From assembly GCA_025453395.1 (NCBI GenBank), contig JALOQK010000003.1:18711-82710 (forward strand): DNA of 64,000 bases, in the 5' to 3' direction. Shown one piece after another: positions 1-64,000 of the stretch (within the stretch, counting starts at the first letter, position 1; every line of letters begins with the position of its first letter). Both the position numbers and the translations under genes were made by a program. The DNA is from Candidatus Omnitrophota bacterium (GTDB lineage: Bacteria; Omnitrophota; Gorgyraeia; Gygaellales; Profunditerraquicolaceae). Under the pieces are notes generated by a model. That model saw only the letters and a program-made list of their open reading frames with translations. It did not search any database and was not told the DNA's origin.

Positions 1-1035
1 TTCTTTGGCCTGGGGATCAATATTTGGTTCTTCTAAGAAAAAGAAATCCGCCCTATCGGCAAAATCATTAAGCGTGGTCATGCGCGCCTGAAAAAGCTTT
101 ATCACATCCAGAATATACTTTTTATCTGGATTATTTCTATCTACAAGGCCCTTTTCCGCCAAACGCGCAATCAACTCTTCCGACAAATCCTGCACAGGGG
201 TATTTTTTATATACTCATTGCTAAACCAATCCAGTTTCTTAATGTCAAATGTGGCCGCGGTTTTAGTAACCTGCTTGATCTTAAATTGCCCGATGGCTTC
301 AGACAAACTTATTATTTCCCGATTTTCTTTTGGCGACCAGCTCAAAAGCAAAAGATAATTGACAAGCGCCTGGGGCAAATACCCCATTTTGCGGTAATCA
401 GAAATCGCTGTTGCCCCTGTGCGCTTAGAAAGCCTGCCCCCGTCAATGCCCATGATCAAAGGAAGATGCGCGAAACAGGGGAGAGAAAATCCCAGCGCCT
501 CATAAAATAAAATCTGCTTAGGGGTATTAGAAATATGGTCATCGCCGCGGATAATATGGGTAATGCCCATAGTGGCATCATCAACCGCGCAGGCAAAATT
601 ATAAGTCGGGGTCCCATCGGATTTTATAAGCACCTGGTCCTTCAGGATGCCTGAATCAAACTCTATGTCGCCTCGGATAAGATCCGCGACTTTTATCTTT
701 TGCTGCGGAACCTTAAAGATTATTGCCTCTTTCCCCTCGGCAGAACGCTCCACATAAGCCTTATTATCCTGCAAAAGTTTCTGGGCATATTGGCGGTACA
801 GATCAAACCTTTGGCTCTGATAATAAAGCTGGTCCCAATCAAATCCCAGCCATTTTAGACTAAACAGTATCTCATCAACAAATTCCTGCTTAGAGCGCAG
901 CTGATCTGTATCTTCAATGCGTAAAACAAATTCTCCGCCTACTGACTTTGCGTACAAAAAGTTAAAAAGCGCGGTCCTTCCTCCTCCTATATGCAGATAC
1001 CCGGTGGGGCTGGGAGCGAACCTTACCTTAACCAT
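1..1035 (-). CDS. gltX: glutamyl-tRNA synthetase, N-terminal ~345 aa; the 3' end lies beyond the window start
   Basis: Minus-strand translation from the ATG at 1033-1035 gives MVKVRFAPSPTGYLHIGG... with the class I HIGH motif and a KMSK-like region (LSKRTG). A GAAGG RBS lies upstream. No stop codon before position 1. Confidence 0.85.
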   Translation of the reverse strand, partial: MVKVRFAPSPTGYLHIGGGRTALFNFLYAKSVGGEFVLRIEDTDQLRSKQEFVDEILFSLKWLGFDWDQLYYQSQRFDLYRQYAQKLLQDNKAYVERSAEGKEAIIFKVPQQKIKVADLIRGDIEFDSGILKDQVLIKSDGTPTYNFACAVDDATMGITHIIRGDDHISNTPKQILFYEALGFSLPCFAHLPLIMGIDGGRLSKRTGATAISDYRKMGYLPQALVNYLLLLSWSPKENREIISLSEAIGQFKIKQVTKTAATFDIKKLDWFSNEYIKNTPVQDLSEELIARLAEKGLVDRNNPDKKYILDVIKLFQARMTTLNDFADRADFFFLEEPNIDPQAKE

Positions 1036-1039
1036 AAAA

Positions 1040-1585
1040 CTAAACCTTCTTTCTTTGAGGAAAAATTTTTGACCCGGCGATAAGCGCTTTCTGATTTATT
1101 TCCACAAGGTGTTTTTTGTTCTCTGGCGCGACATCGTGGATTACCTGCAAAGCTGTTTCTAATTTAACTACGGGCATAGATGATAGCAAAGCCCCCAGCA
1201 TCAGGATATTAAGCACCATCGGCTGGCCCATCTCTGCGGCAATCTGCCCAAAATTATAACTCCATGTTCGTTTGTGCCCGTGAAAATTTTCTACCTGCGA
1301 TGCGTTAATAAATACCGCCGCTTTAGCTGTTACCCTGTTCTTAAATTTATCAAGCGAAGGCTGGTTCATCGCAATTAAAACATCTGCCTTATGAATATAG
1401 GCAGAGCCGATGGATTTATCAGAAATCGCCACCATGCAATGAGCTGCGCCTCCTCTTACCTCGGCGCCATAGGCAGGAAGCCAGGTCACATTTTTCCCTT
1501 CGCGCATGCCAGACAAGGCAAGAATCTTTCCTAAAAGCATGACTCCCTGCCCGCCGCTACCGGCAACAATAACTTTTAAAGTCAT
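1040..1585 (-). CDS. korG: 2-oxoacid:ferredoxin oxidoreductase gamma subunit
   Basis: 181 aa ORF beginning MTLKVIVAGSGGQGV, typical of the Por/Kor gamma subunit. It is the last gene of a 4-gene delta-alpha-beta-gamma cluster. Confidence 0.8.
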   Translation of the reverse strand: MTLKVIVAGSGGQGVMLLGKILALSGMREGKNVTWLPAYGAEVRGGAAHCMVAISDKSIGSAYIHKADVLIAMNQPSLDKFKNRVTAKAAVFINASQVENFHGHKRTWSYNFGQIAAEMGQPMVLNILMLGALLSSMPVVKLETALQVIHDVAPENKKHLVEINQKALIAGSKIFPQRKKV

Positions 1586-2325
1586 TTCAATCTCCCCAGA
1601 GGAAACTCTTTGGTCATTTCATCCTTAACCCAAGCTGCGGCTTTTACAGGCGGCATCCCCCAATAGGTCGGGCAGGGCGAGAGAACTTCTACTAAAGAAA
1701 AACCAACGCCATTTATCTGGTTTAAAAAAGCCTCTTTTATCGCAGACTTAGTCTTAATAATATGCGCGGCATCATGCACAGCAACCCGTTCTACATATTT
1801 TACCGCTTTTAAAGTCGCTAATATTTCGGATATTTTTAAAGGATACCCTTCGCTTTGGGGATCGCGGCCGTTTATAGTGGTGGCGGTTTTCTGTCCGGTT
1901 AAAGTAGTCGGAGCCATCTGTCCGCCGGTCATGCCGTAAATAGCGTTATTCACAAAAATAACCGTGATATTTTCTCCGCGGTTGGCCGCGTGCAGTGTTT
2001 CAGCGGTTCCGATAGCGGCTAAATCTCCGTCGCCTTGATAAGTGAAAACTATATTCTCCGGGCGAAGCCTCTTTATAGCGGTTGCTACCGCCATTGCCCT
2101 GCCGTGGGCAGATTCAGAGCAATCAAAATCCCAATAATCATAGGCCACTACCGCGCAGCCTACCGGGGCAACCGCGATTATTTTTTCTCTTATGTCCAAT
2201 TCATCAATAACCTGCGCCACAAGCTTATGCAGCATACTATGCCCGCATCCAGCGCAGTAATGGGTGGACACATTGCGCAATGATTTGGGATGAGAATATA
2301 TTTTGTCCATAAATTTAAATTCCAA
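1582..2325 (-). CDS. korB: 2-oxoacid:ferredoxin oxidoreductase beta subunit (TPP-binding)
   Basis: 247 aa with the CAGCGH Cys motif and a GDG TPP-binding motif. It overlaps the gamma subunit gene by 4 nt. Confidence 0.85.
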   Translation of the reverse strand: MEFKFMDKIYSHPKSLRNVSTHYCAGCGHSMLHKLVAQVIDELDIREKIIAVAPVGCAVVAYDYWDFDCSESAHGRAMAVATAIKRLRPENIVFTYQGDGDLAAIGTAETLHAANRGENITVIFVNNAIYGMTGGQMAPTTLTGQKTATTINGRDPQSEGYPLKISEILATLKAVKYVERVAVHDAAHIIKTKSAIKEAFLNQINGVGFSLVEVLSPCPTYWGMPPVKAAAWVKDEMTKEFPLGRLK

Positions 2326-2334
2326 TTTTGGGAT

Positions 2335-3405
2335 TTAGCATATCTTTTTTATCTTCTTGATAATCTCTTCTTCCGTCGGGATTCCTCCTCCAGCGCGGCC
2401 TAAGAATTCAACGCTGGCTTTTCCAGACACAGAAAGCCGCACATCTTCCACCATCTGCCCATAAGACATTTCCACTGCCAGGAATTTAAGCCGTTTGTTC
2501 TTTAGGGTTAATTGTTTAAATATTTTTTCTGGAAATGGCCAAAGCGTAACCGGACGGATAAGCCCCACCTTTTTGCCTTGTTCTCTTAAGGTATTAACCG
2601 CGCCTTCTGCTATGCGCGCCATAGACCCATAGGCGACAATTATTAACTTAGCGTCGGAAATAAATGAAACAGCGCACCTTTGTTCTTTTTGCCGCATGCT
2701 GCGGTATTTCTTCTGTAAAATTAGATTGAATTTCTCCAATGCCCCATCAGCCATGTAAAAAGACTTGACTACATTGGCTGGACGGCCCTTGCATCCTGTC
2801 AACGCCCATGGTTTTTTGAATTTTTTAGCTTTTCGCTTTTCGCTTTTCGCTTCTAACGGCTCCATCACCTGCCCCAACATTCCATCGCCCAATATTATTA
2901 CCGGGTTACGGTATTTATCTGCCAGATCAAAAGCATCGGACATTAGATCATACGCTTCTTGCACGTTAGATGGCGCCAGGACTAAGCAATGAAAATCTCC
3001 GTGCCCGCCGCCTTTTGTAGCCTGAAAATAATCAGATTGCGCCGGGGCGATGTTACCTAAGCCCGGGCCTCCGCGCATCATATTTACAATCACCGCCGGT
3101 AACTGCGCTGCGGCGATATAAGAAATACCTTCCTGCTTTAAGCTTACCCCGGGGCTTGAAGAAGAGGTCATGGCTCTAAACCCGCACCCAGATGCGCCGT
3201 ATACCATACTGATCGCCGAGATCTCTGATTCAGCCTGGATAAAAACACCCCCCGCCTGCTTCATATGCTCAGACATATAAGCGGTTAATTCATTCTGCGG
3301 AGTAATCGGATACCCTGCATAAAATCTGCAGCCGGCATCGATAGCCCCTTGGGCTATCGCTTCATTGCCACTTATGAGTATTTTATTATTATTTTTGTCT
3401 TCCAC
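2335..3405 (-). CDS. korA: 2-oxoacid:ferredoxin oxidoreductase alpha subunit (GTG start)
   Basis: 356 aa with an N-terminal ISGNEAIAQGAIDAGCRFYAGYPITP alpha-subunit signature. The start codon is GTG (reverse complement of cac at 3403-3405). It contains a lysine-rich insert encoded by a GCGAAAAG repeat. Confidence 0.85.
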   Translation of the reverse strand: MEDKNNNKILISGNEAIAQGAIDAGCRFYAGYPITPQNELTAYMSEHMKQAGGVFIQAESEISAISMVYGASGCGFRAMTSSSSPGVSLKQEGISYIAAAQLPAVIVNMMRGGPGLGNIAPAQSDYFQATKGGGHGDFHCLVLAPSNVQEAYDLMSDAFDLADKYRNPVIILGDGMLGQVMEPLEAKSEKRKAKKFKKPWALTGCKGRPANVVKSFYMADGALEKFNLILQKKYRSMRQKEQRCAVSFISDAKLIIVAYGSMARIAEGAVNTLREQGKKVGLIRPVTLWPFPEKIFKQLTLKNKRLKFLAVEMSYGQMVEDVRLSVSGKASVEFLGRAGGGIPTEEEIIKKIKKIC

Positions 3406-3446
3406 TTTTTACTTTTGCCTTTTTCCTTTTTACTTTTGCCTTTTAT
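3405..3446. repeat. tandem direct repeat (2 x 21 bp, CTTTTTACTTTTGCCTTTTT) in the korD-korA spacer
   Basis: The unit ctttttacttttgcc occurs at 3405-3419 and 3426-3440. It belongs to the AAAAGGYAAAAG-like family also seen at 49721-49739 and 49930-49950. Confidence 0.5.
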
Positions 3447-3646
3447 TTATATACCTCTATACAGCAATCCGGGCAGACAAGCGCGCAAAGGCTGCACCCC
3501 GAACACTGCCCTTCTTCTTTAAATATCACCGGAACAGCTCCTTTACTGTTTATCTTCTTGCCCAAAGTAATCATTTTATTAGGGCAAACGGATACGCACA
3601 ATAAACACCCTTTACATTTTTGCGCGTTAATAACTATTTTAGCCAT
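3443..3646 (-). CDS. korD: 2-oxoacid:ferredoxin oxidoreductase delta subunit (2x[4Fe-4S] ferredoxin)
   Basis: 67 aa with two CxxCxxCxxxCP motifs (CKGCLLCVSVCP and CSGCSLCALVCP). Confidence 0.8.
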   Translation of the reverse strand: MAKIVINAQKCKGCLLCVSVCPNKMITLGKKINSKGAVPVIFKEEGQCSGCSLCALVCPDCCIEVYK

Positions 3647-5490
3647 AATCTTATTTGGGCTGCGATTTGTTTTGGGCTTAATCCGTATTTATCTAGAAGC
3701 TCGGCTCTCTTGCCGCAAGGGATGAATTCATCGGGCAAGCCCATACGCTTAACCGGTTTGTCGATCTGCTCCATAACTAAAGAGCCAAAACCACCATCTA
3801 TAACGGCTTCTTCCAGGGTGCAAATTAAATTTACTGCACAGCTTAGTTTCTTTAAGGCTGGAGCGTCCAGCGGTTTTACAAAACGGGCATTGACCAATGT
3901 GCCGTTAATCCCATCTTTTTCCAATATCTTTACCGCCTCCCAAGCAGAATACACCATGCTGCCCAAGGCCACAAGAAGAAAATCTCTGCCAACAGACAAT
4001 ATTTCAGCTTTGCCGACTTCAAGCGCAGATAACGATGGTAAATTATCCGCAACCCATGACTTAGGATAACGAATAGCCACCGGTTTTTTTAGCCCGATTG
4101 CCAATTCCAACATCGCTTCAAGCTCCCTTGCATCCTTGGGAGCCATAACCACAAAATTAGGTATGCCCCTTAAGAAGGAAATGTCAAATATCCCCTGATG
4201 CGTTGGGCCGTCTTCTCCGACGATGCCTGCGCGATCAATAGCCAAAACCACTGCCGCCTCCTGCAAGCCGATGTCTTCGATTAACTGATCATAGGCGCGC
4301 TGTAAAAATGTAGAATATAAAGCCACAACCGGAACCAGCCCCTGTTTAGCTAAACCGGCGGCAAAACAAACCGCGTGTTGTTCGGCAATTCCCACGTCAA
4401 AGAATCTACCCGGAAAAGCATCGCGGAATTTATCAAGACCCGTTCCTTCAGGCATAGCAGCTGTGATAGCGATCAATTCGGGATGTTTCTGCGCAAGCTC
4501 CAGCATTTTGCCGCTAAAAACTTCTGTGTATGTTTTTCTTGGCTGCAAAAAGCCCGCCTGCGCCGGATTTCCGGTTGCCACATCAAATGGCCCTGTTCCG
4601 TGAAATCTTACCGGATCTTTCTCCGCCGGTAAGTAGCCTTTTCCTTTTTTGGTAACTACGTGTAAAAGGATCGGCCCTTTTATGGCTAAAATTTTCTTAA
4701 AAGCCGGGATCAAAGTGCCTAGATTGTGCCCGTCAAACGGGCCAAAATAACGAAAACCCATTTCTTCAAAAAACATCCCCGGGATAAACAACCCCTTAAG
4801 GGCCTCTTCAAACTTATTCACCAACCTTAACAAACGGCTTCCTTTAGGAAAACGCGATTTTATTAAGTTCTCTAAGGATTCATGAAAACGGTTGTAGACA
4901 GGCGTAGAAATAATCTTGTTCAGATAATTACTTATTGCTCCCACATTAGGGGCAATGCTCATCTCGTTTGTATTTAAAACAATGGCTATGTCTTTCTTAA
5001 TGTGCCCTGCGTTATTAAGCCCTTCGAAACATAAACCCCCGCTTAAAGACCCGTCTCCTATGACCGCGACTACTTTATATTGTTGGGGCGGATTCAGATT
5101 CTCGCGCGCCAAGGCCAGGCCCAAAGCAAGCGAAACTGCGCTAGAGCTGTGCCCGGTGGTAAAAGGGTCGCACCCTGATTCATTTTTGCAAGGAAACCCG
5201 CTTAATCCCTGAAATTTACGCAAAGAGGAAAAATCTTTATTTCTTCCGGTTAGTATTTTGTGCGCGTAGCTCTGGTGCCCGACATCCCAGATGATTTTAT
5301 CGCTTGGGACATCTAAACAATAATGCAAGGCTATGGCCAATTCTACGGCTCCCAGGCTTGAAGCTAAATGCCCGCCGTTGGCAGAAACCACTTCTAAGAT
5401 CCGGGACCTTATTTCTGAAGCTAATTCCGGAAGCTTAACCAGCGGCACCTGCTTTAAATCACCCGGGGAATTAATATTCTCTAAAAACAT
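3634..5490 (-). CDS. dxs: 1-deoxy-D-xylulose-5-phosphate synthase
   Basis: 618 aa with a transketolase-like TPP motif (GDG...N) and typical DXS N- and C-termini. Confidence 0.9.
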   Translation of the reverse strand: MFLENINSPGDLKQVPLVKLPELASEIRSRILEVVSANGGHLASSLGAVELAIALHYCLDVPSDKIIWDVGHQSYAHKILTGRNKDFSSLRKFQGLSGFPCKNESGCDPFTTGHSSSAVSLALGLALARENLNPPQQYKVVAVIGDGSLSGGLCFEGLNNAGHIKKDIAIVLNTNEMSIAPNVGAISNYLNKIISTPVYNRFHESLENLIKSRFPKGSRLLRLVNKFEEALKGLFIPGMFFEEMGFRYFGPFDGHNLGTLIPAFKKILAIKGPILLHVVTKKGKGYLPAEKDPVRFHGTGPFDVATGNPAQAGFLQPRKTYTEVFSGKMLELAQKHPELIAITAAMPEGTGLDKFRDAFPGRFFDVGIAEQHAVCFAAGLAKQGLVPVVALYSTFLQRAYDQLIEDIGLQEAAVVLAIDRAGIVGEDGPTHQGIFDISFLRGIPNFVVMAPKDARELEAMLELAIGLKKPVAIRYPKSWVADNLPSLSALEVGKAEILSVGRDFLLVALGSMVYSAWEAVKILEKDGINGTLVNARFVKPLDAPALKKLSCAVNLICTLEEAVIDGGFGSLVMEQIDKPVKRMGLPDEFIPCGKRAELLDKYGLSPKQIAAQIRLWLK

Positions 5491-5729
5491 TACTTTCCCT
5501 CTTCTTGAGAATCGTCAAAATCTTCCAGCTTAAAACCAGAATCCTTCTTCATTAAAAGCTCGACTTTTCTTTGCGCGTCTTCTAAAACACAGGCGCAGGA
5601 CTTGGCAAGCTTTACTCCTTCTTCATATTTCTTCAAGGACTCACCCAAAGTTAATTTTCCAGAAGCTAATTCATCCACGATTTTTTGCAGGCGCTTTAAA
5701 TCATCTTCAAAATTAATTTTTTCTTTCAT
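5490..5729 (-). CDS. xseB: exodeoxyribonuclease VII small subunit
   Basis: 79 aa containing FEDDLKRLQKIVDELASGKLTLGESLKKYEEGVKL, the XseB signature. It overlaps xseA in an xseA-xseB-dxs arrangement. Confidence 0.85.
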   Translation of the reverse strand: MKEKINFEDDLKRLQKIVDELASGKLTLGESLKKYEEGVKLAKSCACVLEDAQRKVELLMKKDSGFKLEDFDDSQEEGK

Positions 5730-6967
5730 CTCGGCATCCCTTCCTGTTTATCTGTATACAAATTTACACTTTCGACTAAACTAGTAAAAGACCCTCGTTC
5801 CAGAATAGTGCTGACCTTATCTCCCGCTTTAAGCTGATCGGCATTTTTTAATACTTGCTGGTTTTCCATAAGCATGCTTAAACTGTACCCTCGGGAAAGA
5901 ACCGATAAAGGGCTTAAAACATGCATCCTTTGCGCCAAGGAAAAAAAACGTTCGCGGGTAAATTTTATATAAGAAGACATGGATTGCTTCAGGCGCTCAC
6001 TTAACTCATCTAAAAGCTGCTGTTTCTCAAGAAGCCGGTCTAGGGGGCTCTTAAGCATCCCCTTTAAAAGGGCTAATGCGTGACGGCCGGTGTTTAACTT
6101 TTCAGAAAATGACAAATCCATTTGATAACGCATATTTTCTAATGCGGTAAGAAGCGCGTTTTTCTTATCCACAATGATCTTAGCTGCTGCGGTTGGAGTT
6201 TCCACAAATATATCCGCGGTTAAATCTGAAAGAGTAGTATTGATCTGATGCCCCACCGCCGAAATAACCGGAAGCCTTGAATTATAAATTGCGCGTGCTA
6301 CTTTTTCTTCATTAAACGCCCAAAGGTCTTCAACGCTTCCTCCGCCGCGGCTTACTATAATTACGTCTACTTGATTGTACTGATTTAATTCCTCTATGCC
6401 GGAAGCGATTTCAAAACAGGCCCCTTCCCCTTGCACGCGAGAAGGCCTGATAACTACATCCACACAGGCCGCCCCGCGCTTTAAAACCTGCAAAATATCC
6501 CTGACCGCGGCACCCGCGCTTGAGGTAACAACCCCGGCGCGAAAAATCACCCTTGGTAATTCTTTTTTATGAGAGACATCAAACAATCCTTCTTTAAAAA
6601 GTTTTTCTTTGAGCTGTTCAAAGGCAAGCTGCTGCGCGCCGATTCCCTTGGGCTGCAGCTGCTCAATAATAAGCTGATACTGGCCGCGCGGCGCGTAGAC
6701 ATCGATTTTCCCAAAACAAATAACCTTTAATCCGTCTTCTATCTTGAAATTTAGCTTTTGGTTAGAACGCGCGAACATCGCTGCCTGTAAAACTGCGGAC
6801 TGGTCTTTAAGCGAAAAGTAAAAGTGGCCTGATGCGGCAGCTTTAAAATTAGAAATTTCTCCTTCTACCCAAACAGAAGCATAGTTTGCCTCTAAAATAA
6901 GCTTGATGTCTTGGGTGATCTGGGATACAGTTAAAATCTGCCGCTCTTGTTGGTCCTGGATAGGCAT
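5726..6967 (-). CDS. xseA: exodeoxyribonuclease VII large subunit
   Basis: 413 aa with an N-terminal OB-fold (LTVSQITQDIKLILE...VWVEGEISNF) and an ExoVII_L catalytic region. Confidence 0.9.
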   Translation of the reverse strand: MPIQDQQERQILTVSQITQDIKLILEANYASVWVEGEISNFKAAASGHFYFSLKDQSAVLQAAMFARSNQKLNFKIEDGLKVICFGKIDVYAPRGQYQLIIEQLQPKGIGAQQLAFEQLKEKLFKEGLFDVSHKKELPRVIFRAGVVTSSAGAAVRDILQVLKRGAACVDVVIRPSRVQGEGACFEIASGIEELNQYNQVDVIIVSRGGGSVEDLWAFNEEKVARAIYNSRLPVISAVGHQINTTLSDLTADIFVETPTAAAKIIVDKKNALLTALENMRYQMDLSFSEKLNTGRHALALLKGMLKSPLDRLLEKQQLLDELSERLKQSMSSYIKFTRERFFSLAQRMHVLSPLSVLSRGYSLSMLMENQQVLKNADQLKAGDKVSTILERGSFTSLVESVNLYTDKQEGMPR

Positions 6968-6977
6968 ATCTTATCTA

Positions 6978-8726
6978 TTATTGCTTTTTCTGGTCATTGT
7001 CGACAACCGGCTGCTGCGCAGTAACCTCCTCTTGCACGATAACAGGCTTATTTTCTGTTTCAGCCTTCTTTTTTATATCTACAAGGCACACCGAATAAGG
7101 CTTCAGCAAAATTTGTTGCTGCAGCACTCCAGAAATAACAACCTCTTTTTCGCCGGCCGCAGCAAACTGACAATCACGCACACAGGCATCATCGCATAAA
7201 TATTGTTTTATCACGTAAACAGAGTCTTTCTTTAAGTTCTTGATGTTCATTTTGATATTGCGCGCCATCTGCATGGCTTTGCCGGACTGCTCAAATATAT
7301 CTTTGGCTTTTTTAAGCATATTTTTTACTCTGCCGGTAGAGCGCACATCGGAAAGGCTTATCTGCCCATTAATAAACCTTTTAAAATTATCGTTGTACAA
7401 ATAATCTAAAACATATTTTCTCTCGGAGTCGCTTAAAAAAGCGATGTTGCGCGAAATATAATTACGGGCGGCTTGCGGGTCTATATAATTATAAAGCAAA
7501 ATCGCCATGCCGTCTTCTTTCTTAGTGGCAACAACCCCCACAAAAGGGTCTTCCTGACGGGGAGAAAAAAACATCTTATCTGATAGGCCCTTAAGCATCT
7601 TAAAAACAATGAACGCGGATTTGGGAACCCCCGAAGCAAAAACCCCTACGTTTCTTACCACCCCTTCGGGCTCATTATAAAAGTCTTCCAGCGCGAAATA
7701 AACCTGATAATCTATGCCGGACTCATACATATATTTGATCCGCGCCGGGATAAAACTGGCTGTTATGAAAGATTTATCCGCTCTCTCGGCCAAAATATTC
7801 GACCCGGCGTCATAATTCCATTCTGATATGATAAGCGGGGTGCTGCGGTCAAAGCGGAAATAAAAAAGCCAATCCCGGATAATCGCCGATGGTATCTTAT
7901 TGTAGCGGGTCAGCTCTTTCTCGGCCTTGGGGTCGCTTGTATAGGCATGCCAGCTTATAAAATCCAATGGCAGGCGGTAATCATAACAATAGCGGATTAA
8001 ATCGTAAATCAGGCTTCTGTGCGGATAGAGGATATTATTGCCGCCGGAATTTTGAAACCACCAGCTTGTGCCCGGCCCCCCAACAGGTATATGGATTTTT
8101 GTTTCCGCCTCAAGCTCTTTGGCGCTTTCAGCAACTGCCCGATACAGCAGAAGATAATCTTGTCTTCTGCCCAAGAAGAAATCATCGGCATCAGGCGCGC
8201 TCCAAACCTCATACCAGATATTATATCTTTTGTCGCAACTTAAAACGCGCATTTTAGATTTTATAAGAGCTTTTAACGAAACATGGTTGGCGGGCGGGCT
8301 TTTCTGGTCCAGTATCTTTCCATATCCTGCAGGCATACCGAAAATATTTAAGATAACCGTGCCGCCGGCATCAGAAATCTTCTTGATCGTATCCTCGTAA
8401 ACAGAAGAAAGTTTTTCTTCTTTCTGCTTATCTTTTTTAGATTCTAATATTTCCCAAAGGTTATACTGCAGGCGGTAAAAACCCTTAAGCCCTATTTGGC
8501 CTGCCCATAACTCTATTGACGAGGATGCGGCCAAATTAACCGGCCATCCGGATTCCGGGCTTTTGGCTGAGCCGCTTAAGTCTATCCCCGGCTTAAAAAC
8601 CGCGGGCAGGTTTATGGTGTTGGCGTTATAATCTAAAGAGCATTCAAAAGGCTGATCTGCCTGGGCAAAAAGGCCTGCTGTCAGGCCTAAAGATAAGATA
8701 AAGATTAACGCTGTCTTTTTAATCAT
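6978..8726 (-). CDS. secreted TIM-barrel glycoside-hydrolase-like protein (GH39/GH5-like), function unknown
   Basis: 582 aa with an N-terminal signal peptide (MIKKTALIFILSLGLTAGLFAQA). YEVWSAPD resembles the WEVWNEP acid/base motif but lacks the Glu. IISEWN resembles the nucleophile motif. The C-terminal tail is Cys-rich and charged. Confidence 0.35.
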   Translation of the reverse strand: MIKKTALIFILSLGLTAGLFAQADQPFECSLDYNANTINLPAVFKPGIDLSGSAKSPESGWPVNLAASSSIELWAGQIGLKGFYRLQYNLWEILESKKDKQKEEKLSSVYEDTIKKISDAGGTVILNIFGMPAGYGKILDQKSPPANHVSLKALIKSKMRVLSCDKRYNIWYEVWSAPDADDFFLGRRQDYLLLYRAVAESAKELEAETKIHIPVGGPGTSWWFQNSGGNNILYPHRSLIYDLIRYCYDYRLPLDFISWHAYTSDPKAEKELTRYNKIPSAIIRDWLFYFRFDRSTPLIISEWNYDAGSNILAERADKSFITASFIPARIKYMYESGIDYQVYFALEDFYNEPEGVVRNVGVFASGVPKSAFIVFKMLKGLSDKMFFSPRQEDPFVGVVATKKEDGMAILLYNYIDPQAARNYISRNIAFLSDSERKYVLDYLYNDNFKRFINGQISLSDVRSTGRVKNMLKKAKDIFEQSGKAMQMARNIKMNIKNLKKDSVYVIKQYLCDDACVRDCQFAAAGEKEVVISGVLQQQILLKPYSVCLVDIKKKAETENKPVIVQEEVTAQQPVVDNDQKKQ

Positions 8727-9504
8727 TTAATTTTTCTTGCAATCTTTTAATTAAGATCGCTTTTCCCGAAGCCGGGTCTATTTCCACCAAACAAGCGTGC
8801 AGCTGGATATCATCTTGAGCAACTTCAAATTTAACCGGGATAGAAGTGAGAAAACGTTTCAACACGTCCTCAACCCTTCTGCCGATAACTGAATAATACG
8901 GCCCGGTCATGCCGGCATCGGTAAGATAAGCTGTGCCTGCGGGAAGTATTTTCTCATCGGCAGTCTGGATATGGGTGTGCGTGCCTAAAACCGCGCTTAC
9001 CCTGCCGTCTAAAAACCAACCCATGGCTATTTTCTCTGAAGTGGCTTCCGCGTGGATGTCCACGATTACAACCTTGGCGCGTTTTTTCAAATCCTCGAGC
9101 TGTTCGTCAATGGCGCGAAAGGGACAATCAAGCGCCTCCATAAATACCCGGCCTTGCAAATTTACTACCGCAATCTTTTCACCGCTGGAGGCAGTAAAAA
9201 CATCTGCGCCTTTTCCGGGAGAACCCTTAGGGAAATTAAGCGGCCTTAATATCCTGGGATCACGGTCAATGATCTCAAAGATCTCTTTTTTCTTCCAGAT
9301 ATGATCCCCGGAAGTCAATACCGACACCCCGGCATCAAAAAGTTCATCGGCCACCTGACGGGTAATACCGGATCCCCCTGCGGCGTTCTCGGCATTGGCA
9401 ATCACAAAATCAAGCGCGTATTGCTTCTGAAGCCGCGGCAGGATCTTTTTTACTGCTTCCCTGCCAGGGGAACTAACGATATCACCGATAAATAATATTT
9501 TCAT
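8719..9504 (-). CDS. ymdB: YmdB-family metallophosphoesterase (2',3'-cyclic-nucleotide phosphodiesterase)
   Basis: Begins MKILFIGDIVSSPGR...ANAENAAGG with a GDH metallophosphoesterase motif. It lies immediately downstream of rny, as in Bacillus. The track ORF start at 9540 is a 12-codon extension encoded by repeat DNA, so the start was set at the ATG at 9502-9504. Confidence 0.8.
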   Translation of the reverse strand: MKILFIGDIVSSPGREAVKKILPRLQKQYALDFVIANAENAAGGSGITRQVADELFDAGVSVLTSGDHIWKKKEIFEIIDRDPRILRPLNFPKGSPGKGADVFTASSGEKIAVVNLQGRVFMEALDCPFRAIDEQLEDLKKRAKVVIVDIHAEATSEKIAMGWFLDGRVSAVLGTHTHIQTADEKILPAGTAYLTDAGMTGPYYSVIGRRVEDVLKRFLTSIPVKFEVAQDDIQLHACLVEIDPASGKAILIKRLQEKLND

Positions 9505-9507
9505 AAT

Positions 9508-9552
9508 TGTAAAGCGTAAAGTGTAAAGTGCAAAGTGCAAAACGAAAAGCTA
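9508..9552. repeat. GTAAAG/GCAAAG hexamer-like repeat tract in the rny-ymdB spacer
   Basis: tgtaaagcgtaaagtgtaaagtgcaaagtgcaaaacgaaaagc. It shares the 15-mer gcgtaaagtgtaaag with the thrS leader at about 24520-24556. Confidence 0.45.
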
Positions 9553-9619
9553 CAGCGTAAAATTCAAAGAGTTTTTAGTTTTAAATTATGATTTTAAATT
9601 TTTCGCTTTCAATTTTGCG

Positions 9620-11176
9620 TTACTTAGCGTATTCAATGACTCGTGTTTCTCTAATAACCGTGACTTTGATCTGCCCCGGATATTCCATACCCTCTTCAAT
9701 CTTTTTTCTTAAATCGCGGGCTAAATTAACTGCTTCACCGTCAGAAATCTTTTCCGGCTGGACAATAACCCGAATTTCACGCCCGGCCTGGATAGCATAT
9801 GTTTTATCTACGCCTTTAAACTGATTAGCAATAGATTCAAGCTGATCCAAACGCTTAATATAAGTTTCTAAGGTTTCTCTGCGCGCTCCGGGACGGGCCG
9901 CGCTTATGGCGTCAGCGGCGATTGCCAAAACCGAAAACATGCTCTTTGGCTCAACCTCTTCGTGATGCGCTTCAACCGCAAGCTGCACTTCAGGCGACTC
10001 ACCGTATTTTTTTAATAACTCCGCGCCGATTTTTGCGTGAGTCCCTTCTACCTGGTGGTCAATGGACTTTCCTAAATCATGCAAAAGCCCGATGCGCCTG
10101 CCCAATTTAAAATCAAGGCCTAATTCCGAGGCCATTACCCCCAACAAATAAGAAACTTCTTTGGAATGCTGTAAGGCATTCTGCCCAAAACTGGTGCGGT
10201 ATTTCAGTCGGCCCAGGAGTTTTACAATTTCCGGATTAAGCCCGGAGACTCCGGAGTCAAAGGCCGCTCGTTCACCTTCTTCGCGGATCTTTTCGTTCAT
10301 TTCCTTTTTGGCCTTTTCCACAACCTCTTCAATTCTGCCCGGATGTATTCTTCCGTCGGAAATCAACCGCTCCAGCGCCATGCGCGCGGTCTCACGCCGG
10401 ACCACATCAAAACAAGACAAAGTCACCGCTTCCGGGGTATCATCAATAATCACATCTACCCCTGTGGCCATTTCAAAGGCGCGGATATTTCTTCCTTCGC
10501 GGCCGATAACTCTTCCTTTCATTTCGTCGCTTGGCAGCATAACTACGCTTACTGTTGATTCAGTGGTCTGGTCTGCCGCGCAACGCTGAATAGCCAAACT
10601 TATAATTTCACGCGCCTTTTTATCGGCGATACTCTTGGCTTCTTCTTCGCCTTTTTTAATAAACCCCGCTTTTTCCTGGGCCAATTCTTCGTTTAAACGG
10701 TTGAGAAGTATCTGCTTGGCTTCTTCGGCAGAAAGAGAAGAAATTTTTTGCAGCCTTTCTTTTTCTTCGGCAATAAGCATCCCCAACTGCGCGTCTTTTG
10801 CTTTAAGAGATTCCTCGATCTTGCGGCTGTTATCAAACTTCTGGTCTATTTCTTTTTCTTTTCTTTCCAAAAGGTCAAGCCTGCGGTCAATATTTTCTTC
10901 TTTTTGGGTCAGGCGCTTTTCGGCATTGGCGATTTCCTGCCTTCTGTCCTGAGTCTGGCGCTCAAAATCCTGACGCATGCGATAGAGAAGGTCTTTTCCT
11001 TCAAGCTCTATTTCCCGCCTTTTCTCCTGGACTTCTTTTTTCGCCTGCTCAACGATATTTTTTGCCTGTACTTCTGCATCCTGTATTTTCTTTTCCGCCC
11101 AATATTTGCGCAGCGTATATCCGGCAAGCAAAGACACCCCGGCAGTGGTCAAAGCGATAATAATCACTAATGGCAT
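9620..11176 (-). CDS. rny: ribonuclease Y
   Basis: 518 aa with an N-terminal TM helix, a long coiled coil, a KH domain ([11 protein letters not shown]) and an HD domain (LLHDLGK). An AAAGGAGG RBS lies upstream. Confidence 0.9.
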
Positions 11177-11216
11177 GGTAACACCTACCTCCTTTTGTCT
11201 TTAAAATAGGGAGAGC

Positions 11217-11798
11217 TTAGGCGAAAATAACTTTATTGACTTTGGTATCGCGTGAGGAAACAGGAAGACGAGGTAAAATCTGGAATTTATATGCCAGCCC
11301 GATGCTGCGCGCGGCGGGTGAAAGCTTCTTTAAGAAATAGTCATAACACCCCTTGCCTCTGCCTAAACGGTTTCCTTGACGGTCAAAGGCCAATCCCGGC
11401 ACAATAACCAGGTCCAGGTCCTTCGCCCCGATCAACCTTTCTTGGGCAGGCTGCAATACCGCGTACGGCCCCTTAGTCAACTGCGGTTTAACCGCTAATA
11501 AACAGGGGCGCATTAACTTTCTATTTTGCCGGCAAAACGGAACAGCCACGATCTTACCTAGTTTTCTAGCTTTTTTAATCATCTCTTCTGTTTCAACCTC
11601 ACCACCAAAAGCAAGATAAAACATTACTATTTTCGCCTTCTGAAAAAGCCGGCTTTTTAAAAGCTTGGCCTTAATAACCTTGCTTTTCTTTTCACCCTCC
11701 TTATGGGTTTTTAATTGTAAGAGCATTTTACTACGTATTACCTGCTTTGTCAATTGCTTGGAACTCTTCTTTACCATGGTTTTGATGCCTTTAAACAA
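11217..11798 (-). CDS. 5-formyltetrahydrofolate cyclo-ligase
   Basis: 193 aa with LDLVIVPGLAFDRQGNRLGRGKGCYDYFL, the MTHFS C-terminal signature. Confidence 0.8.
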   Translation of the reverse strand: MFKGIKTMVKKSSKQLTKQVIRSKMLLQLKTHKEGEKKSKVIKAKLLKSRLFQKAKIVMFYLAFGGEVETEEMIKKARKLGKIVAVPFCRQNRKLMRPCLLAVKPQLTKGPYAVLQPAQERLIGAKDLDLVIVPGLAFDRQGNRLGRGKGCYDYFLKKLSPAARSIGLAYKFQILPRLPVSSRDTKVNKVIFA

Positions 11799-12441
11799 GG
11801 ACTTTCTTGCGCGGACGCAGGGATTTTGAATAGTCCCGGGCCGGGCGCATCTTCTTATAATTATCCATTGTCTTATTTTTCTCTAATTGCTTATAAATAA
11901 GTACCCAGGCGCAGTCTTTTTCCGGATCAGTTTCGCATTTACCCTTGTTCATGCCTCCGCAAGGGCCGTTCAAGAGGCCCTTGGCGCACAAAGTTACCGG
12001 GCAAATCCCGCCGGTAGATGCCAAGACGCATTCGGCGCACAAAGAACACTTCTCTAAAAACTCTCCTTTGGCATTCATTGCCGCGGTAAAACATGTGTCA
12101 TTGCCGGGGACCACTGCCAGATTAAAGCGGTCGTTGTCTTTTACCGACTGAACTCCTAGGCCGCAGGAAAGCACCAAACAAGCTTCGGCTTGGCGCAATT
12201 CCGCCATATGCTTGGCCATTTCCGACTTAAGTTTTGCCGCAATACAAGGCGCCTCCGGAATGCAAGAACCAACCACGAGCTTGCCTTGTTTTTCAAGCTC
12301 TTGACGCATATTAACCACCTCTTCTACGCCGCCGGTCTTGCAGGTAGTAGAACATTCACCACAACCCACAATAAATACCTTGGTGTATCCTTGTAAGCTA
12401 TCTATAATCTCTGCAATAGTTTTCTTCTCTGTTACAACCAT
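11791..12441 (-). CDS. Cys-rich MTHFR_C-like (methylene-THF reductase C-terminal domain-like) protein
   Basis: About 216 aa starting at MVVTEKK (a GAGGAG RBS lies 6 nt upstream; the longer track ORF is an N-terminal over-extension). It has multiple CxxC clusters and an NGPCGG motif. It overlaps the MTHFS gene by 8 nt. Confidence 0.45.
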   Translation of the reverse strand: MVVTEKKTIAEIIDSLQGYTKVFIVGCGECSTTCKTGGVEEVVNMRQELEKQGKLVVGSCIPEAPCIAAKLKSEMAKHMAELRQAEACLVLSCGLGVQSVKDNDRFNLAVVPGNDTCFTAAMNAKGEFLEKCSLCAECVLASTGGICPVTLCAKGLLNGPCGGMNKGKCETDPEKDCAWVLIYKQLEKNKTMDNYKKMRPARDYSKSLRPRKKVLV

Positions 12442-12581
12442 AATTGCTCCTCTAAAAATTATTCTAACACCCTTTACCAGGCGCGGCAAGCAAAAACTAC
12501 CTAAACATAGCCTAAAAAATATTGTAAGGTTTGAGCGGGCCATGCGTCTATTAAGGCAAGGAGGGAAAATTTAAAAATAAC

Positions 12582-12610
12582 TTGACAATACACCAAAAAT
12601 AGTGTAAACT
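12582..12610 (+). promoter_or_regulatory. sigma70-like promoter of the higB-like/higA-like pair, probably giving a leaderless transcript
   Basis: TTGACA (12582-12587), 17 bp spacer, TAAACT (12605-12610). The ATG at 12615 falls at the expected TSS and there is no Shine-Dalgarno sequence. Confidence 0.4.
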
Positions 12611-12614
12611 TAAA

Positions 12615-12989
12615 ATGGTAGATATATTTCGGTATCAGATATTATTTTATCAAACAGCAAACGGCAGTTGCCCCACAGAAGATTTTCTAAACAGCTTGCC
12701 GGTAAAAGTACGAACCAAGATCAGTCGTTGGATTGAACGATTAGAGATCTGTGGGCCGGATTTACCCAGGCCTTATGCTGATATAATAAGAGATAAAATT
12801 CGCGAACTAAGAATTGTCTTTGCGTCACAGCAATATAGATTACTTTACTTCTTCCACGGCAGATATATTGTCATTACCCATGGCTTTATAAAGAAAACTA
12901 GCGGGGTGCCGATACAGGAAATGGAAAAAGCGCAAAATATAATCGTGGATTTTCAATTTAGAATAAGAAATGGAGATATAATTATATGA
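12615..12989 (+). CDS. type II toxin, HigB/RelE superfamily (phage Gp49-like)
   Basis: 124 aa with LLYFFHGRYIVITHGFIKKTSGVPIQEMEKAQN, matching the Gp49/HigB C-terminal motif (LHAFxKKTQKTP). It sits 5' of an overlapping HTH antitoxin gene (ATGA overlap). Confidence 0.65.
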   Translation: MVDIFRYQILFYQTANGSCPTEDFLNSLPVKVRTKISRWIERLEICGPDLPRPYADIIRDKIRELRIVFASQQYRLLYFFHGRYIVITHGFIKKTSGVPIQEMEKAQNIIVDFQFRIRNGDIII

Positions 12990-13270
12990 AAGGCGTAAAG
13001 AAATTTTCTTCATATCTAAAAGAACAGCTAAAAAACGAAACCTTTCGTAAGGCCTACGAAGAAGAGGGGATCTACGTGGATATCGCTGTCAAAATAGCCC
13101 TGCTCAGGAAAAATAATAATTACAGTCAGAAAGATTTAGCCAAATTACTGCGCACAACTCAACAAACTGTTTCCCGTTTGGAAAACCCAAGAAACAACAG
13201 CCTTTCTATTAATACGCTTATCCGGCTCGCCGCGCTTTTCAAAAAAGAACTACGTATAGAATTTGTGTAA
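12986..13270 (+). CDS. HTH XRE-family antitoxin (HigA-like)
   Basis: 94 aa with the HTH YSQKDLAKLLRTTQQTVSRLENPRNN. It is translationally coupled to the upstream toxin. Confidence 0.7.
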   Translation: MKGVKKFSSYLKEQLKNETFRKAYEEEGIYVDIAVKIALLRKNNNYSQKDLAKLLRTTQQTVSRLENPRNNSLSINTLIRLAALFKKELRIEFV

Positions 13271-13282
13271 ATATTGACAAAA

Positions 13283-13310
13283 AAGGCGCCTTGCAAAAAG
13301 CGCCTTTTTT
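13283..13310. terminator. bidirectional rho-independent terminator (TA pair on + strand, rarA on - strand)
   Basis: aaggcgc-cttgcaaaaa-gcgcctt: a 7 bp GC-rich stem flanked by an A-run on the 5' side and a T-run on the 3' side, so it has a U-tract on both strands. Confidence 0.55.
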
Positions 13311-14634
13311 ATTGCTTACCGTCGCGCAGTTTGTCTAATCTTTGTTTTATTTTTGCTTCGTGGCCGATGTCAGTGGGTTCGTAATAGCGAACAGTTTTCT
13401 TGGTGTATTTTTGTTTGACGTAGTGATCAGGAAAATCATGGGCGTATTTATAATCTTTGCCATGGCCAAGTTTATCGCCGTCCATAGTCGCGTCTTTTAA
13501 ATGATCCGGCACTTCCTGCACTTTGTTACTGGCGATATCTGCCAGCGCCTTTTCTATGGCCAAATAGCTGGCATTGGATTTAGGCGCGCTTGAGACATAA
13601 ACACAAGCCTGCGCCAAAGGAATCCTTGCCTCGGGCATGCCGATAAATTCTGAAATCTGCAAAGCCGCGTTTGCTAAAACTAAAGCTAATGGATCGGCAT
13701 TTCCCACGTCCTCGGAAGCTAAAATACAGATCCTTCTGGCGATAAAACGAGGATCTTCTCCGGCGTAAAGCATCTTGGCCATCCAATACAGCGCCGCGTC
13801 CGGGTCGCTTCCGCGCATAGACTTAATAAACGCTGATGCGGTATCATAATGCGCGTCTTCGTCTTTATCATAAACCACGGGTTTTTTCTGAATAGATTCT
13901 GAGGCTACCTCTAAATCAAATTTTACTGCGCCGTCTTTATCTTTAGGCGTAGTTAATGCTCCAACTTCTAAAGCATTTAACGCTCTTCGTGCATCACCCT
14001 CGCAGACCTTGGCTAAAAATTCCAGCGCTTTTTTATCTGCCCTAATCTTTAAGCTGCCTAAACCTCTATCTTTATCTTTTAACGCGGCATTTAAAACCGC
14101 TAAAATATCTTTTTCCTTTAATGCCTTTAATTCGCAGACCAAAGACCGGGAAATAAGAGGCGCGGCGATAGAGAAAAACGGATTGTGTACGGTTGCTCCG
14201 ATAAGAATTACATTCCCCTCTTCTACGTCGGGCAGTAAAACATCTTGTTGGGCTTTATTAAAGCGGTGGATCTCATCAATAAAAAGAATGGTCTTTTTGC
14301 CAAGCGCGGATTTGCTATGCTTTGCCTGATTAATGATTTTTCTTAATTCTTCAACGTTAGAGGTGGTGGCATTAATAGAAACATGGTTAGCCTGTGTAAC
14401 ATTAGCAATGCACCAGGCAAGAGAAGTCTTACCGCATCCGGGGGGCCCAAATAAAATTACCGAGCTTACTCTATCTGCTTCAATAGCCCGGCGCAAAAGT
14501 TTGCCTTTACCTACAATATGCTCTTGCCCAATAAAATCATCTAGGCGCACAGGACGCATGCGCACAGAAAGCGGACGGTTCTTGATATTTTCGGGTTTGG
14601 TTTCAGAGAAAAAATCGGAAGGGTTAGTTGTCAT
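13309..14634 (-). CDS. rarA: replication-associated recombination protein A (AAA+ ATPase)
   Basis: 441 aa with Walker A (LFGPPGCGKTSLA), Walker B (ILFIDEIHRF) and the MgsA C-terminal domain. Confidence 0.9.
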   Translation of the reverse strand: MTTNPSDFFSETKPENIKNRPLSVRMRPVRLDDFIGQEHIVGKGKLLRRAIEADRVSSVILFGPPGCGKTSLAWCIANVTQANHVSINATTSNVEELRKIINQAKHSKSALGKKTILFIDEIHRFNKAQQDVLLPDVEEGNVILIGATVHNPFFSIAAPLISRSLVCELKALKEKDILAVLNAALKDKDRGLGSLKIRADKKALEFLAKVCEGDARRALNALEVGALTTPKDKDGAVKFDLEVASESIQKKPVVYDKDEDAHYDTASAFIKSMRGSDPDAALYWMAKMLYAGEDPRFIARRICILASEDVGNADPLALVLANAALQISEFIGMPEARIPLAQACVYVSSAPKSNASYLAIEKALADIASNKVQEVPDHLKDATMDGDKLGHGKDYKYAHDFPDHYVKQKYTKKTVRYYEPTDIGHEAKIKQRLDKLRDGKQ

Positions 14635-15063
14635 GTTAAAACTTGGTTATCCCTCTGCGCCTGCGGCGCATCGGGATTTTTCGCAGACGGCACTAACGAA
14701 TATTTTATTTGCTCTGCTTGCCTGCTCCGATACTAAAACGCTTCGGAAATTGAAGAACGAAACGATATCACTTTCCTCGCAAGTATCGGAGTTAATTCGC
14801 GCATATAACTTACTTCGTGCTTCGCGCTCAGTAAGTTATGCGCTCATTAAAAAAAATCCCCGCGCTTTGTGGCGTTGGCTTCGATTGGTTGAACCCCTTG
14901 ATCACGTGGGGCTGCCTCCGGACGCCCAAAGCGCCGCTAGAAGGTAAATAGCCCCATTTTATAGGTGTTGGATCACCAATCAAAATACCTGACGCGCACC
15001 GCAGGGAATCTATAATAACAACTTCTAACAAAAGTATAGCATATCCTCTGCGGAAAAACAAGA
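14635..15063. other. 430 bp non-coding, highly structured region between pheT and rarA (candidate ncRNA/structured element)
   Basis: Nested inverted repeats: ctccgatact (14725-14734) pairs with agtatcggag (14782-14791); gcgcatataacttact (14799-14814) pairs with agtaagttatgcgc (14830-14843); GCGCC-tgc-GGCGC lies near 14660. There is no credible ORF. No RNase P, tmRNA or SRP motifs were recognised. Confidence 0.3.
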
Positions 15064-17082
15064 TTAGCGAATCTGGGCGGAAAGCGCTTGTGTCAAAGCC
15101 TGCACAACGCAGGCGTGTATAGGGCTAACCTCTAGGTCAGTCAAAGTGCGATTCGGCAAACGATAGACGCAGGAAACAGTGAAATTCTTGCATCCCTGCG
15201 GGATCTGCTTACCGCGGTAAATATCTGTAATCTTTACTTGCTCAAGCAATAACCCTGCTGTCTTGTGCGCCAAATCCGTAATTTGCTTGAAACTGATATT
15301 TTCCTGCACGACAAAACTTATATCCCGGCAGATAGCGGGAAAAATAGACACGGGGACAAACTTCTTTTCCGGCAACGCTTGCATTAATATTTCTTCCAGA
15401 GAAATTTGCGCGGCGTAAACTTCTTGATACTTAACATCCATCGCCTCAAGCGCTGCCGAGGAAACTTTAACAAATTGGCCTATTTCTTTTGAATTTAATT
15501 TAACCTTAAACCCTGCGGTTGTTTCATTGAATAAGATTTCCGGTTGGGCTATGCCTAAACCGGAAAATAAATTCTGGATTATCCCCTTAAGGCGTAAAAA
15601 ACCTTCCTTAATATTTACTACCGCCTCTTGCGTGACAACTGATTTCTTGCCGCAAAGAACAAGCCCTAAAACCAGCTCTTCGTTATTGCCGGCGGTATAA
15701 ATTTTCCCCACCTCAAATAACTCTACCAGGGGCTGTTTTTGTTTCAAATTCAATGCCGCGGCCCGGACAAGAGAAGCAATGATGCACGGCCGCAAAAATT
15801 CCTGCTCCTCGCTTAAGGGATTCACTAATCTGGCGGCTTCATCTACGGGCCAAGAAAACAATTCTAAAAGTTTTCGGTCAATTAATGTATAGGTAATTGC
15901 TTCATTTACGCCTTGCGCGATAAGGATATTCTTTGTTTTACTAATAATATCAAAACGCGTACGTGCACGCGGTTGGGGTTTGACATAGGGAACTTCCGCG
16001 GGAATATTTTCAATCCCGAAGATACGCGCGATCTCTTCTATGAGATCTACCTCTTCTTCCACGTCCTGGCGCGCCGATGGCACTGTCACGGAAAAACATG
16101 TTTTTGACCCCTTTACTCCAAAACCTAATGCCGCTAAGATATTTTTCATTAGTGCTGGCGAAATGCTTGCGCCCAAAATTCTTTGCACAGAAGAGTAATT
16201 TACCGAAATCGTTTTTTTAAGAATCTTGGTTGCGCCTTTTTCACGCGCGCAAATTAAATTGCCTCCGGCCAGCTGAATGATCATGCGCGCGGCATAATCC
16301 GAAGAAACCAGCGCAGTCTGGGTATCTATGCCGCGCTCAAAACGGTAAGAAGAATCCGTTTGCATCCCCAACTTTCTTCTTGCTCTTCTTATAAGAACTG
16401 GGTCGAAAATCGCTGCTTCTAAAAGAATATTACGCGTAGATGCGGTTACCTCGGTACTTTTACCGCCCATGATCCCGGCAACAGCTTGGGCCTGTTGTTT
16501 ATCCGCAATAACCAAGATATCTTTATCCAGCTTGCGAAATACGCCGTCGATAGTCACCAATTGCTCGCCAGCATTGGCGCGGCGCACTTCTATTTCGTAA
16601 GAGGCCAGTTTATCCGCATCAAAGGCGTGTAAGGGTTCGCCATATGTAAACATGGCATAATTAGTAATATCCACAACGTTGTTGATACTGCGGCAACCGA
16701 TTAATTCCAGGCGCTTCTTAAGCCACTCAGGCGACACCCCCACAGAAACCCCTTTGATAATTTTAGCCGTATAAAGCGAACAATCTTTCTTGTCTTCAAT
16801 GGTTATTTTTACGCCCTGATTTTCTTTTGGTTTTTGTATTTTTATTTTTTCATTTTTAATTTTTAATTTTGAATTTGTAACTGCCGCTGCTTCCCTTGCC
16901 ACACCTATAACGCTTAACCAATCCGGGCGGTTTGAGGTAATCTCAATCTCAAAAACAAAATCCCCGTCTTTCTCCTCAACGGCCTTAACCTCTAACCCTG
17001 CCATGGTCAGGCGCCGGGCTAATTCCAGGGGAGAAGTTTTAATCCCCACAAAATCCTTAAGCCAATTATAGATAAGCTTCAT
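15064..17082 (-). CDS. pheT: phenylalanyl-tRNA synthetase beta subunit
   Basis: 672 aa beginning MKLIYNWLKDFV, with B3/4 and B5 domains. It is adjacent to pheS. Confidence 0.9.
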   Translation of the reverse strand: MKLIYNWLKDFVGIKTSPLELARRLTMAGLEVKAVEEKDGDFVFEIEITSNRPDWLSVIGVAREAAAVTNSKLKIKNEKIKIQKPKENQGVKITIEDKKDCSLYTAKIIKGVSVGVSPEWLKKRLELIGCRSINNVVDITNYAMFTYGEPLHAFDADKLASYEIEVRRANAGEQLVTIDGVFRKLDKDILVIADKQQAQAVAGIMGGKSTEVTASTRNILLEAAIFDPVLIRRARRKLGMQTDSSYRFERGIDTQTALVSSDYAARMIIQLAGGNLICAREKGATKILKKTISVNYSSVQRILGASISPALMKNILAALGFGVKGSKTCFSVTVPSARQDVEEEVDLIEEIARIFGIENIPAEVPYVKPQPRARTRFDIISKTKNILIAQGVNEAITYTLIDRKLLELFSWPVDEAARLVNPLSEEQEFLRPCIIASLVRAAALNLKQKQPLVELFEVGKIYTAGNNEELVLGLVLCGKKSVVTQEAVVNIKEGFLRLKGIIQNLFSGLGIAQPEILFNETTAGFKVKLNSKEIGQFVKVSSAALEAMDVKYQEVYAAQISLEEILMQALPEKKFVPVSIFPAICRDISFVVQENISFKQITDLAHKTAGLLLEQVKITDIYRGKQIPQGCKNFTVSCVYRLPNRTLTDLEVSPIHACVVQALTQALSAQIR

Positions 17083-17085
17083 ATT

Positions 17086-18120
17086 TTAAAATTGTTTTAG
17101 GAATCTTAAATCGTTCTCAAAAAATAAGCGGATATCATCAATGCCGTACTTTAACATAGCAATGCGCTCCACCCCCATGCCGAAAGCAAATCCGCTGTAT
17201 ATTTTATGGTTGTAGCCGACGTGTTTAAAAACATTAGGATGCACCATCCCGGCGCCTAAAATCTCAAGCCACTTTTTCTTGCCGCAGACTGAACATCCCT
17301 TCCCCTGACAGATAATACAGGAAATATCCACCTCCACTGACGGCTCGGTAAAAGGAAAGAAATGCGGCCTAAAGCGCATGGTAATATGTTTACCAAACAC
17401 CGCTTTTGCAAATTCCTCAAGCGCGCCTTTTAAGTGCGCCAAGGTAATATGTTTATCCACTACCAAGCCTTCAACCTGATGGAACATAAAAGAGTGGCTG
17501 GCATCCACCGCGTCTGGGCGATAAACCCTGCCCGGAACCACAACTGACAAAGCAGGCTTGCGTGATTTCATTAAGCGTACCTGCGCTGGCGAGGTGTGGC
17601 TTCTTAAAAGAAGTTTTTCATTGCTGCCGGCATTAGGCTTTAAATAAAAAGTATCAAAGGCATCCCGCGAAGGATGATCAAGCGGGATATTAAGGCCAGT
17701 AAAATTATTAAACTCGGTTTCTATTTCCGGGCCATCCTCTATAGAAAATCCCATACGCGAAAACACATTACAGATTTCATCAATAACTTGAGTAATCGGA
17801 TGAAGATTGCCTATATCGCAAGCTATCCCGGGCATGCTTATATCCACTGCTGCCTGGTTTCCCTTATGAGCGCCGGAAACCATGTCTTTTTGCTTCTGGT
17901 CAAAAAGCTCGGCTAATTCATTTTTCAAAACATTAGCTGCCTGTCCGAATGCCGCGCGCTCTTCTACAGGAAGACTGGGGATAACGCTCATCAACTGCGC
18001 TAAAAGCCCTTTTCTTCCTAAGTATTTAACGCGTAACGCCTCCAGGGCCTGTTTGTCGCTGACAGATATTAATTCCTGCTCTGCCTGCTGTTTGATTTCT
18101 TCACAGTTAGTATTTCCCAT
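17086..18120 (-). CDS. pheS: phenylalanyl-tRNA synthetase alpha subunit
   Basis: 344 aa with class II motifs (FRPHFFPFTEPSVEVDI; GMGVERIAML). Confidence 0.9.
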   Translation of the reverse strand: MGNTNCEEIKQQAEQELISVSDKQALEALRVKYLGRKGLLAQLMSVIPSLPVEERAAFGQAANVLKNELAELFDQKQKDMVSGAHKGNQAAVDISMPGIACDIGNLHPITQVIDEICNVFSRMGFSIEDGPEIETEFNNFTGLNIPLDHPSRDAFDTFYLKPNAGSNEKLLLRSHTSPAQVRLMKSRKPALSVVVPGRVYRPDAVDASHSFMFHQVEGLVVDKHITLAHLKGALEEFAKAVFGKHITMRFRPHFFPFTEPSVEVDISCIICQGKGCSVCGKKKWLEILGAGMVHPNVFKHVGYNHKIYSGFAFGMGVERIAMLKYGIDDIRLFFENDLRFLKQF

Positions 18121-18131
18121 ATTTTCTAATA

Positions 18132-18668
18132 TCAGCGTTTATTAAGCGCCCAGCCTAAGATTAAAATCAAAATGAACCCCGCAAAAAGCGTAATGGCTAA
18201 TTTTGTTTTAAATTTATCAAGGTCTTCTATAATTTTAGCACCGTCTTGGATCTTACGCAAAGATAAAACATGAATATCCAAATCTCCCCCATGCTGCTTA
18301 CACGCATTATTAAACACGCCGGTTATTTCGATAATATCGCCTTTGTGCTTATAATCAGCGCAAAAATTAATCTGGCGCGACAAATCTAACGGCATCCACG
18401 CTCCAATAGCATTGTTTCCCTCTAGAATATTGACCCAAGAAAACTCGCCCCTTGGCATAACTTCCCCAACGGCTTCACCCTTGTAAACCACGATTTTTCC
18501 GTCGTAGAATTTGGCATTCTTGATTAAATCGTTACTTGACACAGCCTGAGCAAAACAAGTAAGCGCAAAACTACAAGCGAAAAACGCAAAACTAAAACTT
18601 AAAATGTAAAGTTTTAAATTTTTAATTATGGTTTTGCGCTTTGCATTTTTCATTTTTAATTTATTCAT
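18132..18668 (-). CDS. hypothetical exported protein with a C-terminal membrane anchor (OB-fold-like)
   Basis: 178 aa with an N-terminal signal/TM segment (ILSFSFAFFACSFALTCFAQA) and a C-terminal TM helix (ITLFAGFILILILGWAL). No recognisable catalytic motif. Confidence 0.4.
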   Translation of the reverse strand: MNKLKMKNAKRKTIIKNLKLYILSFSFAFFACSFALTCFAQAVSSNDLIKNAKFYDGKIVVYKGEAVGEVMPRGEFSWVNILEGNNAIGAWMPLDLSRQINFCADYKHKGDIIEITGVFNNACKQHGGDLDIHVLSLRKIQDGAKIIEDLDKFKTKLAITLFAGFILILILGWALNKR

Positions 18669-20191
18669 GATTTTCCTTTAAGTGCAGCCCAAATAAACCC
18701 AAGCAAGGCAAAAATAGACATAAACTCTAATCTTCCCGCCCACATCTGCAGGATATAGGTAATCTTTAATCCTGCGGGCATGTCGACACTTGTAATGCCG
18801 CAGGATAAGCCCACGTTGGCTGCCGCGGAAGCGGATTCAAACAAAGATTCCAGAAACCCATAACCGTAAAACATGGCGATTAGCGACCCTAAAAAATAGA
18901 GCGCCAAGTATGACACCGTAATCAAAAAAACCGAACGCACCTGTTTATCTTCCAAAAACAAATCTTTAATGTGATGCACTTTTTGCATGATTACCGCGCG
19001 CTCCGGAACGATAATCCTTTTAATATCCTGCCAGAGCGCCTTAAAAATTATTCCGACACGAAGTATCTTTATCCCCCCGGTAGTAGAGCATATCGCGCCA
19101 CCCAGCATCATTGCTAAGACTAAACCCGTCAAGGCCAGATCATTCCACTGGGCCTTAAACTGCGCGGGATAAATAGTCATAAATCCGGTTCCTGTGTGCC
19201 CGGAAATAATCTGATAGAATCCTTTTCTAAAAAGCATTATTGCCGAAGGATAACTCGCATCTTTAAAAAGCCCCGCGCAGGAAATCCCAAAAACAGCTAA
19301 AATAGTTATGGTTAATACGCGCATTTCAATATTACGGTATACCTCGCGCCAATTACCAGTCCAAACATAGTAATGCAATTTAAAATTAATCGCGCCTAAA
19401 AACATTATTACTATTGTTATTACTTCTATGGAAAAGCTGTGGTAATAAAGGATGTTCTGCGATTGCGGAGCAAACCCTCCGGTGTCAAAGGCGGCCATAA
19501 AAAGGCAGGCGCCATGGAAAAAGGCATTTACGGGCTTGATCCCCTCTAATATGCCAACAAACCCGATGGCAAGCGTGCCCAAAACCAGATATACGATGCT
19601 GACCAGCCAAATAAATCTGGCGGTGCCAATGACATTGGGCAGCACCTTCTCATCGCGGGCCTCTCCTACATACATTTTGAATGCCCCGGAGATGCCTTTC
19701 ACCAAAAAGGATAACGCGACAATGGCAATGCCCTGGCCTCCGATAAACATAATTAAATGCCGCCAGAAATTATGCGCGTAAGAAAGCTTATCCATGCCCT
19801 GCGCCAATGATAACCCGGTCGTGGCAAAACCAGACATACTATCAAAGACAGCGTCTAGGAAACTATGCCAATGCCCGCTTAAGAATAAAGGCAGCGCCCC
19901 AAATAAACTAGCCGCCCCCCAGGCAAGAGAAACCACGATCATCCCCTGCATCCAGGTTAAATCTTCCTCGCTGTAACAAATAAGCGACAACAAATACCCA
20001 AAAAGCATGGTCACGGAAAAACTGATCAGAAAATCAAGGGTGGGGTTTTTTTCTTTAAAGACAACCGCGACAACCAGCGGCAGGATAAAGGTCATGCCAA
20101 GCCCAAGAATGACCTTGCCTAAATAGTAGCCTATATTTTTAATATCTTGTAATACCGGGCGAAGTATCATTTTAAATAAAGAATAAAACAT
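18665..20191 (-). CDS. trkH: Trk/Ktr-type potassium uptake membrane subunit
   Basis: 508 aa polytopic protein with a repeated selectivity-filter-like motif (MSGFATTGLSL). It lies next to two trkA genes. Confidence 0.85.
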   Translation of the reverse strand: MFYSLFKMILRPVLQDIKNIGYYLGKVILGLGMTFILPLVVAVVFKEKNPTLDFLISFSVTMLFGYLLSLICYSEEDLTWMQGMIVVSLAWGAASLFGALPLFLSGHWHSFLDAVFDSMSGFATTGLSLAQGMDKLSYAHNFWRHLIMFIGGQGIAIVALSFLVKGISGAFKMYVGEARDEKVLPNVIGTARFIWLVSIVYLVLGTLAIGFVGILEGIKPVNAFFHGACLFMAAFDTGGFAPQSQNILYYHSFSIEVITIVIMFLGAINFKLHYYVWTGNWREVYRNIEMRVLTITILAVFGISCAGLFKDASYPSAIMLFRKGFYQIISGHTGTGFMTIYPAQFKAQWNDLALTGLVLAMMLGGAICSTTGGIKILRVGIIFKALWQDIKRIIVPERAVIMQKVHHIKDLFLEDKQVRSVFLITVSYLALYFLGSLIAMFYGYGFLESLFESASAAANVGLSCGITSVDMPAGLKITYILQMWAGRLEFMSIFALLGFIWAALKGKS

Positions 20192-20286
20192 ATTCCCGCG
20201 GCAATGGCCATAACGAATAAGGCAAAAGCCACTTCAGTAGCCATCCCGACAATAGCGTTTTTAAAAGTAGTCAATCTCATAAAGAA

Positions 20287-20949
20287 TTATAAGTTACCTA
20301 CTAACAGGTTCACCAGCTGCGGCTCATTGCCGATAACCGTAATGGCGATAATATCATCTCCGGGAAGAAGAACGGTGTTTCCTTTGGGAATAATTACTTC
20401 TTCGCCTCTGACGATAGAAACCAAAACCGCGTCTTTAGGCAATTGTATCTGGTGAAGCTGTTTATTGATGACAGGAGAATCTTTGGGCAGGTCAACGCGC
20501 ACAATAGCTAGCTTCCCGCGCTTAAAACTCATCAAGTTGACAAAATCAGAGAAAGAAACCTCCTCTTCAATGATCTTGGCGATTATCTTGGTGGAATCAA
20601 TGGGCACGTCCACGCCCAACTCAAAAAAGGTATGCTCATTATCAGGGTTGTTGACTCTGGCGACGGTGCGCCCGACATTAAAACGCTCTTTAACAAGCTG
20701 ACAGATGATTAAATTATCTTCGTCTTCTCCGGTAACAGCCGCCACAACATCGGCCCTGCCCGATCCTGCTTCTTCTAATATGTTCTGGTCACAACCATCT
20801 CCGTTTATAACCAAGACATCCAGATCTTTAGCTATCTCTTCGCAAATCTCGCGGTTTTTATCCACCAAAATTATGGTATGCTTAGCCAAAGACATTTTCT
20901 TGGCCAAAAAATACCCTACTTTCCCAGCCCCCACAATCACGATATACAT
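20287..20949 (-). CDS. trkA: Trk system NAD-binding regulatory subunit (TrkA_N + TrkA_C)
   Basis: 220 aa with a Rossmann motif (IVIVGAGKVG) and a C-terminal RCK_C domain. Confidence 0.8.
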   Translation of the reverse strand: MYIVIVGAGKVGYFLAKKMSLAKHTIILVDKNREICEEIAKDLDVLVINGDGCDQNILEEAGSGRADVVAAVTGEDEDNLIICQLVKERFNVGRTVARVNNPDNEHTFFELGVDVPIDSTKIIAKIIEEEVSFSDFVNLMSFKRGKLAIVRVDLPKDSPVINKQLHQIQLPKDAVLVSIVRGEEVIIPKGNTVLLPGDDIIAITVIGNEPQLVNLLVGNL

Positions 20950-20964
20950 AATATGCTCTTATCT

Positions 20965-21609
20965 TTAAACGCCAAACCTATCTTTAATTTTCTTTAAGCT
21001 GGAAACCTTGACCACCGCCATCAAAGAATCTTTTGGTTTTAAAACAGTGCCGGGCTGCGGGATGATTACTCCATCTACCCTTCTTATCGCCACAACCAGT
21101 ATATCCGGCGGATCGTTTATTTCCTGAACGGATTTTCCCACAAGGCTATCCTTGGCCTCAATTTCCAACACACCCAACTCTTTGGTTTCGATAAGATAGC
21201 TTGAAAAACGGCTTTCAATGATCTTATCGCGCAGCATAGACGCAAAAAGCACTGTCCCGCTTATGATATCCAAGCCTAAATAAGCGTAGATATTCGCCCG
21301 ATTAGGATCGTATACCCGGGCAAAAACCTTGGGGATTTTAAAAATTCTCTTAGCTACTTGAGCGCAAATAAGGTTGGTATTGTCGCCGTTTGTTACCGCG
21401 CAGAAGGCGTCGCTTTTTTCAATGCCGGCTTGTTTTAAAAGGTCTAGATCAAACCCGTTGCCGCTTAAGGTCAGGCCGTTAAAAGCATTGCCTAAACGCT
21501 CAAAGGAAGATTGGCTTTTATCTATAACCACTACATTGTGGCCTTCATTGGAGAGAAGTTTTGCAAGTTGCGAGCCGACCCGGCCACAGCCCACAATAAT
21601 TATATACAT
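20965..21609 (-). CDS. trkA: second Trk NAD-binding regulatory subunit (TrkA_N + TrkA_C)
   Basis: 214 aa with IIIVGCGRVGSQLA and an RCK_C domain. It is a paralogue of the adjacent gene. Confidence 0.8.
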   Translation of the reverse strand: MYIIIVGCGRVGSQLAKLLSNEGHNVVVIDKSQSSFERLGNAFNGLTLSGNGFDLDLLKQAGIEKSDAFCAVTNGDNTNLICAQVAKRIFKIPKVFARVYDPNRANIYAYLGLDIISGTVLFASMLRDKIIESRFSSYLIETKELGVLEIEAKDSLVGKSVQEINDPPDILVVAIRRVDGVIIPQPGTVLKPKDSLMAVVKVSSLKKIKDRFGV

Positions 21610-21611
21610 GC

Positions 21612-21962
21612 CTATCCTTTTTTGGCGATTTCCATAAGCTTATTGAACGCTGGGAGATTATTAACCGCCAACTCTGCGATAATCTTTCTGTCCAAAGTGA
21701 TTTTTGCTTTTTTAAGGGCGTTCATAAACTTGCTGTAGGTGATCCCGTTTTCGCGGCAAGCGGCATTGATGCGCACGATCCAAAGGGAGCGGATCAACCG
21801 TTTTTTATTCCTGCGGTCGCGGTAGGCGTATTTTAAAGCATGCATCAGGGCCCTGCGCGCCTGCTGATACTGCTTGCTCCGGTCGCCGAAAAAACCTTTG
21901 GCGCTTTTTAATGTGCGGGTCTTTCTTCTTCTGGTAGCTTGGCTATGTTTAACTTTTGGCAT
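21612..21962 (-). CDS. rplT: 50S ribosomal protein L20
   Basis: 116 aa: MPKVKHSQATRRRKTRTLKSAKGFFG... Confidence 0.95.
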   Translation of the reverse strand: MPKVKHSQATRRRKTRTLKSAKGFFGDRSKQYQQARRALMHALKYAYRDRRNKKRLIRSLWIVRINAACRENGITYSKFMNALKKAKITLDRKIIAELAVNNLPAFNKLMEIAKKG

Positions 21963-21983
21963 TTTTACTCCTCTTGTATTGCT

Positions 21984-22184
21984 TTAGGCATAGGGCATCA
22001 TTCTTCTTAAATATTTCTTTTCCGGGGCCCCGTCAATAGTCTTGGCCCTTCTTAAAGAACGGATGCGTTTTGTTTTTTTGTTAGTCGCCAGGTGGCTTTT
22101 CCCTCCGGCATAATATTTTATTTTTCCTGTTTTAGAGCGTTTGAATCTTTTCATTACCCCTTTTTTACTTTTAAGTTTGGGCAT
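21984..22184 (-). CDS. rpmI: 50S ribosomal protein L35
   Basis: 66 aa: MPKLKSKKGVMKRFKRSKTGKIKYYAGGKSHL... Confidence 0.9.
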   Translation of the reverse strand: MPKLKSKKGVMKRFKRSKTGKIKYYAGGKSHLATNKKTKRIRSLRRAKTIDGAPEKKYLRRMMPYA

Positions 22185-22211
22185 ATCTTTGGCCTCTCAT
22201 TCTTATATTGG

Positions 22212-22718
22212 TTATTTCGGAGCAAGCACCAGTGAAATAATCCTGCCTTCTAAACTTGGCTCTTTTTCCATCACCGCGTCGTTCTTTGTATCGACGACGA
22301 ATTTATCCAGAATTTTTCTTCCTAAGTCCATATGTTCCATTTGCCTGCCGCGGAAGAAAAGATTAACCTTAACTTTGTCTTTTTTCTGCAAAAACGCGAT
22401 TACCTGCCTTAACTTGGTCTGATAATCGTGTTCATTGATATTTGGCTTAACGCGTATCTCTTTTAAATGCGTCAGCTTCTGGTGTTTCTTGGCCTCGCGC
22501 TCTTTTTTCTCCTGGTCATATTTGAATTTACTAAAATCCATTACCCTGCAAACAGGCGGAACAGAAGCTGGAGCAACTTCCACTAAGTCTAAATCGCTTT
22601 GGTTGGCAATTTCAAGCGCCCGGTTAGTAGCCATAATCCCTAATTGATTTCCTTCTGAGCCAATAACTCTTACCTGCGAGACGCGGATTTTTTCGTTAAC
22701 GCGAATAAATTTCTTTAT
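22212..22718 (-). CDS. infC: translation initiation factor IF-3, initiating at a non-canonical AUA codon
   Basis: The track ORF (from M at 22634) lacks the conserved IF3 N-terminus. Extending 28 codons upstream in frame gives IKKFIRVNEKIRVSQVRVIGSEGNQLGIMATNRALEIANQ... with no intervening stop. The start is ATA at 22716-22718, 5 nt after a GGAGG. This resembles the autoregulated AUU start of E. coli infC. Confidence 0.8.
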   Translation of the reverse strand: MKKFIRVNEKIRVSQVRVIGSEGNQLGIMATNRALEIANQSDLDLVEVAPASVPPVCRVMDFSKFKYDQEKKEREAKKHQKLTHLKEIRVKPNINEHDYQTKLRQVIAFLQKKDKVKVNLFFRGRQMEHMDLGRKILDKFVVDTKNDAVMEKEPSLEGRIISLVLAPK

Positions 22719-22736
22719 AGCAACCTCCTTGGTGTT

Positions 22737-24455
22737 TTACTGCTTGTTATTAATTTGTTCTTTGATTTTTATGATAAAATCCGCCAAGCTCATCGCGCCT
22801 AAATCTTTTTGCCCTCTCTGCCTGACAGAAACCTGCTTTTGTTCCTCTTCCCGCGCTCCTATAACCAGAATATAAGGGACCTTTTCCACTTCTTTCTGGC
22901 GGATGCGCTTATTTAAAGTTTCACTTCCAGAAACCAGTTCCGCGCGCAAAGAAATTTCTTCAAGCGCGCGTTTGACTTCTTGAGCATAACCTTCAAATAC
23001 CGCGTTAATCGGAACAATGGCTACCTGCACCGGCGCCAGCCACACCGGGAAAGCGCCAGCATAATGTTCGACAAGCGCGCCTAAGAATCTCTCTAAGCTA
23101 CCCAATAAGACGCGATGCAGCATGACCGGCTGCTTGGCCTGGCCATCCTGGTCTATATATTCTAAATTAAAGCGCTTAGGCAGCGCAAAATCACATTGTA
23201 TGGTAGCACATTGCCATTGCCGTTTCAAGGCATCTTTTAGCTTAATATCTATCTTTGGGCCATAAAAGGCTCCATCACCGGCATTAATAGTATAGGCCAG
23301 GCCTTTTTCCTTAAGCGCGTTCTCCAATCCTGCTGTTGCCTTGTCCCAATCTCCTTGCGTTCCGATAAATTTTTCCGGCTGGGTGCTTAATTCAATCTGT
23401 ATATCTGAAAATCCAAAGTCCTTCATGGTGTCAAAGACAAAATCTATGACCTTTTGAATCTCATCTTTGAGCTGTTCTGGCAGGCAAAAGATGTGCGCGT
23501 CATCTTGAGTAAACCCGCGCACGCGCAAAAGACCGTGCAAAACCCCTGCCTTCTCATGGCGATAAACTGTTCCCTGCTCAAAAAGCCGTAACGGCAAGTC
23601 GCGATAACTTCTGGTCTTGGATTTATAAATCAAAATATGCCCCGGACAATTCATCGGCTTTAAAACAAATTCTTTTTCCTCAATCTTAAAACAATACATG
23701 TTCTGCCGGTAATAATCATAATGCCCTGAGGTCTGCCAAAGGCCTGACTGCATAATATGCGGAGTCAAGACCATTTGATACCCGCGCGCCAAATGCGCGT
23801 TTTTCTCGTAATCTTCAATGATCCGGCGAAGAATTGCCCCCTTAGGCAAATAAAATACCAAGCCCGGGCCGGCATCTTCATAAAAGATATCGAAGAGCTC
23901 TAGCTGGGGCCCTAGCTTTCGATGGTCGCGCTTTTTCGCTTCTTCTAAATTCTTGAGATGTTCGTCTAATTCTTTTTGCGTCTGGAAGCAGGTGCCATAA
24001 ATCCTCTGCAGCATGGGGTTGGTTTCAATACCATGCCAATACGCACCTGCCACTGACAATAATTTAAAGGCCTTAATCTGCCCGGTTGAATCTATGTGCG
24101 GGCCGCGGCATAAATCTACGAAACTATTTCCTGTTTTGTAAATAGAGACCTTGTCCACATTCAAAGCCTTAATCAATTCCACCTTGTAATCTTCTTTACG
24201 CTGTTCAAAGAACTTTATTGCCTCAGCCGTATTTAATTCTTCTCTTATAAAAGGCTCATTCTTGGCAATGATCCGGCGCATAGATTCTTCGATCTTGGCC
24301 AAATCATCGTCGGTAAACGGCTCTTTTTTATCAAAATCATAATAAAACCCGTCCTCAATAGCCGGACCGATAGTAACCTTCGCCTGCGGCCAAAGCTCTT
24401 TTACCGCTTGGGCCATTACGTGAGAACAGGAATGCCGTAAAACCGATATGTCCAT
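22737..24455 (-). CDS. thrS: threonyl-tRNA synthetase (short form lacking the N-terminal TGS domain)
   Basis: 572 aa with class II catalytic and anticodon-binding domains. It starts within the second N-terminal domain (MDISVLRHSCSHVMAQA). The thrS-infC-rpmI-rplT order is conserved. Confidence 0.9.
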   Translation of the reverse strand: MDISVLRHSCSHVMAQAVKELWPQAKVTIGPAIEDGFYYDFDKKEPFTDDDLAKIEESMRRIIAKNEPFIREELNTAEAIKFFEQRKEDYKVELIKALNVDKVSIYKTGNSFVDLCRGPHIDSTGQIKAFKLLSVAGAYWHGIETNPMLQRIYGTCFQTQKELDEHLKNLEEAKKRDHRKLGPQLELFDIFYEDAGPGLVFYLPKGAILRRIIEDYEKNAHLARGYQMVLTPHIMQSGLWQTSGHYDYYRQNMYCFKIEEKEFVLKPMNCPGHILIYKSKTRSYRDLPLRLFEQGTVYRHEKAGVLHGLLRVRGFTQDDAHIFCLPEQLKDEIQKVIDFVFDTMKDFGFSDIQIELSTQPEKFIGTQGDWDKATAGLENALKEKGLAYTINAGDGAFYGPKIDIKLKDALKRQWQCATIQCDFALPKRFNLEYIDQDGQAKQPVMLHRVLLGSLERFLGALVEHYAGAFPVWLAPVQVAIVPINAVFEGYAQEVKRALEEISLRAELVSGSETLNKRIRQKEVEKVPYILVIGAREEEQKQVSVRQRGQKDLGAMSLADFIIKIKEQINNKQ

Positions 24456-24564
24456 AATAACTTTTCCTTAGCGTAAAGCTAAAAGCGCAAAATTAAAAAC
24501 CAAAATTAAAAATTTAAAGCTTTTTGGTTTTACGCTTTTCGCTTTACACTTTACGCTTTTTAAA
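24456..24564 (-). promoter_or_regulatory. thrS 5' leader with a long imperfect inverted repeat built from GTAAAG-type repeats
   Basis: Sense strand: aagcgtaaagtgtaaagcgaaaagcgtaaaacc, then a loop containing AAAGCTTT, then ggtttttaattttgcgcttttagctttacgct, then an AAGGAAAAG RBS and the ATG. No T-box motif was seen. Confidence 0.35.
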
Positions 24565-24641
24565 TGGTGGGCCCAAGAGGACTTGAACCTCTGGCCTTTG
24601 CGATGTCAACGCAACGCTCTAACCAACTGAGCTATGAGCCC
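24565..24641 (-). tRNA. tRNA-Val (anticodon GAC), CCA encoded
   Basis: Reverse complement GGGCTCATAGCTCAGTTGGTTAGAGCGTTGCGTTGACATCGCAAAGGCCAGAGGTTCAAGTCCTCTTGGGCCCACCA folds as a cloverleaf. The anticodon loop TTGACAT gives GAC. Confidence 0.85.
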
Positions 24642-24652
24642 TTGAACACCAA

Positions 24653-24782
24653 AATGTATCCGCCGAAGGCGGAAATTCAGTGAAACCTCGATGAGTGTGC
24701 CGAAATTTTAATTTTGAAAATTTCGGCACATCTTACGCATCGAGGCAACCTTCCAATGTATCCGCCGAAGGCGGAAATTCAG
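24653..24782 (-). repeat. composite structured repeat: two 28-nt direct repeats, each with a C(UUCG)G tetraloop hairpin, flanking a long hairpin
   Basis: DR aatgtatccgccgaaggcggaaattcag at 24653-24680 and 24755-24782 (sense strand: CTGAATTTCCGCC-TTCG-GGCGGATACATT). Between them, cctcgatg/catcgagg (24686-24693/24738-24745) encloses a 14 bp perfect IR tgtgccgaaatttt/aaaatttcggcaca (24696-24709/24717-24730). Confidence 0.5.
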
Positions 24783-24847
24783 CGAAACTCCGAGTTATAT
24801 CAATCCGCTTGCGGCGGATAGCTGTTAAAAACCGCTTCGTTAAAATT

Positions 24848-25048
24848 TTATTTTGATTCCCCTTTTTCAATGGCCTGGCTTCGAGCATTAAAGTTAGCTT
24901 GCGCCTGCCATGCCATCCATATCAACAATGCCAAGAAGACCACATTGGATATAAATACAAATTTACTCTTTTTGACCGTGTCGCGGATACCACGACGAAT
25001 AAAAATATGCAACACCAACACAAATATTAACGGAACAATTAAAGTCAT
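24848..25048 (-). CDS. hypothetical small membrane protein (2 predicted TM helices)
   Basis: 66 aa ORF between tRNA-Val and tRNA-Leu. It is hydrophobic (LIVPLIFVLVLHIF...FLALLIWMAW) and has no clear RBS. Confidence 0.25.
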   Translation of the reverse strand: MTLIVPLIFVLVLHIFIRRGIRDTVKKSKFVFISNVVFLALLIWMAWQAQANFNARSQAIEKGESK

Positions 25049-25086
25049 ACTTACATTGCCGCTGCTGTATCCTCGTTAAAATTTAA

Positions 25087-25169
25087 TGGGCAGGGAGGGA
25101 GTTGAACCCTCACGCTCTTGCAAGCGGGAGATTTTAAGTCTCCATTGTCTGCCATTCCAACACCTGCCC
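25087..25169 (-). tRNA. tRNA-Leu (anticodon TAA), type II with long variable arm, no encoded CCA
   Basis: Reverse complement GGGCAGGTGTTGGAATGGCAGACAATGGAGACTTAAAATCTCCCGCTTGCAAGAGCGTGAGGGTTCAACTCCCTCCCTGCCCA. The anticodon loop CTTAAAA gives TAA. Confidence 0.8.
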
Positions 25170-25188
25170 AAAATTTTTAAGAACAAAG

Positions 25189-25845
25189 CTAAATAACTGT
25201 TTTACTCTTACCCCAGCCCACAGATGCATTAATGCATTCTTGGGCTAATTTTATTTTTCTTTCCAAACCAAAACAGTTTTTATAATAACATTGCGCAACA
25301 ATTTTTCTTGCAGCCATTTTGCCATATTTCAACACCCACACATTGCCTGCACTCTTGTGCGTCCTGCCTCGGGCCAACAATAATTTCTCTACTGTACTCC
25401 TTAACCAATGAATAAATTTTGGAGAGCCGGAATAAATTCTTAAACTCCACTGCTCTCTATTATTAGATGGATGCACCCAGCTACGGATACTTCCGTCTCC
25501 ATCAATTAAGCCGCGCAAGAAATCAACAAAGAACTTTTCAGGAACATCCAGATTACCTAAACTTAAAGACTTATTCGGCTTTAATCCTATTGCAACTAAA
25601 AATTCATAAAGGTTCTTATTTGAGAATTGTAAATAATAAGCCTGATTAGGCCTTTCTTTATTTTTAGTTCCGATTTTATTCTTCAAGCCTAGGGCATTTT
25701 TTAATTTATCCAGAAACCCATAATCTTTAGAAGTAATATCTATGTGCCTTTTATCCCCGGATAGACAGCCGTCGCTTGTAACCAACCCCACTAAATACCA
25801 AAGATCAGATCCGCCGATATTTAATTCTTTTCTTTTATTCGGCAT
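25189..25845 (-). CDS. single-chain LAGLIDADG homing endonuclease (two LAGLIDADG motifs), free-standing between tRNA genes
   Basis: 218 aa intact ORF with motif 1 LWYLVGLVTSDGCL and motif 2 FLRGLIDGDGSI about 95 residues apart, which is double-motif monomeric architecture. It is not embedded in an obviously interrupted host gene: the flanking tRNA-Leu and tRNA-Cys are intact. Confidence 0.7.
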   Translation of the reverse strand: MPNKRKELNIGGSDLWYLVGLVTSDGCLSGDKRHIDITSKDYGFLDKLKNALGLKNKIGTKNKERPNQAYYLQFSNKNLYEFLVAIGLKPNKSLSLGNLDVPEKFFVDFLRGLIDGDGSIRSWVHPSNNREQWSLRIYSGSPKFIHWLRSTVEKLLLARGRTHKSAGNVWVLKYGKMAARKIVAQCYYKNCFGLERKIKLAQECINASVGWGKSKTVI

Positions 25846-26187
25846 GCAACTTTACCTCAGATACTCCGCTCGCTATTTTGTTTGTCGCCCCTTGCCTAAA
25901 CGCTTGTAAATTTTCTAACCGTAGTATTCCAGATACTCCGCTCGCTACTCGGCTTGTCGCAAAACTTAAGTTTTTGCCCCTCGCCAAAGCACTCGAAAAT
26001 TCTTTCGCCTCGCTCAATAATTTTCTTCGCTGGCTTCGGGGTGAATTTCCATACTGGCGATAGCGAGGAAATTCTAAGGCGACGAGCGGATTCTCCCGAC
26101 GTTCACCTTCGGTTCAGTCGGGATCCCGCTGTATTTTACAAGTCGTGCGGGAGAACCGCTGTTACCGCTATTTAAAAAGAACTCTAA
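25846..26187 (-). other. about 340 bp structured non-coding region upstream of the LAGLIDADG ORF with two 18-nt direct repeats
   Basis: DR cagatactccgctcgcta at 25858-25875 and 25930-25947. Multiple stem-loops on the sense strand, e.g. CTCCCGC...GCGGGA and CCCGAC-tgaaccgaaggtgaac-GTCGGG. No long ORF on the tRNA strand. Confidence 0.3.
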
Positions 26188-26259
26188 AGGCGTGGACCGG
26201 ATTTGAACCGGTGAATAACTGTTTTGCAGACAGTTGCCTTACCGCTTGGCTACCACGCC
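26188..26259 (-). tRNA. tRNA-Cys (anticodon GCA), no encoded CCA
   Basis: Reverse complement GGCGTGGTAGCCAAGCGGTAAGGCAACTGTCTGCAAAACAGTTATTCACCGGTTCAAATCCGGTCCACGCCT. The anticodon loop CTGCAAA gives GCA. Confidence 0.8.
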
Positions 26260-26263
26260 AAAA

Positions 26264-26806
26264 TTATAATAATCTTTTTACTTCTTTTATTATCTCTTCA
26301 ACGCCAGCCAAGCAGCCTAAACCTTTTTTGCCGCAGGCCAAATTTCCTTCAACTGGCCCGATAAATTTATACCCTACTGTCTTTAACTTCTTAATATTAT
26401 CCTGCACGATTTTATTTTGATACATCTTGGTATTCATCGCCGCGGCAATTAAAACCGGCGCATTGCTTGCTATAACCGTACAGCTTAAAAGATCGTCACA
26501 GATCCCGTTGGCAAGCTTCCCGATAATATTTGCGGTTGCCGGGGCAATCAAAATCAAATCCGCTTTCTCGGCCAAAGAAATATGCTCTATTTCCCAGACA
26601 CGGTCGGAATTAAACATTTCCGTATAAACTTTATTAAAGCTAACCGCCTCAAATAAAGCTGGGCGGATCAATTCTTTCGCCTCTTGGGTCATTACCACCG
26701 TAACGCCAAAATTATTTTCCCGCAGGCGGCGCACCAAATCGCAGGCTTTATAAATCGCCACACTTGCGGTAACCCCTAAAATGATTTGCTTCTTTTCTTT
26801 TGGCAT
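26264..26806 (-). CDS. coaC: phosphopantothenoylcysteine decarboxylase (stand-alone CoaC flavoprotein domain)
   Basis: 180 aa beginning ILGVTASVAIYKACDLVRRL, with ILIAPATANIIGKLANGICDDLLS and the PAMN-like motif AAMNTKMY. No CoaB domain is present. Confidence 0.7.
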   Translation of the reverse strand: MPKEKKQIILGVTASVAIYKACDLVRRLRENNFGVTVVMTQEAKELIRPALFEAVSFNKVYTEMFNSDRVWEIEHISLAEKADLILIAPATANIIGKLANGICDDLLSCTVIASNAPVLIAAAMNTKMYQNKIVQDNIKKLKTVGYKFIGPVEGNLACGKKGLGCLAGVEEIIKEVKRLL

Positions 26807-27015
26807 TAGTTATTTTCTATTTTCTTGCAATAAACTTTCCCGGCGGCAATCTCAAATAATGCCACGGTTGACGGCTTCATAGCAAGCGGCAGACTCAACA
26901 CCAGCCTGGGCTGGCCTTCGGCTATTTCCAGCGCTCTCTTAGAAGCCAAAATAACAAGTTTATAGATCGAGTGGTTTGTCTTATCCAATAATTTCTCAAG
27001 CGGCACGTAGGTCAT
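26806..27015 (-). CDS. rpoZ: DNA-directed RNA polymerase omega subunit
   Basis: 69 aa containing YKLVILASKRALEIAEGQP. It follows gmk as in many bacteria. Confidence 0.8.
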   Translation of the reverse strand: MTYVPLEKLLDKTNHSIYKLVILASKRALEIAEGQPRLVLSLPLAMKPSTVALFEIAAGKVYCKKIENN

Positions 27016-27017
27016 TC

Positions 27018-27602
27018 TTACCTTCCTTTTATTTTACTCTCAATTATCCCGCGCAACTTTTGCTGGGCGGTTTTCAAGTTATCATTGACTATGCAATAAT
27101 CAAATCCCTGGGCAGACTTTATTTCCTTTTTAGCAAGAAAAATCCTTCTTTTGATCTCTTTCTCTGATGTAGCGCCGCAGCGGTTCCTGATCCTCTTTTC
27201 CAACTCACTCAGCGACGGAGGCATAATAAAAATGGCCGTTGCGCAAGAAGGATAAGAGCGCTTAATTCTTCTTGCGCCTTTCAGGTCCAGGCACATGATT
27301 ATTTGCTTATCCTTGCTAAGGTTTTGGTCTATGAAGTCTTTGGGAGTCCCGTAATCATACCCTAAATACCGGGTCCATTCAAGGATTTTTTTTGCCCTTT
27401 TCAGGCGCTGGAATTCTTTTTTAGAGACGAAGAAATAATCTTTTTTATCTGCCTCTGTTGAGCGCTTGGGGCGGGTAGTCAAAGACACCGAGCGCATCAA
27501 GCGCATCTTAGAAATAGCGGACTTAAGAAGGCTCTTGGCCAGCGTTGTCTTGCCTGATCCCGACGGCCCGCAGACAACAAAAATGTTTCCCTTAATCAAC
27601 AT
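27018..27602 (-). CDS. gmk: guanylate kinase
   Basis: 194 aa with the P-loop VVCGPSGSGKTTL and an R...R...Y GMP-binding region. Confidence 0.85.
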   Translation of the reverse strand: MLIKGNIFVVCGPSGSGKTTLAKSLLKSAISKMRLMRSVSLTTRPKRSTEADKKDYFFVSKKEFQRLKRAKKILEWTRYLGYDYGTPKDFIDQNLSKDKQIIMCLDLKGARRIKRSYPSCATAIFIMPPSLSELEKRIRNRCGATSEKEIKRRIFLAKKEIKSAQGFDYCIVNDNLKTAQQKLRGIIESKIKGR

Positions 27603-28416
27603 TTTGCGCCTGTTCCCGGATTTTTTCTATAAGGCTTTTTATCTGCACGGCGCGGGAAGAAACCATCTTATCGCAGGATTTAGCCGCCATGGTATTTGCT
27701 TCTCTTTGCATTTCCTGAGCGATAAAATCCAGCTCCTTGCCCACGGAATTATTTTTAGCTAATTTTTGGAGGAAACTTTTAGCGTGAAAGGTTAAACGGT
27801 CCATCTCCTCGGTAATATCGGAATTGCGTAAAAACGCGGATTTCTCCTCGTCGCTTTTAAGGACCGCCAGCTTCAATTTGCTTGACCTGGCAAACCTTTG
27901 CTTAACCAGGGCGACATCAATTAAAAGCTTGTTGGCCATTTTGCGCAAAATTTTTTCTAAAGCGGTGCCTTCCTTATGGCGCATCCTTAACAGATCATCC
28001 AGCGCCCCGCTTAAGGCGTTTCTTACGTGCGGCAACAAGGCCTCTTTATCTTGCCCGGTTTCTTTCAAAGACAAAACCCCCGGCAGCCTGATCAGTGTAT
28101 CCAAAGAAATATTTTCGCTAGTTGAAAAATCCCTTTGGATCTGCCTTAAAGCAAAACTGTATTTTTTCAAAAGCTGGCTGTTCACCGACACATCCTGCGG
28201 ATATTTTATCTGGATGTCTATTGCGCAAGAGATTCTGCCTCGCCTGATCCTGTTTTCAATCTGCTCTCTGATCGCCTCTTCAAGCCCAAGATGACCCTCG
28301 GAAAGATGAAGCGCCACCTCGCGGAATTTGTGATTGGTGCTTCTTATCTGCACGGAGATCTTCCCGTTTTTTACTTTCACAAGACTAAAACCAAAACCTG
28401 TCATGCCCTGAATCAT
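27592..28416 (-). CDS. yicC: YicC/YloC-family protein
   Basis: MIQGMTGFGFS... N-terminus with a conserved C-terminal helical domain. The start was set at M8 of the track ORF to give an ATGA overlap with ndk. The yicC-gmk-rpoZ-coaC order is Bacillus-like. Confidence 0.7.
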   Translation of the reverse strand: MIQGMTGFGFSLVKVKNGKISVQIRSTNHKFREVALHLSEGHLGLEEAIREQIENRIRRGRISCAIDIQIKYPQDVSVNSQLLKKYSFALRQIQRDFSTSENISLDTLIRLPGVLSLKETGQDKEALLPHVRNALSGALDDLLRMRHKEGTALEKILRKMANKLLIDVALVKQRFARSSKLKLAVLKSDEEKSAFLRNSDITEEMDRLTFHAKSFLQKLAKNNSVGKELDFIAQEMQREANTMAAKSCDKMVSSRAVQIKSLIEKIREQAQNVD

Positions 28417-28934
28417 GTTTTTTCTCCTTGAGCCCAAGCCTGGACAATCTTACTGTCTTTCTTTTCTTTCGTCGGATAAAGATCCACTATGATTTCTTCG
28501 GGAGTAAACCATAATTTAATTTCTCTCTCGGCCTCTTCGGGATTTGAAGAAACATGGATCACGTTCTCAAAAAGCCCGGAGGTCAAAATCCTACCGTATG
28601 AGCCGCGAATAGATGTGGGCTCTGCTTCTTCGGGATTAGTCGCCCCTGCTAATTGACGGCATTTATTAATCGCCTCTTCTCCCCAATAAACCAAGGCCAT
28701 AACCTTGCGCCTGTCGTGGAGTTCCCCGCGCAGATACTTGATAAGCTCCCCAAAAAACGGTTTGTCTTGCAGGTGCTTATAGTGCTCTTTGGCCAGCTCT
28801 TCTGAAACCCTGACCATCCTGGCCGCGACTATTTCCAGCTTGGTCTCGGACAAACGGGTCAGGATATTTCCGGTCAAAGATTTTTTTAGCCCATCGGGTT
28901 TAATCAAAACCAAAACTGCCTGCCCCATAATCAA
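28413..28934 (-). CDS. ndk: nucleoside diphosphate kinase (divergent, C-terminally extended)
   Basis: 173 aa with LVLIKPDG, ...TNPEEAEPTSIRG... and HVSSNPEEAEREI matching the NDK active-site region (His in HVSS). Confidence 0.7.
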   Translation of the reverse strand: MIMGQAVLVLIKPDGLKKSLTGNILTRLSETKLEIVAARMVRVSEELAKEHYKHLQDKPFFGELIKYLRGELHDRRKVMALVYWGEEAINKCRQLAGATNPEEAEPTSIRGSYGRILTSGLFENVIHVSSNPEEAEREIKLWFTPEEIIVDLYPTKEKKDSKIVQAWAQGEKT

Positions 28935-29779
28935 TTACCTCCCTTGATTTTATTAGCAATTCTTTCTAAGTCAGCTTCAGAATAAAATTCTATAGTTATG
29001 ACCCCGCGTTTTTTACCTTTAACCACCCGCACTTTGGTAGCCAGCGCTTGCTGTAATTGTTCCTCTATGACTTCGATCAGGGTTGCTTTTCCCGCAAAGC
29101 AAGGCCGTGCCTTAGTTTTACGCACCCTGCGGCTTTTCAATAAATTTTCCAATTCCCGCACAGACAGATTTCTTGCTATTACTTCGTGCGCGATCTTTTT
29201 CTGTAATTGCTCGTCGGTAATTTCCAAAAGCGCCTTGCCATGGGCAAAGCTTAACGCGCCGTTTTTGATCTTCTCTTGTATTTCCGGCGGAAGATTTAAT
29301 AACCTTAAGGTGTTAGCCACGCTGGCACGGGCTCTTCCCAAAACCTCGCTTACCTTCTCCTGGGTTAGTTCAAATTTATCAATCAGGTATTTATAGGCGC
29401 GCGCTTCTTCTATCGGATTTAAGCTCTGCCTTTGAATATTTTCAATTAAAGCAAGCTCTAAAGATTCCTTATCATCGGCATCTTTTATCACTGCCGGGAT
29501 CTTTGCCATATTCAAGCTCTGCGCAGCCCGCAATCTTCTTTCCCCCGCGATAAGTTCATAATCTTCACCGTGCCTGCGCACCAACACCGGCTGGATCACG
29601 CCTTTTTCTTTTATGGACTGAACAAGTTCATCCAGGCTCTGGGCGTCAAAATCTTCCCGGGGCTGAAAAGGATTAGGCCTAATCTTAGCAATTGGGATTT
29701 CATCCGCAGAAGAGCCGATGATTTCTTCCTTTTCCGGAATTAATGCGTTTAACCCTTTACCAAGCGCTCTTTTTTCCAT
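28931..29779 (-). CDS. parB: chromosome partitioning protein ParB/Spo0J
   Basis: 282 aa with the ParB box GERRLRAA and the HTH ARAYKYLIDKFELTQEKVSEVLGRARASVANTLRLL. Confidence 0.9.
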   Translation of the reverse strand: MEKRALGKGLNALIPEKEEIIGSSADEIPIAKIRPNPFQPREDFDAQSLDELVQSIKEKGVIQPVLVRRHGEDYELIAGERRLRAAQSLNMAKIPAVIKDADDKESLELALIENIQRQSLNPIEEARAYKYLIDKFELTQEKVSEVLGRARASVANTLRLLNLPPEIQEKIKNGALSFAHGKALLEITDEQLQKKIAHEVIARNLSVRELENLLKSRRVRKTKARPCFAGKATLIEVIEEQLQQALATKVRVVKGKKRGVITIEFYSEADLERIANKIKGGN

Positions 29780-29804
29780 AGTCTCTCCTGATTTATGGCC
29801 TTAT

Positions 29805-29832
29805 AAATGTCCAATCTGCAGTTTGGACATTT
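29805..29832. repeat. 10 bp perfect inverted repeat at the parA-parB junction
   Basis: aaatgtccaa-tctgcagt-ttggacattt, overlapping the parA stop codon. Confidence 0.4.
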
Positions 29833-30586
29833 ATTTCATCATTTCCTTGGATAACTCTTCATACTTCAGCGCCCCCAAAGATTCCTTATCATACAAAGCT
29901 ATGGGCTTGCCAAAACTAGGGGCTTCTGTTAAACGAATACTTCTGGGTATAATAGTGTGGTAAACTTTATCTTTAAAATGTCCTCTTACCTCTTCAACCA
30001 CTTCCTTAGTTAAGTTGGTGCGAAAATCCGCCATAGTTAAAAGCACGCCTTCAATGATTAGGCTTTGATTGAGGTTATTTTTTATAAGATTAACAGTATT
30101 AAGGAGTTGCGACACGCCTTCTAGGGCATAATATTCACATTGCACCGGCACCAAAACTGAATCTGCGGCACAAAGGGCGTTAATGGTAAGAAGCCCTAAT
30201 GACGGCGGCGAGTCAATAAAGATATAGTCGTAATTATCTTTTTCTTTGGACAGGGCTTTTTTTAAACGGTTCTCTCTGCCTAAGGCGCTGACTAATTCTA
30301 CTTCCGCGCCAGTCAAATCTAAATTTGCCGGGGCAACAAAAAAATTAGGCACTTCAGTAAGATGCAGTATGTCTTTAAGCTCTGCGTCTTCTAAGAGCAT
30401 ATGGTAAGTGCTTTTGGATACTTTATGCTTATCCACGCCTGAACCGCTGGTGGCATTGCCTTGGGGATCAAGATCTACCAAGACTACTTTCTTGCCAGCT
30501 AAAGCTAAATAGGCCGCAACGTTCACTGCTGTGGTGGTCTTGCCTGTGCCGCCCTTTTGATTACAAATAGTGATAATCTTGCCCAT
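29831..30586 (-). CDS. parA: chromosome partitioning ATPase ParA/Soj
   Basis: 251 aa with the deviant Walker A motif NQKGGTGKTTTAVN. Confidence 0.9.
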   Translation of the reverse strand: MGKIITICNQKGGTGKTTTAVNVAAYLALAGKKVVLVDLDPQGNATSGSGVDKHKVSKSTYHMLLEDAELKDILHLTEVPNFFVAPANLDLTGAEVELVSALGRENRLKKALSKEKDNYDYIFIDSPPSLGLLTINALCAADSVLVPVQCEYYALEGVSQLLNTVNLIKNNLNQSLIIEGVLLTMADFRTNLTKEVVEEVRGHFKDKVYHTIIPRSIRLTEAPSFGKPIALYDKESLGALKYEELSKEMMK

Positions 30587-30609
30587 AGAACGCTTTTTTT
30601 GACTTCAAT

Positions 30610-30656
30610 TGTTCCTCGTGGAACAATTGGCTTTTCAAATTGTTCCTCGTGGAACA
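30610..30656. promoter_or_regulatory. two parS-like centromere sites immediately upstream of parA
   Basis: TGTTCCTCGTGGAACA at 30610-30625 and 30641-30656. Each matches the parS consensus TGTTNCACGTGAAACA at 14 of 16 positions and is an imperfect palindrome. They are embedded in a 23 bp direct repeat caattgttcctcgtggaacaatt. Confidence 0.6.
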
Positions 30657-30680
30657 ATTTGGGACCTCTCCTTATTATCT

Positions 30681-30896
30681 CTATTTACCGCCCTCTGTCA
30701 AGTGATTTTCGCCTGCTTCTATTAGGTTCACCCTGATCTTGGCCAAGCTTGCCCCGGGCATGCCGAATAAACCTCGTTTTTCTTCGCTCAATATCTCAAT
30801 TTTAACTTTATTGCGCGGCAAGTTAAGCTTTTTAAGCGCTATTTGTACTGCTTCTTCTACGGTTGAGCCTACGACTTCTAATCCTTGTTTCTTCAT
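30681..30896 (-). CDS. Jag_N-domain-only protein (KhpB/Jag N-terminal domain)
   Basis: 71 aa containing GSTVEEAVQIALKKLNLPRNKVKIEILSEEKRGLFGMPG, the Jag_N signature. It sits downstream of yidC as jag does in Firmicutes but lacks KH/R3H domains. Confidence 0.55.
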   Translation of the reverse strand: MKKQGLEVVGSTVEEAVQIALKKLNLPRNKVKIEILSEEKRGLFGMPGASLAKIRVNLIEAGENHLTEGGK

Positions 30897-32419
30897 TTCG
30901 CTGCTTTCATTATGCGCGCCTGAAACGTAGCAGACATAGCGCTATTTACTAACCAATATAATACTAAGCCCGAAGGCATTGTATAAAAAATAAAGCCAAA
31001 AAGCACAGGCATAACAATGGTCATCATTTTTTGCTGTTGGGCATATTCACTATTAACCGCCTTGGGAGTAGAAACTTTTTGCTGTACCACCATGAGAATG
31101 GCCATTAAAATCGGCAGAATATTAATTTGCGTGCCTATGATTGGCAGGGCGCTCTTTAAAGTTATTGCCTTATCCGGCAAGGACAGATCATCTATCCAAA
31201 GAAAGCGCGCCCCTTTTAACACTATAGACCTCGTAAGAGCTTGGTATAAAGCAAAAAAGACGGGCATCTGCAACAAAAGCGGCAAGCACCCTCCCAAAGG
31301 ATTAACTTTATGTTCTTTATATAACTCTAAAGTCTCTCGTTGTAATTTTTGCGGGTTATCCTTATATTTAGCTTTTAGCTGTTCTATTTTGGGCTGCAGC
31401 ATTTGCATATCTTTCATGGCGCGCATCTGCTTAATGGTGAGCGGGAACAGAAGTGCATATATTGCAACACTTAACAACAAAATGGCCACGCCCCAATTGT
31501 GCACCATCCAATAAAATAATCTCAAGAGCTTGATCAACCCTTGGGAGATAACATCAAAAAAGCCATAATTAATAATTCCTACCCAATCTGGGTCAACAGG
31601 CTGGATTAAAGACCAGTCTTGCGGCCCTATATAGGCCTTACATATCAAGCTTCTCTTTTCGCCAGATTGGACAATTACAGGCTGAAATAAGATTGAAATC
31701 TCGCCAGATTGGACATTAATTTTGCTAATAGCAACGGTATTATTGTCTGTTTGTGGCTGTACAATATTGACAAAATATTGCTCTCTAAAAGCAGAAAAAT
31801 CAACCCCCTTTAATAATCTATCTTTATCCGGCCGCGCATGAGTAATTTTCCCCTGCGCAGAAACCGCGACATCTAAGAATTGGCCAGCTGGCCCAGTATT
31901 TTTTGCTGTGCCCAGCAAAAAAGGAGCAGAAAAAGCAATGGGGGAAGAAGAAAGATTGGTGATTTCTATTTCTAAGTCCATGCCATAGTTGGGCTTAGCG
32001 AAAATGAAGCGCTTTTTGATCTCCATGCCGCCGTCTTTTGCTGTGAAGGATATTTCTCTGGGGATCTGTTTTTCTTTCTTAAAAACTAATCTGCTGCCTT
32101 TTAACAAGAAGGCGTCTGTGAGGGTAAATTCATAATTTTTATATTTTTTAAAGGTCGCGCTTTCTATACTGGCGGTTTCTTCTTGAAAAGTAAAATCCAC
32201 GTCGGGCTGGTGGTAAATAATCCTAGTCGACGGTGCCGGCTTAACCGCAGGCGCCAAAGAAACACTTGCAGGATGTTGATCCTGCTCGCTGGGAGGCAAA
32301 ACCGTCTGCGCCGGAACATTGCCGGCAACAGTAGGCACGGCCTTTTTTTCTATGAACATGGACCAAAACATAATCACCATGCTAGAAAGAACTACTGCCA
32401 AGATAACTCTTTTTTCCAT
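30893..32419 (-). CDS. yidC: membrane protein insertase YidC
   Basis: 508 aa with an N-terminal TM helix, a periplasmic domain and the conserved core ...NPLGGCLPLLLQMPVFFALYQAL... Confidence 0.9.
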   Translation of the reverse strand: MEKRVILAVVLSSMVIMFWSMFIEKKAVPTVAGNVPAQTVLPPSEQDQHPASVSLAPAVKPAPSTRIIYHQPDVDFTFQEETASIESATFKKYKNYEFTLTDAFLLKGSRLVFKKEKQIPREISFTAKDGGMEIKKRFIFAKPNYGMDLEIEITNLSSSPIAFSAPFLLGTAKNTGPAGQFLDVAVSAQGKITHARPDKDRLLKGVDFSAFREQYFVNIVQPQTDNNTVAISKINVQSGEISILFQPVIVQSGEKRSLICKAYIGPQDWSLIQPVDPDWVGIINYGFFDVISQGLIKLLRLFYWMVHNWGVAILLLSVAIYALLFPLTIKQMRAMKDMQMLQPKIEQLKAKYKDNPQKLQRETLELYKEHKVNPLGGCLPLLLQMPVFFALYQALTRSIVLKGARFLWIDDLSLPDKAITLKSALPIIGTQINILPILMAILMVVQQKVSTPKAVNSEYAQQQKMMTIVMPVLFGFIFYTMPSGLVLYWLVNSAMSATFQARIMKAAK

Positions 32420-32427
32420 AACCTTCC

Positions 32428-32652
32428 TTAAGTTAGGTGATCTTCGCCCCCGTCGGAAAACGGGTTACAACGCAAGATCCGCCACACAGACTTTGCTGCG
32501 CCTTTGAACACTCCGTATTTCATAACTGCCTGGCGGCTGTATTCTGAACAGCTGGGATAGAAACGACAGCAAACCGGCAGCAACGGCCTGATAAGGCGCT
32601 GATATAATAATATAAAACTATTTATGAAACGCCTGATAACCATTAAGGACAA
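32428..32652 (-). CDS. yidD: membrane protein insertion efficiency factor YidD
   Basis: 74 aa containing [30 protein letters not shown], the YidD signature. Confidence 0.85.
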
Positions 32653-32780
32653 AGCGCTTTTCTGCCCTTTTGCCGACGACGGGATAAAACCGCCCTGCCG
32701 GACTTACTGGCCATGCGGCTTCTGAATCCATGGACTCTTACACCGACAATATTTGTTGGGGTTTTTAGGTGTTTCTTCAT
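32643..32780 (-). CDS. rpmH: 50S ribosomal protein L34
   Basis: 45 aa: [45 protein letters not shown]. The L34 core is HGFR.RM....GR.VL.RRR.KGRK. An AAGGAG RBS lies 7 nt upstream. The longer track ORF is an upstream extension through oriC repeats. The gene overlaps yidD by 10 nt, with no rnpA between them. Confidence 0.8.
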
Positions 32781-33127
32781 TCCACTCTCCTTCACAGTAG
32801 TGAACACCGGCGCAATTCCGATAAGCGCCGAGTGTTCCAGTAGTGAACACCGGCGCAATACTTCGCCAGCAAGGCGAACACCGGCACATCAAGTTGTGCC
32901 GGGTACGATAAGCGCCGAGTGTTAATAATATATAGGGGAGTAATTATAACACAAACTCCAATCTAGTCAATACAACAATTACTTTTTTAATTTTTAGTTG
33001 ACTGATAGCTAAATCTTTGTATAATAAAGCCTCTAAGATTTTTACTTGCATATGCCTTTTAGCCTGTTATAATGTTTCCACAGGTTTATCCAATATGTGA
33101 ATAAGCTGTGGATTCTGTGAGAAAACC
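32781..33127. other. oriC: oriC region (rpmH-dnaA intergenic): repeats, AT-rich tract, DnaA boxes, dnaA promoters
   Basis: Classic rpmH, dnaA, dnaN, gyrB, gyrA context. DnaA-box-like 9-mers: TTATCCAAT (33086-33094), TGTGAATAA (33096-33104) and TGTGGATTC (33108-33116). An AT-rich tract lies at 32975-33000. Repeat A cagtagtgaacaccggcgcaat occurs twice (32795-32816, 32838-32859) and inverted quasi-repeat B cgataagcgccgagtgtt twice (32819-32836, 32906-32923). Confidence 0.7.
32998..33073 (+). promoter_or_regulatory. two tandem sigma70-like dnaA promoters
   Basis: P1: TTGACT (32998-33003), 16 bp, TATAAT (33020-33025). P2: TTGCAT (33046-33051), 16 bp, TATAAT (33068-33073). Confidence 0.55.
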
Positions 33128-34468
33128 ATGGACATACTCTCCCTTTGGGAAACTACAAAGAACGGTTTGCGCGCGGACTTAGGCCAAACCCCGTTTGAAA
33201 CCTGGATTTTACCCTTACGGCCGCGGATGAACAATGCCAACAGCCTGATTTTGGAAGCCCCAGACAGTTTTTTCCGGGAATGGGTGGAAAAAAACTATAA
33301 ATCAGCCATCCAGGATGCTTTTAACCGCCACGCCAACCGGGTGGTTACTGTTGATATCGGGGTTTTGTCAGAGCCGCAGGCTGCTGCCGCAGCTGCAACA
33401 GAAACAAGGACGCCGATAAACACGCCCGAGTTCCAGCCTCAAAATGCCGCGGGGTTAAGCGCGCGCTACACTTTTGAAAACTTTATTGTGGGTTCTTCTA
33501 ACCGCCACGCCCATGCCTATTGTATGGCAGTAGCAGAAGCGCCTGCCAAAACTTATAACCCTTTGTTTATATACGGGGGGGTGGGCTTGGGCAAGACCCA
33601 TTTAATGCAGGCCACCTGCCACCAAATTCTTAAAAAGGCAGGCGGCAACCCAAAAATATGCTATATCACCTCGGAACGTTTCACTAATGAATTGATTGAG
33701 GCTATCCAAAAACATTCTACGGGCGCATTCCGCCAGAAATACCGCAATGTAGACGTGCTCGTGATAGACGATATCCAGTTTATCGCCGGAAAAGAATCCA
33801 CGCAGGAGGAATTTTTCCATACCTTTAACGCCCTGCATGACGCGCACAAGCAAATTATAATTTCTTCGGACCGGCCCCCTAAAGAAATTTCTAACCTGCA
33901 AGACCGGCTGGTGTCGCGTTTTAGTTGGGGCCTGACCACAGATATCCAGCCCCCGGACCTGGAAACCCGGGTGGCCATACTAAAGAAAAAAGTGGAGAGA
34001 GAACCCGTAGCTGTCCCCGACGACGTTTTGTTTTTTATCGCGGGGTTAATCAAAACCAATATCAGGGAATTAGAAGGGGCCTTGATCAGGACCATCGCTT
34101 ATTCTTTGTTAGAAGAAAAGCCTATCACCTTGGATCTGGCGCGCGAGGTTCTCAGGGATTTGCTAAAAGAACCCAAAAAACTCATCACTATTGATTTTAT
34201 CCAAAGGGTGGTGGCGGAAGATTTTGGGGTCTCTTTGGCGGATTTAAAAACAAAGCGCCGAAACAAAAATATCGTTTTGCCACGGCAGGTAGCTATGTAC
34301 ATAAGCAGAGAGTTAACGGATTTGTCGTTCCCGGAAATTGGCGGTTTTTTTGGCGGGAAAGACCACACTACGGTTTTGCATTCTTACAATAAAATCCGTT
34401 TGGGCGTCCAGGAAAACGAAACACTGAAAAATAAAATTCAACACCTTATACAGATTATACAGCAATAG
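33128..34468 (+). CDS. dnaA: chromosomal replication initiator protein DnaA
   Basis: 446 aa with an AAA+ domain (Walker A GGVGLGKTHLMQA), sensor motifs and a C-terminal DNA-binding domain (...VAMYISRELTDLSFPEIG...). Confidence 0.95.
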   Translation: MDILSLWETTKNGLRADLGQTPFETWILPLRPRMNNANSLILEAPDSFFREWVEKNYKSAIQDAFNRHANRVVTVDIGVLSEPQAAAAAATETRTPINTPEFQPQNAAGLSARYTFENFIVGSSNRHAHAYCMAVAEAPAKTYNPLFIYGGVGLGKTHLMQATCHQILKKAGGNPKICYITSERFTNELIEAIQKHSTGAFRQKYRNVDVLVIDDIQFIAGKESTQEEFFHTFNALHDAHKQIIISSDRPPKEISNLQDRLVSRFSWGLTTDIQPPDLETRVAILKKKVEREPVAVPDDVLFFIAGLIKTNIRELEGALIRTIAYSLLEEKPITLDLAREVLRDLLKEPKKLITIDFIQRVVAEDFGVSLADLKTKRRNKNIVLPRQVAMYISRELTDLSFPEIGGFFGGKDHTTVLHSYNKIRLGVQENETLKNKIQHLIQIIQQ

Positions 34469-34607
34469 CTTATATTTTTATCCACAGTTTTTTTGCTGTA
34501 ACTATTTGGAATGATTGGGAGTTTTGTTTTATCAACAGAATACATAGCCCTACTAAGACAAATACTGTTTTTAGTTATTAAAATAATATTAATAGTAAGG
34601 GGGATAT
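34469..34607. promoter_or_regulatory. dnaA-dnaN intergenic DnaA-box cluster plus AT-rich tract (second origin module)
   Basis: Perfect consensus DnaA box TTATCCACA at 34478-34486 and TTATCAACA (8 of 9) at 34529-34537. An AT-rich tract lies at 34570-34597. This resembles the bipartite B. subtilis-type oriC. Confidence 0.55.
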
Positions 34608-35699
34608 ATGAAGTTTAAAACCGAAAAAAATACTTTACTTGCGGCCATACAAACTGTGCAGAATGTGATAACCCCTAAATCGGCTTTACCTATATTAGCG
34701 AATATCCTAATAGAAACACAAAACAATGATTTAAAATTAACTGCCACGGATTTGGATATAGGGATAACCTGTGTAATACCTGTGGAGGTTGTTGAACAAG
34801 GGGCAATAACTATCCCAGCTAAACGCTTTAATGATATTGTCAGGGAACTGCCCGCGGATACGGTTGTTCTAAATAGCAAAAAAAATAACACGGTTGCGAT
34901 AGAGGCGCCTAGCTGCCAGTTTAAAATTATGGGTTTAGGTAAAGAGGAATTCCCCCGGCTGCCGGAATTTAAAGATAAAGAGGCTCTTAAGCTAGAGCAA
35001 GGGGTTTTGAAAGAAATGCTGCGCCTGACTTCTTTTGCGGTGTCTTTTGATGAGGCGCGATATATTTTAAATGGAATATTATTTAAAATCTCAAAAAACA
35101 CGCTTACTTTAGTGGCTACCGACGGGAAAAGACTGGCGGTGGTTGAGCGCAAACTAAAGCAAGAGGTAGAAAAAACCATGAACATGATAGTGCCCAGTAA
35201 AACCATACAGGAATTAAATCGCAACCTGCAAGAAGGCGGAGAGCTGACCGTTACACTGGGGAATAACCAGGTTTTGTTTGATTTGGGAGAAAAAGCGATC
35301 ATTTCCCGGCTTATTGAGGGGGAGTTCCCTGATTACCGGCAGGTTATCCCGCAGACTGCGGAAACAAAAATCACCTTAGACCGGGAACAATTTTTGCTGG
35401 CAGTAAAAAGAGCGGCGCTTTTAGCCACCCCGGATTACCAGGCGGTAAAATTCGAAGTTTTTAAAGATAAGATGGTTATTTCAAAATCAACACCGGATAT
35501 AGGGGAATCGCGCGAAGAAATCCACGCCTCTTATAAAGGCAAGGAGCTGGCGGTTGGTTTTAACCCCAGCTATATAATGGATGTGTTAAAAAATTTATCC
35601 GCCCAAAGCGTGGATTTTGAATTAACTGACAGCGAGAAGCCCGGGGTGTTCCGTTTGGAAGGGTATTCCTATATTGTGTTGCCGATGCGGTTGGGTTAG
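34608..35699 (+). CDS. dnaN: DNA polymerase III beta subunit (sliding clamp)
   Basis: 363 aa with a three-domain beta clamp, beginning MKFKTEKNTLLAAIQTVQNVI. Confidence 0.9.
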   Translation: MKFKTEKNTLLAAIQTVQNVITPKSALPILANILIETQNNDLKLTATDLDIGITCVIPVEVVEQGAITIPAKRFNDIVRELPADTVVLNSKKNNTVAIEAPSCQFKIMGLGKEEFPRLPEFKDKEALKLEQGVLKEMLRLTSFAVSFDEARYILNGILFKISKNTLTLVATDGKRLAVVERKLKQEVEKTMNMIVPSKTIQELNRNLQEGGELTVTLGNNQVLFDLGEKAIISRLIEGEFPDYRQVIPQTAETKITLDREQFLLAVKRAALLATPDYQAVKFEVFKDKMVISKSTPDIGESREEIHASYKGKELAVGFNPSYIMDVLKNLSAQSVDFELTDSEKPGVFRLEGYSYIVLPMRLG

Positions 35700-38404
<2,705 letters not shown>

Positions 38405-38447
38405 CATGTTAAACATTAAATAAGCTTAAAGCTTAGGATTATAAATT

Positions 38448-40883
38448 ATGTATACGCGCAATGAAAAAATAGTTCCGGTTTATATTGAAGAAGAAGTAAA
38501 AGATGCGTATTTGAATTACGCCATGAGCGTTATTGTCGGCCGCGCCCTTCCGGATGCCCGCGACGGCCTGAAGCCAGCGCATCGCAGGATTTTATACGCG
38601 ATGCAGGAATTAAATTTAGAGCATTCAAAGCCATACAAAAAATGCGCGCGTATCGTCGGTGAGGTTTTAGGTAAATATCATCCCCACGGGGATGTAGCGG
38701 TTTATGACACCTTAGTGCGCATGGCGCAGGATTTTTCTTTGCGCTATCCGCTAGTGGAAGGCCAGGGGAACTTTGGTTCGGTTGACGGCGATACTGCCGC
38801 GGCCATGCGTTATACCGAAGCGCGGCTTTCCGCTATTTCCGAAGAGATGCTGGCGGATATAGATAAGGACACCGTTGTCTTTGGGCCAAACTTTGACGCC
38901 TCCTTAAAAGAGCCTTTGCTTTTGCCGGCGGTGTTGCCCAATCTTTTAGTCAATGGTTCAAGCGGCATTGCTGTCGGCATGGCCACTAATATTCCCCCGC
39001 ATAATTTATCCGAGGTGGCCGAAGCTATTATATACGCCTTGGATAATCCTCAGGCGCAGATCAAAGAGCTTTTGAAATATATCAAGGGGCCGGATTTTCC
39101 CACCGGAGGAATTATTTGCGGCAAGGCCGGGATCAAGGATGCCTATAATACCGGCAGAGGCAAGCTTACCGTGCGCGCCAGGGCCAGCGTGGAGCACCAG
39201 AAAAACGGCAAAGACCTGATTGTAATTACCGAGATCCCCTATCAGGTGCAAAAAGCCGCGCTTATTGAAGCGATCGCGAATTTAGTGGAAGAAAAAAAGA
39301 TCGAAGGCATTTCGGATATTCGCGACGAATCGGACAAAGACGGGATGCGCATTGTTGTGGACTTAAAGCGCGATACAGAGTCACAGATCGTTTTAAATCA
39401 GCTTTTTAAGCATACCCAGCTGGAAGTGACATTCGGAATTATTATGTTAGCTCTGGTGAATAACCGGCCCAGAGTATTGAACTTAAGGCAAGTCATAGAC
39501 GTATACATCGAACACCGCAAGGTAGTTATAAAAAGGCGTACTCAATTTGAACTAGACAAGGCGCTGAAAAGAGCGCATATTTTAGAAGGGCTAAAAATAG
39601 CCCTTGATCATATTGACCAGATCATCCGCGTGATAAAATCTTCCAAGAGCACTGAGCAGGCGCGGGAAAAATTAATGAAGGAATTCGGGCTTTCTGAAAT
39701 TCAGGCCCAGGCGATTCTGGAAATGCAGCTGCAGCGTTTGACTGCGCTGGAGCGCGATAAAATAGACGCCGAATACGCGCAGCTGTTAAAAACGATAGAA
39801 TCGTGCCGCGCGATTTTGGCGTCGGAGAAAAAGGTTGAAGCGATCATTAAAGACGAGCTGGCGGCCTTAAAAGAAAAATACGGCGATACCCGGCGCACCG
39901 ATATAGTCGGGGAAGTGGAAGAGCTGCAGATAGAGGATTTGATCGCGGAAGAAGATGTGGTTGTGACTATAAGCCACGGCGGGTACATCAAGAGGCTGCC
40001 GGTAAGCGCCTACCGCAAGCAAAAGCGCGGCGGCAAAGGCGTCACCGGAGCAGAGGTCAAAGACGAAGATTTTATTGAGCACCTGTTTGTGGCTTCCACC
40101 AAGGATTACCTTTTGATTTTTTCCGATAAGGGCCAGGTGTATTGGCTGAAGGTTTATGAAATCCCCCAGGCCAGCCGCGTTTCTAAGGGTAAGGCCCTGG
40201 TGAATTTGGTGCAAATGGAGCAGGGATCCAGAGTAAGCTCTACAATTCCGGTAAAAGAATTTTCCGCGGATAAATTTTTAGTGATGGTTACCAAAAACGG
40301 CCAGATAAAAAAGACCAACCTTGATGCCTATAGCAATCCGCGCAAGGGCGGGATTATGGGTATGACCCTAGATAAAGATGACCAGCTGATCGGCGTGGAA
40401 ATGACCGACGGCAAGCAAGAGCTTTTGATCGGGACAAGCGCCGGCAAAGCTATCCGCTTCTCCGAATCATTGGTCAGAGACATGGGGCGGACTGCGCAAG
40501 GCGTACGCGCGATCACCCTGGATAAAAAAGATGAAGTCATTGATATGATCTTGGCCCAGAAAGAAACCACAGTTTTAACTGTCACGGAATTAGGTTTTGC
40601 CAAACGCACCCCTATCGATGAATACCGCGTGACTAATCGCGGGGGTAAAGGTATAATTAATATTAAAGTTACTGATAAAAATGGTTCTGCGGTCAGGGTT
40701 AAGTCAGTAAGCGACAATGATGAGTTGATGGCAATTACTCAAAACGGAATTTTCCTGCGCTGCGCCATAAAAGACATCCGCACCACCGGCAGATCCGCTC
40801 AAGGCGTGCGTTTGATTAAGCTGCAGGACAAAGACCGCGTTTCTTGTATTGCTCCCGTCATCGCTGAAGAAGAGGAAGAATAA
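38448..40883 (+). CDS. gyrA: DNA gyrase subunit A
   Basis: 811 aa with the active-site Tyr region ([10 protein letters not shown]) and a C-terminal beta-pinwheel repeat domain. Confidence 0.95.
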
Positions 40884-40889
40884 AATCCT

Positions 40890-40964
40890 GTCCCCATCGT
40901 CTAGCCTGGCCTAGGACAAGAGCTTTTCAAGCTCTCGACACCGGTTCAAATCCGGTTGGGGACA
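40890..40964 (+). tRNA. tRNA-Glu (anticodon TTC), no encoded CCA
   Basis: GTCCCCATCGTCTAGCCTGGCCTAGGACAAGAGCTTTTCAAGCTCTCGACACCGGTTCAAATCCGGTTGGGGACA. The anticodon loop TTTTCAA gives TTC. Confidence 0.8.
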
Positions 40965-41020
40965 CTTTAAATTAAAAAATACAAAGTCGCGGGTCACAAG
41001 GTATTAATAAGAAACGCGGC

Positions 41021-41112
41021 AATAATCAATGACCAAGTTCCCATAACCAAATAATAACCAAGCATCAATTATCAAGAACCAAATTTGTTTAGGTAATTGG
41101 TCATTGATTATT
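41021..41112 (+). promoter_or_regulatory. glmS 5' leader: 16 bp perfect inverted repeat flanking a 60-nt spacer
   Basis: aataatcaatgaccaa (41021-41036) and ttggtcattgattatt (41097-41112). Direct repeats tgatgtttgg lie downstream, and aataaccaa/ttggttatt offers an alternative pairing. No glmS ribozyme core motifs were seen. Confidence 0.4.
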
Positions 41113-41166
41113 AGAATTTATTTGATGTTTGGAATTTGATGTTTGGTTATTGAATGTGAGGCGCAT

Positions 41167-43008
41167 ATGTGCGGTATTGTTGGATATGTCGGAGACAGAG
41201 ACGCCCAGACTGTTATTCTATCCGGCCTGAAGCATCTGGAATACCGCGGCTATGATTCTTGCGGCTTGAGCGTTTTTTTAGACCGCAAAAAAGAACTTTC
41301 TACCCGCAAGCTGCCCGGTAAAATTAAAGATTTAGAGAATCTTTTATCTTCCAAGCCCGTGCAAGGGAAAACCGGTATTGGCCATTGCCGTTGGGCCACC
41401 CACGGAGCGCCGAATCAAGTTAACGCCCATCCGCATTTTAGCTGCGACAATCAAATAAGCCTGGTGCATAACGGCATTATTGAAAATTACGCTAAGCTCA
41501 AAGAAGATCTTATTCGCGAACACCACGTTTTTTTAAGCCAGACCGATACAGAAGTTGCCGTGCATCTTATAGAAAAATATTACACTCAAGGAGTTTTATT
41601 GGAGGATGCGGTCAAGCAGGCGGTAGGGCATTTGGAAGGCAGCTTCGCCTTGGTAGTAATTTCTAAGCGTGAGCCGGGCAAGATTGTGGGCGCGCGCCTG
41701 GGAAGCCCGCTTGTGATAGGCGCTGGCAAGGGCGAAATGTTTTTTGCCTCGGATATTTCTGCGCTGTTGGAATATACCAAAGACGTGGCCTTTATGGAGG
41801 ACCAGGAAATAGCGGTGTTGACCCAGGATAATTTTGCGCTGTCTTCTTTTTCCGGAGAGGTTCTGCATCGGCAGGCCACAAAGATCAATTGGGATGTTTC
41901 GCAGGCGCAGAAACAAGGCTGGGATCATTTTATGCTCAAGGAAATAAATGAACAGCCGGCTATTTTAGAAAATATTTTAGCTGCGCGCATTAGCCGCGGT
42001 TCACAGCAGGTTATTTTTGAGGAATTAAAAATAGCCCCTGAAAATCTGCGCAACAAAGACGCAATCATTATTGTTGCCTGCGGCACAGCCTATCATGCCG
42101 GGCTTTGCGGCAAATATATCCTTGAAGAGCTTTGCGGGATACCGGTAACAGTGGACGTTTCAAGCGAGTTTCGTTACCGCAACCCCATTGTGGGGGAAAA
42201 TAATCTGGTTCTTTCTATCAGCCAATCCGGAGAAACCGCGGACACATTAGCGGCTGTGCGCGAAGCCAAAAAGAAAAAAGCCGCCACCCTTACTATTTGT
42301 AATGTTTTGGGCTCAACTTTAGTCAGGGAATCCGACGGGGTTATCTACACCCATGCCGGCCCTGAAATAGGGGTGGCTTCCACCAAGGCTTTTACCGCCC
42401 AGCTTTTAGCTTTATACCTACTGGCGTTTTATTTAAACAGCATCCGTTCCGGGACAATCTCTGATAAAGAGAAGCGCCTGATCAAAGAATTAAAAACTTG
42501 TCCAACGCTGCAAAGAGAGATTTTAAAACAGCAAAAGCTGATTAAGAATATTGCCAGCCGCCATCATAATTTCGGTTCATTTTTATTCTTAGGCCGCACC
42601 GTCAATTACCCCATGGCGCTGGAAGGGGCTTTAAAATTAAAAGAGATTTCTTATATTCCGGCAGAAGGGTACGCTGCCGGAGAAATGAAACACGGACCCA
42701 TTGCCCTTATTGATGAGTATCGCGCGGTAGTTTGCATCGCCCCCGAGGCGCGCACCCATGAGAAAATGATTTCTAACATACAGGAAATCCTCGCCCGCCA
42801 AGGGATATTGATTGCCATCGCAACCGAAGGCGATAAAAAAATGCCGTCTTTGACCAAAGAGATTATTTATGTGCCGCAGGTAAGCGAAATATTTTCTCCC
42901 CTTGTTACCGCTGTGCCTTTGCAGCTTTTGGCCTATCATGTGGCAGTCAGGCGCGGCTGCGACGTGGATCAGCCGCGTAATTTAGCCAAATCAGTAACAG
43001 TAGAATAA
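41167..43008 (+). CDS. glmS: glutamine--fructose-6-phosphate aminotransferase
   Basis: Starts MCGIVGY (the Cys2 nucleophile) with a GAGG RBS 5 nt upstream. The track ORF is an 8-codon extension. It has two SIS domains and the C-terminal ...DQPRNLAKSVTVE. Confidence 0.9.
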   Translation: MCGIVGYVGDRDAQTVILSGLKHLEYRGYDSCGLSVFLDRKKELSTRKLPGKIKDLENLLSSKPVQGKTGIGHCRWATHGAPNQVNAHPHFSCDNQISLVHNGIIENYAKLKEDLIREHHVFLSQTDTEVAVHLIEKYYTQGVLLEDAVKQAVGHLEGSFALVVISKREPGKIVGARLGSPLVIGAGKGEMFFASDISALLEYTKDVAFMEDQEIAVLTQDNFALSSFSGEVLHRQATKINWDVSQAQKQGWDHFMLKEINEQPAILENILAARISRGSQQVIFEELKIAPENLRNKDAIIIVACGTAYHAGLCGKYILEELCGIPVTVDVSSEFRYRNPIVGENNLVLSISQSGETADTLAAVREAKKKKAATLTICNVLGSTLVRESDGVIYTHAGPEIGVASTKAFTAQLLALYLLAFYLNSIRSGTISDKEKRLIKELKTCPTLQREILKQQKLIKNIASRHHNFGSFLFLGRTVNYPMALEGALKLKEISYIPAEGYAAGEMKHGPIALIDEYRAVVCIAPEARTHEKMISNIQEILARQGILIAIATEGDKKMPSLTKEIIYVPQVSEIFSPLVTAVPLQLLAYHVAVRRGCDVDQPRNLAKSVTVE

Positions 43009-43661
43009 TGTTATATATTGTCGCTACTCCCATCGGTAACCTCAAAGACATAAGTTTGCGCGCCATAGAGGTCTTGAAATCTGTGGACCTGGTTGCCTGC
43101 GAAGATACGCGGCACAGCCAGATTCTTTTAAAGCAATACGGTATTTCTGTCCCCACCACTAGTTTCTTTCAGCATAATCGTATCACTAAAGCAGAATATC
43201 TTATTGGCCTGTTAAAAGAGGGTAAGTCTATCGCCTTGATCTCTGATGCCGGCACCCCCGGGATCCTCGACCCAGGGCATAATATTATTAATCTTGCCGT
43301 AGAAAATAATATCCCGCTTACTTTTATTCCCGGAGCCAATGCCATGATCCATGCCTTGGTTGTTTCGGGAAAGCCGGCAAACAAATTCTTTTTTGACGGC
43401 TTCCTGCCGAATAAGCCGATTTCGCGCAAGAATCGCCTGCAACAGCTTGCCCTGATGAAAAACACAGTTGTTTTTTATGAATCCTGCCACCGCATTTTAG
43501 CTACGTTAGCTGACCTGCAAGATGTGTTTGAGGATCAGGATATAGTTGTGGCGCGGGAATTGACCAAAAAATTTGAAGAGATCTACCGCGGTAAAGCAGG
43601 CCAGATCGCGGAAAAGCTAAAAAACCAAAAACCGCGGGGCGAATTCGTGGTGGTAATTTAG
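43008..43661 (+). CDS. rsmI: 16S rRNA (cytidine1402-2'-O)-methyltransferase (short form)
   Basis: 217 aa beginning MLYIVATPIGNLKDISLRAIEVLKSVDLVACEDTRHS, a tetrapyrrole-methylase fold. Confidence 0.8.
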   Translation: MLYIVATPIGNLKDISLRAIEVLKSVDLVACEDTRHSQILLKQYGISVPTTSFFQHNRITKAEYLIGLLKEGKSIALISDAGTPGILDPGHNIINLAVENNIPLTFIPGANAMIHALVVSGKPANKFFFDGFLPNKPISRKNRLQQLALMKNTVVFYESCHRILATLADLQDVFEDQDIVVARELTKKFEEIYRGKAGQIAEKLKNQKPRGEFVVVI

Positions 43662-43662
43662 G

Positions 43663-43691
43663 CTTGACTTTGGGCGTCGGCGATGGTATAC
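43663..43691 (+). promoter_or_regulatory. sigma70-like promoter of the pyr operon
   Basis: TTGACT (43663-43668), 17 bp, TATACT (43686-43691). Confidence 0.5.
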
Positions 43692-43771
43692 TTATTTAAA
43701 TCAGATCACCTTTAAACCGGCTCTTGAGAAGCTGGAAAGGGAAATAAAAATGAAAAATATTGTAGCTATAG

Positions 43772-44353
<582 letters not shown>

Positions 44354-44355
44354 CT

Positions 44356-45303
44356 ATGGCTAACTGGAATAAAAAAGATCTCTTAGGTCTGGAGGAACTA
44401 ACAAAAGAAGAGATAGAGCTTATTTTGGATACGGCTAGTTCCTTTAAAGAGGTTTCCACCCGTGATATTAAAAAAGTACCAGCGCTTCGCGGCAAGATGG
44501 TAGTAAATCTGTTTTATGAGCCGTCCACGCGCACGCGCGTGTCTTTTGAAGTGGCCGCAAAAAGGCTTTCTGCGGATGTAATTAACATTGCCACCGAAAC
44601 CTCAAGCGTTAAAAAAGGGGAAACCCTTATTGATACCGGTTTAAATATCCAGGCCCTGAAAGCCGATGTTATTGTTATGCGCCATAATTACTCCGGCTCA
44701 GCCAAGATGTTGGCAGATAGAGTGGGGATAAGCGTAGTTAATGCCGGCGACGGATGGCATGAGCACCCGACTCAAGCCTTGTTGGATATGCTCACATTAA
44801 AAGAAAAACTAGGCCGCCTCGAAGGCCTTAAAGTGGCCATTGTTGGAGACATTGCCCATTCTCGCGTGGCGCGATCTAATATTTGGGGATTAACTAAGTT
44901 AGGCGCCCAAGTTACTGTCTGCGCCCCCCCGATGCTTATTCCGGTGGGAATAGAAAAAATGGGGGTGCGCGTGACAAGCGATATAGATAAAGCCTTGTCA
45001 GGCGCGGATGCGGTAAATGTTTTAAGGATGCAATTCGAACGCGATGACGCCGGGGCTTTTCCTCATCAGCTGGAGTATTTCAAAAAGTTTGGCATCACCA
45101 AAGAGCGCCTTAAGAATGCCAAGAAAGATATTATTGTGATGCATCCGGGCCCGCTTAATCGCGGGGTAGAGATTGAAAGCGAGGTTGCCGACGGGCCCAA
45201 TTCGGTTATTTTAGAGCAGGTCACAAACGGCATTGCCGTAAGAATGGCAGTTTTATTTTTAGTTGCCCAAGCACGCGACAGGCAAAATGAAAACAATAAT
45301 TAA
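44356..45303 (+). CDS. pyrB: aspartate carbamoyltransferase catalytic subunit
   Basis: Starts [15 protein letters not shown], with the STRTR carbamoyl-phosphate motif and HPGP/HPxPLNRG motifs. Confidence 0.9.
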
Positions 45304-46570
45304 AAACGCGCGAGTAGTTGACCCAGCGAATAATCTTGACGCCATTGTTGATTTGGCAATAGAAAACGGCAAAATTTCCAAGATCGGCAATGATCTGCGC
45401 GTAAACGGCTCCCAGCTGATAGACGCTAAAGACAAAATAGTTATCCCCGGGATAGTAGATATGCATGTGCATTTACGGGAACCCGGCAGAGAAGACAAAG
45501 AAACTGTTTTTTCCGGCACAAGGGCGGCTGTTAAAGGAGGAGTGACTTCGCTTCTGGCCATGCCCAATACCACTCCCGCGATAGACTCGCCTGAGAACGT
45601 TTCCTTACTGAATTCCATTATTAAAAGAAGCGCGCAGTGCAATGTCTTTATAAGCGGCACCATCACCAAAGAGCGCGCAGGTAAACAAGCAAGCGATGTT
45701 TCAGGATTAAAAAAGGCCGGCGCAATCGCGATTACTGACGACGGTGCTTCGGTAGACGATGACAAGATATTTATGCAGGCTTTGGAAAAAGCTGCCCGGG
45801 AAAATATTTTGGTTATTGCGCATTGCGAAGACAAAGCGCTCTCCAAAGGCGGCGTAGTAAACTTAGGTTTTATCTCTACAAAACTGGGGTTGCGCGGTAT
45901 CCCTAAGGAATCAGAATACAGCCGCGTAGAGCGCGATATTATTTTGGCGCAAAAAGCCAAAGCCGCAATACATATTGCCCATGTCAGCTGTAAAGAGTCA
46001 GTAGATATTATTGCTCAAGCGAAAAATAACGGGATTCAGGTAACCTGTGAAACAGCCCCGCATTATTTTGCTTTATCAGAAGAAGATGTAGCGGGTTATG
46101 ATACTAATATGAAAATGAATCCGCCCTTAAGGGCCAAGGAAGATTTGGCAGCTATACGCGAAGGTTTAAGAAGCGGCATTATTGATGCTATCGCTTCAGA
46201 CCACGCCCCGCATACGGAAAACGAAAAGGATATTGAATTTGAGCGCGCGGAATTCGGAAAAATAGGCTTAGAATCAGGGTTAGTCGTATGCATTCAGCAG
46301 CTAATTGGCAAAGGGATATTGGATTGGAAGGCATTGGTGGAAAAGATCGCCTTGAATCCGGCAAGAATTTTAGGAATTAATAAGGGCACTTTAGGCATTG
46401 GCCGAGACGCGGATCTGGTTATTATTGACCCGAAAAAAGAAATGATTCTAGCCAAAGAGGGGATTTTATCCAAGTCCAAAAATTCCCCGTTTATTGGCAG
46501 GAAATTTATAGGCTCGGTAGAGCGCACCATTCTTGCAGGCCAGATAGTCTATGAGGGGGCAAATAAATAA
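45287..46570 (+). CDS. pyrC: dihydroorotase
   Basis: Starts [13 protein letters not shown], with the metal-binding motif [10 protein letters not shown]... Confidence 0.85.
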
Positions 46571-47802
46571 TGGAGTTTATCGCCGATCTGCATATCCACT
46601 CTAAATATTCCCGCGCCACAAGCCGTGATATGGATATAGAGCATATTGCCGCTTGGGCAAAATTAAAAGGGATCAATTTAATGGCCACAGGGGATTTTAC
46701 GCACCACCTGTGGTTTGAAGAACTGCGCCGCGTGTTGCAGGATACGGGAAATGGCTTATTTGAATATGATGGGGTTAATTTTATGCTATCAGCTGAAATA
46801 AGCAGCATCTATTCCAAAAAAGGAAAAGGCTACCGTATCCACAACCTTGTTTTTGCCCCCTCGCTAAAGACAGTAGAAAGAATTAATGCTACCCTTGCGC
46901 GTTACGGTAATCTTGCTTCCGACGGCAGGCCTATATTGGGTATGGATGCCGCGGATTTGGCGCGGATTATTTTTGATATTGATGAAAATTGCATGGTTGT
47001 CCCGGCGCATGCATGGACTCCGTGGTTTAGTTTGTTTGGCTCCATGTCTGGATTTGACCGCATTGAAGATTGTTTTGAAGACCAGACCAAAAATATTTTT
47101 GCCATAGAGACCGGGCTTTCCAGTGACCCGGCGATGAACTGGAGACTTTCGGCTTTAGACAAATATACGCTTATCAGTAATTCTGATAGTCATTCGCCGG
47201 CAAAGATAGGCCGGGAGGCGAATGTTTTTAATTGTGACTTGGATTATATGTCTATACGCAATGCTCTTAAAACCAAGGATCGTAAAAAATTTCTTTACAC
47301 CGTTGAATTTTTCCCGGAAGAAGGCAAGTATCATTATGACGGGCATCGTCTGTGCGGGGTAAGTTTCTCTCCCGAAGAAACCCGGGCCAATAAGGGGATT
47401 TGCCCTAAATGTAAAAAACCGGTTACCGTGGGGGTAATCAACAGGGTTAATGCTTTGGCAGACCGGCCAGAAGGATATGTCCCAGAAAATAACATTCCTT
47501 TTAAAAATTTAATTCCCTTAGATGAGATTATCGCGGAAGCTAAAGCAGTAGGCAAGGCTTCTGTAGCGGTAGAGCGCGAATACAAAAATATAGTTGGCCG
47601 GGTAGGCACAGAATTTGAGATTTTATTAAAAATGCCTGAAGCGCAGCTTAAGAAAAGCCTGAACGCGCGCGTGGCAGAGGGGGTGTTGAAGGTCAGGCGC
47701 TCGCAGGTGAATATTCAGCCCGGTTATGATGGTGAATATGGAAAGATCAGTATTTTTTCTGAAGACAAAACTCATGGCGAACAACAACTTAGCCTATTTT
47801 AA
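46570..47802 (+). CDS. PHP-domain protein with a C-terminal Cys4 zinc finger, endonuclease Q-like
   Basis: 410 aa with an N-terminal ADLHIHSKYSRATS PHP motif and a C-terminal C...CPKCKK zinc ribbon. This architecture matches the TIGR00375/EndoQ family. Confidence 0.5.
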   Translation: MEFIADLHIHSKYSRATSRDMDIEHIAAWAKLKGINLMATGDFTHHLWFEELRRVLQDTGNGLFEYDGVNFMLSAEISSIYSKKGKGYRIHNLVFAPSLKTVERINATLARYGNLASDGRPILGMDAADLARIIFDIDENCMVVPAHAWTPWFSLFGSMSGFDRIEDCFEDQTKNIFAIETGLSSDPAMNWRLSALDKYTLISNSDSHSPAKIGREANVFNCDLDYMSIRNALKTKDRKKFLYTVEFFPEEGKYHYDGHRLCGVSFSPEETRANKGICPKCKKPVTVGVINRVNALADRPEGYVPENNIPFKNLIPLDEIIAEAKAVGKASVAVEREYKNIVGRVGTEFEILLKMPEAQLKKSLNARVAEGVLKVRRSQVNIQPGYDGEYGKISIFSEDKTHGEQQLSLF

Positions 47803-47847
47803 TCAGCTGTCAGTCATCAGCTTTCAGCTGAATTATATGAAAAATAA

Positions 47848-47905
47848 GCGCCTGTAGCTCAACGGATAGCGTCCGCCACAAAGAATGGCGGGACGCCCAT
47901 GACAG
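47848..47905 (+). pseudogene. tRNA-like remnant duplicating the 5' half of tRNA-Arg
   Basis: gcgcctgtagctcaacggatagcg matches the first 24 nt of the downstream tRNA-Arg (gcgcccgtagcgcaacggatagcg) at 22 of 24. It then diverges into a long hairpin (GCGTCC-GCCA-caaagaa-TGGC-G-GGACGC) with no T-arm or acceptor closure. Confidence 0.4.
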
Positions 47906-47941
47906 GAATAGCTCTAAGTATTTGGAAAGATGTTTATATTT

Positions 47942-48013
47942 GCGCCCGTAGCGCAACGGATAGCGCACTAGCCTCCGGAGCTAGTGGTGGCAGTTCGATT
48001 CTGCCCGGGCGCA
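47942..48013 (+). tRNA. tRNA-Arg (anticodon CCG), no encoded CCA
   Basis: GCGCCCGTAGCGCAACGGATAGCGCACTAGCCTCCGGAGCTAGTGGTGGCAGTTCGATTCTGCCCGGGCGCA. The anticodon loop CTCCGGA gives CCG. Confidence 0.85.
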
Positions 48014-48123
48014 TAGAGAAAAGTGGAGTATAATGCCCATATATTTGGCAGAATTATGGTTTAGGTGGGTTGTATGATATCTTACAAAGGCATAATTAGG
48101 GCTTCAGTGGAATAAACTATAAA

Positions 48124-49716
48124 TTGAGCTTAACTACAAGCAAAGCATATTTTATGGAAAAGAAAAAAGTCATTATTTTAGGCGGGGGCCCGAATCGCAT
48201 CGGACAAGGGATTGAATTTGACTATTGCTGCTGCCATGCAGCCTTTGCCTTAAAAGAAGAAGGCATAGACAGTATTATGGTAAATTGTAATCCGGAAACA
48301 GTGTCTACTGACTATGATACTTCTGACCGGCTATATTTTGAGCCTCTGACCTTTGAAGATATCATGCACATTATAGAGCTAGAAAGGCCTATGGGGGTGA
48401 TTGTGCAGTTTGGCGGCCAGACTCCGCTTAATCTGGCTGTTGCCTTGCGTAAGGCAGGGGTTAATCTTTTAGGCACAAGCGCGGACAGCATTGATATTGC
48501 CGAAGACAGGCAACGTTTTAAGAATATGCTGCACAAGCTGGATTTGCTGCAGCCGGCAAACGGCATTGCTTTTAATTTTCAGCAGGCGCAGGAAGCAGCG
48601 CGCAAGATTGGGTACCCGGTTCTTGTGCGCCCATCCTATGTTTTAGGCGGCAGGGCCATGGAGATCGTCTATGATGAAACAACCCTGGAGAGATTTATTC
48701 AAAACGCAGCTGAAGTTTCCGGAGAGCATCCGGTTTTAATCGACAAGTTCCTGGAAGACGCCATTGAGGCGGACGTGGATTTAATCGGAGATGGCCAAAG
48801 TTTTATTATCGGCGGGATTATGGAGCACATTGAAGAGGCAGGGATCCATTCCGGGGATTCGGCAATGGCGCTTCCCGCATATTCATTATCCAAGCAGGTC
48901 TTAACAGAAATCCGCCGCGCTACTTATGCCATGGCAAAAGAATTACATGTGATTGGCCTGATGAATGTGCAATATGCGATTAAAGACGAAAAGGTCTATG
49001 TTTTAGAAGTTAATCCCCGCGCCTCCAGGACCGCGCCTTTTGTTTCCAAGGCCATTGGCGTGCCGCTTGCTAAATTAGCCACCAAGGTTATGCTGGGCGC
49101 AAAGCTTAAAGAGTTAGGGTTTTGCAAAGAGATTATTCCCGAATACGCGGCAGTCAAGGAATCAGTGTTTCCTTTTAACCGTTTCCCGGGAGTGGATGTG
49201 ATCTTGGGGCCAGAGATGAAATCAACCGGAGAGGTCATGGGTATTGATGCAAGCTTCAGTAAAGCCTACGTTAAAAGTCAGCTTGCCGCCGGGCAAAAGT
49301 TGCCGCTTAAAGGCAATGTTTTTATTTCCGTGCGGGATAAAGATAAAAAGCAGGTTGTTGCTATTGCTAAAGATTTACAGAGGCTGGGTTTTAATGTTTA
49401 TGCCACATCCGGGACCGCGTTAGCGCTTGAGAAAAACAGGATAAAAGTGAAGATCCTGCGCAAGATCGCCGAAGGCAGCCCCAATGTTTTGGACTTTATG
49501 AAAGAAGGCAAGATTCAATTCGTGATCAATACCCCATCCGGCAGGATACCCAGGGAAGACGAAGTCAAGATCCGTTCGCAGGTAATCCTGCATAGCATCG
49601 CTTATACTACTACATTGTCCGGAGCCATTGCTACGGTAAGCGGTATTGAGGCGTTAGGGAAAAAAGAATTTAAGGTTGAGCCGTTGCAGCAATACCATAG
49701 GAAAGTAAAAAGGTAA
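48124..49716 (+). CDS. carB: carbamoyl-phosphate synthase large subunit, C-terminal half (split carB; ATP-grasp 2 + MGS-like domain)
   Basis: 530 aa beginning (MEKK)[22 protein letters not shown], with the second CarB ATP-grasp module and the C-terminal MGS-like domain ([13 protein letters not shown]...YATSGTA). The likely start is the internal ATG at 48154. No N-terminal half and no carA occur in the window. Confidence 0.8.
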
Positions 49717-49720
49717 AACT

Positions 49721-49950
49721 AAAAAGGTAAAAGTATAAGTCAAAAGTTAAAAGTTTTAACAAAAAGCGCAATTCAATAGTAGGCATGAGACACAAAGTAT
49801 ATAAGTAAATAAATAATAAAACCAAAAAACACAAAGCAATATTTAAGTTGATTTATATTATTGATTGTGATTTTTTCCTGTACTTAATATTTATGCTTTG
49901 ATTATTGGTTCTTTAGTTTTACATTTTTACTTATACTTTTTACCTTTGCC
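49721..49950. repeat. about 230 bp AT-rich element bounded by inverted copies of the AAAGGTAAAAGTATAAG repeat (MITE-like)
   Basis: Left arm aaaaaggtaaaagtataag (49721-49739). Right arm cttatactttttacctttgcc (49930-49950), whose reverse complement is ggcaaaggtaaaaagtataag. Internal palindrome GTTAAAAGTTTTAAC (49746-49760). The element lies between the carB stop and the fpg start. Confidence 0.4.
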
Positions 49951-49972
49951 TTTTTAATTTTAACTTTATATT

Positions 49973-50830
49973 ATGCCAGAACTGCCTGAAGTAGAGACGA
50001 TCAGAAGGGCCCTAGAAAAAACAATTTTGGGCAAGAAGTTTACCGAAGTTTGCGTGCATAACCCGGCAATCATCCGCGGTATCCGTGCGGATAAATTTAA
50101 GAAAGACTTGACGGGTTCAAGTATTAAGAGTGTTTTGCGTAAAGGCAAGGCTTTGATCTTAGAGCTCTCAAACGGCAAGTCGCTTCTTGTGCATTTAAAA
50201 ATGACCGGACAGCTGGTGCTTCGGCTGCCGCTTAGCAGTAGCCCTGAGCAAGCAAAGCGCGCAGAAGGGTTGGTTTATCCTGGGGCAGGAAAACACGCGC
50301 GGGTGATTTTTCATCTTTCCTCAGGCCAAACCCTTGATTTTAATGACCAGAGGCTTTTTGCGGAATTGCGTCTGTTGGATGACTGGCGCGATTTTAAATT
50401 TATCCAGAATTTGGGGCCTGAGCCAGCTGATATTGCGGTAGAAGATTTCAAAAAAATGCTTTCTCTTAAAAAGACGAAAATTAAGCCTTTATTGATGGAC
50501 CAGTCTTTTATCTCCGGCATAGGGAATTTGTACGCAGCCGAGGCGCTTTTTAGGTCCCGCATTGACCCCGGCAGGCCCGCATCTTCATTAAGCGGCAAGG
50601 AAAAAGAATTGTTATATAAAGAAATAAAAGAAACCTTAAACGAAGCCATACAACACAAAGGTTCTTCAATAGATGATTATGTGCAGTTAACCGGAGAAGC
50701 CGGGGATTATGCGAAATACCATAAAGTTTACGGCAGACAGAACAAGCCGTGTTTAGTTTGCAAGACTCCGATTAAGCGCATCGCCTTAGGCGGAAGGGGA
50801 ACATACTTTTGCCCCAAATGTCAAAAATGA
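49973..50830 (+). CDS. mutM: formamidopyrimidine-DNA glycosylase
   Basis: Begins MPELPEVETIRRAL with the catalytic N-terminal Pro and ends in the zinc finger CLVCKTPIKRIALGGRGTYFCPKCQK. Confidence 0.9.
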   Translation: MPELPEVETIRRALEKTILGKKFTEVCVHNPAIIRGIRADKFKKDLTGSSIKSVLRKGKALILELSNGKSLLVHLKMTGQLVLRLPLSSSPEQAKRAEGLVYPGAGKHARVIFHLSSGQTLDFNDQRLFAELRLLDDWRDFKFIQNLGPEPADIAVEDFKKMLSLKKTKIKPLLMDQSFISGIGNLYAAEALFRSRIDPGRPASSLSGKEKELLYKEIKETLNEAIQHKGSSIDDYVQLTGEAGDYAKYHKVYGRQNKPCLVCKTPIKRIALGGRGTYFCPKCQK

Positions 50831-51681
50831 TAAAAGCCATTCAAGAAAAAATCAAGGTTATCGAGAACAAGAAAATAGGCGGCAGATATTTCCGCATTAA
50901 ATTTTATTCTAAGCACATCTCTTCTTGCGCTTATCCGGGGCAGTTTGTAGAAATAAAAGTGTCTAGCGCTTCTGGTCCATTATTGCGCCGTCCCCTGGGA
51001 GTGCATAGCGTGGGTAAAAATAGTTTCAGTGTTTTAGGGGAAATTGTAGGCAAGGGGACTAAAATCCTGTCAACTGTCAGGCCCGCGGAAGAGATAGACG
51101 TCATCGGGCCTTTGGGAAGCGGGTTCACGTTTAGCAGCGCACAATGCGCAGTGTTGGTTGCTGGAGGCATGGGAGTGGCCCCCTTATTGTTTCTTGCAGA
51201 AACAATAAGGGAATTAAAAGCGAAAAGCGCAAAGCGAAAAATTGTAGTTTTAATCGGCGCAAAGAGCAAAGAAAGTATTTTGTGCGCGCGGGAATTCAAA
51301 AAATTAAAGGCGGATGTGCGCATTGCTACCGATGATGGTTCTTTGGGGCACAAGGGAAAGATTACGGATTTATTGCAAAGTCAGCTTTCAGCCTTAAGCC
51401 TTCAGCCTTCAACTGTATATGCCTGCGGCCCTGACCCTATGCTTCGAGAAGTAGCGCGGGTAGCCGAAACATATAATATTCCGGCGCAGGTTTCTCTTGA
51501 GCAGCATATGGCCTGTGGAATCGGCGCGTGCTTGGGCTGCGTTATAAAAGTAAAAAGTCAAAAGCCAACATGTGCCAGAGGCATGCCTAATTCAAAAGTA
51601 AAAAGCGATTTTGAATATAAAAGAGTTTGTAAGGAAGGGCCGGTGTTTGATGCCAGGCAAATAGTATGGGAGGGCTCATGA
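50827..51681 (+). CDS. pyrK: dihydroorotate dehydrogenase electron-transfer subunit
   Basis: Starts MIKAIQEK with an ATGA overlap on fpg. It has an FAD/NAD-binding fold and a C-terminal 2Fe-2S Cys cluster (CGIGACLGC). Confidence 0.8.
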   Translation: MIKAIQEKIKVIENKKIGGRYFRIKFYSKHISSCAYPGQFVEIKVSSASGPLLRRPLGVHSVGKNSFSVLGEIVGKGTKILSTVRPAEEIDVIGPLGSGFTFSSAQCAVLVAGGMGVAPLLFLAETIRELKAKSAKRKIVVLIGAKSKESILCAREFKKLKADVRIATDDGSLGHKGKITDLLQSQLSALSLQPSTVYACGPDPMLREVARVAETYNIPAQVSLEQHMACGIGACLGCVIKVKSQKPTCARGMPNSKVKSDFEYKRVCKEGPVFDARQIVWEGS

Positions 51682-52037
51682 AGCCGTTATTATTTCTTGT
51701 ATTGGGGCTTTTGGCAGGTATTTTTGGAGGAGCTTTTGGCATAGGGGGAGCTTCGGTTATGGTGCCCGCGCTGGTATATTTTTTCGGTTTTACGCAGCAT
51801 CAGGCGCAAGGAACGATTTTAGCGGCGATGGTGCCGCCTATCGGGCTTTTGGCAGCTTTACGTTATTGGCAGGCAGGCAATGTCAATATTCCGGTGGCTG
51901 CGTTATTGTGCGCAGGGTTCTTCCTGGGCGGGTACTTTGGCGCAGGCCTGGTGCAAGGCATCCCGGATCTGGTATTAAAGAAAGCGTTCGGAGTGTTTTT
52001 ATTAATTATTGCCGTGAATATGATCTTAGGGAAATAA
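51678..52037 (+). CDS. half-size (4-TM) TSUP/TauE-SafE-family membrane protein inserted between pyrK and pyrD
   Basis: About 119 aa: MKPLLFLVLGLLAGIFGGAFGIGGASVMVPALVYFFGF..., carrying the G-rich DUF81 motif. It is half the usual 8-TM length and has ATGA coupling to pyrK. Confidence 0.55.
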   Translation: MKPLLFLVLGLLAGIFGGAFGIGGASVMVPALVYFFGFTQHQAQGTILAAMVPPIGLLAALRYWQAGNVNIPVAALLCAGFFLGGYFGAGLVQGIPDLVLKKAFGVFLLIIAVNMILGK

Positions 52038-52038
52038 T

Positions 52039-52956
52039 ATGAAAGTTAATCTGTCTGTTGCTATCGGGAAATTGATGCTTAAGAATCCGGTGATGGTTGC
52101 TTCCGGGACCTTTGGCTATGCCGAAGAATTTTCCGGATTTATGGACCTGCGTAAGTTAGGCGCGATTGTAACAAAGACCATTACTATTGCCCCGCGCCTT
52201 GGGAATCCTGCCCCGCGCACCTGCGAAACTGCTTCGGGGATGATAAATTCCATAGGCCTAGAGAACCCCGGAGCGGATAAATTCATCAAAGAAAAAATCC
52301 CTTATTTAAAGAAAATCGGGGTTCCGATTATTGTAAGCATTGCTTCGGAAAAAGACCCGGAAGAATTTGTCTTTTTGGCCAAGAAACTAAATAACATCCC
52401 AGCGGTGGCAGCTTTAGAATTGAATATTTCTTGCCCAAACGTCCACAAAAATACACAGCTTGTGGCGCAGGACGCGCAAGTTACTTATAAGGTAGTTAAA
52501 AAAGTGCGCGCGGCAACCAGAAAAACGCTTATTACTAAATTGTCTCCTAATGTCACGGATATCGTAAGCATTGCCAAAGAAGCTGAAGATGCGGGAAGCG
52601 ATTGTTTGGCGATGATCAATACATTGCAGGGGATGAGCATAGATATAAATAATTTTAAACCTAAAATCGCTATGGGCTCTGGAGGATTAAGCGGACCGGC
52701 GATCCGCCCGGTAGCTATTAAAATGGTCTGGGATGTGTATCGCAAGGTTAAAATCCCGATTATCGGAATGGGCGGGATCATCGATACAAATAGCGCCATA
52801 GAATTTTTCTTGGCCGGATCCACTGCGGTTGCTGTCGGCACGGGGAATTTTATTTATCCTAAATTGACTATAGAGATCATTAGGGGGATAGAAGCATATT
52901 TAGAGAATAAGGGCACCAGAAATATAAATGGCATTAAGGGAAAGGTTTTGGCATGA
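52039..52956 (+). CDS. pyrD: dihydroorotate dehydrogenase catalytic subunit (class 1B)
   Basis: 305 aa beginning LKNPVMVASGTFGY, with a TIM barrel, FMN-binding motifs and the active-site Cys region (NISCPN). Confidence 0.9.
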   Translation: MKVNLSVAIGKLMLKNPVMVASGTFGYAEEFSGFMDLRKLGAIVTKTITIAPRLGNPAPRTCETASGMINSIGLENPGADKFIKEKIPYLKKIGVPIIVSIASEKDPEEFVFLAKKLNNIPAVAALELNISCPNVHKNTQLVAQDAQVTYKVVKKVRAATRKTLITKLSPNVTDIVSIAKEAEDAGSDCLAMINTLQGMSIDINNFKPKIAMGSGGLSGPAIRPVAIKMVWDVYRKVKIPIIGMGGIIDTNSAIEFFLAGSTAVAVGTGNFIYPKLTIEIIRGIEAYLENKGTRNINGIKGKVLA

Positions 52957-53642
52957 AACACGAAATGGTTTTAGCGTTAGACGTGGATTCCGTAGATAAG
53001 GCTAAGAATTTCGTTAACCTTTTTGCCGGCAAAATAAAAGTTTTTAAGGTCGGGTTGCAGCTTTTTACTTTGGCCGGGCCCGGGATCGTAGATTATATCC
53101 GAAAGAAAAAAGCAGATGTGTTTCTGGACCTAAAACTGCACGATATTCCTAATACCGTTGCCCATGCTGTGCGCCAGGCAGCGCGGCTAAAGGTAAAGAT
53201 GCTAACACTTCATATCCAGGGCGGGGAAGAAATGCTTCGCGCGGCGGTTTTAGCGCGCGACCAAGAATCCAGGAAGCTTAGAATAAAGAAGCCGCTTTTA
53301 ATCGGGGTAACAGTCTTAACCAGTCAACCCGCCAGTCAAGGCCAGGTTCTGCTGCGCGCAAAACAAGGATTGAGTTGCGGTTTAGATGGCGTAGTTTGTT
53401 CTGCCCGAGAAGCAGCTTTCCTGCGCCAGAATATCAACCAGGAATTTTTCATCGTAACTCCCGGGATACGCAGTCTTTCTTTGGAAACACAAGATCAAAA
53501 AAGAGTTACTACAGTTAGGCAGGCGGTCTTAGCCGGCAGTAATTTTTTAGTTGTGGGCCGTCCGATTTTAGAAGCCGGCAATCCGCTTCAGGCGCTGAAG
53601 GAATTAAAATCAATGGCAAGCGAAGTTGAACCATCGAAATAG
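52953..53642 (+). CDS. pyrF: orotidine 5'-phosphate decarboxylase
   Basis: 229 aa beginning LALDVDSVDKAK...FKVGLQLF with the conserved DLKLHDIPNT motif. Confidence 0.9.
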   Translation: MKHEMVLALDVDSVDKAKNFVNLFAGKIKVFKVGLQLFTLAGPGIVDYIRKKKADVFLDLKLHDIPNTVAHAVRQAARLKVKMLTLHIQGGEEMLRAAVLARDQESRKLRIKKPLLIGVTVLTSQPASQGQVLLRAKQGLSCGLDGVVCSAREAAFLRQNINQEFFIVTPGIRSLSLETQDQKRVTTVRQAVLAGSNFLVVGRPILEAGNPLQALKELKSMASEVEPSK

Positions 53643-53643
53643 G

Positions 53644-53672
53644 TTGCAATTCTCTTCCTGTTTGCCTATAAT
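53644..53672 (+). promoter_or_regulatory. sigma70-like promoter of the V-ATPase operon
   Basis: TTGCAA (53644-53649), 17 bp, TATAAT (53667-53672), then a GGAGG RBS and the ATG at 53692. Confidence 0.5.
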
Positions 53673-53691
53673 TTTATATTGGAGGTAAAAC

Positions 53692-54297
53692 ATGCCAAGT
53701 GAAATAAAAGATTTAATCGAACAGATCAACCGCGAGGGTATAGAAAAAGCGCAAAAAGCCTCTGGCGAAATTGAAGCCGAGGCAAAAAGAAAAGCCTGGG
53801 AAATAATTGAAAAGGCCAAGAAAGACGCGGCCGGCTTATTATCCCAAGCCAAAGAAGAAATTTCTCGTCAGGAAATAAAGGAAAAGGCGCTTCTTGCGCA
53901 GTCCGGAAGAGACCTGCTTCTTTCTTTGCGCCAGCAGATCAATCAGATGCTAAAGAATATTATTATGCATCAGGTTGGTCAGTGCTTGAAGCCCGAAGAA
54001 ATTTATAAAATCATCTCACAGTTGGTAGAACATATTGCCTCCGAAGAAACTAACGGCATCGTTGTTTGTTTAAAAGAACAGGACAGGGTTATTTTAGAAA
54101 AGGAATTCTTGGCGCGCTTAAAGCAGCAGATTCAAAAAACTGTAACTTTAAAATCTGCCGATGAAATTTCCGCAGGGTTTACGATAAGCTTTGACTCCGG
54201 GAAGACCCAGTTTGATTTTACGGACCAATCTTTAGCCGAATACATAAGCGCATCTTTAAATCCGAAATTAGGGGAAATTTTAAAAGGAGTAAGTTAG
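53692..54297 (+). CDS. atpE: V-type ATP synthase subunit E
   Basis: 201 aa with a charged coiled-coil N-terminus (EIKDLIEQINREGIEKAQKASGEIEAEAKRKA...) typical of V/A-type E. Confidence 0.7.
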   Translation: MPSEIKDLIEQINREGIEKAQKASGEIEAEAKRKAWEIIEKAKKDAAGLLSQAKEEISRQEIKEKALLAQSGRDLLLSLRQQINQMLKNIIMHQVGQCLKPEEIYKIISQLVEHIASEETNGIVVCLKEQDRVILEKEFLARLKQQIQKTVTLKSADEISAGFTISFDSGKTQFDFTDQSLAEYISASLNPKLGEILKGVS

Positions 54298-54303
54298 TAA
54301 AAT

Positions 54304-54810
54304 ATGAGGTTTTATGAATATTTTATCTCCAGCCTGCCGTTTCTTTCTTTTTTAATGCCAACCCCGTTGTCTTATGAAAAATTTCTGGAAGAATCCTCTC
54401 GGTTTATCCCAGAGAAAGAACATAAGGTTTTAAAGTCGCTATCTGTAAGCCAGCATTACTTGGAGAAAAAATACCGCTTATTCGAAGATTCTTTAAGAAA
54501 CCAGCTGGTCTTGTTGCGCGCGCAAGGCCTGGGCAAGGACGCATTAAAATATCTGCATACAGGAATAGATGATGACGCGCAGCTTTCGCTTGTTGCAAGT
54601 CACGCTATGCGCCAGCTGTCTATTTTAGAGGCAGAGATTTTTTTGGATAAACAAAGATGGGAAAAGCTGGACGAGCTTTTGCAGGGGCATTTTTTCGACT
54701 TAGAGTTTTTGATTGTTTATGCGCATAAACTTTTGATTCTAGAGCGTTGGGAAAAAATAAGAAGCGCGGATAAGCAGCTTCTTTGGGATAATTTATTATC
54801 TTTTAATTAA
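54304..54810 (+). CDS. hypothetical protein in the V-ATPase operon (position equivalent to Chlamydia CT309; possible C/d-like subunit)
   Basis: 168 aa with no recognisable motif. It sits in the conserved slot between E and A. Confidence 0.4.
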   Translation: MRFYEYFISSLPFLSFLMPTPLSYEKFLEESSRFIPEKEHKVLKSLSVSQHYLEKKYRLFEDSLRNQLVLLRAQGLGKDALKYLHTGIDDDAQLSLVASHAMRQLSILEAEIFLDKQRWEKLDELLQGHFFDLEFLIVYAHKLLILERWEKIRSADKQLLWDNLLSFN

Positions 54811-54820
54811 AGAGGGGAAA

Positions 54821-56566
54821 ATGGAGAAACGACAAGGCAAGATTACAGCTATAAGCGGGAACATGGTTGGCGTTTCTTTTGATTCCTTGGTTATTCAGAA
54901 CGAAGTGGCTTTTGTGGTGCATGGCGAAGAAAAACTCAAATCCGAAGTAATCCGCGTGCGCGGCAATATCGCCCAGATGCAGGTGTTTGAAGATACCAGG
55001 GACCTAAAAGTGGGAGATGAAGTTATTTTTACCGGAGAGCTTCTTTCGGTCAAGCTTGGGCCGGGGCTTTTGGGGCAGGTATTTGATGGCCTGGAAAATC
55101 CGCTTCACGTAGTTGCTAAAGAGTGCGGTTTTTTCTTAAAGCGCGGTATTTACATAAACGCGCTTGATGAACAATCAGTATGGGATTTTACTCCTTTGGT
55201 TTCGCCGCAGGACAAAATTCTTCCCGGGCAGAAGATCGGCGTTGTGCCGGAAAAGATTTTTCAGCATTACATCATGGCGCCATTTTTCTTGCAAGGCGTC
55301 CAGGAAGTAATAAGCGTTGTAAATGCCGGCAGGTATAATTTAACTACTCCCGTAGCCCAGCTCAAAGACGGCAAGGGAAAAATCACCCCGGTTTTCTTAA
55401 GCCAGACACAAGCCGTGAGAATCCCTATTCGAGCCTACAAGGAAAAACTAAAACCCGGAGAACCGCTTGTAACCCAGATGCGCTTAATCGATTCCCTGTT
55501 TCCTATTGCCCGCGGCGGGACGTATTGTATCCCGGGGCCGTTTGGCGCAGGCAAAACTGTTTTACAGCAGCTAACCAGCCGCCACGCGCAAGCGGATATC
55601 GTGGTTATCGCCGCTTGTGGAGAGCGCGCCGGAGAGGTAGTTGAAACCTTAAAGACATTCCCTGAAATTACTGATCCGCGCACAGGCAAACCTTTAAGCG
55701 ATAGGACGGTCATTATTTGCAACACCAGCTCCATGCCGGTTGCCGCGCGCGAATCAAGCGTGTATACCGCGGTAACCATCGCCGAATATTATCGTCAGAT
55801 GGGGTTAAATGTTTTGCTGTTAGCGGATTCTACTTCGCGCTGGGCACAGGCTATGCGCGAGATGTCCGGCAGGCTCGAGGAGATCCCCGGAGAAGAGGCG
55901 TTTCCGGCGTACCTGGAGTCGCGGATAGCTTCTTTTTATGAAAGAGCCGGGGTTGTGCGGCTTCATGATAATAGTATCGGGTCAGTTACTATCGGAGGAA
56001 CAGTCAGCCCCGCAGGAGGCAATTTTGAGGAACCGGTAACACAGGCGACATTAAAAGTGGTAGGCGCCTTTCACGGCCTTTCCCGGCAGCGTTCAGACGC
56101 AAGGCGTTATCCGGCGATTGATCCGCTGATCAGTTGGAGCAAATACCCAAGCTTTATTGACCCGGTTAAGAAAAGGCGCGCGCATCAGGCCCTTGAAAAA
56201 AGCAACGAAGTCAACCAGATGATGAAAGTTATCGGCGAAGAAGGCACATCCCTGTCGGATTACGCAGATTACCTTAAAGGGGAATTCCTGGATTTTGTTT
56301 ACTTGCAGCAAAACGCCTTTGACCCGGCAGATGAGGCCACCAGCCAGCAGCGCCAGGCTTTTGTTTTTGATTTTATCCATCAAATACTGGAAATGGATTT
56401 CGCGTTTTCCGATAAAGAACAGGCGCTGCATTTTTTTCAAAAGCTGCAGCAGATTTTGAAGGGGTGGAATTCTTCTTTTTGGGATAGCCCCGAGTTTTCT
56501 TCCATCCAGCAAGAAATCAACAAGTTATTGCTGGAAAATAAAGCAAAGGATCCGGCAGATGCATAA
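54821..56566 (+). CDS. atpA: V-type ATP synthase catalytic subunit A
   Basis: 581 aa with the Walker A motif GPFGAGKT and the non-homologous insert typical of A subunits. Confidence 0.9.
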
Positions 56567-57854
56567 ACTGTATACTAAGATCATTCAGATTTCAGGAGAT
56601 GTTATTACCGTAGAGGCCGAAGGCGTAGGATACATGGAAATCGCCCAGGTTGCCAAGGGCAATGAAACTTCCTTGGCACAAGTTATCCGTATCGAAGGCA
56701 AAAAGGTTTATTTGCAGGTTTTTGCCGGCAGCCGCGGCATATCTACTTCGGATAAGGTAAGATTTCTTGGCGGGCCTATGCGCACATCCTCAGGGGTGAA
56801 TCTTTTAGGCAGGATATTCAATGGCAGCGCAATTCCCATTGATAACGGGCCGGAATTGCTGGATGATAAAATAGATATTGCCGGCCCGTCGGTTAATCCG
56901 GTAAAAAGGGTAATCCCCAGCAAAATGATCCGCACGGGAATCCCGATGATCGATGTTTTCAATTCTTTGGTTGAATCACAGAAGCTGCCTATTTTCTCTA
57001 TTGCCGGTGAGCCGTATAATCAACTTTTAGCGCGCATTGCCACGCAGGCAGAAGTAGACATTATTATTTTGGGCGGCATGGGTTTAAAATATGACGAGTA
57101 TTTGTTTTTCCGCGATACCCTGGAAGAACACGGGGCGTTGTCGCGATCTATTATGTTTGTGCATACCGCCGATAATCCGGTTGTAGAGTGTTTGTTGGTG
57201 CCGGATATAAGCTTGGCGGTAGCAGAGAAGTTCGCCCTTGAGGGGAAAAGGGTGCTTGTTCTCTTGACCGACATGACTAATTTCTGCGATTCCTTAAAAG
57301 AGATCGCCATTACCATGGAACAGATACCTTCTAACCGCGGTTATCCGGGAGATCTTTACAGTCAGCTGGCCAGCCGCTATGAAAAAGCTGTGGACTTTGA
57401 AGGCGCAGGTTCAATTACCATTTTAGCAGTAACTACTATGCCCGGAGATGATGTAACCCATCCTGTGCCGGATAACACAGGGTATATTACCGAGGGGCAG
57501 TTTTATTTAAAAAACGGCGTCATCGAGCCGTTTGGGTCCTTAAGCCGTTTAAAGCAGCAGGTCAATGGTAAAACCCGCGATGACCACCGCATTATTATGG
57601 ATACCATGATCCAGCTTTTTGCCAGCTACCGCCAGTCTTTGGAAAAACAGGCAATGGGATTTAAGATGAGCGCATGGGATAATAAACTTTTGCATTACGG
57701 AAAACTTTTTGAAGAAAAGATGATGTCTTTAAAGGTTAATATCGCGCTTGAGAAGGCCCTTGATTTGGGCTGGCAGATAATGGCAGAATGTTTTCTTCCA
57801 GAAGAGACCGGCATAAAACAAGCCATGATCCAGAAATATTGGAATAAGAAATAA
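56559..57854 (+). CDS. atpB: V-type ATP synthase subunit B
   Basis: 431 aa regulatory subunit lacking a canonical P-loop. Confidence 0.85.
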
Positions 57855-57855
57855 G

Positions 57856-58473
57856 ATGCCCAAGATTAAGTTAACCAAGGGTGAGCTTAAGAAACAACGC
57901 GATGCGCTGCGCGCTTACCAAAGGTATCTGCCGACGCTTTTGTTGAAAAAACAGCAGCTGCAAATAGAAATATTGCATCGGGCGGCAGTGATCCTTGCCA
58001 AAGAAAAACAGGCCTCCAGAAAAAAAGAAGAAGGGTTTTTGTGGTGGGGCCTTTTGGTAGAGTCGCCGATTAATTTTCAAGAGCTGCTTTCGCTTCGCCA
58101 GGTTTTGGTAAGCAGTAAGAATGTGGCAGGGGTGGATCTGCCGGTTTTTGAGAAGACGAAATTCCAAGAAGCGGAATACGATTTATTCCAGTCGCCGCTT
58201 TGGCTCGATCAAGCTTGGAGTTTTATCAAGGAAGAGGCCTGTTTGTTAGATGAAATTAAAACTTTGAGTGAAGGCCTAGAGATATTGCGCCGGGAATTGC
58301 GCGTAACTACTCAAAGAGTAAATCTTTTTGAAAAAGTAAAAATTCCGCAGGCAAAAGAGACTATCCGCGTAATTAAGATCTATATCGGGGACCAGATGGC
58401 GAATGCCGTAGGCAGAAGCAAGATCGCCAAGGCCAAAATAGAGGCCTATGAAGCAGAAGGGGCGCTAGTATGA
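57856..58473 (+). CDS. atpD: V-type ATP synthase subunit D
   Basis: 205 aa coiled-coil central stalk protein: MPKIKLTKGELKKQRDALRAYQRYLPTL... Confidence 0.8.
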   Translation: MPKIKLTKGELKKQRDALRAYQRYLPTLLLKKQQLQIEILHRAAVILAKEKQASRKKEEGFLWWGLLVESPINFQELLSLRQVLVSSKNVAGVDLPVFEKTKFQEAEYDLFQSPLWLDQAWSFIKEEACLLDEIKTLSEGLEILRRELRVTTQRVNLFEKVKIPQAKETIRVIKIYIGDQMANAVGRSKIAKAKIEAYEAEGALV

Positions 58474-60227
58474 TTATCCCTATGAAAAAAGCGATAATTA
58501 TCCTGCAACAGCAGTATGCGCACAAGGCGGTTTCTTGTTTAAGCCGGCAAGGGGTTTTGCATGTTATGCATGAGGTTGCCCCGAAGGCAGAGAAAATAGA
58601 TTTACTTGAAGAAAATCATGCAGCCGTTTCTGGCGCCCTGGGCGTGCTTAATAATTATGCCCAGGCTTCGCCTGCTAAGCAATCCCAGCTGCCCGAGGGG
58701 AAGACCCAGGAAATCTGCCTTGAAATTATTGCGCAAGATAAGCTTATCCTCAAGCTTCAGGAAGAAAGAAAAGCTTTAAGCAATAAAATAAGCGATCTTG
58801 AGAAATGGGGAGATTTTAATCCCGCAAAGATAGGCGAATTAAGCCAGCAAGGTCTGTATTTTAAGCTTTATCAGGTGCCTCAGAAACAAATCCATGATTT
58901 TCCCGAAGTCGCTGTAGTGAAACAAATTTTCTCTTCCGGAGGATTTTGTTATTGCGCAGTGGTTTCTGCCAGCCAGATTAGTGTGGATTTTAAAGAAATA
59001 CCCTTGCCGCAGGAAAGTTTGTCTTCGCTATTAGAGCGCGTGAAGCAGAATCAAGTCCAGGCAGAAAGCCTGGTTAATAGAATCCGCCAGGATTTATGTT
59101 TTTTAAGCGCCCTGGAAGCGGCCAAAGATTCCCTGGAAAAGGAAATTGAATTTCAGAAGGTTATCTTTGGCATGGGCAAAACCAGCACACTGGTTTATTT
59201 AACCGGGTTTATCCCTTATGATAAAGAAAAAATGCTTTTAGCTTTCGCCCGGGAGCAAAAATGGGGCATTATAATTAAAGACCCCTCGCAAGAGGATGAT
59301 GCCCCGGTTTTATTGCGCCATTCAAAAATAGTTAATTTGATCAAGCCGGTTTTCAAGCTTTTAGAAATAGTGCCGGGCTATCGCGAATTAGACGTCAGCC
59401 CGGTATTTCTTTTATTTTTATCGCTTTTCTTTGGGATGATCATCGGAGATGCCGGTTATGGGGCAGTGTATTTCTTATTAACTTTATTTGCGCAAAGAAA
59501 ACTGGGCAAGAAAGCAAAGGATAAAACTGTATTTTTTCTCTTTTATCTTTTCAGTTCTTGCGCTATTATATGGGGCCTGCTAACCGGAACAGTATTTGGC
59601 CAGGCCTGGTATGTTGAAAAAGGCTTTAAGGCGCTTGTTCCAGCTCTGAATGAAGCAAAATTCTTAATGGCCTTTTGTTTTTTGTTAGGGGCGGTACAAT
59701 TAAGCATTGCGCATCTTTGGCAAGCGATAGCTAAGGCGCCTTCGCTTAAGGCTTTGGCGGATATAGGGTTTATTTGTCTTTTGTGGGCGGGTTTCTTTTT
59801 AGCCAAGATGTTTATTCTGGGCGATAATTTTCCGGGTTTCGGCGCATGGTTTATCTGGTCAGGGGCGCTGTTGATCGTTTTCTTCAGCAGCCCGCAGAAG
59901 AACATCTTAAAAGGCCTGGCCGAGGGCTTGGGTGCTCTTGCTTTAGGGGCGATGGGCAATTTCGGGGATGTGGTTTCTTATATCCGCCTTTTCGCTGTGG
60001 GTTTGGCAGCAGTAGCGGTTGCGGATTCAGTAAATATGCTTGCCCAGGGCGTGGGCAATAATTTTATCGCGCAGGCAGCGATTCTTTTTGCCGGGCATAC
60101 AATTAATATTGTTTTGGGGCCAGTGTCTGTTTTAGTGCATGGTGTCAGGCTTAATATCCTGGAATTTTCTTTATTGCACGGGAATGTTACTTGGAGCGGC
60201 ACAGCGTATAAGCCGCTAAAAAGTTAA
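58470..60227 (+). CDS. atpI: V-type ATP synthase subunit I (a-subunit)
   Basis: 585 aa with an N-terminal soluble domain and a C-terminal polytopic domain containing the conserved Arg helix region. Confidence 0.8.
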   Translation: MIIPMKKAIIILQQQYAHKAVSCLSRQGVLHVMHEVAPKAEKIDLLEENHAAVSGALGVLNNYAQASPAKQSQLPEGKTQEICLEIIAQDKLILKLQEERKALSNKISDLEKWGDFNPAKIGELSQQGLYFKLYQVPQKQIHDFPEVAVVKQIFSSGGFCYCAVVSASQISVDFKEIPLPQESLSSLLERVKQNQVQAESLVNRIRQDLCFLSALEAAKDSLEKEIEFQKVIFGMGKTSTLVYLTGFIPYDKEKMLLAFAREQKWGIIIKDPSQEDDAPVLLRHSKIVNLIKPVFKLLEIVPGYRELDVSPVFLLFLSLFFGMIIGDAGYGAVYFLLTLFAQRKLGKKAKDKTVFFLFYLFSSCAIIWGLLTGTVFGQAWYVEKGFKALVPALNEAKFLMAFCFLLGAVQLSIAHLWQAIAKAPSLKALADIGFICLLWAGFFLAKMFILGDNFPGFGAWFIWSGALLIVFFSSPQKNILKGLAEGLGALALGAMGNFGDVVSYIRLFAVGLAAVAVADSVNMLAQGVGNNFIAQAAILFAGHTINIVLGPVSVLVHGVRLNILEFSLLHGNVTWSGTAYKPLKS

Positions 60228-60250
60228 AGTTTTCTAGAAAGGAGAACCGC

Positions 60251-60700
60251 ATGGACGTAAATTCACCGGTACAATTTAAAGACTTAGGCCCGATTTTAGT
60301 TTTGGCTTTATCTGCTCTTGGTTCAGCAACGGGCGCAGGCCTTGCCGGCATGAGCGCGATAGGGGCATGGAAGAAGAATTTTGTGCAGAATAAAAGCGCT
60401 TCGTTTTTGCTGGTGGCCTTAACCGCTGCCCCCCTTACCCAGACCATTTACGGGTTTATCGTAATGAATAAAATGGTAGAGCTTGTTAATAAGGGGCAGT
60501 ATCTTTGGTCAATAGGGTTATGCGCCGGAGCGGGAATCGGATTATCCGCGTTTTGGCAGGGTAAGTGCGCGGCAGTGGCTTGTGATTCTATGGGGGAGAC
60601 GGGAAAAGGCTTTGCCAACTATATGGCGGTTTTAGGCATGACTGAAACCGTGGCTTTGTTTGTGATGGTGTTTACGTTGGTAGTTTTGGGTAAGTTTTAA
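60251..60700 (+). CDS. atpK: V-type ATP synthase proteolipid subunit K
   Basis: 149 aa, 4-TM, with the conserved carboxylate in GMTETVALFVMV. Confidence 0.85.
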   Translation: MDVNSPVQFKDLGPILVLALSALGSATGAGLAGMSAIGAWKKNFVQNKSASFLLVALTAAPLTQTIYGFIVMNKMVELVNKGQYLWSIGLCAGAGIGLSAFWQGKCAAVACDSMGETGKGFANYMAVLGMTETVALFVMVFTLVVLGKF

Positions 60701-60709
60701 GATAGATTA

Positions 60710-60787
60710 GGGGCGGTTGGCGCAATTGGTTAGCGCGCCTGATTTACATTCAGGAGGTTTACAGGTTCAAGTCCTGTACCGCCCACC
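60710..60787 (+). tRNA. tRNA-Val (anticodon TAC), CCA encoded
   Basis: GGGCGGTTGGCGCAATTGGTTAGCGCGCCTGATTTACATTCAGGAGGTTTACAGGTTCAAGTCCTGTACCGCCCACCA. The anticodon loop TTTACAT gives TAC. Confidence 0.8.
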
Positions 60788-60838
60788 ATTTAGCCAATAG
60801 CCCATTGCAAATAGCAAATGTTTAAATACGAAGTAAAG

Positions 60839-60866
60839 ATTGCAATTGCAAGTTTTTTATATATAA
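60839..60866 (+). promoter_or_regulatory. candidate tRNA-Asp promoter overlapping a perfect 12 bp palindrome
   Basis: TTGCAATTGCAA (60839-60850). A TTGCAA -35, 16 bp spacer and TATAAT (60861-60866). Additional small palindromes lie nearby (TTGCC-acg-GGCAA). Confidence 0.35.
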
Positions 60867-60904
60867 TTACTATTTGCCACGGGCAATTTGCTAATAGCTA
60901 ATTT

Positions 60905-60980
60905 GGGGTCGTGGTGTAGCCTGGTTCAACACGTCGCCCTGTCACGGCGAAGATCGCGAGTTCAAATCTCGTCGACCCCG
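60905..60980 (+). tRNA. tRNA-Asp (anticodon GTC), no encoded CCA
   Basis: GGGGTCGTGGTGTAGCCTGGTTCAACACGTCGCCCTGTCACGGCGAAGATCGCGAGTTCAAATCTCGTCGACCCCG. The anticodon loop CTGTCAC gives GTC. Confidence 0.85.
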
Positions 60981-61146
60981 TTAATGAGCAGACGGTTTAT
61001 GGAGCGAACAAAGTGAGCGAACATAAACCGTAGCGGCAGAGTATATAGGCATATCTTGCGTCTGCGAATTAATACCCGCAGTTGCGAGCGGATTTCGAAG
61101 AAATACGCGAAGCGTAAAACTGCGGGTATAAGTAGCATAATCCCAA

Positions 61147-61183
61147 GCACCCCCTTAAAAAGGAGTGCTTTTTTTATTTTTCT
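61147..61183 (+). terminator. rho-independent terminator downstream of the tRNA-Val/tRNA-Asp unit
   Basis: AGCACCCCC-ttaaaaa-GGAGTGCT followed by TTTTTTTATTTTT. It overlaps the 3' end of the convergent minus-strand gene. Confidence 0.5.
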
Positions 61184-62241
61184 AAAAGGAAGCGGTCTAT
61201 GATTTTCTCAGATTCCATGAATCCCAAAAGGAATTTGGCGATTATCATATGCCCTTTTTCGGAAGGATGCCGGTCATTTTTATTTAATGCCAAACTAATA
61301 TCTTTTGCTGGATCAAAAACTTCATTAAATGTAGTGTAGAATCCCAGCTTTTTACTTAATTCATAGGAAAAGCTATTTTGGTGTCCAGGTTTTATGGTAA
61401 GAAGGCTTATCACTATAAAGTGGTTCTTTTGGCTTAAAAATTTTAAGTAGTAGAAAGCTTTTTTATATGGGCCCTTTCCTACTAAATTTCGGCAGTAAGC
61501 AGGAAGCTTTTTAGGATTATTCTCAAAACGTTCGAATACGCCATTTTTGATTACTACTGGAGCATCAAAAAGACAAAATTCTCTTTGTAGTGCCAATCCC
61601 TTCAGATTGATAAATCCCCAGAAAAAAGATTTTCTAAAATCTAACCAGTTATCGGGTTCATAGATAAAATTCGGCAAATCAAGGTCATTCCCAATACGTT
61701 CAATAATTACGATATCCGGATGATAGCGTAAGGCTTTTTGTGCCAATGTTTCTACTTCCATAACTGTATTATATCCGGGAACGGCGGTATTTATGATTTC
61801 CCAGTGTTTTTGAGGGAATTTTGTGTTTAATCCTTCTTCTAAGAAACTTAAATAGTTTTTATTTTGTGCTACTCCTTGCCCAAACATGTATGAATCTCCC
61901 AGGCCGATTATCCGCACAGTGCCACTTGGCTTATTAAGCGTAAAGTTGTGGTCGTCGCGCCAGCCTTGGGCATTAATATGTGCCGGGGCGCCGAAGCATT
62001 CTACGGAAATGCCAGGCCTTAATTCATAGATAATCTTAGGGTCGTTGTTTGGCCTTATGATTTGGCCTAAGGTGGCGGGTTGATTATCTACAATGGGGGG
62101 TAGGTTTTTCATGGCACTTTCAAAATCTATCTGAGAGTGGAATAAAATATAAATGCGCAATGCCGCTTCGCAGATCAAAAATAAAATAAATAATGATATG
62201 ATGGGCAATGCCCAAGTCAGAAGCTTATCTTTTTTTACCAT
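61174..62241 (-). CDS. membrane-anchored SGNH/GDSL-family hydrolase
   Basis: 355 aa with an N-terminal TM helix, a GDSL block (IIGLGDSYMFGQG) and a C-terminal DxxH-like block (DRHPSEKGH). Confidence 0.6.
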   Translation of the reverse strand: MVKKDKLLTWALPIISLFILFLICEAALRIYILFHSQIDFESAMKNLPPIVDNQPATLGQIIRPNNDPKIIYELRPGISVECFGAPAHINAQGWRDDHNFTLNKPSGTVRIIGLGDSYMFGQGVAQNKNYLSFLEEGLNTKFPQKHWEIINTAVPGYNTVMEVETLAQKALRYHPDIVIIERIGNDLDLPNFIYEPDNWLDFRKSFFWGFINLKGLALQREFCLFDAPVVIKNGVFERFENNPKKLPAYCRNLVGKGPYKKAFYYLKFLSQKNHFIVISLLTIKPGHQNSFSYELSKKLGFYTTFNEVFDPAKDISLALNKNDRHPSEKGHMIIAKFLLGFMESEKIIDRFLLEK

Positions 62242-64000
62242 CGCCGTATATTTTATTAGGAAATATCAACTCAGCGCATTTGGCTCCGTATAGAGGGGTG
62301 AATTTTTTTGTTAAAACGTCTGCCAGCAAACTTTTATATGGCCCGCGGTAGTTTTTATATAGCGCTCCGGCGCGGTAGATTTCCACAGCGCCTTCTTCTT
62401 CAGCAAAGCCCGCATGCTCAAAATAACCCAGCATTACATAGTACTTTGATGAATCGGAAAGCCCTCTTAAGCTGTTTAGGGCTTGTTTTGCCTGTCGCGC
62501 GAAGTCCGCTCCGTAAAAGTTGTTTGGCGCAGGCAGGAACAACCATCCGGCGCACGCGCATAAGGTTTTGCGGTTGCGGTTTTTGGTTAAGCATGCCCGT
62601 CTGATTAATCCCGTATAAGTATAATCTTTTAGACGCGTGTAATCCAGGGATGTTTTTATCCCCGCGTAGATATTTCTAAAGTCATCCGCTGTGGTTGTTT
62701 GCGCTAATTCCGTTAATACTTCGGAAAACCGTTTTGGGTCTGACTGGTAGATCATGGTTATGCGCTTGCCAAGAGCGCGCCAAAAAAACGGCAGATACTG
62801 CTGTTTTATCTTGCCAGAGAAGTTATCCCATAATGCTATTCCCGGGACATCATTTTGCTGAAGGGGGCAACTTAACACTTCCGTATCGATGATCTCTTGT
62901 TCCAGGGCAGAGACATCATCTTTATTTTTTCTGCGCTGCTCCAAGAACAATGCTGCCTTCAGCCAACTGTTGGAATTAAGAAGCAATATTGCCTTGCCGA
63001 TTTTCCTATAATGATATCCTTTGGGGAAAGACCTTCCCATTAATTCAAAAGCTGAATTTCTGGCCAGAAAAGAAATCGCGCACAAAAAATGCGCGGCCAC
63101 ACAGATAAGCAAGATGATTTTTCCAATAGAATTCTTGCTGATGCAGGATAAGAAATAAGCCGTGAATAAAAGGCAGAACTCAAAGCCGAAAATAAAGTAT
63201 CTGCCTTGGGTAAAAAGCCTTCCAATTGGTTCCTGGAGACTGAACCCGCTGGCTACTTTTAGAAACTGCAGAATAAAAAAGAATAATAATGATCCGGCGA
63301 TAAGATTATTTTTCTTGCGCAGCGAGTTAATTGCCGCCCAGGCTATTGCGGACAAGAAAAATAAGAAAATGATCATTCCCAGCTGCTTAGGGCTTGCGTA
63401 AAGAAACATTTCTTGGAAGCGTTTGGTAATCGACCAGAAGTGTTCTTTGGCCAAGGGCAAATTAAATACGGCCGCATGGTGCGCTTTGTAAAAGTCGCAT
63501 CTTGCCGCAGCCGGCATAATTGTGGCCAAAGCGGAAAAGACAAGGAAAGCTGCGGCGAAGCGGAAAGTCGGACCCTTAAAAGCGAATCTTCTTATAAAGA
63601 TAACCAGCGTGAATATAAAAATGAATAAATATAGTTCATAGGCAAGATACATGCCGGCGCCAATAAGAATTCCAAGCAAGACTGGGTATCGCCCGGGATT
63701 TTTTTCTTCATCTAATATAGCTAAAATAAGAATTGCGATATAGGGAAGCAATATTCCGGATTGCACATGCGTGCCGGAAAGGAAAAGCGTTTTTTCTATG
63801 AAAAAAGGCGCACCAAAGATATAAAGCACGCAGAAGATATAAGCAGTTAAACGGTTAATATATTTGCTAATCAATTTATACCAGCCATAAAAGGCGATGA
63901 AAATAAATAGTAGGGCCAAGAGCTTTACGCTAAGAAGGGTTGTGCCAAATAAAAGAAAAAAAGGCGCAAGGCAGGCGCCTATAATAAGCTGCCATTGCGT
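62225..64000 (-). CDS. large polytopic membrane protein (glycosyltransferase family 39/ArnT-like?), 5'-truncated by the window end
   Basis: The reading frame stays open to position 64000. The track ORF start at 63919 is a TTG inside a longer frame. It has more than 10 predicted TM helices followed by a soluble C-terminal domain, and overlaps the SGNH hydrolase gene by 17 nt. Confidence 0.45.
   Translation of the reverse strand, partial: TQWQLIIGACLAPFFLLFGTTLLSVKLLALLFIFIAFYGWYKLISKYINRLTAYIFCVLYIFGAPFFIEKTLFLSGTHVQSGILLPYIAILILAILDEEKNPGRYPVLLGILIGAGMYLAYELYLFIFIFTLVIFIRRFAFKGPTFRFAAAFLVFSALATIMPAAARCDFYKAHHAAVFNLPLAKEHFWSITKRFQEMFLYASPKQLGMIIFLFFLSAIAWAAINSLRKKNNLIAGSLLFFFILQFLKVASGFSLQEPIGRLFTQGRYFIFGFEFCLLFTAYFLSCISKNSIGKIILLICVAAHFLCAISFLARNSAFELMGRSFPKGYHYRKIGKAILLLNSNSWLKAALFLEQRRKNKDDVSALEQEIIDTEVLSCPLQQNDVPGIALWDNFSGKIKQQYLPFFWRALGKRITMIYQSDPKRFSEVLTELAQTTTADDFRNIYAGIKTSLDYTRLKDYTYTGLIRRACLTKNRNRKTLCACAGWLFLPAPNNFYGADFARQAKQALNSLRGLSDSSKYYVMLGYFEHAGFAEEEGAVEIYRAGALYKNYRGPYKSLLADVLTKKFTPLYGAKCAELIFPNKIYGDGKKR

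Follow-up and report, generated by a model that had tools for sequence, protein, structure and literature searches.

Free-standing homing endonucleases and intronless or trans homing are known mainly from T4-like phages. The phage T4 enzyme SegB, of the GIY-YIG family, is encoded in a tRNA gene cluster; it recognises a 27-bp site containing the conserved T-psi-C stem-loop motif of a tRNA gene and spreads its own ORF together with surrounding tRNA genes (PMC2330249). The pathway followed by SegB and the other Seg/Mob endonucleases, intronless homing with marker exclusion, is described in PMC3984707, as is collaborative or trans homing, of which F-CphI with the psbA intron of cyanophage and T4 mobE with the I-TevIII intron are the known cases, both in phage. 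Bacterial LAGLIDADG genes, in contrast, are usually reported inside introns, inteins or rRNA insertions. In CPR/Patescibacteria they occur within rRNA insertion sequences and introns (PMC11270868), and HEG-bearing tRNA introns have been described (PMC13011429); a recent survey of tRNA introns found that most lack endonuclease genes, but it looked for ORFs only within introns, so that an endonuclease gene lying just upstream of the tRNA would not have been counted. The monomeric double-motif enzymes of the I-DmoI/I-Tsp061I type are archaeal rRNA-intron enzymes, single chains of about 200–220 residues with two LAGLIDADG helices, each ending in a catalytic Asp, and two alpha-beta-beta-alpha-beta-beta-alpha halves. 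The domesticated bacterial protein WhiA is chromosomal and vertically conserved, but has lost the catalytic acidic residues and carries a C-terminal HTH domain.

Here, we analyse a locus in a 64,000-nt stretch (hereafter the window) of an Omnitrophota contig. As in the SegB case, a free-standing gene lies in a tRNA cluster and its family appears to cut a tRNA gene and to drag tRNA sequence along, but the nuclease family is a different one, the hosts are cellular chromosomes of several phyla and one address, tRNA-Leu(UAA), is kept over very deep divergence. Five relatives have the layout of collaborative homing with tRNA-Leu(UAA), although the tRNA-Leu of the window has no intron. The enzyme superfamily is that found in CPR/Patescibacteria, the same kind of ultra-small uncultured bacteria, but there the enzymes are encoded inside the insertion or intron. 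The protein resembles I-Tsp061I in length, motifs and predicted fold at only about 20% identity, and differs from WhiA in keeping both Asp residues, in having no extra domain and in being polymorphic for presence and absence.

Results

ARAGORN and Rfam place tRNA-Val(GAC) at 24565–24641, tRNA-Leu(UAA) at 25086–25170 (Rfam 50.5 bits) and tRNA-Cys(GCA) at 26188–26259 (Rfam 70.2 bits; acceptor type GGCGTGG/CCACGCC), all on the minus strand and with the Leu and Cys genes uninterrupted. Between the latter two, an uninterrupted 218-residue ORF with its own ATG and stop codon occupies 25189–25845 (minus strand), separated from tRNA-Leu by an 18-nt AT-rich spacer (25171–25188). The gene thrS (22737–24455) lies downstream of the conserved Cys-Leu-Val cluster, and the ORFs that follow it read as infC, rpmI and rplT on inspection of their sequences. 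The preliminary description of this locus as an intact, free-standing, double-motif LAGLIDADG gene inside a tRNA cluster is therefore confirmed.

The protein matches the Pfam family PF14528 (LAGLIDADG_3; E 2.2e-13, 50.7 bits against a cut-off of 22.5), whereas PF00961 falls below threshold and PF03161 does not match; WhiA appears only as a weak Pfam hit and NCBIfam has no model for the protein. The two motifs are YLVGLVTSDG (residues 17–26) and FLRGLIDGDG (residues 109–118), with the acidic residues D25 and D117 present. The AlphaFold model (pLDDT 87, pTM 0.87) shows two alpha-beta-beta-alpha-beta-beta-alpha halves, the element order expected for the pseudo-dimeric fold, and no further domain. 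Its best PDB match in both sequence and fold is I-Tsp061I (PDB code 2dch; profile E 1.2e-10; Foldseek E 1.5e-11, TM 0.68–0.73), and the top 50 matches are all LAGLIDADG-fold proteins, comprising homing endonucleases and engineered meganucleases together with WhiA (PDB code 3hyi), the bI3 maturase and inteins.

More than 480 homologues were found, the best 120 of which are 58–73% identical and nearly all full length, and at least 176 species-representative genomes encode relatives (Omnitrophota, Patescibacteria and others). We fetched 80 loci with relatives (loci, including those without the ORF, are designated L followed by a number). In about 75 of these 80, tRNA-Leu(UAA) starts 0–15 nt after the stop codon or overlaps the end of the ORF. 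A tRNA-Cys lies upstream in about 65 of 80, usually forming the left border of the insertion, and lies 5–24 nt upstream in 39 of 72. About 20 of 80 ORFs lack a stop codon before the tRNA, which is odd for an efficiently expressed gene; the idea that incomplete stop codons are completed after tRNA excision did not hold, since the reading phase at the tRNA border is not consistently T or TA. The arrangement also holds in Patescibacteria, Armatimonadota, Bdellovibrionales and Elusimicrobia loci that share no other synteny. IMG/VR holds only relatives at 37% identity or less, so a phage vector is not supported.

The Gly-Cys-Leu(UAA) order without the ORF is widespread and is found in E. coli as glyW-cysT-leuZ. 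At least nine metagenome contigs (L107, L109, L119, L144, L161, L169, L178, L181 and L196) carry the order ndk-yicC-gmk-rpoZ-coaC-Cys-[5–29 nt]-Leu-Val-thrS, with ThrS 64–76% identical to that of the window but no ORF. Empty alleles include those of the L169/L196 type (GGGCAAGTGGTGGAATGGCATACAC…) and of the L100 type (GCCGGGATGGCGGAATTGGCAGACGC…). This presence/absence comparison is between species only: the nearest empty and filled pairs are 75–80% identical in flanking DNA and no within-species polymorphism was seen.

The divergence of the ORF is decoupled from that of its flanks in both directions. HEG and ThrS identities correlate only at r 0.54. L039 and L048 have flanks 80–90% identical in DNA but an ORF only 45–69% identical. 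The ORF has dS of 0.25–0.43 against 0.93–1.76 in the flanks in some pairs (in L020/L023, 0.25 against 0.93–1.47), whereas the reverse is seen in others, such as L007/L020, in which the ORF has dS 2.3 and dN 0.26 against flank dS of 0.24–0.86 and dN of 0.01–0.05. The catalytic Asp residues are kept in 77/78 and 78/78 sequences, 74/81 ORFs are intact and dN/dS is 0.05–0.28 (0.11–0.12 for the window against L001 and L002).

Fragments of tRNA genes are found at several junctions. Stumps of the 5' part of a different tRNA-Leu, ending at positions 20–29, sit at the ATG in L002, L036, L016, L008, L017 and L037, and 3' stumps, starting from position ~56, sit behind the complete tRNA-Leu in L013 and L019. 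Comparison of the orthologous empty L100 with the filled L037 and L017 shows that the inserted block is the ORF plus a complete foreign tRNA-Leu. A stump in L071 (positions 1–33) was also considered as a break marker, but it ends in GGACT|CAGCC, like the exon 1–intron junctions of the intron-bearing loci, and was set aside. The D-arm 12-mer TGGCATACACGA is present in 6/9 empty but 0/22 filled GGGC-type alleles; however, L046 is HEG+ and yet keeps this D-arm sequence, and the HEG-less L178 has the same tRNA-Leu as the HEG+ L033. The tRNA-Leu of the window (sequence type GGGCAGGTGTTGGAATGGCAGACAA…) lacks the 12-mer and clusters with those of L001, L003, L010, L023, L031 and L044. Similarity of tRNA-Leu does not track that of the HEG once host relatedness is controlled (partial Mantel r 0.04, p 0.25), and L013, L020 and L023 have 85–88% identical enzymes next to three different tRNA-Leu types; the tRNA is therefore not always co-transferred. 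tRNA-Val is also diverse in this phylum, so tRNA turnover is not specific to the neighbour of the HEG.

In five other genomes (L065, L066, L282, L283 and L285) the relative sits directly upstream of a tRNA-Leu(UAA) that carries an RF00028 group I intron (63–77 bits); the ORF lies outside the intron, upstream of exon 1. In the window, no Rfam intron, ribozyme or leader family matched 24400–26400 even at E<=10, and the only hits above the gathering scores, there and across the whole window, were the three tRNAs. The same held for the odd tRNA-Cys region of L034.

The 342-nt spacer 25846–26187 has no credible ORF, contains direct repeats and folds only modestly better than shuffled sequence (z -2.4); most relatives have only 5–24 nt here. 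It resolves into two lineage-specific parts, both on the minus strand. The first (26077–26162) is a decayed 3' part of a second tRNA-Cys (variable loop, T arm and acceptor 3' strand), whose allele (…GAATCCGCTCGTCGCCT) differs from the resident tRNA-Cys and whose T loop is interrupted by two hairpins (TCCCGC…GCGGGA and TCCCGAC…GTCGGGA). BLAST of a tRNA panel gave a 17/17 match to positions 56–72 of the tRNA-Cys of L002, and the same arrangement occurs in L055 and L011. RNAalifold on these remnants from the window, L055, L011 and L005 found only the second hairpin to be shared, with one compensatory pair, and we do not claim a conserved structured RNA. The second part (25846–26076) is the 5' leader, in which hairpin 1 (26076–26040, GAATTTCC…GGAAATTC) is followed by duplicated SD-sequestering hairpin modules containing GGCGAGGGGC/GGCAAGGGGC and AGCGAGCGGAGTATCTG, with a Shine-Dalgarno GAGG at 25858–25855, 9 nt before the ATG. 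The leaders of L001, L019, L034, L036, L045 and L049 share hairpin 1 and a CCCC-GA-GC…GC-GA-GGGG hairpin that sequesters the SD. The latter rests on single-sequence folds and inspection, as a MAFFT alignment of seven simple leaders aligned the 3' arm poorly.

Discussion

The interpretation offered in the preliminary description is partly supported. The link to tRNA-Leu(UAA), the classic cyanobacterial group I intron host, is real and is the key feature of the locus. The suggestion that the 5' flank is a ribozyme or intron core is not supported, nor is domestication of the enzyme. Co-transcription with the tRNAs is plausible, since the spacings of 5–9 nt and 0–15 nt in most loci leave no room for separate signals, and expression would most likely be by read-through from the tRNA operon; a scan for sigma-70 promoters and terminators found no more sites than in shuffled sequence and says nothing about transcription units.

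We propose that the ORF is a free-standing homing endonuclease gene whose family has a fixed address immediately 5' of tRNA-Leu(UAA), which in most bacteria is the short spacer of the ancient tRNA-Cys(GCA)-tRNA-Leu(UAA) pair, and we hold this reading with a probability of about 0.8. The analysis itself establishes that the family is present or absent at this one site in otherwise syntenic Omnitrophota genomes, that it occurs at the same site in other phyla, that it keeps both catalytic aspartates under purifying selection and that its synonymous divergence is decoupled from that of the flanking housekeeping genes, so that it has repeatedly moved or been replaced horizontally at this locus. The mechanism is an inference, as is cleavage itself, which in LAGLIDADG enzymes is directed to long targets (about 18–22 bp) and leaves 4-nt 3' overhangs. 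In this view, the enzyme would make a double-strand break in HEG-less alleles and repair from a HEG-bearing allele would copy the ORF in, together with flanking tRNA sequence and, in several documented cases, a complete foreign tRNA-Leu(UAA). The scars, on which alone the target is inferred, would place the break inside the resident tRNA-Leu gene, roughly between positions 29 and 56 (anticodon/variable arm), with D-arm differences possibly giving immunity; the tRNA-Leu of the window would then be a variant that its own enzyme does not cut. This interval contains the anticodon loop, where the intron sits in the intron-bearing subclade, although any coincidence with the cut site is only indirectly suggested. 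That subclade has the architecture of collaborative/trans homing.

Other readings were weighed against this one. It is possible, but unlikely, that the same mobile enzyme recognises the uninterrupted junction of the tRNA-Cys 3' end, spacer and tRNA-Leu 5' end, with the ORF alone as the mobile unit and the tRNA stumps as by-products of occasional illegitimate repair. In the commonest architecture the ORF sits 5–9 nt after tRNA-Cys, the right-hand spacer (AATTTAGTC and similar) resembles the spacer of empty alleles (AATTTC, AGTTTTAAC), there is no global co-inheritance of HEG and tRNA-Leu, and foreign tRNA-Cys 3' pieces lie directly upstream of the ATG in L055, L011, L077 and, further upstream, in the window. 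However, empty-site spacers vary from 2 to 29 nt in length and in sequence, a poor basis for a ~20-bp site spanning the junction, the gene keeps its position next to tRNA-Leu when tRNA-Cys is elsewhere (L016–L018, L024, L033, L037, L039, L048 and L053), and resident tRNA-Leu genes are truncated at positions 20–29 at the insertion.

A domesticated, vertically inherited protein with a host function tied to the tRNA operon, such as DNA or RNA binding, regulation or help with tRNA-Leu maturation, appears less likely still. The 55–73% identity across the phylum, similar to that of ThrS and CoaC, the low dN/dS, the intact ORFs, the conserved synteny and the positive correlation of HEG and host distances would all fit such a function, but HEG-less alleles nest among HEG+ relatives, dS of the ORF is 4–6 times lower, or several times higher, than that of its flanks in close host pairs, the same insertion site is used in unrelated phyla without shared synteny, and both Asp residues are retained. 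Least likely is a relic of a group I intron, for example one from tRNA-Leu(UAA), that lost its ribozyme core: relatives do sit beside intron-containing tRNA-Leu(UAA) genes, the closest solved structures are intron-encoded enzymes and the 5' flank is rich in hairpins, but the absence of any intron match, the position of the ORF outside the intron in the intron-bearing loci, the composition of the flank and its absence from most relatives, and the uninterrupted tRNA-Leu and tRNA-Cys of the window all speak against it.

A bolder and tentative extension, which we regard as less probable than not, is that the family is a cross-phylum tRNA-Leu(UAA) killer-and-replacer. The endonuclease would cut the resident gene in or near the anticodon arm, the classical group I intron site, and spread together with an immune allele, either a sequence variant or an intron-containing copy, thereby driving wholesale turnover of an essential tRNA gene and supplying in trans the long-missing mobility function for the ORF-less tRNA-Leu(UAA) group I intron. 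We found no description of the arrangement itself, one LAGLIDADG family kept immediately 5' of tRNA-Leu(UAA) across phyla, in the literature searched, although that coverage is incomplete. If the homing explanation holds, tRNA genes in these little-known phyla are recombination hot spots shaped by a selfish nuclease, the ORF-less tRNA-Leu(UAA) group I intron has a candidate mobilising enzyme encoded just outside it, and the family offers many natural, compact meganuclease variants whose targets lie in a highly conserved sequence.

Window-specific insertions

The copy in the window is atypical not only in its leader but also in the Leu-Val spacer (24642–25085, minus strand), which is 3–15 nt in many relatives. 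The expansion holds a 66-residue sORF (25048–24848), for which NCBIfam has no model and which is found in none of the 80 related loci, bracketed by 15-nt direct repeats (25073–25087 and 24837–24851). It also holds two 39-nt repeats with a GC hairpin (24653–24691 and 24755–24793); their 25-nt core occurs only twice in the window and in none of 200 loci, and one copy scores as terminator-like.

Organization of the locus

On the minus strand, the locus comprises a coaC-like gene (26806-26264), tRNA-Cys(GCA) (26259-26188), a 342-nt ORF-less spacer, an ORF encoding 218 residues (25845-25189), 18 nt of spacer, tRNA-Leu(UAA) (25170-25086), a 444-nt spacer, tRNA-Val(GAC) (24641-24565) and thrS (24455-22737). 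The ORF matches the Pfam family LAGLIDADG_3 (E value of 2.2e-13) and carries two motifs, each ending in Asp-Gly. The AlphaFold model is confident (pLDDT of 87) and displays a two-lobed α-β-β-α-β-β-α fold, with I-Tsp061I and I-DmoI-type enzymes as its best solved relatives. A search with Rfam identified the three tRNAs but no intron or ribozyme, even at E<=10. An identical protein is on record from a Candidatus Omnitrophica MAG. The preliminary description of a free-standing double-motif LAGLIDADG gene within a tRNA island is therefore confirmed. Its interpretation is only partly supported: the association with tRNA-Leu(UAA) holds, whereas the suggested ribozyme or intron remnant in the 5' flank and the suggested domestication do not find support.

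A family with a fixed genomic address

A protein search returned 486 homologs, the best 120 of which are 58-73% identical, nearly all full length (three cover 92-96% of the query), 202-271 residues long and mostly from Omnitrophota. An exhaustive profile search found 146 clusters (at 50% identity) with E<=1e-30. A scan of one genome per species gave 176 genomes with a relative, and 80 loci were fetched (loci and contigs are denoted here by numbers prefixed with L). In about 75 of these, tRNA-Leu(UAA) begins 0-15 nt after the stop codon or the ORF runs into it. In 39 of 72, tRNA-Cys(GCA) ends 24 nt or less before the ATG, and in 18 only 5-9 nt before. The arrangement also holds in loci from Patescibacteria, Armatimonadota, Bdellovibrionales and Elusimicrobia that share nothing else with the window, and where tRNA-Cys is elsewhere (L016-L018, L024, L037, L039 and L048) the ORF stays with tRNA-Leu. 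Several records titled 'uncultured Planctomycetales/Planctomycetia' or 'Deltaproteobacteria' (L004, L015, L025, L032, L033, L035, L040, L046 and others) carry the full Omnitrophota synteny and Omnitrophota-like proteins around the locus; these taxonomic labels look unreliable. The order Gly(GCC)-Cys(GCA)-Leu(UAA) without any ORF is common in metagenomes and is also that of the glyW-cysT-leuZ operon of E. coli; the ORF is therefore an insertion into an ancient tRNA pair.

Mobility versus domestication

Several features would fit a host gene. In Omnitrophota the block ndk-yicC-gmk-rpoZ-coaC-[Cys-ORF-Leu-Val]-thrS is conserved, the ORF is about as conserved as ThrS or CoaC, dN/dS is 0.05-0.28, 74 of 81 copies are intact and both catalytic Asp residues are kept (in 77/78 and 78/78 sequences). 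However, a metagenome scan for a tRNA-Cys 3' end, N0-30 and a tRNA-Leu 5' end returned contigs with the same Omnitrophota synteny and with ThrS 64-76% identical to that of the window, as close as the closest filled loci, in which only 5-29 nt separate the two tRNAs (L107, L109, L119, L144, L161, L169, L178, L181 and L196). The flanks of these empty alleles are 75-80% identical to filled loci such as L023, L020 and L007. HEG and ThrS distances correlate only moderately (r of 0.54), with striking outliers: L039 and L048 have ThrS 91% identical and flanking DNA 80-90% identical, but ORF DNA only 45-69% identical. Synonymous sites are likewise decoupled from the flanks (ndk, gmk, coaC and thrS) in both directions. 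For L020/L023 the HEG dS is 0.25 against 0.93-1.47 in the flanks and for L013/L023 it is 0.43 against 1.19-1.76, whereas for L007/L020 the HEG dS is 2.3 and dN 0.26 against flank values of 0.24-0.86 and 0.01-0.05, respectively. The ORF is thus sometimes much younger and sometimes much older than the DNA around it.

Retention of the catalytic residues, presence or absence at one site and horizontal replacement at that site together make the signature of a homing endonuclease gene cycling through a lineage, a reading to which we assign a probability of roughly 0.8; domestication appears unlikely. The family membership, the fixed address, the empty alleles and the decoupled divergence are direct results of the sequence comparisons, whereas DNA cleavage, the position of the break and the mode of expression are inferred.

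Inferred position of the break

The target can be inferred only from scars. Six filled loci carry a 5' stump of a tRNA-Leu directly at or a few nucleotides before the ATG, ending at positions 20 (L036, L016), 22 (L037), 24 (L002), 26 (L008) and 29 (L017), and in each case the complete tRNA-Leu downstream has a different sequence type. In L002, L036 and L016 the start codon is the ATG of the tRNA D loop (GGAATGGCA). L013 and L019 carry a 3' stump (from about position 56) right behind the complete tRNA-Leu, and the L013 stump equals the 3' end of the tRNA-Leu found in the related empty alleles L169, L196 and L181.

The clearest case is an orthologous comparison with L100, a HEG-less Omnitrophota-like contig that carries two different tRNA-Leu(UAA) genes at 1049-1641 in the order Cys-Leu(GGGCGAG type)-Val-…-Leu(GCCGGGA type)-thrS. 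The second copy, which is the one disrupted by the endonuclease cassette in L017 and L037, reads …gggagcttaaac-[tRNA-Leu GCCGGGATGGCGGAATTGGCAGACGCAAGGGA…]-thrS in L100, whereas L037 reads …gggagcttaatc-GCCGGGATGGCGGAATTGGCAG|gaaacac-ATG…ORF…TAA-catatattt-[complete, different tRNA-Leu]-thrS. Here, the incoming block was a few nucleotides, the ORF, about 9 nt and a whole foreign tRNA-Leu, and it replaced the resident gene from about position 23 to its end. As resection can only shorten a stump, the break should lie between about positions 29 and 56, in the anticodon or variable arm. Within GGGC-type tRNA-Leu genes, the D-arm 12-mer TGGCATACACGA is present in six of nine empty alleles and in 0 of 22 filled ones, suggesting that the recognition site extends into the D arm.

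However, a partial Mantel test finds no general co-inheritance of HEG and tRNA-Leu (r of 0.04, p of 0.25), nearly identical enzymes (L013, L020 and L023) sit by different tRNA-Leu types, L046 and L178 are exceptions to the D-arm pattern and all three tRNAs are diverse in this phylum. A target inside tRNA-Leu is proposed only tentatively, at slightly less than even odds; a target spanning the Cys-Leu junction is less likely but possible.

Association with a group I intron

In the filled loci L065 and L066, the two halves of tRNA-Leu lie about 270-290 nt apart and Rfam finds a group I intron between them (77 and 65 bits, respectively). A search with the L066 enzyme was followed by inspection of four of its closest relatives, three of which (L282, L283 and L285) again have an RF00028 intron (63-75 bits) beginning 25-33 nt after the stop codon. 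The flanking exons read GCCCGGGTGG…GGGACT | intron | TAAAATCCC…, placing the insertion in these five loci between U33 and U34 rather than at the textbook 34/35 position; ARAGORN does not call these tRNAs at all. The introns are 230-270 nt in length and have no ORF. A free-standing endonuclease gene beside an ORF-less intron in its neighbor gene is the layout described for collaborative or trans homing (PMC3984707). A rough NJ tree places these enzymes in a basal grade between the Patescibacteria and Omnitrophota clades, a topology on which no conclusion is based. A 2026 survey concluded that most bacterial tRNA introns lack endonuclease genes, so that transfer is limited, but looked for ORFs only inside introns (PMC13011429).

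In the Elusimicrobia locus L071, the 3' end of the ORF overlaps a tRNA-Leu 5' fragment (4618-4651; tRNA positions 1-33) that ends in GGACT|CAGCC, as seen at the exon 1-intron junctions of the intron-bearing loci. This fragment, 80 nt upstream of the current intact tRNA-Leu, may be a relic of a former intron-containing gene.

Comparison with known systems

The motifs, catalytic residues and predicted fold identify the protein as a member of the LAGLIDADG family, with its cleavage activity inferred. As a genetic element, it would work like the free-standing Seg and Mob endonucleases of T4. The closest parallel is SegB, which lies in a tRNA cluster, recognizes a tRNA T-ψ-C motif and spreads neighboring tRNA genes (PMC2330249). 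The present family differs from SegB in the nuclease family, in its residence in cellular chromosomes and in one address being kept across phyla. No description of this arrangement was found in the literature, within the limits of the collection searched. The finding would gain in interest if the tRNA-Leu target and the trans-mobilization of the intron are confirmed.

Leader and expression

The 342-nt spacer upstream of the ORF is atypical for the family and has two parts. The first (26162-26077) is the 3' portion of a tRNA-Cys whose acceptor strand (CGTCGCC) does not match that of the resident tRNA-Cys (CCACGCC) and whose T loop is split by two hairpins. L055 and L011 have the same kind of piece directly before their ATG, but only one hairpin is shared, with one compensatory pair, and we read this part as a decayed flank carried in with a past insertion. 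The second part (26076-25846) is a leader. About a dozen loci, including L001, L019, L034, L036, L045, L049 and L054, share an AT-rich hairpin right after the tRNA, followed by a hairpin CCCC-GA-GC…GC-GA-GGGG with tandem G·A mismatches, the 3' arm of which contains the Shine-Dalgarno sequence (GAGGGG). The closing pairs, as judged from single-sequence folds and inspection, vary in a compensatory way (CCCC/GGGG, TCTC/GGGA and ATCTC/GAGAT). The window has the first hairpin, two copies of the GGGG module (direct repeats) and a GAGG 9 nt before the ATG. Sequestering the ribosome-binding site would plausibly limit synthesis of a nuclease, and this small conserved leader may be a translational brake.

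With 5-9 nt before the ATG and 0-15 nt after the stop codon in most loci, the ORF is inferred to be transcribed with the tRNAs, and would be released, or destroyed, by tRNA processing. About 20 of the 80 ORFs (L002, L014, L026, L027, L029, L031, L034, L046, L049, L051, L052, L055, L057, L063, L067-L069, L072, L076 and L080) have no in-frame stop codon before tRNA-Leu and read 13-170 nt into the tRNA gene; in L027 and L029 the stop codon is the TAA anticodon itself. Expression of these ORFs would depend on unprocessed transcripts or would yield non-stop mRNAs.

Other features of the tRNA cluster

In L077 (2750-2985), L034 (3637-3922) and L052 (3646-3900), and also in L005 (~3890-3990), a tRNA-Cys is split exactly after G34 of the anticodon (…GGTCTG | insert | CAAAACC…). 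The insert is 165-250 nt in length, has conserved ends (5' TGCCTCGACTT…, 3' …GGCGAGKCGAAGGA) and contains a second, complete tRNA-Cys. The outer halves still form matching acceptor stems, which differ between loci (GGCGCGG/CCGCGCC, GGCGACG/CGTCGCC and GGCGGCA/TGCCGCC). No Rfam family matches, and the insert could be an intron with a nested tRNA, a small mobile cassette or a repair scar.

A long AT-rich inverted repeat (24470-24557; 36-nt arms, 78% complementary) lies between tRNA-Val and the thrS start codon and gives spurious microRNA-precursor hits in Rfam; it may be a thrS leader or terminator. The Leu-Val spacer, with its sORF and repeats, is unique to this genome. The hydrophobic 66-residue sORF lies in a segment of about 236 nt bracketed by 15-nt direct repeats (24837-25087; TCGTTAAAATTTTAT / TCGTTAAAATTTAAT on the plus strand) and is absent from all related loci; it looks like a small lineage-specific insertion rather than a conserved gene. 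Two 39-nt direct repeats (24653-24691 and 24755-24793), each with a GC hairpin (TCCGCCTTCGGCGGA), occur nowhere else in the 64-kb window nor in 200 fetched loci, and the copy next to tRNA-Val scores as an intrinsic-terminator-like site.
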